NCBI GenBank assembly: GCA_910584295.1
Contig: CAJTYR010000001.1
Span: 69,374-133,373 of the forward strand
Length of the DNA: 64,000 bases
Origin: an uncultured Christensenella sp.
Lineage (GTDB): Bacteria; Bacillota; Clostridia; Christensenellales; UBA1242
Direction of reading: 5' to 3'
Shown here: piece by piece, positions 1 to 64,000 of the stretch
Position numbering within the stretch: the first letter of the stretch is position 1
Layout: every line of letters begins with the position of its first letter
Notes under the pieces: model-generated
Seen by the model: the letters and a program-made list of their open reading frames with translations, nothing else
Databases searched by the model: none
What the model was told of the DNA's origin: nothing
Program-made: the position numbers and the translations under genes

Positions 1-553
1 TTTTATAAAAATCTTCAACAACCATAGCATTCATTGTTGTGTCGATGATTCTCATATATTTTCCAACCTTAATTCTTATTACTGAATGCAAATATTTGGT
101 TTGATTGGTAAGGCCTTGCATAAAACCAGTCAAAACTGAACACTCATCATCTTGTAAGCCCCTTGCAATATGATAACAAAGTATATGACATTTGCCTTGT
201 CTCCTATCAAAATCCAAAAACTGATCTTTATTTTCAAAAAGTTTATTAATTGGATATACAGAGCTTTTAACACCTAATAGATTTAATCTCAAGATGTCCT
301 TTTTAATTTTTGCTTTTTTCAATCCAAATTTTCGTAATCGTCTCAAATCATTTAAATTTTGTTTATCATTTCTATTAGTTGAATTGAAATTTGAGATAAT
401 TGTTCGGACTTGTTTTTGAAGTAGTCTCAAATATTCACCTTCTTTTAAAAATGCGTCAATCTCTGAAGTCTTTTTATTTTCAAAAAGAGAATAGAGTTGG
501 TCTTCCCTTTCTCTTGAATTTTTATCCATTTGTTGATATGTTTCGTATGTCAT
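1..553 (-). CDS. hypothetical protein, N-terminal part only (C-terminus lies beyond the window start)
   Basis: ATG at 553 (MTYETYQQMDKNSREREDQLYSLF...) stays open to position 1 on the minus strand. It is absent from the ORF track because it runs off the edge. No family recognised; one RxxxxH string (RQGKCH). Confidence 0.5.
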   Translation of the reverse strand, partial: MTYETYQQMDKNSREREDQLYSLFENKKTSEIDAFLKEGEYLRLLQKQVRTIISNFNSTNRNDKQNLNDLRRLRKFGLKKAKIKKDILRLNLLGVKSSVYPINKLFENKDQFLDFDRRQGKCHILCYHIARGLQDDECSVLTGFMQGLTNQTKYLHSVIRIKVGKYMRIIDTTMNAMVVEDFYK

Positions 554-637
554 CTTAAGAACTTTCCTTCCTTTATATTGAAAAGTCTATCACAGCATGG
601 TTTCCTTGTCAATACCTACAAAAAAAACAAGCCCATA

Positions 638-856
638 CTAGGCTTGTTCTGTTTGTTTTTGGGATTGTCCCTTTGGTTTTTGTTTTGGTTTTTGCTTTTT
701 TGGTGACTTAACAGTCTCTTTAAGCATTTCAACTTCTTGTTTGACAGCTTTTTCGCCTTTGTTTACAAGTTGTTTTGCTTCTTGAGAATGCTTATACAAA
801 AGAGCACCAGTAACAAGTCCCGCACCAAAGCCCATAATCATCCAAACTTCTTTCAT
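638..856 (-). CDS. YtxH-like small membrane protein (N-terminal TM helix, charged coil, Lys-rich tail)
   Basis: 72 aa. GFGAGLVTGALLY helix followed by a charged coil is typical of YtxH-domain proteins. RBS AGGAGGAAG lies upstream. Confidence 0.6.
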   Translation of the reverse strand: MKEVWMIMGFGAGLVTGALLYKHSQEAKQLVNKGEKAVKQEVEMLKETVKSPKKQKPKQKPKGQSQKQTEQA

Positions 857-913
857 TTGCTTCCTCCTGTTTCTAGGATTTGCAAATTGTCGAATATTAT
901 ACGCTATTGTCGA

Positions 914-1876
914 TTAATACTTAAATCTGTCAAGCATATTGATAATTTTTCCATAATCTGCTTGAGCATTTGTTCTGAAAACAAGTGGATCTTCAAAAAG
1001 GGTCTTTGATGAGTCACAAATTGAAGTGAAGGTTTTTGGATTTCGTATTCTGATATAGTTTGCAACATTGACAAAGGTCTTATAGACATCGTTTTTATCA
1101 TAAAGCACATCAGGACAGTTTGCAAGCAGACTTTCCAAAACTATTTGATTTGGAATTTTGTCATAAATCTTTGAATACAAAGAATTGAAGATTTTTGCCA
1201 TGCTGACAAACATAGCTCCACATGCCCCATATTTTTTATCAAGATTTTCATAACGTTTTCCAAAATTAACGCTGATAAACTTGTTTTTTGACTCTTTATA
1301 AAGTTTGTATGTGTCTGTGGAAGCATCATAAATGGTCACATAGATATTAATTTTGACACCAGTGCCGAAATCGTCACTTCCTACAAGGCTTAAGCAATAA
1401 GGAAATTCATAAACCATTGATGTTTCTGTGATTTGGTCGGCAAGTCGATACATAAGATCTTTTTTAAGGTCAGAAACCTTATATTTTTCAATGGTGACAG
1501 GTGTTTTCTTTGCTTCTTCCTCTCCACGTTTTTTCTTCTTATATTTCTTCTTTCTGCCAATTCTCCAAGAAGCCTTAAACTCTCTCCAAAGATATTTCCA
1601 CCAATTCTTTTTTACTTTTGAGTTGAATTCAATTTCAGTGTTTTCAACTCCCAAGAAATAAGAATATTCAGAAAGTTGGCTGAAAGCGCCCAAATAGATT
1701 TCATTCACAGGAATGATGTTGCACTTTTCAAGTTGAACAAAAGGTGATTTGATGCAAATTTTTTCAATTGCATCTGAAACCAGTGAGAAAACTGTGCTTG
1801 TAACATTTTCTGCAAAGTTTTCATTACTGCTGCTGTTCAACCCTTCAATAATTTCTCTGTTTAAAAGATTTTTCAT
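914..1876 (-). CDS. hypothetical protein, possible divergent Pol-beta-superfamily (SMODS/CD-NTase-like) nucleotidyltransferase
   Basis: Start moved to MKNLLNRE (ATG 1876), which has an AAGGA RBS and removes the overlap with gap. GA-x16-EIEF, a later IYVTIYD and C-terminal IVLESLLANCPDVLY resemble the GS...DxD...D and ECLvYNvP motifs of CD-NTases. The catalytic acids would be Glu rather than Asp. Contains a Lys-rich insertion. Confidence 0.35.
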   Translation of the reverse strand: MKNLLNREIIEGLNSSSNENFAENVTSTVFSLVSDAIEKICIKSPFVQLEKCNIIPVNEIYLGAFSQLSEYSYFLGVENTEIEFNSKVKKNWWKYLWREFKASWRIGRKKKYKKKKRGEEEAKKTPVTIEKYKVSDLKKDLMYRLADQITETSMVYEFPYCLSLVGSDDFGTGVKINIYVTIYDASTDTYKLYKESKNKFISVNFGKRYENLDKKYGACGAMFVSMAKIFNSLYSKIYDKIPNQIVLESLLANCPDVLYDKNDVYKTFVNVANYIRIRNPKTFTSICDSSKTLFEDPLVFRTNAQADYGKIINMLDRFKY

Positions 1877-1887
1877 CTGATTTTCCT

Positions 1888-2901
<1,014 letters not shown>

Positions 2902-2912
2902 TTAAACCCCTT

Positions 2913-3980
2913 TTATTTTTTTGTAGTTGTTTTGGCTTTTGTTGCCGAAACACTTTTCTTTGTTGTGCTTGTTCCGCTCTTTTTTGCTTCAGCAGAATTC
3001 TTAGTCATAGTTGTTTTCTTTGTTTCAGATTTTGTTGCTGTTGTTTTTTTGTTTGAATTTGCAGAAGTTTTTGACTTTGCCACTTTCTCTTGAGCAACTG
3101 TTTTTGTTGTCTTTTTCTTTGTTGCAGTTTTTGATTTTGCCTTCGCAGTTGTTGACTTTTTCATAGGTTTTTCTTCCTCTTCAACAACAAAATTTCCAGG
3201 AATGACCTCAATAGGTTCAGCGGCTTTGTATTCAAGTTCTCCAACTGTGATTGTTCTTGTATAATTTACCAACAATATTCCAAAAATCGTAAGGGCAACA
3301 AACAGCATTGCAATCACCAAAACAACAAAAATTGCACGAAGTGGGCTTACAAATGCAAAGATGCATCCAGCACCAGCAATGCTTCCTCCCAAAATAAATA
3401 CTGCCAAAGAAAGAAGCCCAGCATTTTTAAATTTGTTATAGTCTTTCTTAACAGGAGTGGTTTGTGTTTCGATTTCACCAACATCAACCCCAACATACTT
3501 GTTTATTCTTGTTGCCATTGACAGATTTGGGCAAGAAGAAATCAACTCATGAAGAAACTCGCTGTAACAAATTGCAGAAATATCTTCAAAGAAACTGAAA
3601 GCAAAAAATTTCTTGATAGTTTTTCTTGCAAAGTTTTTGAGCGCAGTCACAAATTTGTTGTGATGAGCGCGGAGAGTTGCAATTTCATTCTCAGAGGTTG
3701 TCAAAGCAGTATATTCCTCATCAGTGATTGGTCTTCTGATGACAAGAAGTTTTCCTTTTTGTCTCTCAATTTTTTGAAGTTCATTAATGATTTCTTCTTT
3801 TTTTGCTTTGTCATCAAAAATATGAATTTCAACATTGTTGTTATTATTGTTTGAAACGAATTTTTCTTTTAATGACTTTCTTATGCCCACATAAATGTGA
3901 GCCTCTTTTTCTTTATGCTTTGCAATAAATTCACAAAAGCCTTCAACATTTTCAATGATTGGAATAAAAATATTTATCAT
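2913..3980 (-). CDS. membrane protein with GT-A-like N-terminus, two TM helices and an ~85-aa Lys/Thr/Ser-rich basic tail
   Basis: N-terminus MINIFIPIIENVEG resembles the start of a GT2 fold. Hydrophobic block LLSLAVFILGGSIAGAGCIFAF...VVLVIAMLFVALTIFGILLV. Tail KKSTTAKAKSKTATKKKTTKT... Confidence 0.6.
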   Translation of the reverse strand: MINIFIPIIENVEGFCEFIAKHKEKEAHIYVGIRKSLKEKFVSNNNNNNVEIHIFDDKAKKEEIINELQKIERQKGKLLVIRRPITDEEYTALTTSENEIATLRAHHNKFVTALKNFARKTIKKFFAFSFFEDISAICYSEFLHELISSCPNLSMATRINKYVGVDVGEIETQTTPVKKDYNKFKNAGLLSLAVFILGGSIAGAGCIFAFVSPLRAIFVVLVIAMLFVALTIFGILLVNYTRTITVGELEYKAAEPIEVIPGNFVVEEEEKPMKKSTTAKAKSKTATKKKTTKTVAQEKVAKSKTSANSNKKTTATKSETKKTTMTKNSAEAKKSGTSTTKKSVSATKAKTTTKK

Positions 3981-4411
3981 TTGCTCTCTCCTGAAATCTT
4001 TTTAAGTCTTCTTGCATGTCTTCCACCCTCAAAAGGTGTTGTAAGGAAAACCTTTGCAATCTTTATTGCTTTTTTCTTCTTAAGGTAATTTGCTGAAAGA
4101 CACAAAACATTTGCATCATTGTGCTTTCGTGCGTACATTGCCATGTCTTCGCTCAAACATAAAGCTGCCCTAATTTTTGGATTTCTGTTTGCAGCCAAAC
4201 TCATGCCAATCCCAGTTCCACAAATGAAAATCCCAACATTGTTTTTATCTTCAAGAATTTTTGCAATGCCCAGTTTTGCAAAATCTGGATAATCTACAGG
4301 CTCTTTGCTGTATGTTCCAACATCAATTGTGATGATGTTTTCTTGGTTGAAGAAAGTTTTCAACTCTTCTTTCAAAGGATAGCCTCTGTGGTCGCTTGCC
4401 ATGATAATCAT
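3977..4411 (-). CDS. rpiB: ribose-5-phosphate isomerase B
   Basis: ASDHRGYPLKEEL and CGTGIGMSLAANR motifs; 4-nt overlap with the upstream phosphatase gene, as in B. subtilis ywlE-ywlF. Confidence 0.93.
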   Translation of the reverse strand: MIIMASDHRGYPLKEELKTFFNQENIITIDVGTYSKEPVDYPDFAKLGIAKILEDKNNVGIFICGTGIGMSLAANRNPKIRAALCLSEDMAMYARKHNDANVLCLSANYLKKKKAIKIAKVFLTTPFEGGRHARRLKKISGESK

Positions 4412-4836
4412 AATTCACCTCTCAGATTTTCAATTTTGCTTAAAAGCATTTCAACATTTTGTTCAATAAGTTTTGCACATTTTTCATATATTTCAAGATC
4501 TTGCTGAAATGGGTCGATCACTTTGCCTGCCAAATCTTCAAAACTGATGACCTTGTCTGACTGAATAAAGCGTTTGTGATCATTTGTCACCACAACATAC
4601 AAACAATTGGGATTAATCTTTTTAAAAGAAACACTCCTCTTTTTTCTCCCATCATAGCCCAGTTTTGCAAGCACCTCACAAGCATGTTTTGCACTTGGTT
4701 CTCCTTTGGAAAATAAACCTGCAGAAGAAAATTTGACATCTTTCAGTTTTCGATCTTTAGCCATTTTTCTCGCAATGCGTTCTGCCATAAATGACCTGCA
4801 AGTTCCACCGGTGCAAACAAAACAAATTTCAATCAT
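4408..4836 (-). CDS. low-molecular-weight protein tyrosine/arginine phosphatase (YwlE-like)
   Basis: CX5R P-loop VCTGGTCRS at the N-terminus and a DP loop (VIDPF); sits next to rpiB. Confidence 0.85.
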   Translation of the reverse strand: MIEICFVCTGGTCRSFMAERIARKMAKDRKLKDVKFSSAGLFSKGEPSAKHACEVLAKLGYDGRKKRSVSFKKINPNCLYVVVTNDHKRFIQSDKVISFEDLAGKVIDPFQQDLEIYEKCAKLIEQNVEMLLSKIENLRGEL

Positions 4837-4901
4837 ATTTTCACCTAGTGTGATTATAACCCAATAAACGAAAAAAACAAAGCAAAATTGCTCTGTTTTT
4901 C

Positions 4902-5213
4902 TTAAATTGAAATCTTTTTTGGTTTATAAAGTTTGTCAAGATTATATTTATCTCTGATTTTTGCAAGGAAAATATGCAAGGTAACTCTATCAAAGTCAAA
5001 TACAATCCATTCCCCTTTATTATAGCCTTCAATTTTGTCTTCATAGTTAAATTTTTCAGCAAGAATATCTGCAACCCTTTTGCTGTCTTGAACTTTGTTT
5101 GAAGTCGATAAAACAACAAACTTCTCTTCAGAGTTTGCTGAAAGGTCATAAACAGACACATTTTTGATTTTGTTTGCAGACAAAATCTCCACCAATTGCT
5201 TTACTTCAACCAT
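4902..5213 (-). CDS. rsfS: ribosome silencing factor RsfS
   Basis: 103 aa. EGYNKGEWIVFDFDRVTLHIFLAKIRDKYNLDKLY matches the iojap/RsfS signature. Confidence 0.9.
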   Translation of the reverse strand: MVEVKQLVEILSANKIKNVSVYDLSANSEEKFVVLSTSNKVQDSKRVADILAEKFNYEDKIEGYNKGEWIVFDFDRVTLHIFLAKIRDKYNLDKLYKPKKISI

Positions 5214-5305
5214 GAAATTATTTTATCAGCAAAACCGATGCTTTGTCAACCATTTTAAATTTAAAATTATGATTAAATCTGCTTATTTCTGTCAAAAATT
5301 GAAAC

Positions 5306-6118
5306 ATGAAAAAAATAAGCTTAATTCTTCAAGAATTTTTAAAAATCTTTCTTATATTTTTGATTTTGTTTGTCTGGATAAGATATATGATAAGAAAACT
5401 ATGGGTTTCTGTTCTCATTTCCACTCTTTGTACAACAGCAATATATCTTATACTTCTGTTTTTAAGAAAAAAGAGAAAGATCAAATTGGGGATGAAAGTA
5501 AAAGAAAAAGAGGATGCAGAAAACATGTTTCTGTCATTGAGTTTTGAAAGTTCTCCAATGGATTTTTTCTATAAACTGACATCAAAAAGGCATCAAAATA
5601 TCGTCAAGCATAAAAAGTATTTATCAATAGACTATTCTCTTGAAAATGTCAAAACAATTCTTTGGTTTGATGGAAACTTTGGAGGTTTAACCATCCCACG
5701 CCTTTGCGAAATTTATGATAAAGTGAAAAAAGAAAAAGCAACGAAAATTGTGATATGTTGCTATGAAATTTCTGACAAAAATCTTTTGAGTTTCATCCAT
5801 ACTTTCGAAGAAAAATTTGTAATTATGGACAGATATCAAACATATGAAAAACTCTATAAACTTTATGATTGTTATCCAAAAATCACAAAGACATATCCAA
5901 AAGAAAAAAGTATGGCATTTAAGGATCTTTTAAGACTTTCTTTCAATAAAAAAAGAACAAAAGGTTATTTGTTCTCTTCAATGATTTTAATTTTAAGTGG
6001 TCTCTTTGTGCGAACATCCATTTATTATTGTATAATAGCCTCTCTGCTCATAGTTTTTGCCTTGATTTCACAATTCAATGTTACCTACAACACAACGAAA
6101 GACGAGGAAATACTCTAA
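5306..6118 (+). CDS. hypothetical membrane protein (2 N-terminal and 2 C-terminal TM helices flanking a soluble domain)
   Basis: Long ORF in an otherwise empty interval. Clear hydrophobic segments at both ends. No family recognised. Confidence 0.6.
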   Translation: MKKISLILQEFLKIFLIFLILFVWIRYMIRKLWVSVLISTLCTTAIYLILLFLRKKRKIKLGMKVKEKEDAENMFLSLSFESSPMDFFYKLTSKRHQNIVKHKKYLSIDYSLENVKTILWFDGNFGGLTIPRLCEIYDKVKKEKATKIVICCYEISDKNLLSFIHTFEEKFVIMDRYQTYEKLYKLYDCYPKITKTYPKEKSMAFKDLLRLSFNKKRTKGYLFSSMILILSGLFVRTSIYYCIIASLLIVFALISQFNVTYNTTKDEEIL

Positions 6119-6119
6119 T

Positions 6120-6416
6120 TTATGGCAATTGAATATGCTTGAAGCCCTTTTTAGTTGATTTTTTATACAAAATAAAGATGTTTCCAATGCATTGAACAAC
6201 ATCAGCATTAAGCATTGGAGCAATCTCGTTTGCCAAGGTCTTTGCATCGCTGTCACAATTATTAAGCACCTTAAATTTAACAAGTTCTCTTGCTTGCAGC
6301 AATTGTTCGGCACTTGTCAAAACATTTTCAGTTGCACCTTCTTTTCCGATTTGCATCACTGGATCAAGAGCATTTCCAAGTCCTCTAAGGAACGCTCTTT
6401 GTTTGGTTGTTATCAT
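6120..6416 (-). CDS. yhbY: YhbY/CRM-domain RNA-binding protein
   Basis: TTKQRAFLRGLGNALDPVMQIGKEG is the YhbY signature; RBS AAGGAG. Confidence 0.85.
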   Translation of the reverse strand: MITTKQRAFLRGLGNALDPVMQIGKEGATENVLTSAEQLLQARELVKFKVLNNCDSDAKTLANEIAPMLNADVVQCIGNIFILYKKSTKKGFKHIQLP

Positions 6417-6438
6417 ATTTTCTCCTTAAACTGTTACG

Positions 6439-6487
6439 ATATATTGTGTATTATTCAAACTTAGTGATAACATAACACACAATATAT
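6439..6487. repeat. 16-bp inverted repeat (one G-U in RNA) with 17-nt loop between obg and yhbY; carries copy 1 of the 15-mer TAATACACAATATAT
   Basis: ATATATTGTGTATTAT (6439-6454) pairs with the right arm ending ACACACAATATAT (6475-6487). Confidence 0.75.
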
Positions 6488-6489
6488 TG

Positions 6490-7761
6490 TTATTCTACAT
6501 ATTCAAATTCAATATCTTTAATGATGACAGTGTCACCCTCTTTCATACCTCGCTCCAAAAGCATGTCAATGACACCCATTTCCTTGAGTTTGGTTTGTAG
6601 ATAAGCAAAAGAATATTCATTTGACATAATAATTCCTCTTGCGAGATTTTCAATTCTCCCACCAGAAACAACAAAACTCCCATCATCTCTTCTTGAAATT
6701 TCAATTTTTGAGAAATCTTTCTTATCAAAATCAAATTCTTCAACAACAAGAGCCGGCTTTTTTGGGATTTTTTTCAAATTCTCAAGAATTTTTTTCTTAA
6801 GATCTTCAACACCACTTCTTGTATAAGATGATATGCAAACATAATCTTCAATTTTTAAAACTTCAACAAAATTCTTGATCTTTTCTTCCAATTCTTTTGT
6901 TTCAAGAAGGTCACATTTTGAAAAAGCAACAATTTGCTTCGTTTTTCCAAGATGATTATCATATTTAATCAATTCGTTATTGATTATTTTAAAGTCCTCA
7001 ATCGCATTCCTGCCTTCGCACTCTGAGATATCAACAAGATGAACAATAAGTCTGACACGCTCAACATGTTTCAAGAAATAATGTCCAAGCCCAGCCCCAT
7101 CACTTGCTCCTTCAATAAGCCCAGGGATATCTGCCACAACAAATGTTTCACCCAAAACCTCACAAACCCCCAAATTTGGATATATGGTTGTGAAATGATA
7201 GTTTGCAATTTTTGGATTTGCATTTGAAATTACTGACAAAAGGGTTGACTTCCCAACATTGGGAAATCCAAGAAGTCCAACATCAGCAATGGTTTTAAGT
7301 TCCAAAATCACCTCTTTAGTTTCTGTGACTTCTCCTGCTTGGGAAAAGCTTGGTGCTTGTTTGATTGAGGATTTAAAATACGCATTTCCTCTTCCACCCA
7401 GTCCCCCCTTAAGTGCAATAAAAGTCTGTCCATCTTCATTGAGATCTGCAATGATTTTGTCCGTTTTTGGATTTATAAGAACCGTGCCAGTTGGAACAAG
7501 AATAATCTCATCTTTGCCAGTTTTTCCTGTTTGATTTTTTTGACTGCCATCTTCTCCATCTTCTGCCACAAACTTTTTCTTAAAGCGGAAAGAATAGAGC
7601 GTGTTGAGATCATTGGTTGCTTTAAAGATGATGTGCCCTCCTCTTCCACCATCACCACCATCAGGACCACCATTTGCGACCAATTTGGTGCGAAGAAAAG
7701 AAGTGGAACCCTTTCCACCATTTCCTGCTTTGATTGAAATTTTCACTCTGTCAAGAAACAT
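6490..7761 (-). CDS. obg: GTPase Obg/CgtA
   Basis: N-terminal Gly-rich Obg fold (GNGGKGSTSFLR, GGPDGGDGGRGG), G1 GFPNVGKST, and a C-terminal TGS-like domain. Confidence 0.97.
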   Translation of the reverse strand: MFLDRVKISIKAGNGGKGSTSFLRTKLVANGGPDGGDGGRGGHIIFKATNDLNTLYSFRFKKKFVAEDGEDGSQKNQTGKTGKDEIILVPTGTVLINPKTDKIIADLNEDGQTFIALKGGLGGRGNAYFKSSIKQAPSFSQAGEVTETKEVILELKTIADVGLLGFPNVGKSTLLSVISNANPKIANYHFTTIYPNLGVCEVLGETFVVADIPGLIEGASDGAGLGHYFLKHVERVRLIVHLVDISECEGRNAIEDFKIINNELIKYDNHLGKTKQIVAFSKCDLLETKELEEKIKNFVEVLKIEDYVCISSYTRSGVEDLKKKILENLKKIPKKPALVVEEFDFDKKDFSKIEISRRDDGSFVVSGGRIENLARGIIMSNEYSFAYLQTKLKEMGVIDMLLERGMKEGDTVIIKDIEFEYVE

Positions 7762-7907
7762 TCTTTTCTCCTTTAATAATGTCTAACTTTAACACAAATT
7801 TTATTCTTATATTCCTTTTTTAAGTTGCCACAAAATCGCCAAGCATTGCTACGATTTTGACTGCAGGCACAAACTTATCTTTGAGTTCTTGCGACAAGCA
7901 AGCAAAC

Positions 7908-8537
7908 TTAAATGTAGTTTTTTCTTGAAGGACATTTTTCACTAAACTCACAGTTAAAGCAATCTGGTTTGATTGCCTTGCAAGTGTATCTCCCAAAAAG
8001 CACCATTTGATAGTGCAATTTAGACCACGATTTTTTTGGAAAGAATTTCTTTAATTGTTCTTCGCAAATGTTTGGATTGTCAGTTTTTGCAATTCCGAGC
8101 CTGTTTGAGGTACGAAGCACATGTGTGTCAACTGCAAAAGCGTCTCCACCAAATGCCTCTGAAATCATGACATTTGCTGTTTTTCTGCCAACCCCAGCAA
8201 GTGAAGTCAAATCTTCAAATGCACTTGGCACTTCGCCACCAAACCGATCAATAATATCTCTGCTTGCACTCTGAATTGCTTTTGCTTTATTATGATAGAA
8301 TCCACAAGAATGAATCCACTTTTCAAGTTCGCCAAGAGGCATGTTGACAAAATCTTCAGGACTCTTTGCAACCTTAAAAAGTTCGTCTGTAACCTGATTA
8401 ACACGCCTATCAGTGCATTGAGCGGACAAAATCACAGCAACAAGGAGTTGAAAAGGGGTTTCATAGTGAAGTTCACATTCTGGTTTTTCAATCATCTTAT
8501 CAAGCCCATTCATAACATAGTCTTTAGTAAAAGCCAT
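7908..8537 (-). CDS. nth: endonuclease III
   Basis: HhH-GPD motif LAGVGRKTANV and a C-terminal 4-Cys cluster CKAIKPDCFNCEFSEKC. Confidence 0.95.
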   Translation of the reverse strand: MAFTKDYVMNGLDKMIEKPECELHYETPFQLLVAVILSAQCTDRRVNQVTDELFKVAKSPEDFVNMPLGELEKWIHSCGFYHNKAKAIQSASRDIIDRFGGEVPSAFEDLTSLAGVGRKTANVMISEAFGGDAFAVDTHVLRTSNRLGIAKTDNPNICEEQLKKFFPKKSWSKLHYQMVLFGRYTCKAIKPDCFNCEFSEKCPSRKNYI

Positions 8538-8547
8538 ACAAAACCTC

Positions 8548-10005
8548 TTATTTCATCATTGGGAAAAGAACAACATCTCTTATGTTTGGACAATCAAAAA
8601 TAAATTGCATAAATCTGTCGATTCCAAAGCCAAGTCCAGAGATTGGAGGCATGCCATGTTCCATAGCCAAAAGGAAATCTTCATCAACATCCATGGTCTC
8701 TTCATCACCTGCAGCCTTTTCTTCAAGTTGAAGTTCGAGATTTTTTCTTTGAATGGCTGGGTCAACAAGTTCACTGTATGCCTTAACAAGTTCTGCCCCA
8801 CCCGCAACAATTTGGAATACATCTATAATGCGGTCATCTTTGTCATTTCTTCTTGCAAGAGGGATAAGTGACGCTGGATAGTTAAACAAAATGGTTGGAT
8901 TGACAATTGGTGCTCTTATTTTTCTCTTATAAATATAGTCAACAAGAGTTCTCACAGTTTTGCACTCATCAAGTTCCGCATAACCAAAAAGTCCACGATC
9001 AACAACGATTTTCTTAAGTTCTTCAACATCTGTGATGTCAAGGAAATCACAACCTAAAAGTTCTCTCATGGTTGCCACATAGTCAATTCTCTTCCAATCT
9101 CCACCAAAATCAATTTCTTGACCTTGATAGTTCACTTTTGTTGTACCCAAACAATTTTCGAGAAGTTGCGAAATCATGCCTTTGAAAAATTTAATATTAT
9201 CCTCAAAATTCCAATAAGAAGCATACCATTCAACTTGAGTAAATTCTTGAAGGTGAGAAGGATCCATTCCCTCATTTCTGAAATCTTTTCCAAGTTCAAA
9301 AACTCTGTCAATTCCAGCACCTATGCATTGCTTGAGATAACATTCTGTCGCTATACGAAGGTTGCACTGTAAATCAAGAGCATTATGGTGAGTGAAGAAT
9401 GGCTTTGCACTTGCACCAGACACAGCAGTTTGAAGAATTGGAGTTTCAACTTCAATAAATCCATTATCCTCCAAATATCTTCTGATAAAAGAAACAATTT
9501 TGCTTCTTGTGATGAAAATCTTTCTTGAGTCCTCGTTTGAAATTAAATCCAAATATCTCTGTCTGTATTTGATTTCTTGATCAACAACACCATGGAACTT
9601 CTCTGGAAGTGGACGAAGAGTTTTTGACAAAAGCTCAATCTTTTCAGCTTTAACAGTCACCTCGCCTGTTTGAGTCTCATAAACCTCACCTTCAACACCA
9701 ATAAAGTCACCGATGTCGATCATCTTCTTATAGAAGTTATAATCTTCTTCAGCAATCTCATTTCTTCCGACAGAAATTTGAATTTTGTCATAGATATCTC
9801 GCACTTGACAGAAACCAAACTTTCCCATTATTCTGCGAGCAACCATTCTGCCGGCAACTTTCACTCTTTGCCCAACACTTTTTCTGGCTTCTGTGATTGT
9901 GCAAGTGCGTTCATATTTTTCTTTGTAAGGGATTTCACCCATTTTTTTAAGTTCTTCAATTTTTTGTCTTCTAACATCAACTTCATTTGACAAAATTTCT
10001 TCCAT
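8548..10005 (-). CDS. lysS: lysine--tRNA ligase, class II
   Basis: OB anticodon-binding N-terminus, class II motifs (FRNEG, GLGFGIDR); 485 aa. Confidence 0.97.
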   Translation of the reverse strand: MEEILSNEVDVRRQKIEELKKMGEIPYKEKYERTCTITEARKSVGQRVKVAGRMVARRIMGKFGFCQVRDIYDKIQISVGRNEIAEEDYNFYKKMIDIGDFIGVEGEVYETQTGEVTVKAEKIELLSKTLRPLPEKFHGVVDQEIKYRQRYLDLISNEDSRKIFITRSKIVSFIRRYLEDNGFIEVETPILQTAVSGASAKPFFTHHNALDLQCNLRIATECYLKQCIGAGIDRVFELGKDFRNEGMDPSHLQEFTQVEWYASYWNFEDNIKFFKGMISQLLENCLGTTKVNYQGQEIDFGGDWKRIDYVATMRELLGCDFLDITDVEELKKIVVDRGLFGYAELDECKTVRTLVDYIYKRKIRAPIVNPTILFNYPASLIPLARRNDKDDRIIDVFQIVAGGAELVKAYSELVDPAIQRKNLELQLEEKAAGDEETMDVDEDFLLAMEHGMPPISGLGFGIDRFMQFIFDCPNIRDVVLFPMMK

Positions 10006-10126
10006 AATACCTCCAAGTGAATAACTTTTATTGAATATAGCATATAAAAATTATAAAGTCAAACAAATGAAAATCAAGCCTTCTACAAATTTTGTGAAAT
10101 TACAATGAAAAGAAACAAAAAAGGTT

Positions 10127-10154
10127 TTGAAAAGTCACTGTAATATGTTAAAAT
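10127..10154 (+). promoter_or_regulatory. sigma-A-type promoter for the DegV gene
   Basis: TTGAAA (10127-10132), 16-nt spacer, TAAAAT (10149-10154). Confidence 0.45.
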
Positions 10155-10191
10155 GCAAATGTGTTTATATAGACAACCCCTTGGAGGATTT

Positions 10192-11034
10192 ATGATCAAA
10201 ATAATTGCTGACAGCACAGCATACTTACCAAAAGAATATGCAAAAGAGAACGATATCACTGTTGTTCCTCTTCGATATTTGCTTGGAGAGAAAGAATATG
10301 AGGAAGGTTTCCCTGGGACTTTTGATGAGTTCTTTAAAGAATTTACAGCAACAAAAATTTTCCCTAAAACAAGTCAGCCTTCACTCGAACTTTTCACTGA
10401 AGAATACAACAAAGCCATTGCAAATGGAGATGAAGTATTGGTGTTTACTATTGGCTCAAATTTTTCTGGCACTTTCAGTGTGGCAAATCTTGCAAAAGAT
10501 CAATGCAATGACCCAAGTAAAGTGACAGTTTTTGACAGCCAAGGACTTGCTCAAACAATTTGTGGCTATGTCATGGAAGCGGTCAACATGAGGAAAGATG
10601 GAAAAAGTATTTCTGAAATTGTTTCTCACCTTGAAAAATGCGTTGAAAAAAGTTCAATAGTTTTTGTGCCAGACACTCTTGAATATATCTATAAAGGTGG
10701 AAGAATTGGAAAAGTAAGTGCAACAATCGGTTCTATTCTTCAAATTAAACCAATCGTCATATGCAACAAAAATGAACTTTCAAACAAAAAGTCTTTTGGT
10801 ATGCAAAAAGCCATAAAAGACATGTTTGCAATAATTCCGCAAAACATAAACCGATTGTTTATATTACATTTGGCAAAAAAAGAAGGTTTTGAAGCATTTA
10901 AGCAAACAGCATATCGCATGCTTGAAAGCAGAGTAGACAAAGATAAGATTGAAATTCTTGAAGGTGAAGTTGGTCCAGTTGTAGGAACATATGCAGGACC
11001 TGCTGTTGGATTTGCTTGGACTGCACAACCATAG
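10192..11034 (+). CDS. DegV family fatty-acid-binding protein (FakB-like)
   Basis: Start set at MIKIIADSTAYLP (GGAGG RBS at 10183-10187). Typical DegV N-terminus and GPVVGTYAGPAVG C-terminus. TAG stop. Confidence 0.9.
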   Translation: MIKIIADSTAYLPKEYAKENDITVVPLRYLLGEKEYEEGFPGTFDEFFKEFTATKIFPKTSQPSLELFTEEYNKAIANGDEVLVFTIGSNFSGTFSVANLAKDQCNDPSKVTVFDSQGLAQTICGYVMEAVNMRKDGKSISEIVSHLEKCVEKSSIVFVPDTLEYIYKGGRIGKVSATIGSILQIKPIVICNKNELSNKKSFGMQKAIKDMFAIIPQNINRLFILHLAKKEGFEAFKQTAYRMLESRVDKDKIEILEGEVGPVVGTYAGPAVGFAWTAQP

Positions 11035-11040
11035 GATATC

Positions 11041-11063
11041 CCCCACAAATTGTGGGGTTTTTA
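11041..11063 (+). terminator. rho-independent terminator after the DegV gene
   Basis: CCCCACA-aat-TGTGGGG followed by TTTTT. Confidence 0.75.
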
Positions 11064-11088
11064 TATCAAAAGCAAAAAGGAGAAAATT

Positions 11089-11814
11089 ATGATAAGAAAA
11101 ACAGCCATAATCATTGGTGCATCAAGTGAAATAGGATTTGAAACTGCAAAGAAACTCGCAAAACAAGGTTTTAACCTTGCACTTACTTACAATACGACAG
11201 AAATTGATACAGCTATTTTTGAAAAAGTCGATGTGAAAACTTATGGTCTTAACCTCAGTCAGACTGGAGCAGTTGAAAAATTCTTTGAACAAGTTCAAAA
11301 AGATTTCCAAACATTTGACTGCCTTATTTATTGTGCTGGAGTCGCACAGAAGCGTGCATTGATTTTTGATGTAACAAATGATGAAATTGACAACTTGTTT
11401 GAAGTTAACATAAAATCTGCAATCAAGGCTGTAAGAGAGTTTTCAAAAATGACTGCAAACAAAAACCCTGCAAACATTGTTTTGGTTGGTTCTTTCGTGG
11501 AAAAAAATGGTTGCTCATGTGAAAGTGTTTATACCGCAACAAAAAGTGCTTTGAGCGGACTTTGCAAATCAATTGCAAGTGAACTTGGTAATCTTGACAC
11601 AAGAATTAATGTCGTTGCCCCTGGATTTATTGACACAAAAATGAACAATAATCTTGATGATGAAGATAAGGAAGAAATTGGATTGATGACTCCTCTTAAA
11701 AGACTTGGACGAACAGAAGATGTTGCAAATGCAATTTGCTTTCTTTCTGATGAAAAATCCTCATTCATCACTGGTCAAACACTCTATATAGATGGCGGTT
11801 TAATTTTAGAATAA
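11089..11814 (+). CDS. SDR family oxidoreductase (FabG-like)
   Basis: Start at MIRKTAIIIGASSEIG (RBS AAAGGAGAA). YxxxK (YTATKSA) and C-terminal ITGQTLYIDGG. Confidence 0.85.
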   Translation: MIRKTAIIIGASSEIGFETAKKLAKQGFNLALTYNTTEIDTAIFEKVDVKTYGLNLSQTGAVEKFFEQVQKDFQTFDCLIYCAGVAQKRALIFDVTNDEIDNLFEVNIKSAIKAVREFSKMTANKNPANIVLVGSFVEKNGCSCESVYTATKSALSGLCKSIASELGNLDTRINVVAPGFIDTKMNNNLDDEDKEEIGLMTPLKRLGRTEDVANAICFLSDEKSSFITGQTLYIDGGLILE

Positions 11815-11819
11815 TTGCG

Positions 11820-11843
11820 TAATACACAATATATGGTGTATTA
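11820..11843. repeat. 8-8-8 inverted repeat TAATACAC-aatatatg-GTGTATTA; copy 2 of the 15-mer TAATACACAATATAT
   Basis: Read directly: 11820-11834 is the 15-mer on the plus strand. Confidence 0.7.
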
Positions 11844-11894
11844 TTCAATAGCAATGATGATATTTGATATTTTGTAAAAATAATTAAAAAATCC

Positions 11895-11923
11895 TTGTAT
11901 AAAGTGTCGAATTATGATATAAT
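11895..11923 (+). promoter_or_regulatory. sigma-A promoter with extended -10 for the Rho-like gene
   Basis: TTGTAT, 17-nt spacer, TGaTATAAT (11915-11923). Confidence 0.5.
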
Positions 11924-11959
11924 ACAATCAGAAATGACGCAAAAGCAAAGGAGAAAAAA

Positions 11960-13150
11960 ATGTCAAAAAAGCCGAACTATGAATATAAAGATTTGACAAA
12001 AAGTCAACAAGATTGCCTTTCAGTGATTGAAGGGCTTGGCATTTATGAGCTCCGTGCTCTTGCAAGAGTGTTTGGTGACAACTCTCCAACGACACTTAAA
12101 AGAGATGAACATATCAAAATTGTGATGGACAAAATTATCTCTGGAGAAGAACTTCGTCCCCTTCCTCTTCGACAAGGTCGACCACATAAAGAACTTTCAA
12201 GCATTTCAGGGATTTTGGAAGAATTGTCAAGCCTCACTGGGAAAAATTACAATTCGACAAAGAATGGCGTTCTTGGTAATATTCATTTGAAAAAAAACAT
12301 TATTTTCAGACAACCAGAACAAGATATTATTTCAAAGCAACTTTTTCCAATTAAGGCAAAAGGAATTTTATGTGAAAACACCAATGGTGACCTCTTTTTC
12401 TACAATCAATACAACTTTAGATTTGTTTTGATTGGGCAAGAACTGGCAAAATATCTCAATCCTTTTGATTTTATTGAAGGGACAGCTGTTTTGATGAATA
12501 ATAACAATGAATATATATTGAAAAGCATTGAAAAACTTAATTTTGAGGAATTCCCAAGTGACGTAATTCATTCTGCATACAAAAAATGCAACCCATATCA
12601 AGAGATTAAGTCTGAAGATGTATCTATCACCCTTGGAAATAGATATCGCATTAATAATCTTATCAGATTTGTTGATAAAAAAGAAAAACTTTCAATGTTG
12701 GTTAAAACATTGAAAAAAAATGGAATCCCAACCCTTTCAATCATTCCAAACGTGTCTGATGAAGATTTACTGGATATTCAATCAATTGGCTTTGACAGCC
12801 AAATCTTGTTTAAATACAATGAAAAAACACTTGACCCGTATGACACTTTGATGACTGTTAATGAATTTCTTAAAAGACAACAAGAACTCGGCAAAAGCAT
12901 TGCAGTTTTTGTGCAAGATCCTGTGACATTGCTCAACATGATTGATTATTGTTTCAAAAATCAACCCAAATTTTTTATGAGTCACACAGAAGAAGCTTCA
13001 AACATCATCAAAGAACTTGGTTGTCGTGCAATGGCTGGAGAAGGAAACAAAAGCACAACTTGCTTTTTCTCCTTTGATAATTCAGATTTGTTTGATCCTT
13101 TGTATGTTTCTTTGATATATAAAGTTTTCAAGCCTTTGGAATTTAACTAA
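11960..13150 (+). CDS. Rho-like protein lacking a Walker A P-loop (degenerate Rho paralog)
   Basis: Collinear by-eye alignment with E. coli Rho across the Rho_N-like, CSD/OB-like and RecA-like parts. There is no GKT/GKS anywhere, and about 13 residues are missing where the P-loop should be. The protein ends about 70 aa early. RBS AAAGGAGAA. Confidence 0.45.
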   Translation: MSKKPNYEYKDLTKSQQDCLSVIEGLGIYELRALARVFGDNSPTTLKRDEHIKIVMDKIISGEELRPLPLRQGRPHKELSSISGILEELSSLTGKNYNSTKNGVLGNIHLKKNIIFRQPEQDIISKQLFPIKAKGILCENTNGDLFFYNQYNFRFVLIGQELAKYLNPFDFIEGTAVLMNNNNEYILKSIEKLNFEEFPSDVIHSAYKKCNPYQEIKSEDVSITLGNRYRINNLIRFVDKKEKLSMLVKTLKKNGIPTLSIIPNVSDEDLLDIQSIGFDSQILFKYNEKTLDPYDTLMTVNEFLKRQQELGKSIAVFVQDPVTLLNMIDYCFKNQPKFFMSHTEEASNIIKELGCRAMAGEGNKSTTCFFSFDNSDLFDPLYVSLIYKVFKPLEFN

Positions 13151-13159
13151 ATATGAAAT

Positions 13160-13186
13160 AAGGTGCCTTTGCACCTTGTTTTTTTT
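13160..13186 (+). terminator. rho-independent terminator
   Basis: AAGGTGC-cttt-GCACCTT followed by gTTTTTTTT. Confidence 0.8.
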
Positions 13187-13215
13187 GTCTGAATCTGCGA
13201 CTATCAATCTTTTAT

Positions 13216-13244
13216 TTGACTTATATGTTTATTTTTTTTATACT
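13216..13244 (+). promoter_or_regulatory. sigma-A promoter for lgt
   Basis: TTGACT, 17-nt spacer, TATACT. Confidence 0.5.
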
Positions 13245-13270
13245 TGTAACATAAAATTTAGAGGAGAAAT

Positions 13271-14095
13271 ATGATCGATCAAATCTTATCTATTCCAAGT
13301 GGTTTTTCACTTTTTGGACTTGATATAAAGTTTTATGGCATAATCAGCGCATTGTCATATTTTCTTGGCGTTCTTATCACTTGTCTATTGGCGAAAAAAA
13401 GAGGTTTCACCACAGACAACATTCTCACCCTCGCTCTATATGTTATACCGCTTGCAATAATAGGTGCAAGAATCTACTATGTGCTTTTCAGCCTTGACAG
13501 TTACACCAATTTTGTTGATGTTTTCAAAATTTGGGAAGGCGGTCTCGCTTTTTATGGCGGATTGATTGGCGGTGGTGTTGGAGTTGTTCTCTATTGCACC
13601 ATCCACAAAAAGAATTTTTTTGCACTTATTGATTTGATAGGTGTTGCAATGATTTTTGCTCAAGGCGTTGGAAGATGGGGCAACTTCTTCAACCAAGAAG
13701 CTTTTGGTGTGGAAGTGAACAACCCAAAATTGCAATGGTTCCCTTTCGCTGTATTCATTGAAAATCTTGGAGAGTGGCATCTTGCGACCTTCTTCTATGA
13801 AAGTTTATGGAACTTTGCGACCTTTGCAATACTCCTCACCCTCCTGCTCAAAGTCAAATTTAAACATAATGGAATGATTGCCGCATATTACTTGATTTTT
13901 TATGGAATTGGCAGAGCATGGATTGAAGGTTTGCGCACTGACAGCCTCTATCTTGGTTCTATGAGAGTTTCTCAAGTTTTGAGCATAATTTTTATTGCAT
14001 TGGGACTTTTCATCATCATCTTCAACACAATAAAGGAACGAAGAAAAAAAGATGTCACAGACAAAATCATTAGCATCATAAAAAGTGATTTTTAA
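13271..14095 (+). CDS. lgt: prolipoprotein diacylglyceryl transferase
   Basis: FYGGLIGGGVG and GRWGNFFNQEAFG motifs; polytopic. Confidence 0.95.
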   Translation: MIDQILSIPSGFSLFGLDIKFYGIISALSYFLGVLITCLLAKKRGFTTDNILTLALYVIPLAIIGARIYYVLFSLDSYTNFVDVFKIWEGGLAFYGGLIGGGVGVVLYCTIHKKNFFALIDLIGVAMIFAQGVGRWGNFFNQEAFGVEVNNPKLQWFPFAVFIENLGEWHLATFFYESLWNFATFAILLTLLLKVKFKHNGMIAAYYLIFYGIGRAWIEGLRTDSLYLGSMRVSQVLSIIFIALGLFIIIFNTIKERRKKDVTDKIISIIKSDF

Positions 14096-14126
14096 AAAGG
14101 TTGAGTATTGTTCAACCTTTTTTTTG
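14095..14126 (+). terminator. rho-independent terminator after lgt
   Basis: AAAAGGTTGA-gtattgt-TCAACCTTTT followed by a T-run. Confidence 0.75.
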
Positions 14127-14160
14127 ATTAAAAACATGTGAAATATGCCATACTAAGAAT

Positions 14161-14661
14161 ATGAAAGGCAGAGTTATGGGCTTCAAAAAAACATGGTTTT
14201 TGCGCAGTATTGCTTTATGTTGTGCGTTACTTTTTGTAGGTTTGACATGTTTTGCTTTTTTGAAACTTAAAATCCCCAATTTATGGTTTTATTCTTTTTG
14301 TCTTGGCGTTGGAATATATGAGCTTTCAAAAGGACTGCTCTTCAGATTTGACAGTGCACTTTATTTTGGACTTCTTATGACAAACATAGGTGCAAGTGGT
14401 TACATTTTCTATTTGTGCAACCTTAGAGAATATGCGGTGTTTTTCATTGCAATTTCTTTCATTATTGCATCAATTATCACTTTTGTTCTTTGTCAACAAC
14501 GATTTCATTTAATTCTTGCTTATTCGATATCTTTCTTAAGCTTATATGGTTTTTTGTTTGCAAAAAAATTGATTAGCACCCCCATTTTAATTGCTTTTAT
14601 TCTCTTATTTTTGATACAATTAGTTGTGTCGATTACATTAAATATAAAAAAAGGAATTTGA
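14161..14661 (+). CDS. hypothetical polytopic membrane protein
   Basis: 166 aa, 5-6 hydrophobic helices, no family recognised. Start uncertain (14161 or 14176). Confidence 0.55.
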   Translation: MKGRVMGFKKTWFLRSIALCCALLFVGLTCFAFLKLKIPNLWFYSFCLGVGIYELSKGLLFRFDSALYFGLLMTNIGASGYIFYLCNLREYAVFFIAISFIIASIITFVLCQQRFHLILAYSISFLSLYGFLFAKKLISTPILIAFILLFLIQLVVSITLNIKKGI

Positions 14662-14663
14662 AA

Positions 14664-15281
14664 ATGTTTCAGCAAGAATTAAATGGTTACAATCGCAGTG
14701 AGGTTGATTCTTATATTCAGAGACTTAAAGCAAATTATGAAGCAAAACTGATGTCTGAAAAACTTAAAGCATTGGAAAGTGAGCGCAAATTACTTGATGC
14801 AAAAAATGAAAGAGTTGAACTTGAAAACAAAGAAAAAAACATACTCAACGCATTGAAGACGATTGAAAAGCAACAGCAATTTCAAGAAGAAGGCTCAAGG
14901 AAAATTTATGGTCTAGTCATGGAAAAATTGGAACTTCTTTTAAATGAACTGAATCTCCGATTTCCAGAGCTTTCACATGATTCACAATATTTGGATATTT
15001 TGGATGAGTTCTCAAAGGTCATCACTTCTGCAAAAAATGAAATGAAGAAAGCCCCTGCTGTGGCATATTCAGTCAATTCCGGAAATGACAGCATGAGAGC
15101 ATTGCTGTCAAAAATGCAAGAATACAGAAAAATTCAAGACACACCAAAGGAAGTTAAAATCCAAACAACAAAGCAACAACCAAAACCAGATGAAGCTTTC
15201 AGTTTTGAAGAAGCTCTTCATCCAACCGAAGACTTGGAAGAAATCATGAAAGCCTTTGATTTCTATAATCAAGAAGGCTGA
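14664..15281 (+). CDS. DivIVA-domain coiled-coil protein
   Basis: FQQELNGYNRSEVDSYIQRL matches the DivIVA N-terminal F-x4-(R/N)GY-x3-EVD motif, followed by a long coiled coil. First ATG is at 14664, after the upstream stop. Confidence 0.7.
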   Translation: MFQQELNGYNRSEVDSYIQRLKANYEAKLMSEKLKALESERKLLDAKNERVELENKEKNILNALKTIEKQQQFQEEGSRKIYGLVMEKLELLLNELNLRFPELSHDSQYLDILDEFSKVITSAKNEMKKAPAVAYSVNSGNDSMRALLSKMQEYRKIQDTPKEVKIQTTKQQPKPDEAFSFEEALHPTEDLEEIMKAFDFYNQEG

Positions 15282-15300
15282 CAAACAAAGGAGAAAATTT

Positions 15301-15552
15301 ATGATTGAATACAAATTTGACACACAACTTTTGATTGAAGGAAAAGATCTTTCCGATGATAAAATAAGAGATTACATCACCGACAACATTGAAGGAGATT
15401 GTTTGCTTGTCGTTGGAGATGACGAACTCATCAAAATTCATTTTCATACAAACACACCTTGGAAAGTGCTTGAATATTGCGATGGACTTGGCGACATTCA
15501 AGATATAGTTGTTGAAAACATGGAAAGACAAGCCAATGGGCTCAATGGCTGA
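15301..15552 (+). CDS. stand-alone 83-aa protein resembling the segment just after the DhaL/DAK2 domain of FakA/YloV
   Basis: GDCLLVVGDDELIKIHFHTNTPWKVLEYCDGLGDIQDIVVENMERQ parallels YloV GDSLvVV.dd..vKVHvHt..PG.vl....yG.L...kieNMreQ. RBS AAAGGAGAA; terminator follows. Confidence 0.5.
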   Translation: MIEYKFDTQLLIEGKDLSDDKIRDYITDNIEGDCLLVVGDDELIKIHFHTNTPWKVLEYCDGLGDIQDIVVENMERQANGLNG

Positions 15553-15577
15553 CATTCATTGTTTATTAAAAAAATTT

Positions 15578-15611
15578 AATCCGTTTCAAAACTATAGAAA
15601 CGGATTTTTTA
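15578..15611. terminator. bidirectional terminator between convergent genes
   Basis: AATCCGTTTC-aaaactata-GAAACGGATT, with a T-run on the plus strand and an A-run upstream. Confidence 0.75.
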
Positions 15612-16592
15612 TTAGAAAAATAATGTGAGAAGCATTCCTGAAGCAATGCCTATGACAAATTGCAATATCAAAATACCCAAATTTTGAAGTGGTTTTTTTC
15701 TGTTTTTTGTCCAAAGAATAATCATTCCAACTCCTGCACAGGATGTGAGTCCTGCAACAAGTGCCGGAAAACATAATGCCCCCGAAATATAAAGTTCCAC
15801 CAAAAGCACAGATGAAGCACAATTTGGAATAAGCCCAACCACAGCTGCAACCAAGACTTGAATATACATGCTGTTTGTTAGGATTTTTGAAATAATGTCA
15901 ACGCCAGCATACTCCGCATAACCAATCAGCAAATTTAAAACAAAAGTTGCAACAAAAATGTAAATTATTATTTCAAAGGTGTGATAATAAGCATCCAAGA
16001 ATACATTATCAACACAACATGATTTTTCATGTCCACAATCATCTGCGCAATCAGATGTGTGTATATGACCACAAGAATGATGATGTTCGTGATGGTGTTC
16101 ATGAATGTGAACTTCACTATGGCTTTCCTCATGTTTTTCAGAAGTCTCAATTTTCTGGATCTCTTGCTTCTTTTTCTTTGATTTTGAAATTAAAGCAACA
16201 GCACCATCAATTGCAAAGCCCCAAAATAATGCCAAAACAATTTTTATTCCAATAAGAAGCAACATGGAAAGCAAGGAATCTTTGTTTGTAAGCATAATTG
16301 GAATTGCTTCATCTGATGTTGCAATAAAAACAGCAATCACAGTCCCCAATGAAACTTTTGCTCGAGAATAGAAATCTGCAATCACAGAAGAAAATCCGCA
16401 CTGTGGAACACAGCCTAAAAAAGATGCATAAATAACACTTGTCTTTTTGCTTTTTGCAAGGAATTTCCCAAACTTATGGCTGTGGTCATGAGACAAGTAT
16501 GCAACAAGAAGGTATGCAAGAAAAAGGATTGGAAGCACTTTCAAGCAATCCACAACAGCATCATATAAACAATCAACAAAAATCTTTGACAT
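15612..16592 (-). CDS. ArsP_2/DUF2899-like 10-TM putative metal permease with a His/Cys-rich loop
   Basis: N-terminal LGCVPQCGFSSV and C-terminal GLIPNCASSV repeats are typical of the putative heavy-metal exporter family. Central loop HEESHSEVHIHEHHHEHHHSCGHIHTSDCADDCGHEKSCC. Confidence 0.65.
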   Translation of the reverse strand: MSKIFVDCLYDAVVDCLKVLPILFLAYLLVAYLSHDHSHKFGKFLAKSKKTSVIYASFLGCVPQCGFSSVIADFYSRAKVSLGTVIAVFIATSDEAIPIMLTNKDSLLSMLLLIGIKIVLALFWGFAIDGAVALISKSKKKKQEIQKIETSEKHEESHSEVHIHEHHHEHHHSCGHIHTSDCADDCGHEKSCCVDNVFLDAYYHTFEIIIYIFVATFVLNLLIGYAEYAGVDIISKILTNSMYIQVLVAAVVGLIPNCASSVLLVELYISGALCFPALVAGLTSCAGVGMIILWTKNRKKPLQNLGILILQFVIGIASGMLLTLFF

Positions 16593-16683
16593 TTACGCTC
16601 CCAAATTTTCTAGGACATTATAACATACCGCCCAATAAAATTACAAACAATTTTTACATTGAACAGTTTAAACATAAGTTTAA

Positions 16684-16717
16684 ATAAGTTGACTAAGCAA
16701 CTTATATATGTTATATT
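16684..16717 (+). promoter_or_regulatory. sigma-A promoter for the MarR-ABC operon overlapped by a perfect 8-6-8 inverted repeat (candidate MarR operator)
   Basis: ATAAGTTG-actaag-CAACTTAT (16684-16705). TTGACT (16689-16694), 17-nt spacer, TATATT (16712-16717). Confidence 0.5.
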
Positions 16718-16752
16718 TAATTTAGTTAAAAAGTTTTAACAAAAGGGAAAAT

Positions 16753-17172
16753 ATGGAAAAAGAAAGTCGTGACTTTTCAAAACTATTTAATATAAAAAAA
16801 TATCACACTGCATACACAACACAACTTGCAAAAGATAACAATGTTGGCGTTGGGTGTTTAGTGTTTTTGAAGGCTCTTACATCAAAAGCTTTTCACTCAC
16901 AACAAGAGCTTTCTGAATTTGTTGGTTGCAACAAAGCACATACAAGCCGAATCCTCACAAAAATGCTCAATCAGGGACTTCTTGATATCTCACAAGAAAG
17001 AGGCATAAAATTGACAGAAGAAGGACTTAAGCTTGCAAAAAAAGTTGAGAAAATTGACAAAGAGTACACTGCAAAACTTCTTGAAAGTGTGTCAAAAGAC
17101 GATTTGGAAATTTTCAGAAAAGTGTGCAAACAAATTTACAAAAATTCAGAAAAGATTGCAAACTCTAATTAA
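16753..17172 (+). CDS. MarR family transcriptional regulator
   Basis: 139 aa with a winged-HTH segment QQELSEFVGCNKAHTSRILTKMLNQGLL. Confidence 0.85.
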   Translation: MEKESRDFSKLFNIKKYHTAYTTQLAKDNNVGVGCLVFLKALTSKAFHSQQELSEFVGCNKAHTSRILTKMLNQGLLDISQERGIKLTEEGLKLAKKVEKIDKEYTAKLLESVSKDDLEIFRKVCKQIYKNSEKIANSN

Positions 17173-17181
17173 GGAGTGTTT

Positions 17182-19299
17182 ATGGAAAAAGAACTCGCCC
17201 TCATTGGCGTAAATAAAATATATAAACTTGATAACAAAGAAACGTTTCACGCATTGCATGACATCAATGTTGAATTTGACAAAGGTGAACTCGTCTCAAT
17301 CGTTGGAGAAAGCGGAAGCGGCAAGTCAACATTGATGAATCTTATTGGTGGACTTGATTCCGACTTCACAGGCAAGATCATTGCAGGCGGAGAAGAACTT
17401 GGCACACTCGGAGAAAAAGAACTTGACAAATATAGAAAAAACAAAGTTGGGTTTGTTTTTCAATCTTTCAATTTGATTTCTCATCTTTCAATTTTGGATA
17501 ATGTCACACTCGCCCTCACTCTTTCAAATGTTGGAGAAAAAGAAAAGATCAAAAAGGCGACTGAAATGTTGAAAAAAGTCGGACTTTTCAATCAACTTAA
17601 GAAAAAGCCAACACAACTTTCCGGTGGACAAAAACAAAGAGTTGCAATTGCAAGAGCGCTTATCAATGACCCAGAGATCATCATTGCTGATGAGCCAACT
17701 GGCGCCCTTGACAGCCAAACTTCAATGCAAATTTTAGAAATCCTAAAAGAGATTGCAGACAGTGGAAAGCTTGTCATCATGGTCACCCACTCCGAAAAAG
17801 TTGCCTCAATTTCTTCAAGAGTTGTGGAAATTTCAGATGGAAAAATTGTCTCTGATCACATCAACAAAAACTATCAAAAGACTGAAGAGCCAATTGAAGA
17901 TGACGAGCCAGTTCTTGTTATCCCAAAAATTGTTGAAGAAGAAAAAAAGAAAAAAAGATTTGGAAAAGATAAACAAAATCTTTCTTTAATTTCTGCTGTA
18001 CGCCTTTCATTCCACAACATGTGGGCAAGCAAAGTGAAAAACTTTTTGATGGCTTTTGGTGTAGCAATAGGCATTGGAAGTTTAATTCTTATGATGAGTT
18101 TCAGTTCTGGGCTAACTGATTACATCGACAACACCATGAAGTCATATTCAAACCCAGAAATTGTCACTGTATCAAAAAAATCAAAATCTCTTGGAGACGC
18201 TTTGCAATATGACAAATTGAAATTTAAACAAAATGAAGAGGTCGATGAGATTAAAGAATTATATGATGATATTAATGGATTCCTTCAAAAAGAGAAAATA
18301 GATTTCACTGTCGATGAGACAAACACAAGTTTTGGTTTTGCTCTTATGACAATGGTTTTGCCAGAAGCATCAGTAAGCGACCGAAACGACAATGAAAACA
18401 AGAAAAGCATCTATTACCTCTATTCAATTCCTCCATATTACAGCAAAAGCAATGTCATTGATGGAGAAATGAGCAAGCCCCCTGTTTTAAATGAGGATGG
18501 AACAATAAAGAAAGAAAATGGCATCCCAGTGGACGGTGGAGGTTTTATGTTTACAAAGGGCATATATGACCTCTATAAAAATCCAATTGGTCAAAAAGTT
18601 AAAATCGAACTCAAACTTCCTGATGGAACAGAATTTACTTTTGCAGACCAAATTTGTGGAGTAATGGACACATCTGTTATGTCTGGATTCTTGGTTGCTT
18701 ATGTAGATTATGATTATTTAAAAGCGTTGTTTGAAAACACCGCTGGTGCAAAGGGAATGTTTGCCCCAACCACAATCTACATCAATACTGGAGACAAATC
18801 TCTGACTGACAAAATCAATGATTATCTTAAATCATCAACAAAATATACTGGTTCGCTTGAAGACAGCCTTGCAGGAATGTTCTCAAGCATGTCAAGCACA
18901 ATCGGCACTTCTCTCACTGTGATTTCTTGCATTTCGCTTGTTGTTTCTGCAATGATGATTTTGGTTGTGCTTTATATGAGCGTAAGCGAAAGAACAAAAG
19001 AGATTGGAGTTCTTAAATCAATTGGTGCAAGAAGAAAAGACATAAAACGAATTTTCACATCTGAAAGTTTTCTGGTCGGAGTCTTGAGTGGATTAATTGG
19101 AATACTATTCAATCTTGTCATCACGCTCATTGTTTGGCTTGTGCTTAAGTTTACACTTGGCTTTGCCCCTATTTCATACAGATGGTGGTATTTCTTCATT
19201 GCAATGGGAGTTTCAATCATCATCAGCATGCTTTCTGGTCTCTATCCAGCAAGCAAAGCAGCAAAACTTGATCCAGTTGAGTCCCTGCGAAGAGAATAA
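17182..19299 (+). CDS. fused ABC transporter ATP-binding protein/FtsX-type permease (MacB-like) with a large extracytoplasmic domain
   Basis: Walker A GESGSGKST, signature LSGGQKQR, Walker B IIIADEPT. About 290-aa loop after TM1 and a C-terminal FtsX 3-TM bundle. Start at the ATG after AAGGAG. Confidence 0.9.
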   Translation: MEKELALIGVNKIYKLDNKETFHALHDINVEFDKGELVSIVGESGSGKSTLMNLIGGLDSDFTGKIIAGGEELGTLGEKELDKYRKNKVGFVFQSFNLISHLSILDNVTLALTLSNVGEKEKIKKATEMLKKVGLFNQLKKKPTQLSGGQKQRVAIARALINDPEIIIADEPTGALDSQTSMQILEILKEIADSGKLVIMVTHSEKVASISSRVVEISDGKIVSDHINKNYQKTEEPIEDDEPVLVIPKIVEEEKKKKRFGKDKQNLSLISAVRLSFHNMWASKVKNFLMAFGVAIGIGSLILMMSFSSGLTDYIDNTMKSYSNPEIVTVSKKSKSLGDALQYDKLKFKQNEEVDEIKELYDDINGFLQKEKIDFTVDETNTSFGFALMTMVLPEASVSDRNDNENKKSIYYLYSIPPYYSKSNVIDGEMSKPPVLNEDGTIKKENGIPVDGGGFMFTKGIYDLYKNPIGQKVKIELKLPDGTEFTFADQICGVMDTSVMSGFLVAYVDYDYLKALFENTAGAKGMFAPTTIYINTGDKSLTDKINDYLKSSTKYTGSLEDSLAGMFSSMSSTIGTSLTVISCISLVVSAMMILVVLYMSVSERTKEIGVLKSIGARRKDIKRIFTSESFLVGVLSGLIGILFNLVITLIVWLVLKFTLGFAPISYRWWYFFIAMGVSIIISMLSGLYPASKAAKLDPVESLRRE

Positions 19300-19976
19300 T
19301 GAAAGGGCAACAAAATATGATTAACGTGAAAAAATTTATTAAAGATAATGCTGACTATGATTATTCTGAATTTAATAAAAAGCTTATAATCTCACAATAT
19401 GAAATAGTTGGAGTTAGGATTCCGCTTTTAAAGAAATTTGCGAAAGAGGTTGAACCTGAATATATAGACTTAAGTGATCCTCATATCTCACATGAAGAAA
19501 TCCTTTTATATGCTTTCGCTGCTGGACAAACAAAAACTGAAGACGAACAACTTGAATATCTCTCAAACCTTATGCCATACATCGACAATTGGGCAACCTG
19601 CGACAGCTCTGTCTCCGCCCTTAAAAGATTGACCGACGAAAAATCCTACAAATTTTTTAGTTCTCTTTTACAAAGTGACAAAGAGTTTTATGTTAGAGTT
19701 GGAATTGTTTCTATGATGAGAAATTTTTTGAAAACTGAAAAACTTGAGGATATACTTTTACAAATTGAGAAAATTGAAAAGAAAGAATATTATATTAACA
19801 TGGCAATAAGTTGGCTTTATGCAGAGTTATGCGCTTTCAACTTTGAAATAGGAAAAAAACAAATTGAAAAAACGACTGACAAGTTTATAAGAAACAAAGC
19901 TATATCAAAAGCTTGCGAAAGCTTCAGGGTTGACAAACCAAACAAAATGCTTTTGCAAACACTTAAGATAAAATAA
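19299..19976 (+). CDS. DNA alkylation repair protein (AlkC/AlkD-like HEAT-repeat family)
   Basis: VGVRIPLLKKFAKEV and IDNWATCDS are typical of the DNA_alkylation family. Start could also be 19317. Confidence 0.7.
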   Translation: MKGQQNMINVKKFIKDNADYDYSEFNKKLIISQYEIVGVRIPLLKKFAKEVEPEYIDLSDPHISHEEILLYAFAAGQTKTEDEQLEYLSNLMPYIDNWATCDSSVSALKRLTDEKSYKFFSSLLQSDKEFYVRVGIVSMMRNFLKTEKLEDILLQIEKIEKKEYYINMAISWLYAELCAFNFEIGKKQIEKTTDKFIRNKAISKACESFRVDKPNKMLLQTLKIK

Positions 19977-20006
19977 AAAAACACCAGAATTTTTCTGGTG
20001 TTTTTA
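19975..20006. terminator. bidirectional terminator
   Basis: ACACCAGA-atttt-TCTGGTGT flanked by an A-run and a T-run. Confidence 0.8.
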
Positions 20007-20525
20007 TTTAACATTAAATGCATTGCGGCTCTTATATGTGTCAAATATCAAATTGATCACAGAAGGATAATATTGAATAAATTTTTTCTTTTTGATAAGT
20101 TTCAAAATCTCTTTTTGACCCGCCCATTTGACGGCTTGGACTTCACCATCAACAAATTTAATTTGTTCAAGTGAAACATCTCTTTCCACAACAAACATGT
20201 CATCAAAGCCATCTTTGAAATTGAATGTATAAAGAGGTCTCAACTCTGAAAAATCCAGAAAAATTCCAAGTTCTTCTTCGAGTTCCCTCTGGGCAGCCTT
20301 GCGAGCATTTTCTCCTGCCTGAACATTTCCTCCCAAAGTTAAATCCTAAACATTTGGGAAATTTTTCTTGGTGCTGGAACGTTGCTGAATCAAAAGTTTA
20401 CCTTGGCTGTTAATGACACAAATATGCACAACCATTCTATATTCACCCTTTTTCATCTTTGCTTCTTTCTCTGCAATTTTTCCAAGCCTAATTCTGTCTG
20501 CATTATACAAATCTATTTTTTCCAT
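20004..20525 (-). pseudogene. Nudix hydrolase interrupted by one in-frame TAG
   Basis: ORFs 20346-20582 and 20004-20336 are in the same frame. The junction reads KKNFPNV-TAG-DLTLGGNVQAGENARKAAQRELEEELGI. The stop (20346-20348) sits where Nudix proteins of this type have Trp (FPGxWD). Confidence 0.75.
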
Positions 20526-20584
20526 TTTATCCCCTTTCTTGAAAATGAAAAAAAGAAAGAAAATTATTCTTTCTTTAAACAACC

Positions 20585-20935
20585 TTATTTATTGTCTGCA
20601 GATTTAACCTTTGCAGCCTTGCCAGTAAGGTTTCTAACATAGTAGAGTTTTGCTCTTCTAGGTTTACCCTTTCTAACCACTTCAATTGAAGCAATTTTTG
20701 GTGAATGAACAGGGAAAGATTTTTCAACACCAACACCATAAGACAATTTTCTTACAGTGAAAGTTTCTCTGATTCCACCATTTTTTCTGGCAATAACAAC
20801 ACCTTCAAAAGCTTGCAATCTTTCTTTGTCACCTTCAGCAATTCTAACAACAACCTTAACGGTGTCACCGATTGCAAATGAAGGAACAGTTTCTTTCATG
20901 CCTTCTCTTTCGAGTTGATCGATAATATTAGCCAT
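20585..20935 (-). CDS. rplS: 50S ribosomal protein L19
   Basis: 116 aa with [35 protein letters not shown]. Confidence 0.97.
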
Positions 20936-21035
20936 TGACTTATCTCCTTTTTTCAGATTTTCGACAAAGTGTTCATAAAGCTTGAGATTTTCTCATAAGT
21001 TCTTCATCGGAGCACCCGAAGTCTTTTTGATTATA
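20936..21035 (-). promoter_or_regulatory. rplS promoter (extended -10) and ~90-nt structured 5' UTR, candidate L19 leader
   Basis: On the minus strand: TTGTTT, 18-nt spacer, TGcTATAAT (-10 at 21030-21035). The leader contains CUUCgggugcuccgauGAAG and GAGAaaaUCUC hairpins. Confidence 0.35.
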
Positions 21036-21100
21036 GCATATCAAAATCTCAAAAAACAAGTGTTTTTAACAATATTTCTTTGATTATATTAAAAAATAAT

Positions 21101-21123
21101 AATAAAAAAGAGGCACAGCCTCT
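21101..21123 (-). terminator. rho-independent terminator after the metallophosphoesterase gene
   Basis: Minus strand AGAGGC-tgt-GCCTCT followed by TTTTTT. Confidence 0.75.
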
Positions 21124-21124
21124 C

Positions 21125-21826
21125 TTAATCCTCCAAAATATAAGCGGTATATTCTTTTGCCCATGGATAATTCGCTTTTAAAATGTCCTCTCGAAGCCTC
21201 TTAACATCATAATCAACGGTCTTATCCTCGAAAGAAACACCATTTTCATTCACTTCTATCATCAAATAATGTGCTGGATGTCTGACACCAAGTGCATTAA
21301 CTCCCACATAAGTTGCTTTGTCAGACTTATATAATTGTGAAATATGCTCATGTCCAAAAAATATGTAATCAGCTTTGATGGATTTAAACAACTCATCAAA
21401 AACCTCAGCAGATCTTATCTCTGGTTCATCCATAACCAGTCTCTGTGTTTCCCAAGGAAAATGCACGAAGTAAAAAGTCTTTCCATCTATCTTCAACCGA
21501 CAACTTTTGGGAAGAGACATGAAAACTTTCTCATATTCTTTTTTTACAATTCTTTTGACATAGTGCTGATGCTTCCGCCTCTCACCTTGAAAATATGGAA
21601 ATTCTTCCTTAGGAAGACCAAAAGCATAATAACAATCATGATTTCCCATAAGCCAAATGTCACCGCTTTTTAGCACATTTTCAATGCATTCGTTCGGAAA
21701 TGGACAAACAGCAACAATATCACCAAGAAAAATCCTCAAATCAGCCGATTTATAATCATCGGTTTGCATGAGGCTTTCAAGTGCATAAAGATTACTATGA
21801 ACATCAGAATAAACACAAATTTTCAT
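21125..21826 (-). CDS. metallophosphoesterase (YfcE/MJ0936-like)
   Basis: DVHSN, GDIV, GNHD and GHEH motifs in order. Start set at MKICVYSDVH. Confidence 0.85.
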   Translation of the reverse strand: MKICVYSDVHSNLYALESLMQTDDYKSADLRIFLGDIVAVCPFPNECIENVLKSGDIWLMGNHDCYYAFGLPKEEFPYFQGERRKHQHYVKRIVKKEYEKVFMSLPKSCRLKIDGKTFYFVHFPWETQRLVMDEPEIRSAEVFDELFKSIKADYIFFGHEHISQLYKSDKATYVGVNALGVRHPAHYLMIEVNENGVSFEDKTVDYDVKRLREDILKANYPWAKEYTAYILED

Positions 21827-21842
21827 CTTCATCCTCAAAGCT

Positions 21843-22577
21843 TTATTTAATCAGACTGCCGCCATTAACTCCAATATTTTCACCATTGATAAAATCAGCC
21901 TTGTCACCAAGTAAAAACAAAACTGCATTTGAAACATCTTCCATATTTGCAAGTCTTCCTCTTGGACAACTTGCTTCTTGATCTGTAATCTCCTCTTTTG
22001 ACCAACCCTTTTTTGCAAGCGGTGTCAAAACAAGAGAAGGGCTGACACAATTACTTCTTATTCCATATGAAGCTAGTTCAAGTGCCAAGCATTGTGAAAG
22101 TGTTATGATTGCTGATTCAGAACAACAATATGCACTGCATTCTGTATCAGGTCTTGCCGCCATCCTTGAAGCTATATGGACAATTGATGCATTTTTTTGT
22201 TTTTTAAGAAGCGGAATAGCATATTTTGAACAAAGCATTTTTCCAATAAAGTTTGTCTCGATAACATTTTTATAGGATTGCAAATTGCATGTTTCCACAA
22301 ATTCATCAACATTTGTGCCTGCATTGTTGACAAGTCCATTGATTTTCTTAAATTTCTTTTCAACTTGTATAAAAGCAGTTTTCACATCTTCTTCATTCGA
22401 AACATCACATTTGATGATTTCAAGTTCAAAACCTAATTTCTCAAATTCTTTTTGTGTTTGACTTGCTTTTTTGTCATCATGAGCATAAAATGTCACAACT
22501 TTGTGTCCCAATGCACATAAATCTTTGCAAATCTGCTTTCCTATGCCAGATGTTCCACCAGTGACAACATAAACCAT
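21843..22577 (-). CDS. SDR family oxidoreductase
   Basis: VTGGTSGIGK, NNAG and a C-terminal GENIGVNGG. Confidence 0.85.
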   Translation of the reverse strand: MVYVVTGGTSGIGKQICKDLCALGHKVVTFYAHDDKKASQTQKEFEKLGFELEIIKCDVSNEEDVKTAFIQVEKKFKKINGLVNNAGTNVDEFVETCNLQSYKNVIETNFIGKMLCSKYAIPLLKKQKNASIVHIASRMAARPDTECSAYCCSESAIITLSQCLALELASYGIRSNCVSPSLVLTPLAKKGWSKEEITDQEASCPRGRLANMEDVSNAVLFLLGDKADFINGENIGVNGGSLIK

Positions 22578-22601
22578 AAATCTTTCCTCCTCTCAAAATC
22601 T

Positions 22602-22958
22602 TTAAAAAGCATTTTCAATGTGATTTAAAATTTCATCTCCCAACACTTCAACAACATCAAATCTGCAATCACAATCAATCTTGTGCTTTTGCATCAGATA
22701 TAGTTGTGCAACATTTCGAAGTTTTTGCTGTTTTCGCTTGTCAACAGCCTCGCAAGGTCTTCCAAATTCCAAAGTCTCTCTTGCTTTAACTTCAACAAAC
22801 ACCAAAACATTTTTATCTTCTGCAATTATATCAATTTCACCAATTCTATTAGCATAGTTTTTCTCAATAATCTTATATTTCTTCTTTTTCAGATACGTTG
22901 TAGCAATTTCTTCACCATAACCACCCTTAAATTTGTTTAATCTTTTATAAAATGCCAT
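22602..22958 (-). CDS. yraN: YraN family endonuclease-like protein (UPF0102)
   Basis: GEEIATTYLKKKKYKIIEKNY...GEIDIIAEDKNVLVFVEVKAR. Confidence 0.85.
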   Translation of the reverse strand: MAFYKRLNKFKGGYGEEIATTYLKKKKYKIIEKNYANRIGEIDIIAEDKNVLVFVEVKARETLEFGRPCEAVDKRKQQKLRNVAQLYLMQKHKIDCDCRFDVVEVLGDEILNHIENAF

Positions 22959-22989
22959 ATATCACACCTTTAATTATAATATCATAACA

Positions 22990-23802
22990 TTAATCAAGCG
23001 TAATCTTTCCAATTCTTCCTTTTCTGAAATCATCAACAATCATTCTTGCAGCTCTCTCAACATCAATTTCACCACCACCAACAACATATTTACGAGAAAT
23101 TGCAATCTCTTCAATAGTTTTTGCTTCACCATACCTGTTTTTGACAAGAATTGGATATTTTTCTTGCAAAAGTTTCAAAAGCTCAATTGAAAGTTCATTA
23201 AAGTCCAAAATTTCATCTCTTACACTTCCAACATAGGCAAGCCTTTTTGCGGTTTCTTGGTCTGAAATGTTTGGATAAAGCGTTCCTGGTGTGTCATAAA
23301 CCTCAATACAATCCCCAATTGGAAGCCACAAACCATGTTTTGTGACACCAGCCTTATTTCCAGTGATTGCTTTGGCTTTTTTGCTTAAGTTATTAACTAA
23401 TGTGCTCTTCCCACAGTTTGGAACACCAATAATCATTGTCCTGATAGTCGCTTTAATACCTTTTGCTTTGTATTTTTCAATCTTTTTTGATGCAAGTTTC
23501 TTAAGCTTTGAAACAATAATATCTGATTTTCCTGACATCGTGCTGTTGAAAAGCACATAATCAACATTATCTCCCCTAAACTCTGGCAAAATTTCTTTAA
23601 TTCTTTTCTCATCCGCCATATCAATTTTGTTAATGACATAAAGAATAGGTTTGTTTTCAGCCAACTTGGAAAGGCTTGGATTAAGGGAAGAAAGTGGGAT
23701 ACGTGCATCAAGAATATAAGTGACAACATCAACTTTTTTCAGTTGCTCACTTATGTCCTTAAGTGCTTTATTCATATGTCCAGGGAACCAATTAATTTTC
23801 AT
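22990..23802 (-). CDS. rbgA: ribosome biogenesis GTPase A (YlqF/RbgA)
   Basis: INWFPGHMNKA start, circularly permuted G motifs (NKIDM...GVPNCGKST...DTPG). Confidence 0.92.
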   Translation of the reverse strand: MKINWFPGHMNKALKDISEQLKKVDVVTYILDARIPLSSLNPSLSKLAENKPILYVINKIDMADEKRIKEILPEFRGDNVDYVLFNSTMSGKSDIIVSKLKKLASKKIEKYKAKGIKATIRTMIIGVPNCGKSTLVNNLSKKAKAITGNKAGVTKHGLWLPIGDCIEVYDTPGTLYPNISDQETAKRLAYVGSVRDEILDFNELSIELLKLLQEKYPILVKNRYGEAKTIEEIAISRKYVVGGGEIDVERAARMIVDDFRKGRIGKITLD

Positions 23803-23811
23803 TATCTCTCC

Positions 23812-23859
23812 ATATATTGTGTATTATGTATTGCATATTACACTACTTTCAGTGTAATA
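23812..23859. repeat. copy 3 of the 15-mer (23812-23826, minus sense) directly upstream of the rbgA RBS, plus an adjacent 9-bp hairpin
   Basis: ATATATTGTGTATTAT at 23812-23827. TATTACACT-actttc-AGTGTAATA at 23836-23859. Confidence 0.7.
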
Positions 23860-23860
23860 C

Positions 23861-24526
23861 TCAATTTTCCAACAAATCTTTCCTTAATGCTTTTGTGCGT
23901 TTAAGACTTTCTGATTTTCTCCATTTATCCACCTCAGCATGGTTGCCAGAGATCAAAACCTCTGGCACTGACAAACCTTCAAATGTTTGAGGTCTTGTGT
24001 ATTGAGGATACTCCAAAAGTCCATTTGAAAAACTTTCGCTTGTCAAACTATCTTTTGAAATCACTCCATCGACAAAACGAGCAAGACTGTCTATGATTAC
24101 CATTGAAGGGAGTTCCCCTCCTGTCAGCACATAATCTCCAATTGAGATTTGCTCAATGTCGAAAAGTTCGAAAATCCTCTCATCCACACCTTCATAATGT
24201 CCACAAACAAAAATCAGATGCTCATTTTTTGATAACTCCTCTGCTTTTTCAGCATTGAATGTCTTTCCTATTGGTGAAGGAAAAATTATTTTTGCTCCAT
24301 CTTTATAGACAGATTTTATGGCGTCAAACAAAGGCTGAACAGTCATAAGCATGCCAGCCCCTCCTCCAAAAGGATAATCGTCACATTTCTTATGCTTATC
24401 CTTTGAAAAATCTCGTATGTTGATTGTGTTAATTTCCAAGATGCCACTTTCTTCTGCTCGAGCCAAAATGCTGGTTTTAAGCGGTGAAAAAGCTTCTGGG
24501 AACAATGTCAAGATATCAATTTTCAT
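23861..24526 (-). CDS. trmD: tRNA (guanine37-N1)-methyltransferase
   Basis: [13 protein letters not shown] start, [11 protein letters not shown], and the GHYEGVDER motif. Confidence 0.96.
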
Positions 24527-25023
24527 CTTTCTTGGATCACCTTTGCGCCATTATATTCATTTCTTATTGCAACAAGAGTTCCATTTGCATTTATGAAAAT
24601 CTCTTTTCTGAAAGGAACTTCATATAAAAGCCCATCTTCTTGGATGATAAGAATGTCATCAAAACCATAGTCAATTGCATTCATAATTTGTCCAACCAGC
24701 TCCCCTTTCTCATCATAAATGATTGTGCCAATCAAATCTTCAATAAGAAAATCGTCAGTTGACAAAAGCAAAAATTCCTCTTTTGTTATATAAACAAACT
24801 TGTTGCGGTATTTTTCTGCAACATTTCGATCTGTAATTTCGTCAAACTTCACATATCCATAACCAAGTCTGAAAGTTGCGCTTGAAAAAGAACTTGGTCT
24901 TTTTTCAATATAAAGCTTGTGCTTCCCATTAAAAATCGCAGGGATATCAATCGAAGGAAAGATTTTGACTTCCCCCTTAATGCCCTGCGGTTTTATTATT
25001 TTGCCTACGCAAACAAACTCCAT
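24523..25023 (-). CDS. rimM: 16S rRNA processing protein RimM
   Basis: [17 protein letters not shown]-terminus. Start set at ATG 25023, 1 nt after the KH gene stop. Confidence 0.9.
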
Positions 25024-25024
25024 A

Positions 25025-25255
25025 TTAGTCCTCAAACTTTACAAAAACTTTTTTATGTGCCCGAGCACCAATTGACTTCATAACAGTTCTGATGCTTGTT
25101 GCAGTTTTTCCATTCTTGCCAATAACTTTGCCAAGATCAGAAGAAGCAACTGTGACATGATATGTGATAGAGTTTTCATCTTCCTCTTTTTCCACTTTCA
25201 CTTCGTCTTCTTTTTCAACGAGAGCTTTGGTGAGAAATTTCAACAATTCGTCCAT
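25025..25255 (-). CDS. KH-domain RNA-binding protein (YlqC-like)
   Basis: 76 aa with DLGKVIGKNGKTATSIRTV (GxxG KH loop); conserved position between rpsP and rimM. Confidence 0.85.
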   Translation of the reverse strand: MDELLKFLTKALVEKEDEVKVEKEEDENSITYHVTVASSDLGKVIGKNGKTATSIRTVMKSIGARAHKKVFVKFED

Positions 25256-25266
25256 GTTTTTTCTCC

Positions 25267-25524
25267 TTATTTGTTTTCTGCGTTGATAGCACCACTCTTC
25301 ACCAAAATTGATTTTGCAGTTTCAGTTGGTGTTGCACCATTCTTAAGCCATTGTTGTGCTTTTGCATTGTCAATTTTGATTTCTGCTGGGTTTGTAAGTG
25401 GATTGTAAGTGCCAAGAAGGTCAATGTATTTTCCATCTCTTGGGCTCTTTGAATCAGCAACCACCACACGATAGAAAGGTGATTTCTTATCTCCCATTCT
25501 TGTAAGTCTAATTTTAACAGCCAT
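25267..25524 (-). CDS. rpsP: 30S ribosomal protein S16
   Basis: [34 protein letters not shown]. Confidence 0.96.
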
Positions 25525-25609
25525 TTTTCTCTCCTTTTGGGTTTCCCCTATATTTTTTTCTTTGGCGTTTAAGCCTATATATAATCAAGTTGCCTTGTTT
25601 ATACCATTT

Positions 25610-26923
25610 CTAGAACATTCCTCTCATCCCACGTCTTCCTTTGAGCTGTTTCATCATTTCTTTTGATTGCTCAAATTGACGAAGAAGCATGTTTACTTGC
25701 TGAATTGAAGTTCCGCTGCCATCAGCAATACGCTTACGTCTGCTTGCTTTGATAAGGTCTGGATTAAGTCGTTCTTCTTTTGTCATACTTTGAATGATCG
25801 CTTTGTTGACTTCAAGTTGTTTTTCATCAATTGTGATGCCTTTCATTTTTGTTGCCATTCCAGGAATCATTCCAAGAAGATCATTAATGTTACCCATTTT
25901 TTTGAGGCTTTCCATTTGTGTGAGATAGTCTTCAAAAGTGAAAGAGTTTTCTCTCAACTTTTCGGTCATCTTTTTTGCTTCTTCTTCAGTCACCGCTTGT
26001 TGTGCCTTTTCAATAAGCGATAACACATCTCCCATGCCCAAAATTCTGCTTGCAATTCGGTCTGGATAGAAAGGTTCAAGATCTCCAATCTTTTCTCCAA
26101 TTCCTGAAAATTTGATTGGTTTTCCGGTGATAGCTTTGATTGAAAGTGCCGCACCACCGCGAGTATCACCATCAAGTTTTGTAAGCACAACGCCAGTTAT
26201 ATCAAGATCATTGTTAAAACTTTCGCTGATTGTGACAGCATCTTGACCTGTCATGGAATCCACAACAAGCAAAATTTCCGTTGGCTTAACTTCTTTTTTG
26301 ATCTCTTTTAGTTCTTGCATCAATTCTTCATTGATGTGAAGTCGACCTGCAGTGTCAATTATGACCGTGTCATAACCTTGTTTCTTTGCATGTTCAATTG
26401 CTTGTTTTGCTGTTTTGACTGGATTTTGAGTTCCTCTTTCAAAAACTTCAGCGTTTGCTGTCTTTCCAACAACTTGAAGTTGGTTGATGGCTGCCGGTCG
26501 ATAGATATCACAAGCAACCAAAAGAGGTTTTTTTCCACTTTTTTTCAGATGATATGCAAGCTTTCCACACATTGTGGTTTTGCCCGCACCTTGGAGACCG
26601 CACATCATAATCACTGTTGGCGGATTTGAAGAGACTTGCAACTTTTGATTGTCAGAAGAAATTAAAGCAGTAAGTTCATCTCTTACAATTTTAATAACCA
26701 TTTGACCAGGTGTCAGGCTTTTCATAACCTCTTCACCCATTGCCTTTGCACTTACATCGCCAACAAATTTCTTTGCAACCAAATAGTTTACATCAGCTTC
26801 AAGCAATGCAACTCTTACTTCTCTCATAGCTTCTTTGATTTCAAGTTCAGTAAGCCTCCCTCTTTTGGTAAGCTTTGAGAAAATGTGATTAAGTTTTTCT
26901 GATAATGATGAAAATAATGCCAT
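25610..26923 (-). CDS. ffh: signal recognition particle protein Ffh
   Basis: NG domain with GLQGAGKTT and DTAGR; Met-rich M domain. Confidence 0.97.
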   Translation of the reverse strand: MALFSSLSEKLNHIFSKLTKRGRLTELEIKEAMREVRVALLEADVNYLVAKKFVGDVSAKAMGEEVMKSLTPGQMVIKIVRDELTALISSDNQKLQVSSNPPTVIMMCGLQGAGKTTMCGKLAYHLKKSGKKPLLVACDIYRPAAINQLQVVGKTANAEVFERGTQNPVKTAKQAIEHAKKQGYDTVIIDTAGRLHINEELMQELKEIKKEVKPTEILLVVDSMTGQDAVTISESFNNDLDITGVVLTKLDGDTRGGAALSIKAITGKPIKFSGIGEKIGDLEPFYPDRIASRILGMGDVLSLIEKAQQAVTEEEAKKMTEKLRENSFTFEDYLTQMESLKKMGNINDLLGMIPGMATKMKGITIDEKQLEVNKAIIQSMTKEERLNPDLIKASRRKRIADGSGTSIQQVNMLLRQFEQSKEMMKQLKGRRGMRGMF

Positions 26924-27252
26924 TAGATTTCCTTTATTATTTCTTCAATTTTCTTTTTTACATCATCTAAGTTGTCCTCATGAAGCAAATCATTAAGTCT
27001 CCTTGAAATTTTTTCATTTCTTGCCCCAAATTTCAAAGCAACCTCATATTCATCAAGCTTTTGACAAGCTTTATCAATTGCATCAAGCACTGCTTGCCTT
27101 GAAATATTTTTTTCTTTTGCAATTTCTGCCAAAGTCATATTATACTCAAAATAAGCACTCATAATCCTTTGCCTGTCAGCACTTAAAAGTTTGCCATAAA
27201 CATCAAAAAGTTTGCCATATTTGATGAAATCTTGCAGTGCAATTTTTGCCAT
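26923..27252 (-). CDS. ylxM: YlxM-type putative DNA-binding protein (UPF0122)
   Basis: YFEYNMTLAEIAKEKNISRQAVLDAI HTH; directly upstream of ffh. Start at MAKIALQDF with a GAGG RBS. Confidence 0.85.
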   Translation of the reverse strand: MAKIALQDFIKYGKLFDVYGKLLSADRQRIMSAYFEYNMTLAEIAKEKNISRQAVLDAIDKACQKLDEYEVALKFGARNEKISRRLNDLLHEDNLDDVKKKIEEIIKEI

Positions 27253-27293
27253 GTAGAACCTCATTTGTCAAGCAAAATCGCTTTACATTTTGT

Positions 27294-27322
27294 ATTTTAC
27301 CATAACAAATATTTTTTTGCAA
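27294..27322 (-). promoter_or_regulatory. sigma-A promoter (extended -10) for the ylxM-ffh operon
   Basis: Minus strand TTGCAA, 17-nt spacer, TGgTAAAAT. Confidence 0.45.
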
Positions 27323-27337
27323 GCAAATTTTCCAAAT

Positions 27338-28489
27338 TTATGGCAAAAGATTTGAGATTATTGTGTTACTTAAATGGTAATATACCGAATTTAAAGTCAC
27401 AACGTCTTGATTTTCCCTGATGATATCTTGCTGAAGATAATCTTTATAAAATTCGTTTTGGGTCAAATCGTAGCCCAACTTTTTTAAGTCTTTAAGATTG
27501 ACGCCTTGTCTATTGCGTAGCCCAAGCATAATCATTTCTTCCATGACTTCTGTATTTGTCAATTTCTCTTCTTCAACCTTGCCTTCTTCGTATCCGCTTA
27601 TAGTCTCTGCATTAAAATATCTTCTTTCATCTTCAAAAGAGTGAGCCCCTAGTCCAAAACCTAAATAATCTCCTCGTTTCCAATAATTAAGATTATGTTG
27701 ACTTTCAAAGCCATCATAAGCAAAGTTAGAAATCTCATATCTCTCCATTCCTTTGTCCACCAAATAATTGGAGAGTTTGTTAAATGCATCAATAGTTTCT
27801 TCGTCGGTCAAAGGCTTATATTTTTTGTTCTTAATCATTGAAAAGATTGGAGTATTTTCATAAACTTCAAGCAAATAACAAGATATATGCTTAACTCCCA
27901 AATCAAGAAGTTCCTTTGCATATCTAGACAAATCTTTGCCAGTCTCTCCTTCAAGCCCAACAATCAAATCAGCTGAAACATTTGCAAAGTATTTTCTCAC
28001 CATTTTAATTTTCTCAATCGCCATTTTGTGATTGTGTAATCTTCCAATTTTTTGAAGATTTTTATCTTTTAGCGATTGAACTCCAACACTGACACGATTT
28101 ATACGAAGTTGTTTCCACATAAGAATTTTTTCTTCCGATATAGAATTTGGATTCGCTTCAATTGTAAATTCTGCGTTGTCAAAAATATTAAAATTTTCAT
28201 AGAGACAATCCACAACTTTTTTAATCTGTTCTGGTGCTAAAATGCTTGGAGTTCCCCCTCCAATATAAATCGTCCTAACCGGTCTGTCTGTCTTTCTTTT
28301 TTCTATCTCGCTGCACAAAAGATCAATATATTTATCAATCTCTTTGGTCGCAGCACAAAAAGAGGCAAAAGCACAATAGTTGCATTTTTGCTCACAAAAT
28401 GGAATGTGAATGTAAATAGAAATTTCATTATTTCTTTCTTTGCTCAATTTCAACTCCTTAAATATTTTAAAGCCACTATTGACGCTCAT
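27338..28489 (-). CDS. hemW: radical SAM heme chaperone HemW (HemN-like)
   Basis: [15 protein letters not shown] CxxxCxxC cluster; conserved position downstream of lepA. Confidence 0.9.
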
Positions 28490-30299
28490 CCAGTTTAAGG
28501 ATACTCATAAATGCTTCAGAAGGGATTTCAACAGAGCCAATCTTTCTCATTCTCTTCTTTCCTTCTTTTTGCTTTTCAAGAAGTTTTCTCTTTCTTGTGA
28601 CATCTCCGCCATAACACTTGGCAAGCACATCTTTTCTCATTGCAGAAATTGTTTCTCTTGCAATAATTTTATTTCCAATGCAGGCTTGAATTGGCACTTC
28701 AAAAAGTTGACGAGGAATGATTTTCTTAAGTTTTTCCGTAAGTTCTCTTCCTCGATTATAAGCGTTGTCTTTATGCACAATAAGTGACAATGCATCACAC
28801 TTATCACCATTGAGCATCAAATCAACTCTGACAAGGTCAGCACGCTCAAAGCCTGCCAGCTCATAATCAAAACTTGCATAACCTTTAGTCCTTGACTTAA
28901 GACTATCAAAAAAGTCATAAATAATTTCGCCAAGAGGCAAAGTATAGTCAATTTGAACTCTTTTTTTATCAATGTATTGCATGTTTTTGTATATGCCACG
29001 CTTATTTTGGCAAAGTTCCATAATCGCACCAACATATTCTGGCGGAGTGAAGATGTTGACTTTGACAATAGGCTCATCAATATGGTCAATTTCAACAGTA
29101 GGTGGAAGATTTGAAGGATTTGAAACTTCAATCATATCACCATTGGTCTTGTAAACATTGTAAGACACGCTTGGTGCTGTCGTGATAATATCAAGATTAA
29201 ATTCTCTCTCTAATCTTTCAGTGATGATTTCAAGATGTAAAAGCCCCAAAAAGCCACAGCGAAAACCATATCCCAAAGCAGAAGAAACCTCTGGAGAAAA
29301 TTGAAGACTTGCATCGTTGAGTTTAAGTTTTTCTAAGCTATCTTTCAGTTCATTATATTTTGCACCATCAACAGGAAAAATCCCACAAAAAACAACAGGT
29401 TGAACAGTCTTATATCCATCCAATGGTTTGTCAATTGGATTTTCCGCACTTGTGACAGTGTCGCCCACTCTGACATCAGAAATCGTCTTTATTGAAGCTG
29501 CAATATAACCTACATCTCCAGCAGATAAATATTGAACCTGCTTCGTGTTAGGCACAAAAATTCCAACCTCAGTGACATCAAAAGTTTTGCCAGTCTGCAT
29601 CATCAAAATCTTGTCACCAGCTTTCACCATTCCGTCAAAAACACGAACAAGACAAATTGCACCTTTAAAATTGTCATAATGACTGTCAAATATAAGACAT
29701 TTAAGTTGTTTCTTTTCATCACCAATTGGTGCTGGAATTTGTGTGATAACAGCCTTAAGAACATCCTCAATGTTTCTGCCCTCTTTTGCTGAAATACAAG
29801 GACAGTTCTCTGCATCAAAACCAATCAATTCTTCAATTTCTTCCTTAACTTCCTCCACTCGAGCAGAAGGCAAATCAATCTTGTTGATGACAGGCAATGT
29901 TTCCAAATTGTTGTCAATTGCAAGATAAGTGTTTGCAAGTGTCTGTGCCTCAACTCCTTGGGAAGCATCCACCAAAAGAATTGCACCTTCACAAGCTGCA
30001 AGAGAACGAGAAACTTCATAAGTGAAATCAACATGTCCTGGGGTATCAATCAAATTGAGTGTGTATTCCTTCCCCTCAAACTCATAAATCAATCTTGTAG
30101 GGGCAAGTTTGATTGTAATGCCTTTTTCACGCTCTAGTTCCATACTGTCCAAAATTTGATTTTGCATATCTCTTTTTGTCACAGTGCCAGTCATTTCAAT
30201 AAGTCTGTCCGCCAACGTACTTTTGCCATGATCAATATGCGCGATTATGCAAAAATTTCTAATTAAACTTAAATCTTTCAAAAGCCTCTCCCAATGCAA
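28476..30299 (-). CDS. lepA: translation elongation factor 4 (LepA)
   Basis: [28 protein letters not shown], and the LepA-specific C-terminal domain. Confidence 0.97.
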
Positions 30300-30356
30300 A
30301 TTTTCTATGCTTCAATTATACATCACAAATGTCATATCAAGCAAACAATTTCAACA

Positions 30357-30386
30357 AACAAAAAACCACTTTAATCTAAAGTGGTT
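30357..30386 (-). terminator. rho-independent terminator after efp
   Basis: Minus strand AACCACTTTA-gat-TAAAGTGGTT followed by TTTTTTG. Confidence 0.8.
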
Positions 30387-30408
30387 AATTTTTATAAAGG
30401 ATTTTGGA

Positions 30409-30969
30409 TTACTTAACTTTTTCCATGTATGATCCATCTCTTGTGTCAACACGAATCATATCACCAATGTTAACAAAAAGTGGAACACGAATAACATAAC
30501 CAGTTGAAAGAGTCGCAGGCTTTTGAGAAGCTTTTGATGTATCTCCTTGAATTCCAGGTTCTGTGTCCACAACTTCAAGTTCAACAAATGTTGGTGGATA
30601 AACCGCAAAAGGAACCCCCTTATAGATATACATTGTTGTAGGCATATTTTCAGTGACAAAGTTGAGAGCATCTGCAACAGACTCCTTGTTGAGTGGCATT
30701 TGCTCATATGTTTCATTGTCCATGAAATAATAAAGTTCTCCATCATTGTAAAGATAAAGCATTTCTTTCTTTTCAATCACAGCATCTTGAAATTTGTCGG
30801 AAGGATTGAAAGTATCTTCCTTCACTTGTCCTGTCATAACGTTTTTAATCTTTGCTCTTACAAATGGTGAACCTTTCCCAGGTTTAACATGCAAAAAGTC
30901 AATAACATTATAGACATTTCCATCCATTTCAAAAGTTGTACCTTTTCTAAATTCTCCAGCTGAAACCAT
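30409..30969 (-). CDS. efp: translation elongation factor P
   Basis: 186 aa with [19 protein letters not shown], including the conserved modified Lys loop. Confidence 0.96.
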
Positions 30970-31167
30970 AAATTTTTCTCCTAATATTAATATTCAAAAT
31001 TCGGGTAAATCCCCCAACTTCATGTTTATTTTATCACACAAACACTGCCAGTTGCAAGCCATTTTTTAAAAAAAATCAGCAATGAATTGTTCATATTTAA
31101 ATAAAAATCAAGGAAACTTTAAAAATAAAACAATTTTCATGAAAAATATGTTATATTTGCTTTGATT

Positions 31168-32049
31168 TTATTTTCTGATTGCATCCATATAGATTTTTTT
31201 CATAATAACACTGTCTTTTGCTTGAGTTTCATTTGATTCGCAAATAATATGGAAATCCAAATTATTTTTCAAAATTACTTCGCAAAGAGGTTCAAATTCT
31301 GGACCATAAACATCATCTTCAAAAGTCAAATGACGAATCTCACCCTTGTCACCATATTGAATTTTTGAAAAATGAACATGGGCATTTTTTGTCCGCCATT
31401 CCCCCAGTTTTTCAAATGAATAGTCCACAATCTTTTGAAAATCAACTGCGGTTTTCAAAGAACCTTGTGTGAAAGCATTGATATGACCAAAATCAAAAGT
31501 TGGCAAAAGTTTGTCTGAAATTGTGCAAAGGTCAATTATTTCTTTATATGTGCCAATTTGCATACTTTTTCCCATAGTTTCTGGACAGATAAACATATCA
31601 TCATCCAATTCCTTTTCAATTTCTGGCATAAATTCTTCAAATCGAGTTCTCATAAGAGCCACGGCATCCTCACGTGAAGATTTTCCGCAAGACCCGGCAT
31701 GAAAAACCATTCTTTTTGCACCAAAAGCTTTCATAAACTTGATGCCAGTTTTGATGTAACCCAATGATTTTTCATACATAACAGGATCTGGATTTGCAAA
31801 ATTAATGAAATATGGTGCATGAATTGACATCTCAATGCCAAAATCAGCAAAAACTTTTCCAATTTCTTCTGCTTTTTCACTTGTCATTCGAAAGCCTTGT
31901 CCAAAACTATATTCAAAAAGGTCAAGACCTCCATCAAAAAGCCCATGTCCTTGCTCGCTTAACCATTTTGGTGCTTCAAGCGTGCTTTTGTGCCCCTCTT
32001 CATAAAAAGCCAAACTATTTCCAGCAGGTCCAAACAAAACTTTACTCAT
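31168..32049 (-). CDS. TIM-barrel protein of the endonuclease IV / xylose-isomerase-like superfamily
   Basis: HAPYFINFANPD, VFHAGS, CPETMG, FDFGH and ICES metal-ligand-like motifs in the order seen in Nfo-like proteins. Confidence 0.65.
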   Translation of the reverse strand: MSKVLFGPAGNSLAFYEEGHKSTLEAPKWLSEQGHGLFDGGLDLFEYSFGQGFRMTSEKAEEIGKVFADFGIEMSIHAPYFINFANPDPVMYEKSLGYIKTGIKFMKAFGAKRMVFHAGSCGKSSREDAVALMRTRFEEFMPEIEKELDDDMFICPETMGKSMQIGTYKEIIDLCTISDKLLPTFDFGHINAFTQGSLKTAVDFQKIVDYSFEKLGEWRTKNAHVHFSKIQYGDKGEIRHLTFEDDVYGPEFEPLCEVILKNNLDFHIICESNETQAKDSVIMKKIYMDAIRK

Positions 32050-32058
32050 ATTTTCTCC

Positions 32059-32925
32059 TTAAAACAATCTCAACCAAAAAGAAAGAAGACCATCCTCAAC
32101 TGTCCCTGTTCCAAGAAACTCATCTTTTTTGAAAAGTTTATATTTCCCATCTTGTTGATTGATTTTGATTTTCTGTCCATTACAAAGTTTTTCAAATTCA
32201 TTTTCATTAAGCAAAATTTGAGAAAAATCAAAAACCTTTTCTGTTGAAATTATTGAAAAATCTCCTTTTTCAATTTGCTCAATTGAAAAAGCGTCTTTAA
32301 GCATAAATCCACCACATCTAGTGCGTATTATGCATTGCATACTACCATAAGTACCAATAAGAGTTGCTAAATCTCTGCACAAACTTCTTATGTATGTCCC
32401 ACTTGAGCATGTGACAGAAAAACGAAATTTATTTTTATCTATCTTTTCCAAAACTTCAAAATCAAAAATTTCAACCTCTTTTGGAGTAAGAGCAACTTGC
32501 TCTCCTCTCCTTGCACTCTTATAAGCAGATTGCCCATTAACCTTTTTTGCAGAATATTGTGGTGGCATCTGCATGTATTTGCCAATCATTCTTTTGCATG
32601 CTTCTTTCACTTCGTTTTCACTGATGTCACATTCTTTCTGCTTTAAAACCTTTCCAGAGGTGTCAAGTGTGTCTGTTTCGAATCCAAAAATAAAGACCGT
32701 CTCATAAGACTTATCTTTGTTTAAGAAGAAATCAAACAATTTTGTTGCATTGTTAACAGTGACAGGAAGAAGTCCCTCTCCTTCCAAATCCAAAGTTCCC
32801 AAATGCCCACACTTTTTTGCTCCCAATTTAAATTTGATAATGTTGACAGCTTTGTTTGATGACATACCAACAGGTTTATTGACCAAAACAATCCCACTTT
32901 TTGTTGTAAGAATTTGCCTAGACAT
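32059..32925 (-). CDS. truB: tRNA pseudouridine(55) synthase
   Basis: GHLGTLDLEGEGLLPV catalytic Asp motif; C-terminal PUA-like region. Confidence 0.93.
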   Translation of the reverse strand: MSRQILTTKSGIVLVNKPVGMSSNKAVNIIKFKLGAKKCGHLGTLDLEGEGLLPVTVNNATKLFDFFLNKDKSYETVFIFGFETDTLDTSGKVLKQKECDISENEVKEACKRMIGKYMQMPPQYSAKKVNGQSAYKSARRGEQVALTPKEVEIFDFEVLEKIDKNKFRFSVTCSSGTYIRSLCRDLATLIGTYGSMQCIIRTRCGGFMLKDAFSIEQIEKGDFSIISTEKVFDFSQILLNENEFEKLCNGQKIKINQQDGKYKLFKKDEFLGTGTVEDGLLSFWLRLF

Positions 32926-33886
32926 TCAAAACCTCACAAATCCAACCTTTAACAGTCTTTTTAACTTGAGATGCCTTAATTTCATTTATAAAAGCCGAGG
33001 CATTTTTATGTCCACCACCTCCCATTTTCAATGCAAAAGGAAAGATATCAAGCTCTGGAGCGCTTCTCATACTAAATTTAAAGACATTTGGTTTGATTTC
33101 ATAGGAAAGCAATGTCCACTTAACTCCCTTTATGTTGAGAAGAGAATTTGAAAACATTTTTACATCATCTGCTGTCACACCAAGTTTTTTCATAGCTTTA
33201 AGAGAAAAAACAACCAAAACAACTTTTCCATCAGCAAAATAAGAGAGGTTTGAATATAAAAATTTCGTCAGCGCTATTTCTTTTTGAGAAATCGTCCTAA
33301 ACATCTTGTTGTATATTCCAACATAATCAATTCCACATTCAATCAAGCTTTTTGCGTCGTCAAAGACTTCACCAAGACCAGCAAGAAACATAAATCTGTC
33401 AGTGTCACCAACCAGACCTGTATAAAGATATTCCGCAGTTTGTTTGCTTGGTTTTTGTCCAATTTCTTTGAAAAGATCCAAAACAAGTTGACTTGCAGAA
33501 GCCTTATGAAGAATTCGATAGTTTTTTGTTGGAACAATTTCCTTTTCATCAAGCATGTGATGATCGATAACAATCACATTCCTACACTTTTTAAATTCCT
33601 CAACAAAACATTTGTCCAGCCTGTCTTCGACATGCAAATCCATAAGAATCACCAAATCATAAACACTAGCAACAAACTGCCCTTTAAATTCATTCATTGG
33701 AAAAAGACTTGCCACATATTCTCCATATCGAGCACTAAATACATCTGCATTTTTGTCAAAATGACGGCAAAAATCTCTCATGCCCAACATACTTCCACAT
33801 GCATCTGGATCAGGCTCTATATGGGCAAAAATTGCAATTTTTTTTGCTTTTTGAATTTTTTGAATAATTTGTTTATTCGTTATCAT
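32918..33886 (-). CDS. nrnA: DHH/DHHA1 phosphoesterase (NrnA-like oligoribonuclease/pAp phosphatase)
   Basis: HIEPDPDACGS, VIDHH and GGGHKNASAF motifs. Confidence 0.85.
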   Translation of the reverse strand: MITNKQIIQKIQKAKKIAIFAHIEPDPDACGSMLGMRDFCRHFDKNADVFSARYGEYVASLFPMNEFKGQFVASVYDLVILMDLHVEDRLDKCFVEEFKKCRNVIVIDHHMLDEKEIVPTKNYRILHKASASQLVLDLFKEIGQKPSKQTAEYLYTGLVGDTDRFMFLAGLGEVFDDAKSLIECGIDYVGIYNKMFRTISQKEIALTKFLYSNLSYFADGKVVLVVFSLKAMKKLGVTADDVKMFSNSLLNIKGVKWTLLSYEIKPNVFKFSMRSAPELDIFPFALKMGGGGHKNASAFINEIKASQVKKTVKGWICEVLNV

Positions 33887-34244
33887 CAGTTTGTTCTTCC
33901 TTTGGAATGTTTAAGGTTTTCAAAATTTCTTCCACTCTCATGGAATTTAAAGCACTCTTATCAACCACAAAATTGATTTTTGGAACTTGTGGCATGTCAA
34001 CCATCTTTGCAAGTTCTCTTTTTATGAATCCCTCACTTGATTGCAACACCCTTGTCACATTTTCAACATCTTTCAAATCAAGCACACTCACCCTAGCCTT
34101 GCAAAATTTGAAGTCCGGAGTCACATTAACCTCTGTTATGCTGACAATCTTGTTGACTCTTGGATCATTCATTTTGTTTTTCACAATTTCAATAAGACAT
34201 CTTTGAATCTCACTGTTTGCCCTTTCAATTCTGTTATTTGCCAT
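33873..34244 (-). CDS. rbfA: ribosome-binding factor A
   Basis: Start set at MANNRIERANSEIQRCL (RBS AGGAGAG). KH-like RbfA signature DPRV...ITEVNVTPDFKFCKARVS. Confidence 0.9.
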   Translation of the reverse strand: MANNRIERANSEIQRCLIEIVKNKMNDPRVNKIVSITEVNVTPDFKFCKARVSVLDLKDVENVTRVLQSSEGFIKRELAKMVDMPQVPKINFVVDKSALNSMRVEEILKTLNIPKEEQTDDNE

Positions 34245-34260
34245 TCTATCTCTCCTATTA

Positions 34261-34782
34261 TTATTTTGTTTTTCTTTGTACGCTTTCAACAACATTGTTT
34301 TTGTAGATAACTATTTCATCAAAACCTTCTTCCAGTTTTGGAAAGTTTTCTCTTATTTCTCTCTCATTGAAAGAAGCGACCTTTTCTGGGTTTTCTATTT
34401 TGTGAATAAATGGATCTCTTTTTTCTCTATCCTTAACCCTTTGAACACAAATCTCCTTATCAGTCAGAAGCACTCTTCCAGTCACATAACAATCATATTT
34501 TTCAGTAATCTTAAAATATTGATCTCTTTTGATTGTGTTGACACCATCAAGAATAACATTTTTGCCAACTTTCAAAAAATCTTCAAATCGTTTTCGAAGC
34601 TCCCCATAAACAATTTGGTTTGTTTTGAAATTGTATTCATTTGGCAAATATCCAGAATCCACAAGTTCCTTTCTGATTTTATCACTGGAAAGAATGACCG
34701 CATCATTCTTTTCCGCAAGTTTTTTTGCCAATGTGGATTTTCCAGATCCAATCATGCCAATCATAATATCAACAGAAACCAT
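34261..34782 (-). CDS. P-loop kinase-like ATPase (AAA_33 / polynucleotide-kinase-like)
   Basis: Walker A GMIGSGKSTLAKKL, Asp after the beta-strand (ILSSDKIR), lid-like RVKDREKR; 173 aa. Confidence 0.6.
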   Translation of the reverse strand: MVSVDIMIGMIGSGKSTLAKKLAEKNDAVILSSDKIRKELVDSGYLPNEYNFKTNQIVYGELRKRFEDFLKVGKNVILDGVNTIKRDQYFKITEKYDCYVTGRVLLTDKEICVQRVKDREKRDPFIHKIENPEKVASFNEREIRENFPKLEEGFDEIVIYKNNVVESVQRKTK

Positions 34783-34843
34783 ATTTTCTCCTAAAATATT
34801 ATAACCTAAAACAAATAATTTTCAAAGAAAAAAGAGATTAAAT

Positions 34844-37417
34844 TTAATCTCTTTTAACTTCTTGTTTGATATAACATTCCAAAATGTCGCCTTCTTGGAA
34901 ATCAACATTGTCACGAAGTTTAATACCACATTCATAACCCTTTGCAACTTCACTCTTTTCATCTTTGACAATCTTAAGAGATTCAATGATTGAGTCACCA
35001 ACAATTTCTTCTCCACGCTTGATTTTTGCAATTCCGTTTCTTTGAATTTTTCCGTCAAGCACATAACTTCCAGCAACTTTCCCTGCAGTTGAAAGTTTGA
35101 ATACAACTCTTATCTCTGCTTTTCCAACATATTTTTCTTCATATTTAATTGCCATCATACCTTTTGAAATTCTTGTAATTTGGTCAACAACTTCATAGAT
35201 AATTCTTGATTCAATCAATTCAACCTTAAGGCTATCAACCATTTGAAGCATTTTGTTTGGTGTTTTGATATTGAATGCAACCACAACAGAGCCTGTCGTT
35301 TGAGCAAGCACTAAATCGCTTTCAGTAATTCCACCAGCAGCACTATGAATACAAACAACTTTCACTTCATCATTTCTGATTGCTTCAAGTGATGCTTTAA
35401 GTGCTTCAACAGAGCCTTGAGTGTCGGCTTTGATGATGATGTTAAGATTTTTCAAACTGCCCTCATGCACCCTGTTCATAAAGTCATCTGCACTCACTCC
35501 GGAAGTTTGTTTTGCACGCTCTTGCTTAATCTTATTAATTCTTTCATTGATAACTTGTTTTGACAAACTTTCATCAACAGCGTATACCGCATCACCAGAA
35601 TTTGGAACATCATTAAAGCCCATAACAGCAACTGGGGTTGATGGTCCAGCTTTTTTGACAGCTTTTCCATTTTCATCAAACATCGCTTTGACTTTTCCAT
35701 AAGTTATACCAGACATGATTGAGTCACCGATTTTCAAAGTTCCACTTTGAACAAGCACAGTTGCAACAGCACCCCTCGTTTTGTCAAGTTCGGCTTCAAC
35801 AACAACACCTGTTGCCATTTTGTTTGGATTTGCTTTAAGCTCTTGCATTTCAGCCACAAGCAAAATCATTTTCTTAAGTTCATCAAGTCCCATACCTGTC
35901 TTTGCAGAGATAGGAACACAAATTGCGTCTCCACCCCATTCTTCAGGCAAAATACCATGTTCCGTCAATTGTTGTTTGATGCGGTCAGGATTTGCTTCAG
36001 GTTTATCCATTTTGTTTATTGCAACAATCATAGGCACGTTTGCCGCTTTGATATGATTGATTGCTTCAATTGTTTGAGGCATAATTCCATCATCAGCAGC
36101 AACCACAAGAATTGCAATGTCTGTCACCTCGGCACCTCTTGCACGCATTGCAGTGAATGCTGCATGCCCAGGAGTGTCGATGAAAGTGATTTTTTCGCCA
36201 TTAAAGGAAATCTGATAAGCACCAATTTTTTGAGTGATTCCACCAGCTTCCCCAAGCACAACATTTGTCTTTCTGAAAGCGTCCAAAAGGGATGTCTTAC
36301 CATGGTCAACGTGTCCCATAACAGTGACAACTGGAGGACGTTTAACCAAATCTTTTTCATCATCTTCTTCAACTGATTTGTCAAGAAGTTTTTCTTCATA
36401 GGTTTTATCCATCTTAAGCTCAACAGTGACCCCAAGTTCACCGGTGATAAGTTCACATGTATCAAAATCAATTGTGCTGTTGATTGTTGCCATAACTCCC
36501 AAAAGCATAAGTTTCTTAACAATTTCAGCAACAGGCTTTCCAATTTTTTCACTCAATTCTTTAACTGTGATTTCCCTTGAAGTAAGAACAGCATGAGTCA
36601 CTTGTGGAGCAATCACAACTTCAACTTCTTTTTTCTTCTTAATTAGTTTTCTTGAACCCATCGTAGTTTCTTCAAAACCATCCTCATTCATAACAAGAAT
36701 GTTGTTGTTTTGTTTTCCAAATCCAGCCCTTGCTTTTGCAGAAACTTTCTTTGATTCATCGACATTTCTTCTTTGCTTATTTTTATTTCCAAAGTTTCTT
36801 TCTGGCTGAGCAAGAACAGAACTGCTTTCTGTCGCCCCAGAAGAGAAAGATTTAAATCCGTTTGCTTTTGTTGAAACAAAGGAATTACTTTTTGGTCTTG
36901 CAGAAGGATTTTGTCCATTTCTGTTAAATTGCCCAGCTGGTCTGTTTGCGTTGTTGAATGGACCATTTGGTCTTTGCCCAAATCTTCCGCCATTTTGCTG
37001 TCCATTGTTTTGGAAGCCACCTTGTCTGAAATTTCCTCCTTGCCCCTGACCATTTCCATTTCTTTGCTGAAAACGAGGGTTATTCGTCTGACCATCAAAC
37101 TTACGGAAGTTGTTGTTTTGATTTCCTCCTTGCCCAAAGACTTGCTTTTTTTGTTCAACTTTCTGTTCTGCTTTCTCCACAACAGTTTCGTCATGTTTCG
37201 CTTTTTCAAGTTCAACAGCCTTTGCCTTTTCAAGTTCAACTTTCTTCTTTTCTTCATCTCTTGCTTTTGCTTGCAATTTTGATTTTTGATCTTGCACACC
37301 TTTTGCAAAAGAATCAATTGCAACCTTTGATTGCTTTATTGACAGCAATAAATCCTGCAAAGAGCCATCTCTTTGTAAATTGTTGATTGTTTTAAGTGCG
37401 TTAAGTTGTGTTGCCAA
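34844..37417 (-). CDS. infB: translation initiation factor IF-2
   Basis: G domain [21 protein letters not shown]. The N-terminal third is low-complexity and Q/N/G/R-rich. Confidence 0.97.
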
Positions 37418-37418
37418 A

Positions 37419-37748
37419 TTATTCTCCTTTTACGCATTTTTCAATGCTTTCACTCAATGCTTTATTTTTTAAGCCAATGGCCTTGCAGTTTTCAATGCTG
37501 ACGAGTTCTGCCAAATTTTCAATTTCAAGAAGCGGAATATCTCTGTTTTCACTTAAAAATTTCATCTCTCTCAAAAGTGAATTTCCAGCACTTTTATCAA
37601 TCAGAAGTAGATAAAGTTTTTTTGTATATGTGGCAAGTTTTTCTTTGCCAATAATCACAAACCCAGCTTTTCTTGCTATGGAAATAAGACCTTGTATTTT
37701 ATTCAAATTCTTCTCCGATTTTTTGATATACTTCTTGTGGAACTTCAC
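37419..37748 (-). CDS. L7Ae-family RNA-binding protein (YlxQ-like)
   Basis: LISIARKAGFVIIGKEK; conserved position between ylxR and infB. An alternative TTG start at 37706 (after GGAGAAG) would give 95 aa. Confidence 0.8.
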   Translation of the reverse strand: MKFHKKYIKKSEKNLNKIQGLISIARKAGFVIIGKEKLATYTKKLYLLLIDKSAGNSLLREMKFLSENRDIPLLEIENLAELVSIENCKAIGLKNKALSESIEKCVKGE

Positions 37749-37962
37749 ATTTAAAAGCTCGATTTAATGCTTTTTGCTTGCAAAGCTTCTGATAGCAATT
37801 TCTATCTTTGCAAACATAAGCACCTCTTCCATTTGCCTTTCCAGTTTTGTCAACAAAGATTTCTCCATCTTTGTTTTTCACCACTCTCAAAAGTGTTTTT
37901 TTATCGCTTTGTGCTCTGCAAACAATACACATGCGAATTTTTTCTTTTGGTTTATTTTGCAT
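37699..37962 (-). CDS. ylxR: YlxR/RnpM family RNA-binding protein (DUF448)
   Basis: RMCIVCRAQSDKKTLLRVV...GRGAYVC. Confidence 0.85.
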   Translation of the reverse strand: MQNKPKEKIRMCIVCRAQSDKKTLLRVVKNKDGEIFVDKTGKANGRGAYVCKDRNCYQKLCKQKALNRAFKCEVPQEVYQKIGEEFE

Positions 37963-37976
37963 AAAAACCTCTTTAA

Positions 37977-39152
37977 TTAAAGTTCTGGAAATTCATCCCC
38001 ATCAATTTCTTCAAGTTCTTCCAAATCTCCCATTGTATCAAATGAATTTTCATCGGTAAGCTCTGTAAGCTCATATTCAACTTCTTCATTTTCTGTATGA
38101 GTTTCTGCAGGCTTAATGTAACTCTCGGGTTTAACATCAATCTTCCAACCAGTAAGTCTTGCAGCAAGACGAACATTTTGTCCCCCTTTTCCGATTGCAA
38201 GTGACAACTTGTCATCTGGAACAATCACTTGAGACATGTTTAAACTGTCATTTGTTTCAACTGACAAAACTTTTGCTGGACTTAATGACCTTGCAATATA
38301 TTCAAGAGGATCTTCAGAATATTCCACAAGATCAATTTTTTCGCCATTAAGCTCGTTTACGATTGTGTTAATTCTCACCCCACGATTTCCAACGCAAGAA
38401 CCAATTGCATCAACATTTGGTCTTTCTGTGTAAATTGCAACTTTTGCTCTGTTTCCTGCATCACGTGTAATATTTTTTATTTTAACATCTCCACTTGCAA
38501 TTTCAGGAATTTCAAGCTCAAACAATTTTCTGATAAATCCAATGTTGCTTCTTGACACTTGAATTTGTGGTCCTTTGAAAGAATCCTTAATTTTCTTCAC
38601 ATAAACCTTTACTCTGTCACCAACATTGAATTTATCTCCAGGAATTTGGTCATTTTTCATCATGACACCTTCAGTGTTTGTTCCTGGAATTTGCACATAA
38701 ACATTTTCTCCATCAATACGCTTAACGATTGTTGTCAAAAGTTCATCCTCTTTTTCAGAAAGTTCACTGACAGCTGTTTGTCTTTCCATTTCACGAAGCT
38801 TTTGCATAACAACTTGTTTTGCAGTTTGAGCAGCAATTCTTCCAAAGTCTTTTGTTGATTCTTCAACGGCAACAATGTCACCAACCTTTGAAGATTTTTT
38901 GTTTAACTTTGCTTCAGCCAAAGAAATTTCTTTGTCAGGATCTTCAACTTCAGAAACAACAGTTTTGTAGGAATATATTCTGATTGTGTTTCTTTCTGGA
39001 TAAAGTTTTACCATTGCAGACTTTGCTTCTCCATACATCTTTTTATATGCTGAAGTAAGTGCAGTTTCAAGCGTCGCAATAAATGTGTCCTTATCAATTT
39101 TCTTTTCTGCTTCAAGTTCATCAAGTGCCTTAAAAAAGTCTTTGTTTACCAT
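37977..39152 (-). CDS. nusA: transcription termination/antitermination factor NusA
   Basis: NTD, S1 and two KH domains (GxxG loops CVGNRGVRI and [12 protein letters not shown]); acidic C-terminal tail. Confidence 0.97.
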
Positions 39153-39193
39153 TTTAAATTTTTCTCCTTAAAATTATAATTTTGCATTTCTGT

Positions 39194-39652
39194 TTAGAAA
39201 ACTATCACAAGTTTCATATTTGCAATTTTGGTTCTCTCAAATGTGAAATCACCTTTTTGTGTTTGGAGTGCGACATGCTTATCATCAAAATCTTTCAAGA
39301 CACCTTTGAAAACCTTTTGTCCATCTTGCTTTGCAAAAAGCGTAAGTTCAATTTCTTTACCAAGATTTCTTTTCAAGTCCCTGTCTGTTTTGATTGGTCT
39401 GTCAAGTCCTGGAGAACTCACAACCAATGTATAAGGTTTGTCGTCTGTCGGATTAAGTTCATCCAAAATTGGGTCAATTTTTTTATTAACAATTTCACAA
39501 TCGTCAATTGTCACCCCTTCTTCTTTATCAATTGTAAAGATAAGACTCATTGAACCATTCTCTTTTTCATAACTCACTTCAACAAGTTCATAGCCCATCT
39601 CCTCAATGACTGGACGAAGTTTTTCTTCGCAAATTTGCTTAACCTTTGCCAT
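39194..39652 (-). CDS. rimP: ribosome maturation factor RimP
   Basis: Start at MAKVKQICEE (RBS GGAGGTG). VSSPGLDRPIK signature. Confidence 0.9.
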   Translation of the reverse strand: MAKVKQICEEKLRPVIEEMGYELVEVSYEKENGSMSLIFTIDKEEGVTIDDCEIVNKKIDPILDELNPTDDKPYTLVVSSPGLDRPIKTDRDLKRNLGKEIELTLFAKQDGQKVFKGVLKDFDDKHVALQTQKGDFTFERTKIANMKLVIVF

Positions 39653-39683
39653 TCGCACCTCCAAAGTGTTCACTTAATACAAA

Positions 39684-39754
39684 GAGTGAGCAAATAATTT
39701 GCTCACTCCTCGTCAAGTTATAATTATTATAGCCCAAACAATCTCAAAAATCAA
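39684..39754 (-). promoter_or_regulatory. promoter of the rimP-nusA-infB operon followed by an 11-bp leader hairpin
   Basis: Minus strand TTGATT (39749-39754), 17-nt spacer, TATAAT (39726-39731). Then GAGTGAGCAAA-tta-TTTGCTCACTC (39684-39708) followed by TTTGTATT. Confidence 0.45.
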
Positions 39755-39825
39755 GATTTTTTGCCATCTTTTTATATAATTATTAAATAATATAGAACAT
39801 TTACTCATATTAATGGTCGCAACCC

Positions 39826-41361
39826 TTACTTTTCACACAATTTCAAAAGAAGTTGTGCAGTTGCATATGCATCATTCCATGCTCTATGTGCTCCAACAAG
39901 ACTTATTCCATAATATTCACAAAGTGTACCAAGCTTGAAATTATGAGATCTAACACCCTTTTTTATTGCAAGTTTATATGTGTCAATAAGTTCATTGTCA
40001 AACTCAACATCAAGAGTATCTTCATATCTTTTTACAAATGGGAAGTCAAAGTCAATCATGTTGTGTCCACAAAGAGCACAATCTTTTGAGAAATTAAAGA
40101 AATCCACAATCACTGGCTCGATTGATGGAGCATTTTCCACCATACCATTTGTGATGTTTGTAAGTTCTGTGATTTGTTGTGAAATGCGAATCGTTGGCTT
40201 AACCAATGATGCAAATTTTTCTTTTATTACACCATCAACAATCTTAACTGCTCCAATATCAATAATTTGGTCATTATATTTATCAAAGCCTGTTGTTTCA
40301 AGGTCAAAGACCACAATGCTTTTCCCTTTTATCAAATCATTGTATTCAATCTTTTGACCGAACATGCTGTCTTGTTCAAGAGACTCAAGTTTCTCCACCT
40401 TCACAACAGAACCACTGTAAGTTTTCTTTGGTTTCTGAATGAATTCAATCTCTTCCAACTTGTTTGCCAAAGCCATCTTATCAACTCTCAAAACGAGTTT
40501 TCCAGAAAATTTACTTTTTTCAACATCTCCATGAACAAGCATATACATACAATCTTCAAGTGCTTCCATTTGCCCCAAATTACTTTTTGAACAAAAATGA
40601 ATACAATCAATTTTTCCTCTTTCATCTTCCAAGACAAATGTGTAATAAACCCCTTCTGTGCCAGCTTTAGCGCCTGATTTCCTGACAAAGTCATGTCTTG
40701 AAAGTTTGTTTAAAAATCCAGCAACAACAACATTCATTTTTGGAGACTTGATATTGTTTATGTATTCAGGCTTGGTTGGAATATTTTTTCCTATGCAATC
40801 TTTGATAATCTCAACTGAATATCTTTTAGACACTTTATATTTTGCGGTTATTTCAACATTTTCAATATCAACTTCATCCACAAAATCTTCGCTCACACAA
40901 CAAGAAACCACAAACTCACACAAGAAATTGTTTTTAAGATGCTTTGCAAGCTCCGTTGCAACTCCATGTTCCTCAAAAAAATTGAAAATTCGATCACTGA
41001 CAGTTATGTTGATTTGAACATCAATTTCAGTCATCTCGATTTTAAAGTTTTCATCATGCAAATAGGAATACATCAATTTGTATCTTTCTTCAAAAAAGCT
41101 TTTAATAGCTTTAAGAATCAATCTTTCTTCAACAAAAGCACGCATAAATTTCGTGCGGATTTTAAGTTGTTCCAAGCCTAAATGTCTTTCCAAAAAATCA
41201 CTAATTTCCTTCTTATCGTTTTCAGTAAGTTCTTCCACAGTTGAAGGATACAAAAAAGTTGCAGTGCAGACGCCTTCACGCTTTTTCACCACAACACTTT
41301 GCAATTGAAGGTCTTTATATTTATCACCAAACTCGGTGAAAAATTCTTCTTCAAAATTCAT
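39826..41361 (-). CDS. PolC-derived protein: PolC-like N-terminal region, OB fold and DEDDh 3'-5' exonuclease, without PHP or polymerase domains
   Basis: Exo I VVFDLETTG, Exo II GHNMIDFDFPF, Exo III HRAWNDAYATAQLL. The upstream segment VVVAGFLNKLSRHDF...YYTFVLEDERGKIDCIHF...VHGDVEKSKFSGKLVLRV parallels the PolC OB domain. The protein stops right after Exo III. Confidence 0.6.
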   Translation of the reverse strand: MNFEEEFFTEFGDKYKDLQLQSVVVKKREGVCTATFLYPSTVEELTENDKKEISDFLERHLGLEQLKIRTKFMRAFVEERLILKAIKSFFEERYKLMYSYLHDENFKIEMTEIDVQINITVSDRIFNFFEEHGVATELAKHLKNNFLCEFVVSCCVSEDFVDEVDIENVEITAKYKVSKRYSVEIIKDCIGKNIPTKPEYINNIKSPKMNVVVAGFLNKLSRHDFVRKSGAKAGTEGVYYTFVLEDERGKIDCIHFCSKSNLGQMEALEDCMYMLVHGDVEKSKFSGKLVLRVDKMALANKLEEIEFIQKPKKTYSGSVVKVEKLESLEQDSMFGQKIEYNDLIKGKSIVVFDLETTGFDKYNDQIIDIGAVKIVDGVIKEKFASLVKPTIRISQQITELTNITNGMVENAPSIEPVIVDFFNFSKDCALCGHNMIDFDFPFVKRYEDTLDVEFDNELIDTYKLAIKKGVRSHNFKLGTLCEYYGISLVGAHRAWNDAYATAQLLLKLCEK

Positions 41362-41435
41362 AAGACCATTCTATAAAATTTTAGGATTTTTGTCAAGTTA
41401 AAGATTTACATAACATAAAACAATGTCAATTTTGC

Positions 41436-42767
41436 TTACATAACAAAATGCAAGATGTCAATAAGCACAACAAAGCCCAGCAAAACACATAGCCCCACAA
41501 AGTGAATCATGTTTTCAACCTTTCGATTGATAGGCTTCCCACGAATCCACTCAATGATCGTAAACAAGATATGCGCCCCATCCAAAGAAGGAATTGGAAG
41601 AAGATTGAAAATCGCAAGGTTTGCAGCAATAAGAGGAATGAAAATCAAAAGATAAGACAGTGATTGAGATGCCATTGTTGCAATTGTTGTGATTGTTCCA
41701 ACTGTGCCAGTCATCTGTGTGATAGGAATTTGAAATGTGATGAGCATCCAAAGACTCTTAAGCACAACCCAAGCAAAACCAAACGCCATTTCAAAAGAGC
41801 GACAGAAACCTTCCCAAGCATTGTAAACATATGCACTTGTGCAAGATTTTTCTCCCTTTGCACTTTCAAGTCCAACATAAGTGTTAAGAATATAAACTGG
41901 ATTTCCTTCATCATCCACAACTGGTTTATCTTTATTATCTAGTTTCTGTTCAAAAACTGGGCATACAGCAATTTTGAGAACTTCTTTTTTGCCATGAAGA
42001 GAACCATGTCTGACAGTCATGTTAAAGGTATAAATTTGAGATGTCTCTCCTTTTTCAAACTTATCAAGTTCTGTTTTCATAAACTCTGCAAGAATTTGAT
42101 TTTTCTGCTCAATTGAAAGTCCTGTTATGCTTGGGTCAATCGCTTGAAGCTCTGAAAGTTTAACATCAAAGTATGTCTTTAATATTTTGGTATATTTTTC
42201 TTTTGCTTTAACTCTTTGACTATTGACCATTGACACATAGTTTCCACCAAAAGCAAAATCAATTTTTTTGCCATTTATGTGAGTGATTACATCGCCTTTT
42301 TTATATGGATTTGTGTGAGTAAAATAAACTGTCTCACTTTCATCAACCACTTGGACATAGGAATAGCTTGTGTTGTTGAAAGTTTGAATTTGAGGAACAT
42401 CATAACCAATGCTTGACAAAAGCACCCAAGAGAAAATGATCGCAGTGATGAAATTCATCGTCACCCCACCAAGGAGAACAAGGATTCTTTTCCAAGGTTT
42501 CTGATTGTTGAATGCTGTTGGCGATGTGTTTCCTTCATCATCCTCTTCCCCATCAAAAGCACAATATCCACCCAACGGAAAAATACGGAGCGAAAACTTT
42601 TCCCCCGTTTTTTTGTTTGTTTTTGAGAAAATTGGGAAACCAAAACCAATTGAAAACTCTGTTATCTTAAATTTTAGTATTTTCCCAACAATATAATGCC
42701 CCAGTTCATGAACTAAAATCATAAACAAGAGAATGACAATCGCAAGCAAAATATAAACAGCAATCAT
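41436..42767 (-). CDS. rseP: RIP metalloprotease RseP (site-2 protease, M50)
   Basis: HELGHYIVGK in TM1, PDZ-like KKGDVITHINGKKI, and a C-terminal NLLPIPSLDGAH motif. Confidence 0.88.
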   Translation of the reverse strand: MIAVYILLAIVILLFMILVHELGHYIVGKILKFKITEFSIGFGFPIFSKTNKKTGEKFSLRIFPLGGYCAFDGEEDDEGNTSPTAFNNQKPWKRILVLLGGVTMNFITAIIFSWVLLSSIGYDVPQIQTFNNTSYSYVQVVDESETVYFTHTNPYKKGDVITHINGKKIDFAFGGNYVSMVNSQRVKAKEKYTKILKTYFDVKLSELQAIDPSITGLSIEQKNQILAEFMKTELDKFEKGETSQIYTFNMTVRHGSLHGKKEVLKIAVCPVFEQKLDNKDKPVVDDEGNPVYILNTYVGLESAKGEKSCTSAYVYNAWEGFCRSFEMAFGFAWVVLKSLWMLITFQIPITQMTGTVGTITTIATMASQSLSYLLIFIPLIAANLAIFNLLPIPSLDGAHILFTIIEWIRGKPINRKVENMIHFVGLCVLLGFVVLIDILHFVM

Positions 42768-42802
42768 ATAAACAATTCCTTAAACAATTTTCGTTCTTTT
42801 GT

Positions 42803-43768
42803 TTAAACTGCAAAAATCAAAAATGCAAGCAAAATATATGGTGCCATGAAGATATGAGAATCAACTCTATCCAGCAATCCGCCATGTCCAGGCAAGAATT
42901 TTCCACTGTCTTTCATACCAGCTCTGCGCTTGATGATTGATTCAAACAAATCGCCTGCTTGAGCAACCATAGACCCAATAAATACGATAATCAAATATGC
43001 CCAAATAGGGAAGATTTCCATAAATGGCTCAAATGAACTAATGCAACCAAAAATCAAATAAACGCATGCACTGAACAACACACACCACAAAACTCCACCA
43101 ACAGAACCAGAGATTGTTTTTCCTGGGCTGATTCTTGGACAAAGTTTTTTGCCTCCAATGACAGAACCTGTGAGCATTGCAAAGGTGTCAGTAAAAATTG
43201 GAATAAGAAAAGTAGTCAAAAGCACAAACACTGAAACATTTGAAGTTATTCCAGAAAGTTTTGTAAGAGGCAGATCATTGATATGGTTTGTCAAAACAAA
43301 GAACAAAAACAAAAATGCTGGATAAACAAAACAAATTGCAGTGTGCAAAGCTTTCTTAAAAGAGAACATAAGAACTGACATATTTGGAACTTCACGAACA
43401 GTCATTTCATGAAGAATAGTTTGTTTTTTTCTGCAATAAGTCATAAGAAAAACAACCAATGCCCCCAATACAATCAAAGCAATATCAATCAAGATTGTCC
43501 ACAAAATCCAAAACAAATCATTTTTGAGACTTGCAAAATGAATTCCAATCAAATTTCCAGCAAGCAAAAATGCAGGTGCGCTGATTGCAACCCATTGATT
43601 GTTGTAAAAACCTGTCTTTGCAAGCATTTTTGACATCTCGAAACACCCAAAACATGCAAGGATTGCAAAAAAGGCATCGAAGAAATAATCGCTGACATAA
43701 ACTTTTAAAACAAAAAGCAATGCCAAAACAATTACAATTCCAATAGAAGAATAAATCCTTTGTTTCAT
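42803..43768 (-). CDS. cdsA: phosphatidate cytidylyltransferase
   Basis: SIIKRRAGMKDSGKFLPGHGGLLDRVDS signature; polytopic. Confidence 0.9.
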   Translation of the reverse strand: MKQRIYSSIGIVIVLALLFVLKVYVSDYFFDAFFAILACFGCFEMSKMLAKTGFYNNQWVAISAPAFLLAGNLIGIHFASLKNDLFWILWTILIDIALIVLGALVVFLMTYCRKKQTILHEMTVREVPNMSVLMFSFKKALHTAICFVYPAFLFLFFVLTNHINDLPLTKLSGITSNVSVFVLLTTFLIPIFTDTFAMLTGSVIGGKKLCPRISPGKTISGSVGGVLWCVLFSACVYLIFGCISSFEPFMEIFPIWAYLIIVFIGSMVAQAGDLFESIIKRRAGMKDSGKFLPGHGGLLDRVDSHIFMAPYILLAFLIFAV

Positions 43769-43773
43769 AATAA

Positions 43774-44478
43774 CTATTTTCCTCCAAATCTTCTGTTTCT
43801 TTTTGAAAATTCATAAAGTGCATTTCTTAATTCTTTTTCATCAAAATCAGGCCAATGAAGTTTTGTGAAGTAAAACTCCGCATAAGCCATTTGAAAAAGC
43901 ATAAAATTTGACACCCTCATCTCTCCACTTGTTCTGATCAAAAGATCAATGTCTGGAGCATCAGCCGAATACAAATTCTCTTTCAAATTTTCAATGGTAA
44001 TATCCTTTCCACGCTCTGCAACCAAGTTTGCAGCATGAACAATATCTTCCCTTCCACCATAACTCATTGCAAGGTTGACGGTCAATCCAGTATTATTTTT
44101 GGTTTCTTCCATCGTTTTAATCAGTATATCTTGCATTTTTTTTGGAAATCTTGTCAAATCACCCATGGAAACAAATCTGATGTTCTTATTTTCAAATTGA
44201 CTCTTATATTCTTCAACAAAATCATAACAAAGTTCAAAAATATAGTCAATTTCAGCTTGTTCTCTTTTCCAATTATCAGTTGAAAAAGCAAAGAATGATG
44301 CAAAACGAATTTCAGGATATTTTAAAAGCGTTTCAATCATTTTTTTCAAAGAAATTGCACCTTGCTTGTGTCCCAAAACCTTGTTAAGCCCTCTGCTTCT
44401 TGCCCAGCGTCTGTTACCATCCATTATGAATGCAATGTGAGTAGGCATTGTCACAATAGACTTTTTCTTTTTAAACAT
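43774..44478 (-). CDS. uppS: isoprenyl transferase (undecaprenyl diphosphate synthase)
   Basis: HIAFIMDGNRRWA and IRTSGEMRVSNF motifs. Confidence 0.95.
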   Translation of the reverse strand: MFKKKKSIVTMPTHIAFIMDGNRRWARSRGLNKVLGHKQGAISLKKMIETLLKYPEIRFASFFAFSTDNWKREQAEIDYIFELCYDFVEEYKSQFENKNIRFVSMGDLTRFPKKMQDILIKTMEETKNNTGLTVNLAMSYGGREDIVHAANLVAERGKDITIENLKENLYSADAPDIDLLIRTSGEMRVSNFMLFQMAYAEFYFTKLHWPDFDEKELRNALYEFSKRNRRFGGK

Positions 44479-44512
44479 TAAAACCCCTTAAAAATTCAAT
44501 ATCGTTCTTTTG

Positions 44513-45079
44513 TCAAACTTTCATAACTTCTTCTTCTTTTGCATCACATTCGCTGTCCACAAGAGCCGTGTATTTGTCCATAACTTTTTGAACTTCTTTT
44601 TCAGCGCTTGCAAATTCGTCTTCAGAAATTTCGCCGTCTTTTTTAAGATCCTTAAGCATATCAAGAGCATCTCTTCTGACATTTCTCATTGCAACTTTTG
44701 TGTCCTCACAAATTTTCTTAACATTTTTAACAATTTCTCTTCTTCTTTCTTCTGTTGGCATAGGAAAAACAAGCCTAATTATTTTTCCATCATCTGTTGG
44801 AGTAATTCCAATATCAGAAGCAGAAATGGCTTTTTCAACATTTTTAATTTGAGAAGCATCCCAAATGTTTATGTTGAGGATTCGTCCTTCAGACACAGTG
44901 ACAGTCCCCATTTGATTGATTGGAGTTGGTGTTCCATAATATTCAACCATAACCTTATCCAAAATGTGTGGATTTGCTCTCCCCGCTCTAATAACAAGAT
45001 ATTCGTTTTGTTGGTGCGAATATGCCTTCTCGAGGTCTTGTTTTAACGAAGCGAAAATATCATCAACAATTTCGTTCAT
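44513..45079 (-). CDS. frr: ribosome recycling factor
   Basis: Start at MNEIVDDIFA (RBS AAAGGAGAA). VIRAGRANPHILD and VAMRNVRRDA motifs. Confidence 0.96.
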   Translation of the reverse strand: MNEIVDDIFASLKQDLEKAYSHQQNEYLVIRAGRANPHILDKVMVEYYGTPTPINQMGTVTVSEGRILNINIWDASQIKNVEKAISASDIGITPTDDGKIIRLVFPMPTEERRREIVKNVKKICEDTKVAMRNVRRDALDMLKDLKKDGEISEDEFASAEKEVQKVMDKYTALVDSECDAKEEEVMKV

Positions 45080-45104
45080 AAATTCTCCTTTAATATACCA
45101 AAAT

Positions 45105-45133
45105 AGTATAACTGAAAAATTGTTATTTTGCAA
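45105..45133 (-). promoter_or_regulatory. sigma-A promoter for frr
   Basis: Minus strand TTGCAA, 17-nt spacer, TATACT. Confidence 0.45.
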
Positions 45134-45162
45134 ACAATTTCACATCCTCACAGCTTTGATAA

Positions 45163-45190
45163 ATAAAAAAATTGCACGAAACGTGCAATT
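45163..45190 (-). terminator. rho-independent terminator after the 703-aa gene
   Basis: Minus strand ATTGCACG-ttt-CGTGCAAT followed by TTTTTTT. Confidence 0.8.
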
Positions 45191-45203
45191 TTTCAATAAA
45201 ATC

Positions 45204-47315
45204 TCATTTCTTTCCGTCATCTTTGACCTTTGTGATTTTAATAACATCCGATTCCAATCTGTGGTACGCATCATTTGAAAGTTCTTGAGTTAGTTTTTTG
45301 AGAGGAGAATACAATTTTTCAGGTGTAGGAACAATGACTTTTTCTGAGCCAAACAAAGTTTGCTGTGGATCGACATAAGTCTGGCCAATATCTTTCAGAG
45401 TCTCAATAAGTGGTTCTCGAAGTGTGCTTTCAATGATGTCTGTGATTGGCTCTTTATCATCAAAACACATGTTCGTCAAGAAATCAATCACCCTGTCGTT
45501 AAGCTTATCAATGTCTGTAAACCTCTTATTCAATTTTTCACGCTTAACATCATTATTTTTGATTTTAACCAACATTTCTTTGATCTCTTCAGAGAATGAA
45601 ATCTCTTTATCACGAAGTCGACCAAAATCAATGTAATCATCACCAGTTCTTTCAATTTGCTCAACAATAAATCTTTGATTATTGATACTCTTAATTTCAG
45701 TTGTGACCGCAAGCATCTTTTTTCTGTCTGTCAAAATCTCATTCCAACCACCATATTGATTGAGAATTGTTCTAATTTGACTTCTGATTTCTCTTCCTCC
45801 AAGTTCATCCTTTTTAAGTTTTAATTCATGAAGTTTTCTGATATGTGGCACGATTCTTGGATCATTATCAAAGAAAAGCTCCACAAATTTTTCAACTCTT
45901 TGCCAATCGTCCATTTTGTCAACATCAAGAATTACAATATCTTCAATCTTTGCAAGTTTTCTAAACACAGGAATAACATCAAAATCAATGTTATGCTTGT
46001 TTGCAAAAAGCGATTTCCCAAGTTTGAAAAATCTTCCCATATAAGGATTGTCTGGATTCTCTTTGTCATGAGCATCGATTGCATGTAAAAGTTGGTTCAA
46101 CTTCTCATTGTCCATTGCAAGCACATATGTATTTTTCTTAATATACTCAATCGTTCCATTGACACCTGCATATCCCTCAAGCAAATAAATGTTTTTGTAA
46201 GCATTTGAAACCATTTCTTTAAGAGGAATTGAATTCATCAAGCAAATATTTGAAGGATTTTCAAACAAGAATGAAAGATTGTATGTATGCTGTTTTTCAA
46301 CAGCACAAAACTCATTGTTTAACTGAGCTTGCAAGTTCTTGATAAATATTTCTTTTTCCTTCATTGACCGAGCGTTAATTGTCAAAACAGAAAAATTGTT
46401 ATTAATCCAACTTCTAAGAAGGTGGCGCTTACACTCAAACATTGTCATGCTTACTCGCCCTTCTTTTTGTGCCCTGTTATATTCTTCCACAACAAGTGCC
46501 CTTGGAAGTTTGCTCATAACATATTTATAGGCGTCTTTCAGCTTTTCAGCATTGCAAGCAAAAAGACTTGGACAACAAACAAGCCCATCTCTTATGGCTC
46601 TCACTTTTTGTCTATTTCTTTCAAGTCCAATATATGGTTTATCAGGGACATTATACAAATATCTCCAAATACCTTCCTCTTCATTATAAATAGCAAAAGA
46701 AAGAAGAGCTTGATATATGTTTGAAACCCCACTTGCAGTCAACTTTGAAAGCATTGTTGCGGCACATTTTTCAAACATTCCATTAACAATTTCTGATGAA
46801 TTTTCTTTTGAAAGCGCAAGGGTCAGAATTATTTGATCATAAATCCTGTCAAAATTTCTGTCGTAATTGCTATAACTTGATACAACACGTGTATCTGGAT
46901 CATATGTAACACCCAAATTTCCATCAGTAAGTGAAGTTTTGTAAATTGTTTTGTATATATCAATTCCCCTATATGAAATTGAATGATACAATGATTTCAA
47001 TCTGTTATAAATTGCAGATGCATCATCATCAGTATATTTTGGAGCAGACAAAATTGCTTCAGCAGATTTTTTCCTGTCATTAATCTCTTCTTTTGTCAAA
47101 CTTGGATCAAGTGCACCTTTGCCTTGTCTGCAAAATGGTGCAAGTGCAGCAACGGTCGCAACAAGAGTTTGTCTGGAAGATTCAGTCATATATTTGGTTG
47201 AAAAAGTATAATTTTCTTTCAGTTTTCTTGCAATAAACTCTTCAGAGACACCGAAGTATGTTTTAAGAATTCTGAATACACCATCACGGTTTGCTTCCCA
47301 CTCAAAACCTGCCAT
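45204..47315 (-). CDS. hypothetical 703-aa soluble protein, no recognised domain
   Basis: Uninterrupted ORF with RBS AAGGGGGA before ATG 47315, plus its own promoter and terminator. No P-loop, no amino-acid-kinase motifs, no TM segments. Confidence 0.8.
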   Translation of the reverse strand: MAGFEWEANRDGVFRILKTYFGVSEEFIARKLKENYTFSTKYMTESSRQTLVATVAALAPFCRQGKGALDPSLTKEEINDRKKSAEAILSAPKYTDDDASAIYNRLKSLYHSISYRGIDIYKTIYKTSLTDGNLGVTYDPDTRVVSSYSNYDRNFDRIYDQIILTLALSKENSSEIVNGMFEKCAATMLSKLTASGVSNIYQALLSFAIYNEEEGIWRYLYNVPDKPYIGLERNRQKVRAIRDGLVCCPSLFACNAEKLKDAYKYVMSKLPRALVVEEYNRAQKEGRVSMTMFECKRHLLRSWINNNFSVLTINARSMKEKEIFIKNLQAQLNNEFCAVEKQHTYNLSFLFENPSNICLMNSIPLKEMVSNAYKNIYLLEGYAGVNGTIEYIKKNTYVLAMDNEKLNQLLHAIDAHDKENPDNPYMGRFFKLGKSLFANKHNIDFDVIPVFRKLAKIEDIVILDVDKMDDWQRVEKFVELFFDNDPRIVPHIRKLHELKLKKDELGGREIRSQIRTILNQYGGWNEILTDRKKMLAVTTEIKSINNQRFIVEQIERTGDDYIDFGRLRDKEISFSEEIKEMLVKIKNNDVKREKLNKRFTDIDKLNDRVIDFLTNMCFDDKEPITDIIESTLREPLIETLKDIGQTYVDPQQTLFGSEKVIVPTPEKLYSPLKKLTQELSNDAYHRLESDVIKITKVKDDGKK

Positions 47316-47344
47316 AAACAAAATCCCCCTTAATCCTTAATTTA

Positions 47345-47373
47345 ATTCTATCAAATTTCTTTTACTATGTCAA
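47345..47373 (-). promoter_or_regulatory. strong sigma-A promoter for the 703-aa gene
   Basis: Minus strand TTGACA, 17-nt spacer, TAGAAT. Confidence 0.55.
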
Positions 47374-47404
47374 GAGCAAAGTTTTTTTATGTCGAATTTT
47401 GATA

Positions 47405-47436
47405 ATAAAAAACACTCAAAGTTATGCTTGAGTGTT
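47405..47436 (-). terminator. rho-independent terminator after tsf
   Basis: Minus strand ACACTCAA-gcataact-TTGAGTGT followed by TTTTTT. Confidence 0.8.
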
Positions 47437-47447
47437 TTATTCAAATT

Positions 47448-48101
47448 TTAGTTTCCAGCCATTTGCTTCGCAACTTCTTCAGCCAAGTTGTCGTTTCTCT
47501 TTTCAAGCCCCTCACCAAGTTCATAACGAACAAATCTTCTGATAGAAAGCTTTTCTCCAATTTTGAGGGTTGCTTCTGTCAAAACATCTTTGATTGTTTT
47601 GCTTGAATCTTTCACGAAAGGTTGATTCATAAGGCAAACATCTTCATAATATTTTTTAACTCTGCCTTCAACCATCTTTTCAATGATTTGTGCTGGCTTG
47701 CCTTCATTGAGTGCTTGCGCTCTCAAGATTTCCTTTTCATGCTCAAGTTCAGAAGCATCAACTTCTTCTTCTCTGACATACTTTGGATTTGCAGCAGCGA
47801 TTTGCATTGCAATATCTTTCACCAAATTTTGGAAATCATTGCTTTTTGCAACGAAGTCTGTTTCACAGTTAACTTCAACCAAGACACCAATTCTTCCTCC
47901 CATATGGATGTAAGATGCAACAAGTCCTTCTGAAGCAATTCTGCTTTGTTTTTTATCAACTGCTTTAAGTCCTCTTTCACGAAGAAGATTGACAGCCTTT
48001 TCAAAATCTCCGTTTGCATCTGTGAGTGCTTTTTTACATTCCATCATGCCAACGCCTGTTTGTGCTCTTAATTTAGCAACGTCTTGTGCAGTAAAACTCA
48101 T
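47448..48101 (-). CDS. tsf: translation elongation factor Ts (short form)
   Basis: UBA-like N-terminus VAKLRAQTGVGMMECKKAL and core LVEVNCETDFVA. Confidence 0.95.
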   Translation of the reverse strand: MSFTAQDVAKLRAQTGVGMMECKKALTDANGDFEKAVNLLRERGLKAVDKKQSRIASEGLVASYIHMGGRIGVLVEVNCETDFVAKSNDFQNLVKDIAMQIAAANPKYVREEEVDASELEHEKEILRAQALNEGKPAQIIEKMVEGRVKKYYEDVCLMNQPFVKDSSKTIKDVLTEATLKIGEKLSIRRFVRYELGEGLEKRNDNLAEEVAKQMAGN

Positions 48102-48136
48102 AATAATTCTCCTTAATAATCAAAATTTTTCAACAA

Positions 48137-49030
48137 TTACTCTGCATCTTTTTTTGTTTCAACTTCAGCAGCTGGAGCAGCTTCAGTTTTTGTTTCTTTC
48201 TTTGCAACTGGTTTCTTTCTTGGTTTCTTTGCAACTTTCTTTTCTTCACCAGCTTCAGCATCAGCAACGCTTGGCTTTGCTTGTTCAAGCAAAGTTTCAA
48301 GGTCAAGAGTTTCTTCAGATGATTCTTCTTCATCTTTTTTCAAAGAAACGCCTTCTCTTGCTTCAATAACTGCATCAGCAAGTGCGCCAGCAATAAGTTT
48401 TACAGAACGAATTGCATCGTCGTTTCCTGGAATGACAACATCAACATATGATGGATCACAGTTTGTGTCAACCAAACTTACAACTGGAATGTTCAAGATG
48501 TTTGCTTCATGAACACAAATTTTTTCATTTGATGGATCAACAACAAAGATAACTCCTGGGAGATCTCTCATTTCTTTGATTCCGCCAAGGTTTTTCTCCA
48601 ATTTGTCTCTTTCGAGTTTAAGAAGAGCAACTTCTTTCTTTGGCAACAAATCAAATTCACCAACTTTTTCCATGTTGTTGAGTTTGTTAAGTCTTTCGAT
48701 ACGATTTCTGATTGTCTTGAAGTTTGTAAGAGTTCCCCCAAGCCATCTTGTGTTAACATAAAACATTCCGCATCTTTCGGCTTCTTCTTTAACGGCTTCT
48801 TGAGCTTGTTTTTTTGTTCCAACGAAAAGAACATTCTTTCCGCTTGCAACGATATCACGAACAAAAGTGTAAGCCTTGTCCACTTGTTCTGATGTTGTTT
48901 CCAAATTGATGATATGAATATCATTTCTTGCTGTGAAAATGTATTGTTTCATCTTTGGATTCCACTTTCTTGATTGATGTCCAAAGTGAACACCAGCCTC
49001 CAAAAGTTGTTTCATTGAAATAACTGACAT
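48137..49030 (-). CDS. rpsB: 30S ribosomal protein S2 with an acidic-then-basic C-terminal extension
   Basis: Start at [27 protein letters not shown] (RBS AGGAGGGA). About 60 extra residues after the S2 core. Confidence 0.96.
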
Positions 49031-49244
49031 AATTTTTCCCTCCTGTTTTTGTCTCTTCCCTAAAGTTTCAATTTTCTTTGGGCAACCCAAGTCAAAGACT
49101 TTTGCAAGCAAACAAATTCAAACTATCGACTTATCATTCTCAAAGGTTTGCAAGCGTTCAGGCAACATACCAAAAAATACGCTTTAGGTGAATATTTTGT
49201 CCAATGACATTTGAGAGTATATCATATGTAATTCAAAAATGCAA
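49031..49244 (-). promoter_or_regulatory. rpsB promoter and ~175-nt structured 5' UTR
   Basis: Minus strand TTGCAT (49239-49244), 17-nt spacer, TATACT (49216-49221). The leader has complementary pairs GCAAAC/GUUUGC, CUCAAA/UUUGAG and UUGGG/CCCAA. Confidence 0.4.
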
Positions 49245-49277
49245 GTAATTTTTATAATAAATATAAATAAAGCAACA

Positions 49278-49306
49278 TTGACAAACTGTCCATTTTTTGA
49301 TATCAT
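49278..49306 (+). promoter_or_regulatory. sigma-A promoter for the repeat-protein gene
   Basis: TTGACA, 17-nt spacer, TATCAT. Confidence 0.5.
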
Positions 49307-49332
49307 TAAGTATTGAAGAAGGAGACCTAAAA

Positions 49333-50421
49333 ATGTCAATAAGAAGTAGAATGTATTTTGATGATTTGCAAAATGGAACAACAGAAGACAAATTGATTGC
49401 AGTAGGAGAATTGATTCTTCTTGCAAAAAAGAAAAATGACCCAAAACTCTTTGAAGAAATCTATTCATCCCCATCATTTTGGAAGAATATTAAAGAGTAT
49501 ATTGTTGCTCTGGATGCTGATATAAGAGGAGAAATGCATCATTTTTATGCACAACCTCTTCGAATTCATAAAAAGGTCAATCTTGATCAGGCACTACAAT
49601 TTTTCACAGAAATAATTGAAAACTGTGACAGTGAAAATACGCCTTTATCTGTCAGAGATTGGACAAAAATGACAGAGATTTCTTGCTTTGATAATGTTGT
49701 TGCCCTTGCACAAAAAAAAGGTCTTATCAAAGTAGAGATAAAAAACTTGGATTTAATTTCAAAAAATAAAAATAATGATGAATATATTGAGCGCTCGATT
49801 AACAATGGATTTATCACTTTGGAAACTTTGAAAAAAAATAAGATTGAAACATTCAATTTTCTTACAAATTTGGCAGAAAATCAAATGACCCGCTCCTTGT
49901 TTGCTTCACTCAAAAATGGATTGCTCACTCCTGATGTAACCATCTTTGAAAACAGCTCTGACTCTTTGTTTCATTGGACATCTATGAACAAAAAACTCTT
50001 TCTTTTCAATTTCAATGCATTGTGCAAAGGTGCGATCACACCTGATATTGCAAAACTTCAAGATGGCACTTCAAAAGACACCCTTTGGCACATTGCAATG
50101 GAAAGTGACATGAATCCAATGTTCATCGAAAAAGCAATGACAAGTGGGCTTATCACAAAAGAAATTATTTCTTTGAAAAATGCTGATGGCGTAACTTTGC
50201 TTGACCTCTTTGCACAAAGCAAAGACTCTCGTTTGTTTGAAAAAGCAAAAGAGCTTAAACTCATCCCACACAAATATTTATTTGAGATGGCAACAGCAAA
50301 AAAGAAAGCAAAACCACAAAAAACTTTGACACTCAAAGCCGCCCCAAAAAAGATTGAAAGAGCAGGACACGACAGCAAAAAATTGGGAAACAGAAATGGC
50401 GAGCGACAATACAGACGTTAA
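49333..50421 (+). CDS. hypothetical protein with degenerate ankyrin-like ~40-aa repeats and a basic tail
   Basis: Start at MSIRSRMYF (GGAG RBS). Recurrent xxG(L/F/A)IT-x-(E/D) units: KKGLIKVEI, NNGFITLET, KNGLLTPDV, CKGAITPDI, TSGLITKEI. One unit reads NADGVTLLDLFAQS. Confidence 0.55.
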   Translation: MSIRSRMYFDDLQNGTTEDKLIAVGELILLAKKKNDPKLFEEIYSSPSFWKNIKEYIVALDADIRGEMHHFYAQPLRIHKKVNLDQALQFFTEIIENCDSENTPLSVRDWTKMTEISCFDNVVALAQKKGLIKVEIKNLDLISKNKNNDEYIERSINNGFITLETLKKNKIETFNFLTNLAENQMTRSLFASLKNGLLTPDVTIFENSSDSLFHWTSMNKKLFLFNFNALCKGAITPDIAKLQDGTSKDTLWHIAMESDMNPMFIEKAMTSGLITKEIISLKNADGVTLLDLFAQSKDSRLFEKAKELKLIPHKYLFEMATAKKKAKPQKTLTLKAAPKKIERAGHDSKKLGNRNGERQYRR

Positions 50422-50422
50422 G

Positions 50423-50454
50423 AAAAGCAGTGAATATAAACACTGCTTTTTTTA
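50423..50454. terminator. bidirectional terminator
   Basis: AAAGCAGTG-aatataaa-CACTGCTTT followed by TTTT. Confidence 0.8.
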
Positions 50455-50910
50455 TTTGTGATAGCTTTTGTTTTCAATGATTGTAAATGCACGATAAATT
50501 TGCTCTAAAAGCATTATTCGAAAAAGGTTGTGTGGGAAAGTCATTGGTGAAAAAGATATTTTTTCATCAGCCAATTTTTTTACTTCTTCGCTGACCCCAT
50601 AAGAGCCACCAACAACAATCGTAATTGTTGAAGAAAGCATCATGATACTTTTTATTTTTTCTGATAATTTTTCACTTGAAAGTTCTTTTCCTTTGATGTC
50701 ACAAAGAATGACATAACCTTTCAAGTTTTTGACAATATCAACCCCTTCTTTTTGAACAATCGCCACAGGATTTTGAAGTTGATTTTGCTCTTTTATTTCA
50801 ACAATTTTAAGACTGCAAAACGAAGACAAGCGCTTCACATATTCTGCTTGTGCTTCTTTTGAAAACTTTTCTTTGAGATTTCCAACACAAACCAAATTTA
50901 TGTTAATCAT
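50452..50910 (-). CDS. rlmH: 23S rRNA (pseudouridine1915-N3)-methyltransferase RlmH
   Basis: Start at MININLVCVGNLKE. SPOUT C-terminus SFSPMTFPHNLFRIMLLEQIYRA. ATGA overlap with the upstream CPBP gene. Confidence 0.9.
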   Translation of the reverse strand: MININLVCVGNLKEKFSKEAQAEYVKRLSSFCSLKIVEIKEQNQLQNPVAIVQKEGVDIVKNLKGYVILCDIKGKELSSEKLSEKIKSIMMLSSTITIVVGGSYGVSEEVKKLADEKISFSPMTFPHNLFRIMLLEQIYRAFTIIENKSYHK

Positions 50911-52070
50911 AAAATCCCCCAAATAAAGGTCATAAATGTCACAATAGCACCAAGAGCAATTGTCCCCCACATAAAGATTTTTGATTTTGTGTCCATTTTG
51001 AATTTGTCTTCTTTTTCCATTTGAGAAACGGAATTTTTAATTATTTCCTCAAGATTATCATTAACAAAACTCATAAACTCTTTCTCGTCAATGATTTTTG
51101 CTGACAACTCAATTGGAGAAACATTTTCATCCACCATTTTATCATTTTTCAAATCTTCCACAGATTGAAGATAAGTTTCTTTTATTGCCATATTCGCAAG
51201 TTCTTGTTGTTTGCCAACAAAGTTATATTTAAAAGTCTCTCGAAGCATAAATTTAACCAATTCAAAAGCAACAAAGACAAGAAGTGCAAGAAGAAGTATA
51301 AAGAGTGCAATCCCAAGGATTTTATTGCTCATCACATAGTCAGCAAGACTGTCAAAAAAGTTTCCAATTGCCCAACCTTTTTTTGCAGCAAAACCCAAAA
51401 GCACACTCAAGAAGTTGTTCATAAAGTGAACAATTATGCAAGGCCAGATTGAACAACATCCCCAACATATATAACCTAAAAACAAACCAATTATTGTCGC
51501 GTAGAAAAATTGTTCAATGTTGAGGTGTAAAAGACCAAAAAGCACACCAGAAATAACAATACTCTTCCTCATGCCAACCATCGAATTGCCATTAAGAAGC
51601 ATGCCTCTATGGAGTGTTTCTTCACAAAATGCAGGCAAAATAGCTGTGCCAATAATGCTTAAAATAAGCCCCCACCATGTAGCATTTCCGCCACCACTTG
51701 AAACATGCTTATAGCCAAACAAAGAAATAATGGAATTGAAAAAATTTGATACATATACATTCAAAAAGAAAACAATCATTCCGAGTGCAAAACTTGCCAG
51801 AATAACTTTGTATGAAACCTTTTTGTAGCAACAAAATTTAACAACATCACCAGTGCGAGATTTTGTGAAAATCTTAAGAAGTGCAAGAGGCAAAAGAAGA
51901 ATAAGACCTATTTGCGTAAAGAGACTGACATAAAAAGAGGCTTGCCTGCCAAGAAACGAAAACAAGTTGTAATGACCACAAATTCTCATTACAACCAAAC
52001 AAACCATAACAAGGAAATATATCATATTTGTGTAAAAATTTACACATTTTTCTTGTTTGCTTACATTCAT
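50907..52070 (-). CDS. CPBP family intramembrane glutamic endopeptidase (CAAX protease/Abi family)
   Basis: EE-x3-R (FCEETLHRG), FxxxH (FGLLHLN) and HxxxN (HFMNNF) motifs. Start set at ATG 52070 after GGAGAA. Confidence 0.8.
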   Translation of the reverse strand: MNVSKQEKCVNFYTNMIYFLVMVCLVVMRICGHYNLFSFLGRQASFYVSLFTQIGLILLLPLALLKIFTKSRTGDVVKFCCYKKVSYKVILASFALGMIVFFLNVYVSNFFNSIISLFGYKHVSSGGGNATWWGLILSIIGTAILPAFCEETLHRGMLLNGNSMVGMRKSIVISGVLFGLLHLNIEQFFYATIIGLFLGYICWGCCSIWPCIIVHFMNNFLSVLLGFAAKKGWAIGNFFDSLADYVMSNKILGIALFILLLALLVFVAFELVKFMLRETFKYNFVGKQQELANMAIKETYLQSVEDLKNDKMVDENVSPIELSAKIIDEKEFMSFVNDNLEEIIKNSVSQMEKEDKFKMDTKSKIFMWGTIALGAIVTFMTFIWGIL

Positions 52071-52101
52071 AGTTTCTCCATCGTAGTATATCTTACTCTC
52101 T

Positions 52102-53139
52102 TTAAAGAGCATTTATAACAATCATGACAATTGAAATTAAAATCCCCAAAAACAAAGTCAAAGGCATTTTCCCTACATTCAAAGAAGAAGGAAGTGGCGC
52201 CTCACCATGCAATTCAACAGTGTTTCTTGCCTTTTTGACAAGATAGAATTTGTAGAGAACAAACAATATTGCACAAATTACAAAGGCAAAAACAAACGCC
52301 AAAATATACCACCACCAAGCCATGCCAATAAGAGACATTTTGATCACTCCCTTTTGAATAAGAAAATCAAAAGTTAATGTGGTAAAATTGTTGAAACCAT
52401 GAATGAGCATGCAATAGAGAAGATTGTTTGTTTTATCCATAACCACTGTAAGTACAAATCCCAAAATCAATGGATAAATGAATTGTATTATGCTTTGATG
52501 CATCAAAGCAAAGAGCAGAGCAGTCAAAAGGACACTTGTGAATGGCTTAAACTTTTCTTTCAAACCTTGGAAGATTATCCCCCTAAAAAGCAACTCTTCA
52601 CAAATTGCAGGAAAAACTCCCAAAAGCAGAAGATTCAAAAAATAAAATCCAACTGTGTTGTTTGGTGGCTGATATGATTCACTTGCATCTTTAAGCAACC
52701 CCATTGCACTAAACATGTTGCCAAACACACCCTCAATCAAAAGAATAAATCCAAAGAAGGACAATATCCCAACCAAAATGCACAAAAGACAAGTCCAAGC
52801 ATTTGCTTTCTTAAATGAAATGTTGCAAGATTTTTGTTCAATTCTGTTTGCCTTATTATAAGCGAAATATAGACAGAAAAAAACGACTTCAGACAACGCC
52901 ATATAAGGAATACTGAACCAAAGGAAATTTCTGCAAAGTTCAATGATCACATTGGTTGACTCTTCAATCTTTACTCCACTTCCCTTTGCAATTGCAATAG
53001 AGATATAACCAAAAAGAAGCCCAAATGCAAGAGGCAACAAAAGAGCATACAAAAAGATTTTACCAGAATCTTTTGTCACATAGAAGTTTCTTTTCTGAAA
53101 AACTTTTTTAAGTTCATCAACCTTTTTTGTTTTTTCCAT
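52102..53139 (-). CDS. CPBP family intramembrane glutamic endopeptidase, paralog 2
   Basis: ICEELLFRG, FALMHQS and HGFNNF motifs. Start uncertain (53139 preferred over 53199 to leave room for the divergent tadA promoter). Confidence 0.8.
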   Translation of the reverse strand: MEKTKKVDELKKVFQKRNFYVTKDSGKIFLYALLLPLAFGLLFGYISIAIAKGSGVKIEESTNVIIELCRNFLWFSIPYMALSEVVFFCLYFAYNKANRIEQKSCNISFKKANAWTCLLCILVGILSFFGFILLIEGVFGNMFSAMGLLKDASESYQPPNNTVGFYFLNLLLLGVFPAICEELLFRGIIFQGLKEKFKPFTSVLLTALLFALMHQSIIQFIYPLILGFVLTVVMDKTNNLLYCMLIHGFNNFTTLTFDFLIQKGVIKMSLIGMAWWWYILAFVFAFVICAILFVLYKFYLVKKARNTVELHGEAPLPSSLNVGKMPLTLFLGILISIVMIVINAL

Positions 53140-53220
53140 AGTCAAGATAATATCATATATTTTTTCAAAACACAACCATTTGTGCTGGACAAATAACATT
53201 TTTTTATATAAAATATATTT

Positions 53221-53664
53221 ATGAATAAATTTATGGAAGAAGCAATACGCCTTGCAAAAAAAGCAAATTCAAAAAAAGAAGTGCCAATCGGAGCAGTGAT
53301 TGTCTGTGATGACAAAATCATCGCTCGTGGCTTCAATAAGCGAGAAAAAAGCAAAAATGCCCTCAATCATGCTGAAATCATCGCCATAAACAAAGCATGC
53401 AAAAAACTAAAAGAATGGAGACTTGAAAACTGCACCCTCTATGTCACCCTTGAGCCTTGCCCAATGTGCGCTGGAGCAATCGCAAACGCTCGCATCAAAA
53501 AGGTTTTTTATGGAGCAAAAGAAAAGACGTCAAATGACAATCTCTTCGAGCAAATCCTCACTTCCAATCGCCTCAATCATAAATGCGAAATTGAGCAATT
53601 GACTGAATATGAGAAAACTTGCTCCTCTATTCTCACTGAATTTTTCAAAAACAAACGCAGATAG
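53221..53664 (+). CDS. tadA: tRNA adenosine(34) deaminase
   Basis: HAEIIAI and PCPMCAGA zinc motifs; TAG stop. Confidence 0.93.
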   Translation: MNKFMEEAIRLAKKANSKKEVPIGAVIVCDDKIIARGFNKREKSKNALNHAEIIAINKACKKLKEWRLENCTLYVTLEPCPMCAGAIANARIKKVFYGAKEKTSNDNLFEQILTSNRLNHKCEIEQLTEYEKTCSSILTEFFKNKRR

Positions 53665-53673
53665 AAACAAAAT

Positions 53674-53705
53674 AAAAAGTTGAGATTTTTTTCTCAACTT
53701 TTTTA
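53674..53705. terminator. bidirectional terminator
   Basis: AAAAAGTTGAGA-loop-TCTCAACTTTTTT. Confidence 0.8.
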
Positions 53706-53710
53706 TCTCA

Positions 53711-55204
53711 CTAATTCAATGCATTGATGTAATAAACTTCATATTCACTTGCAACAACTGAAGTTTCAATTCTACCATCGTTTCTGATGAGTCCATATAC
53801 ATTTTGCATTGTGCTGTCAAGAGCTGAAAATGTGACGTTTCCAAGATTATCAGAATCAATTGATGTGAAATAATAGTCCGAAACTAAATCTGTTTTTTCT
53901 CCACTTGCGATATCCACACTGAAAATCTTTGATTCGTTTCTAAAGAAAATCTTATCAGCAGTGACAACATAATCTGTGGTACATTCTGAAAATTGAATTT
54001 TTTCATACTCAAATCTAACATCATCAAGCCAAGTAATTTTATGAATAATTTTGTAGTTATCACCCACATAGTAGTTGCTGCCTATATAGAAATAATGAAT
54101 ATTTCCGTCTTTTTTTATTAAATAAATTTTACTAAGGTTTACATCACAACCATCAAAAGAATTTTCAACCAACTCCCCATTTTCATCAAATTGAAACTTT
54201 TTATCTTTTGTGTAAACAATTTTATTTAAACAAATTTTTACATTTTGTTCAATTCTTTTCATCAAACCATCTTTGTTTATAATATATGAGAAACCTTCAA
54301 TTGTATTTGAAGTGCCTTGTGATAAAAACAAATTTCCATATCTGTCAACAACAATGTTGCTAAAGTCAACCATATTTGAACCAACAGACTTTTCAAGAAT
54401 TTGTTCAATTTTTAGACTATTTTCAACCACTGATGCTTTATAAAGGATTATCGTGTTTGAATCGTCAACATATTTATCAAAAAATCTAGCGAAAAAATAA
54501 ATGTAATTTTCATTTGCATAATATTCAGCATCTTTTTCATGACCCGAAAAACTACCATCATAATTTGGTGAGTAAAGACGGATTTCAATATATTTCCCAT
54601 AATCTGTTTTTTTAAGCAAAGCATTTAAAGAATATATTTTTCCTGTTTTGTTATCAATAATCACTGTAAGACTATTTTTATTTATAATAAAACGATCTTC
54701 ATTAAAGTCCACTATTCCATTTTTACAAAATCTTGCGACAGTAAAATTTTCAACTGAAAAAATATATGTTAGATTCCACTTAATTTTTTCAGGTTTGCCC
54801 TCCTTTTTGTTTGAAACTCTCACTTCTTCAACAACACCATTTTCTTTAATTCCAATAAGTTTTTTTTCTTTAGAACTTGATGATGCCATGAAAACCACAT
54901 TTGAAGAAGAAACTTTTCCACTTGTCAAAACGCCTGCTCCCAATGCTGTGTATTGCTGAAAATTATATATATACATATTATTCAAATCATAATTTTCTTT
55001 TAATCCCAAACCTAATCCAAGTCCCAATCCAAGAGTTGTCAACAACATCACACAAGCCGTACAAACAGAAACAATTGCTTTTTTTGTCCATAAAAATTTG
55101 TTGAATTTTGATTTTGGTTTCTGGCTTGTTTCAACAACTTGCATATCTTCTTTATTTGCGTATCTTTGCATAATTATTTTTGCGCGTTCTTTATTTGTTT
55201 TCAT
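53711..55204 (-). CDS. putative anti-sigma factor: short cytoplasmic N-terminus, one TM helix, (Gly-Leu) repeat, ~420-aa extracytoplasmic domain
   Basis: Start ATG 55204 after AAAGGAGGGG, 11 nt after the sigma factor stop. TM AIVSVCTACVMLLTTLGLGLGLGLGL. Beta-rich Asn/Tyr/Ile-rich ectodomain, no family recognised. Confidence 0.5.
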   Translation of the reverse strand: MKTNKERAKIIMQRYANKEDMQVVETSQKPKSKFNKFLWTKKAIVSVCTACVMLLTTLGLGLGLGLGLKENYDLNNMYIYNFQQYTALGAGVLTSGKVSSSNVVFMASSSSKEKKLIGIKENGVVEEVRVSNKKEGKPEKIKWNLTYIFSVENFTVARFCKNGIVDFNEDRFIINKNSLTVIIDNKTGKIYSLNALLKKTDYGKYIEIRLYSPNYDGSFSGHEKDAEYYANENYIYFFARFFDKYVDDSNTIILYKASVVENSLKIEQILEKSVGSNMVDFSNIVVDRYGNLFLSQGTSNTIEGFSYIINKDGLMKRIEQNVKICLNKIVYTKDKKFQFDENGELVENSFDGCDVNLSKIYLIKKDGNIHYFYIGSNYYVGDNYKIIHKITWLDDVRFEYEKIQFSECTTDYVVTADKIFFRNESKIFSVDIASGEKTDLVSDYYFTSIDSDNLGNVTFSALDSTMQNVYGLIRNDGRIETSVVASEYEVYYINALN

Positions 55205-55215
55205 GTCCCCTCCTT

Positions 55216-55752
55216 TCAATCTTCATAAAAGAGATTTTTTTCTTTCAAAATTTCATTAAGTTTTTGTTTTGCTCTATGTTTAATATTTCTTACTTGTCTT
55301 TCATCCATTTGAAGAGCCAAAGAAATTTCTTGATTTGACATTTCTTCAAAATAACTTAAATAAAGCACTTGCTTATATTTAGGTTTCAGCCTTTCCATGC
55401 TCTCTTTCAAGATTTTGGAAATATTGTCGGAATAAAGTTTTTTCTCAAGTTCGATTGTGTCAACCAAAATTCCCTCGTTCAGTTTCACCAAAGATTTGTT
55501 TTTCTTTAAGAAATTAAACGCCTTATTACGTGCCACTTGAAAAAGCCATGCCTTCAACTTCTTTTCATCTTCAAAAACAGGTTTACTTTTCAAAAGTTGC
55601 AAAAAGACATCCATCATGATGTCCTCTGATGAATTTATATCCTTCACAAAACTGTTAATAAAACCTATAAGGCGGTCAGCATAGATGTCAAGAAGTTTTT
55701 CAAGATTATCATTGGCATCCAGTTTGCTGTAAAGTTCCAATTGACCGGTCAT
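55216..55752 (-). CDS. ECF-type sigma-70 family RNA polymerase sigma factor
   Basis: Region 2 (WLFQVARNKAFNFLKK) and region 4 HTH (MSNQEISLALQMDERQVRNIKHRAKQKL). Confidence 0.85.
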   Translation of the reverse strand: MTGQLELYSKLDANDNLEKLLDIYADRLIGFINSFVKDINSSEDIMMDVFLQLLKSKPVFEDEKKLKAWLFQVARNKAFNFLKKNKSLVKLNEGILVDTIELEKKLYSDNISKILKESMERLKPKYKQVLYLSYFEEMSNQEISLALQMDERQVRNIKHRAKQKLNEILKEKNLFYED

Positions 55753-55862
55753 TGATTTTCTCCTTTCACTTTACACAAATAAAACAATTAAAAAATCATT
55801 TTGTCTCAAAAATTTTAAAAAATCACAATCAAAAAAGCAAAGGCTTCTGATTGTGAAATTGA

Positions 55863-56396
55863 TTAAAGCAAATCAAAAAGTTTGTTTTTGTATTCTTCCT
55901 CAGTAATTGCTCCACTGTCACGAAGACGCTTAAGTTCTTCAATCTTTGCTTTTTTCTCTTCATACGCCTTGTCACGCAAAACCTCTTCTTTTTGCTCTTG
56001 CTTTGCTTCATGACGAAGTTCCGTCTTGTCATTGATGACAACAATATCAGGAACAAAAGCAGATATGAAGAGTAGAAGCCAAGCAACAGATCCACCAAAG
56101 AAAATAACCATAACAAAACCAGCAATATATATTCCGTAAGAATTTCTGAAATACTTTCCTTTACTTCGCACTGAATATAAAAGCAAAATGCTTCCAATGG
56201 TCACTGCAACAAACGAAATCACCACATAAACAATACTTGTAGAATAACCAAAAATATAATAATAATCTTGATATTTAGTCAAAAATTCAGGTTTGACAAT
56301 TGCGACTATGCAAGAAACCAAATTAACAATCGCCGTAACAAAGTTTACAATGGCAGCGGCAATGATAAGATTTCTTTTAGTTCTGTTCATATACAT
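55863..56396 (-). CDS. membrane protein with C-terminal SHOCT domain
   Basis: Four TM helices, then IEELKRLRDSGAITEEEYKNKLFDLL (SHOCT signature). Confidence 0.7.
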   Translation of the reverse strand: MYMNRTKRNLIIAAAIVNFVTAIVNLVSCIVAIVKPEFLTKYQDYYYIFGYSTSIVYVVISFVAVTIGSILLLYSVRSKGKYFRNSYGIYIAGFVMVIFFGGSVAWLLLFISAFVPDIVVINDKTELRHEAKQEQKEEVLRDKAYEEKKAKIEELKRLRDSGAITEEEYKNKLFDLL

Positions 56397-56529
56397 AAAA
56401 AATCACCTCAAGGTAAAAATATTTTATCCAATTAAAATTAAGTCAATAATATCATTATGTAAAAACTATGTCAAATTATTTTGAATTTTTTATAATTTAT
56501 ATTAAAATCATTGAAGAGAGGTTATTTTG

Positions 56530-57330
56530 ATGAGGATAGAAAAAAGAACTATTGTAATCACTGGCGCATCAAGCGGAATTGGAAAAGGTCTTAAAGAAAC
56601 ATTTTCAAGCATAGGTGATGTTGTTGTCGACATATCAAGAACTGGAACAGATTTTCAAATTAATGTTTCTGACGAAAAGAGACTGAAATCTGCATTTGAT
56701 GAAATATACAAAAACAATGGAGAGATTGATATGCTCATCTGTTGTGCTGGATACGGAATAAGCGGTGCAGTTGAACTTATTGATGAAGAAACTGCAAAAA
56801 AAGAATTTGATGTAAATTTCTTTGGCACAGCAAACGCCTGCAAATATGCCATTCCTAAGATGAAAAAAAATGGAAAAATCATTGTGATTTCTTCTGCAAC
56901 AGCAATTTTTCCAGTGCCATTCAAAGCATATTATAGTGCAAGCAAAGCAGCCGTTGACAATTTTGCAAGAGCACTCAAGATGGAATTGTCGCAAACAGGT
57001 ATTCAGGTTACATCCATTTGCCCATGCGACATCAAAACAAAATTTACAGAAAATCGTATAAAGAACTACAAAACAAACGAAAGATATGGGAATTCAGTCC
57101 AACTTTCCACCCAACCTACCGAAAAAACAGAAAAAAGACGTATGAAGTGCAATGTGGCTGTCAAAAAGATATACAAAATTTGCGAGAAGAAACACCTTAA
57201 ACCAAGGTACATCGTCGGAACAGAATATAAAATTCTAAACATAATCAGACGTTTATTTTCTGTCAAAATCATGGACAATGCAACAACAAAACTTCTATAT
57301 ATCAAAGAAAACAAAAAAGACAGCAAATAA
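56530..57330 (+). CDS. SDR family oxidoreductase
   Basis: ITGASSGIGKG, CAGYG and YSASKAA motifs. Confidence 0.85.
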   Translation: MRIEKRTIVITGASSGIGKGLKETFSSIGDVVVDISRTGTDFQINVSDEKRLKSAFDEIYKNNGEIDMLICCAGYGISGAVELIDEETAKKEFDVNFFGTANACKYAIPKMKKNGKIIVISSATAIFPVPFKAYYSASKAAVDNFARALKMELSQTGIQVTSICPCDIKTKFTENRIKNYKTNERYGNSVQLSTQPTEKTEKRRMKCNVAVKKIYKICEKKHLKPRYIVGTEYKILNIIRRLFSVKIMDNATTKLLYIKENKKDSK

Positions 57331-57393
57331 GCCGTCTTTTTTATATTCACACAAATTCAAAATCCACATAAAATGAGAATGGAGGCAAAGAAA

Positions 57394-57579
57394 ATGAATT
57401 ACTCAACAAGCTACCGCTGTGGTTGTTGTCAAGATTTGCGTCCATGTGGAAACTGCCCACCTCCACCATGTTTCTGTCCACCACACAATCCCCCTAGTTG
57501 TCAAGGTGGAATCTTGGTTGATCAAAGCAGTATTCTATATTTTGCAATAGGCTTTCTTTTAGCAAAAAATTGCAAATAA
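57394..57579 (+). CDS. 61-aa Cys/Pro-rich microprotein with hydrophobic C-terminal segment
   Basis: GGAGG RBS 8 nt before ATG 57394. MNYSTSYRCGCCQDLRPCGNCPPPPCFCPPHNPPSCQGGILVDQSSILYFAIGFLLAKNCK has 9 Cys and 9 Pro. A strong terminator follows. Confidence 0.5.
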   Translation: MNYSTSYRCGCCQDLRPCGNCPPPPCFCPPHNPPSCQGGILVDQSSILYFAIGFLLAKNCK

Positions 57580-57608
57580 ACAAAGCAAACACAAAAGACA
57601 AATTCCAT

Positions 57609-57646
57609 AAAAAACACCACTTTAACAAATAGAAGTGGTGTTTTTA
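57609..57646. terminator. bidirectional terminator (microprotein gene / pepF)
   Basis: AAAAACACCACTT-loop-AAGTGGTGTTTTT. Confidence 0.8.
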
Positions 57647-57759
57647 TTTTGCATAGTTATTCAAGCATAATCTTCAATTATAACAAATTCCTTGCATACC
57701 ACCTGACATAATACTTACATATTATTCAGTTTTATGAATATTTATGCATACGCAAAATA

Positions 57760-59535
57760 TTAAAGTAATGCTTTCCATTTTTCTGTGAAATCTCTGCAGA
57801 CATCAAACGCTTCATCAAAAGTTTCTTCCTTTGTAAGATCACAATCAGCGATTTTCAAAAGTGAAATTGGATCTTTGCTGCACCCTGATGACAAAAATTT
57901 GAGATATTTCTTTTCATAACCAGAGAGTTTCAAAAGACAATTTGCAATCTTGATTGCACAAATAAGACCTGTGGCATATTTGTAAACATAGAAACTTCTA
58001 TAGAAGTGAGGAATTCTCGCCCATTCATATTTCATCTCTTCAAGTTGTTCCACCTTGTCACCAAAATAGAAATCATTCAAATCCTTATATTTCTCACATA
58101 AAAGTTCTGCAGACAAAGGATTTTCTTTTTCAAATTCTTCATGAGCAAATTGTTCAAATTCTGCAAACATTGTCTGTCTATAAATTGAAGACTTAACTTG
58201 ATTTAAAAAATGATCATAATAATAAATTTTTTCTTTCTTGGATTTTGCGTGCTCAAGCAAATATGACAAAAGTAACATTTCATTGACATTGCTTGCAACT
58301 TCTGCAACAAAAATCACATAATCACAAGTTTGGATTGGTTGAGCTTTGTTGGATAAATAAGTGTGAATGGAGTGTCCTAATTCGTGTGCAAGGGTAAACA
58401 CGCTTTCAAGATTTCCAGTAAAATTCATTAAAATCACTGGAGTTGCACCATAAACTCCTGAAGAGAATGCCCCACTATCTTTGTTTTTGTTTGGGTAAAC
58501 ATCAATCCATCGCTCTTTTTTCGCCCTGTCAACAAGTTCAACATAATCCTTTCCCAAAACTGACACGGCCGCTTTAATAAGCTCAATTGCCTCATCATAG
58601 GAATACTTTTTGTTTAACCCACTCACTACTGGTGCGAAATTGTCATAGACTGCAAACTTATCAAGTCCAAGCATTTGTCGCTTAAGTTCAAAATACTCTT
58701 GCCCAAGTTCAACATTTTCTCTAACTTTTTTTATTAAAAGGTTATAAACCTCTTCACTTGCCTCTTCAACAAAAATTGAAGCAGATAAGGCACTTTTATA
58801 TTTTCTAATCTTCGCAAGCACACAATCTTCTTTGACATTATTGATATAATTTGAAGACAAAAAGTTGATATATTCACCAAACTTACTCATCATCCCAACA
58901 TAGGCATTTTTTCTCAAAGTTCTGTCTTTACTTTCACGATATTCTTGAAAATTTGCATGATAAAGTTCATGCTTTTTTCCTTTTTCATCAAGGATGTCAT
59001 CAAATCTCATGTCGACATCAACAAATTTATCATAATTATCGCTGTCACCACCCATACATTCTGAAAGCCTTGAAAGAAGCAACTCTTCTGCTTTGCTTAA
59101 TGTATGCTTTTTCTCTCTTATCACAGCTTCAAAAAATCTGAAATAATTTTTGAAAAGTTTGTTTTCTTGAAGTCCCTTAAGTTTCTCATCGCTGAATTTG
59201 CTTATCTCAACTTCAATGTATGCAGTTGCATTTGAAAGTTTTGATGAAACAAAAGAATATTTTTCTATCATTTCATTTGAATTTCTGTCTGCATTGTTTT
59301 CACAAAGACGTAAATGAGCGTATTCTGCAACAAGCATAAACTCTTTCATAAGAGACATTTCTTTTTCAAGACATTCAAACAAAACTTTGTCATCTGAAAG
59401 TTTCCCTTCGTATTTTTTGAAACAATCAATTTGAGTCTCAACTTTTTTCAAACGCTTATAATAATCCTCATCATCCTTACAAAATTTACTTAAGTCCCAT
59501 TTGTATTTTTCTTCAATTTCGTTTCTATTTTTCAT
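57760..59535 (-). CDS. pepF: oligoendopeptidase F (M3B)
   Basis: HELGHSIH zinc motif. Start set at MKNRNEIEEKYKWDLS (RBS AAGGGG), which is typical of PepF N-termini. Confidence 0.92.
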   Translation of the reverse strand: MKNRNEIEEKYKWDLSKFCKDDEDYYKRLKKVETQIDCFKKYEGKLSDDKVLFECLEKEMSLMKEFMLVAEYAHLRLCENNADRNSNEMIEKYSFVSSKLSNATAYIEVEISKFSDEKLKGLQENKLFKNYFRFFEAVIREKKHTLSKAEELLLSRLSECMGGDSDNYDKFVDVDMRFDDILDEKGKKHELYHANFQEYRESKDRTLRKNAYVGMMSKFGEYINFLSSNYINNVKEDCVLAKIRKYKSALSASIFVEEASEEVYNLLIKKVRENVELGQEYFELKRQMLGLDKFAVYDNFAPVVSGLNKKYSYDEAIELIKAAVSVLGKDYVELVDRAKKERWIDVYPNKNKDSGAFSSGVYGATPVILMNFTGNLESVFTLAHELGHSIHTYLSNKAQPIQTCDYVIFVAEVASNVNEMLLLSYLLEHAKSKKEKIYYYDHFLNQVKSSIYRQTMFAEFEQFAHEEFEKENPLSAELLCEKYKDLNDFYFGDKVEQLEEMKYEWARIPHFYRSFYVYKYATGLICAIKIANCLLKLSGYEKKYLKFLSSGCSKDPISLLKIADCDLTKEETFDEAFDVCRDFTEKWKALL

Positions 59536-59575
59536 GCTGACACCCCTTCTTATTTGCATTCCTATGCTCATATCA

Positions 59576-59712
59576 GTTTTCTTTTGCATGCTTTTCTTTT
59601 TCAAAAGCAAAAGTATGGATTTGGTTTTTATCCAATTATAACAACCTCATAAAAATTTGATTATTATTGGTTTTCTTTTGCATACTTTTCTTTTTCCAAA
59701 AAGAAAAGTATG
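59576..59712. repeat. two direct copies of a 42-43-nt hairpin-forming element, 94 nt start to start
   Basis: Copy A is 59576-59617, GTTTTCTTTTGCATGCTTTTCTTTTTCAAAAGCAAAAGTATG. Copy B is 59670-59712, GTTTTCTTTTGCATACTTTTCTTTTTCCAAAAAGAAAAGTATG. B forms a perfect 15-bp stem; A is degenerate. Confidence 0.8.
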
Positions 59713-60408
59713 TTATCTTGAAAAATATTTTTCCATTTTAAATCTGTTCCAAGGAGAAACACTTTCATCTGGACACGCCATAAAAACCAAGCGCTGTTTT
59801 GTTGTTGGGTGATCAAAAGCAAGTTTGCCAGCCCAAAGCCCAAGATTGCTTGTGCGACCTTTCTCTTTGCCATATTTAACATCACCAACAAGACTATGCC
59901 CAACATTTGCCATTTGCAACCTTATTTGATGACTTCTACCTGTCAAAATCTTAACTTCAACAAGACTTTCTTTTCCATTATCCTCAAGATAACTATAAAC
60001 CAACTCCGCCTTTTTTGCTCCACTTTCTGACATTGGCACAATTTTAACGATATTTTCTTTTTCATCTTTCTTGAGATAGTTTGTCAAATGATCATTCCTA
60101 ACTTTAATCACGCCATTGACAACTGCATAATATGTTTTTTCAACACTATGAGTTTGAAATTGTTCTGAAAGACGTTTCGCGGATTTAGAGTTTCGAGCAA
60201 AGACCATAATTCCACCAGTTGGACGATCCAGTCTGTGAACAAGTCCAATGAAAGCCTCGCCTTCTTTGTTATATTTTTCTTTAATATATTCTTTCACACG
60301 AGTAAGCATGTCAACATCTTTGCTTTCATCCGCCATTGTTGGCACATTGTGTGGTTTAAGCACAACAACAATTTGATTATCTTCATACAAAACATTCAGT
60401 TTTTCCAT
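59713..60408 (-). CDS. RluA family pseudouridine synthase
   Basis: HRLDRPTGGIMVFARN catalytic motif. Confidence 0.9.
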   Translation of the reverse strand: MEKLNVLYEDNQIVVVLKPHNVPTMADESKDVDMLTRVKEYIKEKYNKEGEAFIGLVHRLDRPTGGIMVFARNSKSAKRLSEQFQTHSVEKTYYAVVNGVIKVRNDHLTNYLKKDEKENIVKIVPMSESGAKKAELVYSYLEDNGKESLVEVKILTGRSHQIRLQMANVGHSLVGDVKYGKEKGRTSNLGLWAGKLAFDHPTTKQRLVFMACPDESVSPWNRFKMEKYFSR

Positions 60409-61238
60409 ATTTTAACCCCCGTTGCCCCACAAGGCAAAACAAGACCTTCTTCGCTTGGCAAGCCTATCTCATCTGCTTCAACATTTTCATTTCCAAAAAC
60501 ACTTTTCAAAATGTTTGCAATCACAGTTGGTTGAAGACCTGTTGTATAAGAATTTATGAGAACAAAAAGTGGTTTATCAGACAAAACATTTTTGCAAAGC
60601 CCCACAAAATCTGCCAAATTGTCCTCAAGTTTCCACATCTCCCCACTTGGTCCTCTTCCATAGCTTGGAGGATCCATGATGATTGCATCATAGAAGTTTC
60701 CTCTTCGGATTTCCCTCTCAATAAACTTCTGACAATCATCAACAATGAAACGGATGTTTGAAATTCCATTAAGGCGAGCATTTTCCTTGGCACGCTCCAC
60801 CATCCCTTTGCTTGCATCAACATGCGTGACATTTGCACCAGCGTGAGACAACGCAACGGAAGCTCCACCAGTGTAAGCAAAAAGGTTGAGAACTTTTATT
60901 TCTCTGCCACTTTTTTTAACCAAATCAGACATCAAGTCCCAATTGACAGCCTGCTCTGGAAAAATTCCAGTGTGTTTAAACCCCATAGGCTTAACAACAA
61001 ATTTGAGATCTTTCCAAGAAATGATCCACTGCTCTGGAATTTGCTTGTTGAAATGCCAAAGCCCACCGCCATCTTTTCGAGTGTAATAGGCATTAACATT
61101 CTTTTTCAAATCTCTCTTCTTGTGCCAAATCACCTGTGGGTCTGGGCGAAGAAGAGTTATTCCTGCCCAAGACTCAAGTTTTTCTCCATCACCTGTTGCA
61201 ATCACTTGATAATCTTTCCAACTGTCAGCAACTCTCAT
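60396..61238 (-). CDS. class I SAM-dependent RNA methyltransferase (RlmI/RlmK C-terminal-domain-like)
   Basis: LNLFAYTGGASVA motif I and IIMDPPSYGRG motif IV. Confidence 0.8.
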   Translation of the reverse strand: MRVADSWKDYQVIATGDGEKLESWAGITLLRPDPQVIWHKKRDLKKNVNAYYTRKDGGGLWHFNKQIPEQWIISWKDLKFVVKPMGFKHTGIFPEQAVNWDLMSDLVKKSGREIKVLNLFAYTGGASVALSHAGANVTHVDASKGMVERAKENARLNGISNIRFIVDDCQKFIEREIRRGNFYDAIIMDPPSYGRGPSGEMWKLEDNLADFVGLCKNVLSDKPLFVLINSYTTGLQPTVIANILKSVFGNENVEADEIGLPSEEGLVLPCGATGVKIWKN

Positions 61239-61253
61239 TCTTTTGTTACTCCT

Positions 61254-64000
61254 TTAAACTTTTGCCTTAAATTTGACAATAATCGTTCCATCACCAACTT
61301 CAACCGTACGTTCGATGTCTGGGCAATTCATATCTTCAAGTTCCACCATTCTCAAAATCAAGACCTCTTGCTTGATCTTGTCTTTAAATTCAAAGATCAT
61401 CTGAGCAAGTTCGTCATTTGAGACTTCAATATAAGCATAGATTCTTTGATCGATGGCAAAGTCAGCATCTTTTCTCAAAACTTGCAAACTTCTGACAAAT
61501 TCGCGATATAATCCTTCCATGATGAGGGCTTGGTTAAGATTTATATCAAGCACTACAGTGTTTCCATTTTCATGTGCAATTACAAAATCTTGTTTCGGTT
61601 TCTTTTCAAGATTGAATAATTCTTGATCAAGGTTTTTAAATTCTCCAACAGAAACCTTTCCAGCCTTATAGCCTTTCATAACCTGTGCATTTTCTTCATC
61701 AGAAAGTGCACTCAATGCATTTTTAAGTTTTTGCACATCCCCCTTAAGCACAGCACCAGCTTTCTTAAAGTTAACTGACAAATATTCATCGTTAAACAAG
61801 CTGTCATCTGTCACATGTTCAAGCTCTTTGATGTTAAGTTCGTCTTTGATGATATCTCCCATATTTTCCAAAACATCATCAATATTTCCACTGCCAGCAA
61901 CATACATCTTTGAGAGAGGTTGTTTAACTTTGATTTGATTTTCATTTCGAAGTCTTTGTGCAGTTGACATGATGTTTCTTGCAACCTCAACAGTTTCCAA
62001 AACACCATCAAAACAATATTCTTTATTTTCATCTGGAAAGCCAGCAAGCATAACAAATTCTGCTTCGTTCTTTTCAACTTCTCTGACAAGGTTTTGCCAG
62101 ATATACTCCGTCAAAAATGGTACAACAGGTGTCATTACTCGAATTATCGCCTTAATTGCTTGATAAAGAGTCCAATAAGCAGTCAATTGATCCTCTTTGT
62201 CTTCAGATTTCCAAAAACGCTTTCTATTACTCCTGATGTAGAAATTTGAAATGTCATCAACCAATTTTTCAAAATCATGAACAACAATAAAACATCTATC
62301 ATCTGCATAATTTTTGTCACTGTCACTCACAAATTTATTTATTGATTGCAAAAGCCATTTGTCAGCAAATTTTAATACATTTGATTTTGGCTTGAAGCCT
62401 GCAATGTCTGGATTATCGATACATGCATAAGTGTTAAAAAATGTGTAAATATTCCAGAAAGCCAAGATTTTTCTTCTTGCTTCATCAGTAAGAGAGAATC
62501 CAAATCTCATATCATTTGCAGGGCTTGAAGAGCTGTAGAGATATCTGATTACATCAGCTCCAACTTTGTCTGCAACGATGTCAGCTTCCAAAGAATTTCC
62601 CCCGCTCTTGTGGAACTCTCCACCATTTTCATCCAAAACATATTGATATGTGACAAGTTTTTGATATGGTGCTTTGCCTGTAAGCACAACACTCATAATC
62701 AAAAGAGAATAGAACCAGTTTTTGATTTGTTCAATCATTTCACACACATATTCATTTGGGAAATGCTTATTGAAAAATTCTCTGTCCTCAAAATATTTCT
62801 TTGTTGAAAATGGAGTGATTCCCGCATCAAGCCAAACATCACCAACTTCAGGAATCCTCTCAAGCTCTTGACCACACTCACACTTGATCTTGATTTCATC
62901 AATCCATGGTCTGTGAATGTTTGGCAATTTTTCAACAAGTTTTGGGTCAACTGCTCTTTCTTTCAATTCTTCAAGAGAACCAACAACATGAACTTTTCCA
63001 CACTTTTCACAAACATAAATTGGAAGAGGAAGCCCATAAAAACGGCTTCTTGAAATATTCCAATCACCCATATTATTAAGCCAATCAGACATTCTCTTCT
63101 TTGCATAAGCAGGTTTAAATTCAACATCTTCAATTGCCTTAAGAGCAAGTGGACGTATGTCATCCATTTTAATAAACCATGCAGAGATAAGTTTATAAAC
63201 CAAATCAGTTTTGCATCTCCAACAATATGGATAACTATGCTTATATTTGAAAGAATACAAAAGTTTGTTATCTTTTTTCAATCTTTCGACCACTTCTCCA
63301 GCAACTTCAGTTGTCTTCTTTCCTGAAAATTGTCCATTATTATCAAGCAAGACACCTTGTTCATTTATTGGACAAATCTCTGGAAGCCCCAATTTCTTAC
63401 CAAGTTCAAAGTCCTCAAGACCACACCCTGGAGCAATATGAACAACACAACTTCCTTCAGTTTTGTCAACCATGTCCCAAGCAACAATTTTGTGAGCGAA
63501 TTGTTGTTCTGAAAGTTCTGGGAAACATGTTTCATATTCAAGTCCTACAAGATCTTTACCCTTAAATTCTTCCAAAATTTTCAAGTCTTTTTTCAAAACT
63601 TTCAAACGGTCTTTTCCAAGAACAATGTTTTCGCCTTCAAAGTTTACCTTGACATAATCAAACTCTGGATTAACAGCCAAAGCAACATTTGCTGTAAGAG
63701 TCCAAGGAGTCGTTGTCCAAGCAACCAATTTGAAATCTTTTCCCTTCACTGGAAGCTTGATAAACACAGTTTCATGTTCAACTTCATGATAAGAACCAGA
63801 AGTTTCGTGGTCAGAAAGACTTGTCCCACATCTTGGACACCAAGCCATAGGACGATTTTTCTTTACAATCCAACCTTTTTCATGGCAAACTTTCAAAAAA
63901 TGCCAGATTGAAGTTATGTTCAGATCAGTATTTGTGAAATAACTGTTGTCCCAATCCATACATTGTCCCATACGAATGCTTTGGTTTGTGATTTCATTTG
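61254..64000 (-). CDS. ileS: isoleucine--tRNA ligase, type 2 (eukaryote-like), N-terminus outside the window
   Basis: The frame stays open to position 64000. CP1 editing domain, WISR-like WNISRSRFYG, GADVIRYLY. The KMSKS position reads EFHKS. Confidence 0.95.
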   Translation of the reverse strand, partial: NEITNQSIRMGQCMDWDNSYFTNTDLNITSIWHFLKVCHEKGWIVKKNRPMAWCPRCGTSLSDHETSGSYHEVEHETVFIKLPVKGKDFKLVAWTTTPWTLTANVALAVNPEFDYVKVNFEGENIVLGKDRLKVLKKDLKILEEFKGKDLVGLEYETCFPELSEQQFAHKIVAWDMVDKTEGSCVVHIAPGCGLEDFELGKKLGLPEICPINEQGVLLDNNGQFSGKKTTEVAGEVVERLKKDNKLLYSFKYKHSYPYCWRCKTDLVYKLISAWFIKMDDIRPLALKAIEDVEFKPAYAKKRMSDWLNNMGDWNISRSRFYGLPLPIYVCEKCGKVHVVGSLEELKERAVDPKLVEKLPNIHRPWIDEIKIKCECGQELERIPEVGDVWLDAGITPFSTKKYFEDREFFNKHFPNEYVCEMIEQIKNWFYSLLIMSVVLTGKAPYQKLVTYQYVLDENGGEFHKSGGNSLEADIVADKVGADVIRYLYSSSSPANDMRFGFSLTDEARRKILAFWNIYTFFNTYACIDNPDIAGFKPKSNVLKFADKWLLQSINKFVSDSDKNYADDRCFIVVHDFEKLVDDISNFYIRSNRKRFWKSEDKEDQLTAYWTLYQAIKAIIRVMTPVVPFLTEYIWQNLVREVEKNEAEFVMLAGFPDENKEYCFDGVLETVEVARNIMSTAQRLRNENQIKVKQPLSKMYVAGSGNIDDVLENMGDIIKDELNIKELEHVTDDSLFNDEYLSVNFKKAGAVLKGDVQKLKNALSALSDEENAQVMKGYKAGKVSVGEFKNLDQELFNLEKKPKQDFVIAHENGNTVVLDINLNQALIMEGLYREFVRSLQVLRKDADFAIDQRIYAYIEVSNDELAQMIFEFKDKIKQEVLILRMVELEDMNCPDIERTVEVGDGTIIVKFKAKV

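Follow-up and report, generated by a model that had tools for sequence, protein, structure and literature searches.

A polC ortholog without its polymerase in gut Clostridia: apparent separation of proofreading as a subunit of its own

In Firmicutes the gene for the main replicase, polC, usually occupies the slot directly upstream of rimP-nusA, and PolC is regarded as essential to low-GC Gram-positive bacteria and as their hallmark replicase. What, then, is the 511-residue protein encoded in this slot in an uncultured Christensenella sp., and how does it relate to PolC? Within the window (that is, the whole 64,000-nucleotide stretch of DNA that was analysed) the gene runs from 39826 to 41361 on the minus strand, with an ATG start and a stop codon at 39826-39828, and is embedded in the order rpsB-tsf-(a 705-residue protein of unknown function)-frr-uppS-cdsA-rseP-[511-residue gene]-rimP-nusA-ylxR-L7Ae-infB. 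The open reading frame is thus as the first-pass annotation had it, directly upstream of rimP-nusA-ylxR-infB, and the gene order likewise confirms that proS and dxr are missing from the cdsA-rseP string. Also missing from it are ispG and pyrH; the canonical loci L086 and L089 have dxr, ispG, proS and pyrH. In the same genome proS is present, outside the window and about 20 kb from its start, and a further 10 kb on either side of the window adds spoIIIA, nusB, xseAB, proS, spoVA and ileS.

This arrangement is not peculiar to one genome. The truncated gene lies directly upstream of rimP-nusA-ylxR-infB, at a gap of 100-480 nt, in 44 of 46 truncated-type loci, and full-length polC takes the equivalent position in seven compared loci (L042, L050, L051, L055 and L075-L077); the 511-residue gene is therefore a positional ortholog of polC. 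A promoter-like element (TTGACA-17-TAGAAT, matching the consensus at 11 of 12 positions; 41368..41396, minus strand) ends 6 nt before the ATG, upstream of which no Shine-Dalgarno sequence is found, and the same putative layout is repeated in 10 related loci. No phage or plasmid record covers at least 80% of the protein.

The homology to PolC extends beyond gene position, although sequence-only tests of the N-terminal region proved insufficient, so that profile-profile comparison was needed. The Pfam models of the PolC N-terminal domain (NTD), PF14480 and PF11490, match no family member, which fits what is known of this domain, namely that it is poorly conserved (PMC3919608); and the family profile, when compared with the PDB, returns exonuclease matches only, the OB fold being colinear yet not significant. 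Profile comparison by hhalign, by contrast with these tests, finds a PolC-specific NTD followed by an OB fold: residues 1-304 align with 14 PolCs at a probability of 97.3% (E 2e-11) over 275 colinear columns. The resemblance of the N-terminus to the PolC N-domain, as proposed at first reading, holds up in that the first 160 residues can be aligned to the PolC NTD over its full length, with a probability of 84% (P 8e-6, 146 columns) when the NTD is taken alone and of 97% when it is taken with the OB fold. The NTD consists of two subdomains, both delimited in an AlphaFold2 (AF2) model: subdomain I (residues 1-76; 41134..41361, minus strand; pLDDT 80-90), which is colinear with the PolC NTD and has a predicted layout of helix, two strands, helix, strand; and subdomain II (residues 79-156; 40894..41127, minus strand), for which Foldseek returns weak matches to alpha/beta modules arranged in tandem, among them the two KH domains of NusA. 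A disordered linker (residues 157-180; 40822..40893, minus strand; pLDDT below 50 at residues 164-177) leads to the OB fold (residues 183-301; 40459..40815, minus strand). The latter is recognised by the Pfam tRNA_anti-codon OB model in 16 of 20 members (best E 1e-8) and, as had been suggested for the middle of the protein, matches the PolC OB fold on its own (hhalign probability 96.5%); the top Foldseek match of the predicted structure is Enterococcus faecium PolC (9qpc), over 389 columns spanning the OB and exonuclease domains. The NTD-OB profile match to PolC speaks against an ordinary DnaQ-family exonuclease fusion.

The C-terminal domain (residues 346-511; 39829..40326, minus strand) is a DEDDh 3'-5' exonuclease, as the motifs quoted in the first-pass annotation had indicated. 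On the minus strand the Exo I motif DLETTG lies at 40288-40305, Exo II (NMIDFD) at 40045-40062 and Exo III (HRAWND) at 39871-39888, all with verified coordinates; the catalytic residues D353 and E355 (Exo I), D439 (Exo II), and H492 and D497 (Exo III) are invariant in 35 of 35 members. Pfam RNase_T (PF00929) matches residues 350-505 (E 2e-32; 113 bits against a cutoff of 24) and the dnaq family model TIGR00573 scores 87.2 bits, above its cutoff of 71.5. With its three motifs, its D, E, D, H and D residues and its above-cutoff score the domain belongs to the DnaQ/epsilon family of DEDDh exonucleases; it is not Pol III epsilon proper, since it reaches 65 bits with TIGR01406 (dnaQ_proteo), a model whose cutoff is 222.7, and the protein has no sequence beyond the exonuclease domain. 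As judged from sequence comparison, it is closest to the exonuclease domains of PolC: a PolC model scores 144 bits, the PolC exonuclease structure 2p1j matches with E 1e-27, and identity is about 42% to clostridial PolC exonucleases versus about 28% to Escherichia coli DnaQ. In a neighbour-joining tree of exonuclease domains rooted on E. coli DnaQ, the family is monophyletic in only 13 of 30 bootstraps.

Everything else that characterises PolC is gone. The claim that no PHP segment separates the OB fold from the exonuclease is borne out: PF02811 has no match in the protein, and the intervening segment (residues 300-340) aligns to the N-terminal part of the PolC PHP domain with an hhalign probability of 0.1%. 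Likewise absent, as first noted, are palm, fingers and thumb, inasmuch as no Pfam or NCBIfam model of the C-family polymerase core (PF07733 DNA_pol3_alpha, fingers, (HhH)2) matches the protein, which stops 14 residues past the Exo III aspartate, D497. Whole-protein scores are correspondingly low (NF001688, 144.3 bits against a cutoff of 873; TIGR01405, 126.4 against 1043), and in its lack of a polymerase core, of a split PHP domain and of a C-terminal QLSLF, as well as in score, the protein falls outside PolC-type DNA polymerase III. Nor is the polymerase encoded nearby: tblastn with the C-terminal region of PolC yields no match in the window, nor in any of the 46 truncated loci with 10 kb on either side; these truncated-type loci contain no open reading frame of at least 850 residues with a DnaE motif; and no polymerase gene occurs in the roughly 84 kb around the gene (that is, the window and its extension).

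The largely disordered linker between the OB and exonuclease domains (residues 302-345; 40327..40458, minus strand; pLDDT below 50 at residues 304-314 and 328-333) contains a candidate beta-sliding-clamp-binding motif, QDSMF (Q330-F334; 40360..40374, minus strand; translation verified). Both Q330 and F334 are invariant in the two family alignments (of 35 and 20 sequences). A broader pattern, Q-x-x-[LMIFV]-[FLWYM], is present in 210 of 223 members (about 94%), its distance to Exo I being exactly 23 residues in 159 of these, and Q-x-x-[L/M]-F itself recurs at a fixed linker position in about 200 of the 223; elsewhere in the family Qxx[LM]F occurs 4 times in 110,967 positions (about 0.00004 per position), and it is absent from the equivalent place in 24 full-length PolCs. 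The consensus for clamp binding is Qx2[L/M]x0-1F, with QTSMAF of epsilon as a precedent (PMC3642679), and the clamp motif of PolC itself is a C-terminal QLSLF (PMC12309361). The full-length PolCs of the compared loci end in NQLSLF or variants, whereas the 511-residue family ends in ...LLKLCEK. Given its match to the consensus, this five-residue linker motif is a candidate clamp-binding peptide.

Is this truncated form maintained, or is it a relic? Conservation in relatives, which the first-pass annotation had singled out for checking, is pronounced. The N-terminal profile matches 494 clusters at 50% identity, the best 150 matches all being at most 573 residues long and none being fused to a polymerase, and about 46 species-level metagenome-assembled genomes of uncultured Clostridia have the form in this slot, the GC content of the host loci ranging from 28% to 63%. 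The clade labels are Christensenella-like, Ca. Caccovivens, Ca. Coproplasma and Ca. Scatosoma, all gut Clostridia and mostly uncultured. The 35 aligned members are 36-97% identical, about 510 residues long and share one end point. Longer members (564-642 residues) owe their length to low-complexity insertions, which fall in the NTD-OB linker (P0086, P0087 and P0102), and none of them is an intermediate form with PHP or polymerase remnants. Database labels are inconsistent ('PolC-type DNA polymerase III' or 'ribonuclease H-like domain-containing protein'). An assembly break is ruled out as the cause of the truncation, because the cluster of P0001 (97% identical) is found on 147 contigs of up to 269 kb and the end point is identical in all members. 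Of the two alternatives entertained at first reading, that of a free-standing proofreading or recruitment subunit derived from PolC is favoured, and is further strengthened by the clamp-binding-like motif, while that of a remnant passively left over is rejected in view of the strong conservation.

Because only the NTD, the OB fold and the exonuclease have been kept and a likely clamp-binding peptide has been gained, proofreading seems in this clade to have passed to a subunit of its own. The reading that we consider on balance probable is that the protein is a clamp-tethered, free-standing proofreading subunit derived from PolC and functionally like E. coli epsilon. On this proposal the polC ortholog would have dropped the whole PHP-polymerase module while keeping the NTD, the OB fold and the DnaQ-type exonuclease; strong purifying selection acts on the protein, which is predicted to be active as a 3'-5' exonuclease. 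The Q-x-x-[L/M]-F peptide of the linker, in place of the C-terminal QLSLF lost along with the polymerase, would dock in one of the two pockets of the beta sliding clamp, so that the protein might ride the clamp beside a separately encoded C-family polymerase--presumably DnaE1 or, alternatively, a PolC-type polymerase without exonuclease encoded elsewhere. Misincorporated 3' nucleotides would then be removed in trans, as by epsilon in the E. coli alpha-beta-epsilon complex, while the OB fold may hold single-stranded DNA and the NTD may provide the replisome contact (to the clamp loader) proposed for the PolC NTD, whose function in replisome attachment is itself a proposal (PMC3919608). DnaE1 was present in every bacterial species examined in published surveys, and clostridial DnaE1 is reported to keep a conserved putative epsilon-binding surface (PMC3919608). 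On the other hand, in Clostridia the PHP proofreaders of DnaE1 and PolC are usually active (PMC12926913), so that an additional proofreader is not obviously needed. The stronger version, in which the clade has given up the PolC polymerase and relies for replication on DnaE1 alone, with the tethered NTD-OB-exonuclease protein as its trans proofreader, would mean that Firmicutes have independently re-invented the alpha-epsilon-beta arrangement; it is put forward only tentatively.

A rather unlikely alternative is that PolC has been split: polC was duplicated, the NTD-OB-exonuclease copy stayed in place, the NTD-OB-PHP-polymerase copy moved, and the two genes jointly rebuild PolC, in which case replication would still depend on a PolC-type polymerase and not on DnaE1 alone. 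Exonuclease-less PolCs of 1195-1275 residues, that is, the complementary architecture expected on this account, are abundant in Clostridia and common also in Negativicutes (PMC3919608), and one such group (that of P0364, its members 66-88% identical to each other) lies outside the polC slot, adjoining hisS-aspS. Against this, the other exonuclease-less PolCs examined occupy the polC slot themselves, which implies that their genomes lack the truncated form there, and no exonuclease-less PolC was linked to a genome with the truncated gene, the matches listed having 0 contigs in common. A search with the C-terminal region of a Christensenellales PolC returned generic clostridial PolCs along with many exonuclease-less ones; the PolC best matched by the NTD-OB hidden Markov model of the family (P0370) has its closest relatives in Negativicutes, which a search with it returned rather than members of the clade; and the absence of any long protein among the 150 best NTD-OB profile matches argues against a recent duplication. 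Among the loci listed, moreover, no WGS prefix is common to the 47 truncated-type and 33 PolC-type loci, which speaks weakly against a second, exonuclease-bearing PolC in the same genomes.

Still less probable is that the protein is a clamp-associated, PolC-derived exonuclease for repair or processing (in mismatch-repair excision, or at Okazaki fragments or stalled forks) with no part in replicative proofreading. Many clamp-binding proteins are indeed repair factors with the same consensus (PMC3642679, PMC12309361); an OB fold joined to a nuclease is a common repair architecture, and the family profile weakly matches the OB fold of YhaM/Cbf1; and stand-alone DnaQ homologs average more than three per proteome, most of them not being replisome subunits (PMC12926913). 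What disfavours this account is the retention and strong conservation of the PolC-specific NTD, for which replisome attachment is the only role proposed (PMC3919608), and the strict confinement of the gene to the polC slot across genomes that differ so widely in base composition. That the gene is a non-functional remnant or an artefact, such as a frameshifted or misassembled polC, might be suspected from its position and from the NCBI label of one member as 'PolC-type DNA polymerase III', but is highly improbable: hundreds of independent assemblies, with contigs as long as 397 kb, show the gene ending at this very point; tblastn finds no polymerase-coding sequence 3' of the stop codon in any truncated locus; and catalytic as well as N-terminal residues are invariant, with a pN/pS of 0.055 (between this gene and that of L001).

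A large clade of gut Clostridia thus keeps, at the canonical locus and under strong selection, only the non-polymerase half of PolC, a form of which no description was found in the literature searched. If these bacteria have no PolC polymerase, they would be Firmicutes with a DnaE1-only replisome and a new kind of proofreading subunit; and, PolC being an antibiotic target (of ibezapolstat; PMC12592400), intrinsic insensitivity to PolC inhibitors would be expected, the target being naturally missing. If an exonuclease-less PolC is encoded elsewhere, they would instead be a natural case in which PolC has been divided into two subunits, one for polymerisation and one for proofreading. In either case the protein offers a handle on the roles of the PolC NTD and OB fold apart from the polymerase, and on the division of labour within the uncharacterised clostridial system of PolC and DnaE1 (PMC3919608).

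How, finally, does the protein compare with known systems? With PolC itself (for example that of Bacillus subtilis, Geobacillus kaustophilus (3F2B) and E. faecium (9QPC)) it shares the chromosomal slot and an NTD, an OB fold and a DEDDh exonuclease in the same order; it differs in lacking both halves of PHP, palm, fingers, thumb and (HhH)2, in that its exonuclease follows the OB fold via a 45-residue disordered linker rather than being inserted in PHP, and in that the C-terminal QLSLF is gone while Qxx[L/M]F is found in the linker. Stand-alone DnaQ-like proteins of Firmicutes (PRK06807, DinG) and the N-terminal exonuclease of Bacteroidetes DnaE1 belong to the same DEDDh subfamily, but none of these has a PolC NTD and OB fold in front; PRK06807 (134 bits) and the N-terminal exonuclease of DinG (119 bits) do match, with scores far below the family cutoffs, as does the structure of Staphylococcus aureus DinG (8zef). 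Epsilon may be regarded as the closest functional analogue, being a free-standing DEDDh proofreader with a clamp motif beside its catalytic domain; in epsilon, however, QTSMAF comes after the domain and is followed by a C-terminal alpha-binding tail, of which the 511-residue protein has no counterpart, and epsilon has neither an OB fold nor a PolC-type NTD, the exonucleases being only about 28% identical. The exonuclease-less PolCs described by Timinskas et al. (2014) illustrate that polymerase and exonuclease are separable in this part of the tree: often located in the same slot, they too have kept the NTD and OB fold, and, at about 1195-1275 residues, they represent the reciprocal deletion, in which PHP and polymerase are kept and the exonuclease is lost.

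The 511-aa gene (window 39826-41361, minus strand; ORF call) lies directly upstream of rimP-nusA, in the polC slot, as the first-pass annotation accurately described. Upstream of it come rpsB, tsf, an unknown gene of 705 aa, frr, uppS, cdsA and rseP; downstream come rimP, nusA, ylxR, L7Ae and infB. It also holds that the C-terminus is a complete DEDDh exonuclease (Pfam RNase_T, a full-length match at residues 350-505, E 2e-32), the quoted motifs having been verified in presence and coordinates. Pfam gives a weak OB-fold match (residues 234-296) and no match to a PHP or polymerase family, in agreement with the reported absence of palm, fingers and thumb. The top NCBIfam model is the PolC equivalog NF001688, at 144 bits against a cutoff of 873 and confined to the exonuclease segment (model positions 418-586 of 1445); the generic epsilon-family model TIGR00573 is passed, at 87 bits against 71.5. 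Compared by sequence with solved structures, the protein is nearest to 2p1j, the exonuclease domain of T. maritima PolC (E 1e-27), and to 9qpc, E. faecium PolC; mean identity of the exonuclease domain is 42% to clostridial PolC exonucleases versus 28% to E. coli DnaQ.

Because sequence-to-profile methods were inconclusive for the N-terminus, a profile-profile comparison was made against 14 full-length PolCs from a genome scan. This aligned the N-terminus of the family with that of PolC over 275 colinear columns (query 13-304, PolC 18-314; probability 97.3%, E 2e-11), bearing out the proposed resemblance to PolC N-terminal domains and to the PolC OB domain; taken alone, the N-terminal domain matched with a probability of 84% (P 8e-6, 146 columns) and the OB fold with one of 96.5%. 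The linker (300-340) showed no similarity to PHP-N, consistent with the claim that no PHP segment separates OB fold and exonuclease. In an AF2 model (pLDDT 84.8) the chain divides into five: a pair of alpha/beta subdomains (residues 1-76 and 79-156), the OB barrel (183-301) and the exonuclease, with a disordered linker before the barrel and a largely disordered one after it. Foldseek ranked E. faecium PolC first in the PDB, with a 389-column alignment across OB fold and exonuclease; the PolC N-terminal domain is unresolved in that structure (PMC12592400). A model of the N-terminal region only (pLDDT 89.5) weakly resembles tandem alpha/beta modules, the NusA KH pair among them, which is compatible with, without proving, the published prediction of two KH-like subdomains in the PolC N-terminal domain (PMC3919608).

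The truncated form turned up at 47 or more loci in the genome scan, and at 46 of these the gene is complete (about 450-550 aa); at least 33 further loci carry PolC, mostly full-length (about 1320-1640 aa). The truncated-form loci come from species-level MAGs labelled uncultured Clostridia, Christensenella/Christensenellaceae, Ca. Scatosoma and Ca. Coproplasma, and the label Ca. Caccovivens is attached to one family member; NCBI places these genera in Clostridia incertae sedis. In 44/46 loci a distance of 100-480 nt separates the gene from rimP-nusA-ylxR-infB downstream, the position held by full-length polC in Peptoniphilus, Clostridium, Tissierellia, Halanaerobiales and a Christensenellales MAG; over a wide clade, therefore, this gene and polC are positional orthologs. 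Host loci range in GC from 28% to 63%, so the arrangement is old. The 10 kb on either side of each truncated locus contain no PolC polymerase module. The most divergent low-GC relative examined (L002 1-651; P0117, 38% identical) has other sequence in place of the upstream cdsA-rseP string, and a phage terminase gene ~9 kb upstream; the downstream rimP-nusA linkage is intact.

The first-pass annotation had allowed for a remnant of polC or a fragment due to an assembly break, and had called for conservation in relatives to be checked. A search of 5.8 billion proteins found more than 120 homologous clusters, 36-97% identical, nearly all of 503-545 aa and covered over their full length, many of them from 100-400 kb contigs. 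All of 35 aligned members end at most 17 residues past Exo III, and in them the catalytic D353, E355, D439, H492 and D497 are invariant, as are many N-terminal positions; longer members carry low-complexity insertions in the disordered NTD-OB linker rather than polymerase remnants. When a profile built from residues 1-340 only was scored against 1.84 billion cluster representatives, 494 matched at E <1e-3 (84 at <1e-30); the best 150 are all ≤573 aa, so that among these the N-terminal region is never fused to a polymerase. Between the window gene and its 97%-identical relative in locus L001, pN/pS is 0.055. Family conservation, invariant catalytic residues and this ratio exclude a remnant, and the common end point and long contigs an assembly artefact; judged by its sequences, the family is functional and conserved.

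Both family alignments, of 35 and 20 sequences, show two invariant positions in the OB-Exo linker, Q330 and F334, while the residues around them vary; AF2 confidence is <50 at residues 328-333. The pattern Q-x-x-[LMIFV]-[FLWYM] occurs upstream of Exo I in 210/223 full-length members--exactly 23 residues before it in 159/223--frequently as QDSMF, QDNMF, QDTMF, QSNLF, QTNLF or QANLF. The stricter Qxx[LM]F is rare elsewhere in the family, with only 4 occurrences among the other 110,967 positions, and 24 full-length PolCs lack it at the corresponding place. This pattern equals the beta-clamp-binding consensus Qx2[L/M]x0-1F, and in E. coli epsilon QTSMAF, a motif beside the exonuclease domain, attaches to the clamp and enhances proofreading (PMC3642679); the linker Q-x-x-[L/M]-F is therefore likely a clamp-binding motif. 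B. subtilis PolC binds the clamp via its last five residues, QLSLF, a contact that is essential (PMC12309361), and the full-length PolCs of the examined loci likewise end in a QLSLF-type C-terminus. Since the motif is C-terminal in PolC but lies in the linker here, the family has lost the ancestral one with the polymerase and carries a new candidate.

The gene thus encodes a PolC-derived NTD-OB-Exo protein, strongly conserved, with catalytic residues intact, in the polC slot. In the mechanism proposed, QDSMF would dock it in one of the two pockets of the beta dimer, the other would be taken by a C-family polymerase with a gene of its own, and 3' mismatches would be edited in trans; the OB fold would bind single-stranded DNA and the N-terminal domain would provide a replisome contact, attachment to the clamp loader being the only role proposed for that domain of PolC (PMC3919608). 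DnaE1 is the obvious candidate partner, because polymerases of the DnaE type are reported from all bacterial species surveyed (PMC12926913), a putative epsilon-binding surface is described as conserved in clostridial DnaE1, alongside a typical clamp motif (PMC3919608), and some Clostridia have a DnaE1-only replication set (PMC3919608, PMC4070872). It is also possible that PolC is split, the truncated gene coexisting with an exonuclease-less PolC in the same genome. Exonuclease-less PolCs (1195-1275 aa) are frequent in Clostridia and Negativicutes, and this model stays alive because one group (P0364) sits outside the polC slot, beside hisS-aspS; however, no link was found between that group and the truncated clade. 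A DNA repair role, unrelated to proofreading, is possible too. The earlier suggestion of a free-standing, PolC-derived proofreading or recruitment subunit is supported by a functional, conserved family with a candidate clamp motif.

The P0364 proteins (1267-1275 aa) are encoded away from rimP-nusA, between hisS-aspS-lepB and a nucleosidase gene (L085 10001-13828). Three examples of exonuclease-less PolC occupy the polC slot itself; such slot-resident forms measure ~1221 aa in Negativicutes and, for some Clostridia, 1222-1240 aa (L086, L087 and L089 among the loci examined).

No Shine-Dalgarno sequence precedes the 511-aa gene (window 41362-41460, minus strand), and in 11 loci (the window, L001-L003, L005-L008, L010, L016 and L023) a promoter-like consensus match, TTGACA-17-TAnAAT, ends 6-7 nt before the ATG. 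This layout points to a leaderless mRNA, or to re-initiation after rseP. The last rseP codons contain the -35 in several loci, where the rseP stop codon falls inside the -10; the 74-nt spacer in the window seems to hold a single repeat of the rseP 3' end. The 705-aa ORF (45204-47321, minus strand) lies between tsf and frr, the usual place of pyrH, which is missing from the rpsB-tsf-frr string; it has no Pfam or NCBIfam match, and relatives conserve it, at 703 aa in L001 and at 914 aa in both L003 and L004. Between infB and rbfA a 173-aa AAA_33/zeta-toxin-like P-loop kinase gene is inserted (34261-34782, minus strand; present in L001, absent in L003), and IF2 (infB, 34844-37417, minus strand) has a long Q/N/G-rich low-complexity segment at roughly residues 90-200 of its N-terminal region. 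proS lies ~20 kb past the window start, after nusB-xseA-xseB; neither dxr nor ispG was seen in the ~84 kb of window and flanks, though uppS is present. The organism looks like a spore former, since the spoIIIA operon, spoVA and yunB flank the window (L092 13647-18487 and 20695-21011; L095 2927-5557; both loci are from the same species as the window).

This analysis sharpens the earlier reading in three ways: (i) a functional, conserved family, (ii) a candidate clamp-binding motif, and (iii) positional orthology to polC in a wide clade. Targeted literature text searches found no description of a polymerase-less PolC form; both comprehensive surveys of C-family polymerases dropped polymerase-less or truncated sequences before parts of their analysis. 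Unlike PolC, the 511-aa protein is without polymerase core, PHP domain and C-terminal clamp motif, and scores below the curated PolC cutoff; the DEDDh and epsilon-family domain tests are the only membership tests that it passes; and it is the reciprocal form of exonuclease-less PolC. The best reading is one of descent from PolC and of working most like epsilon.
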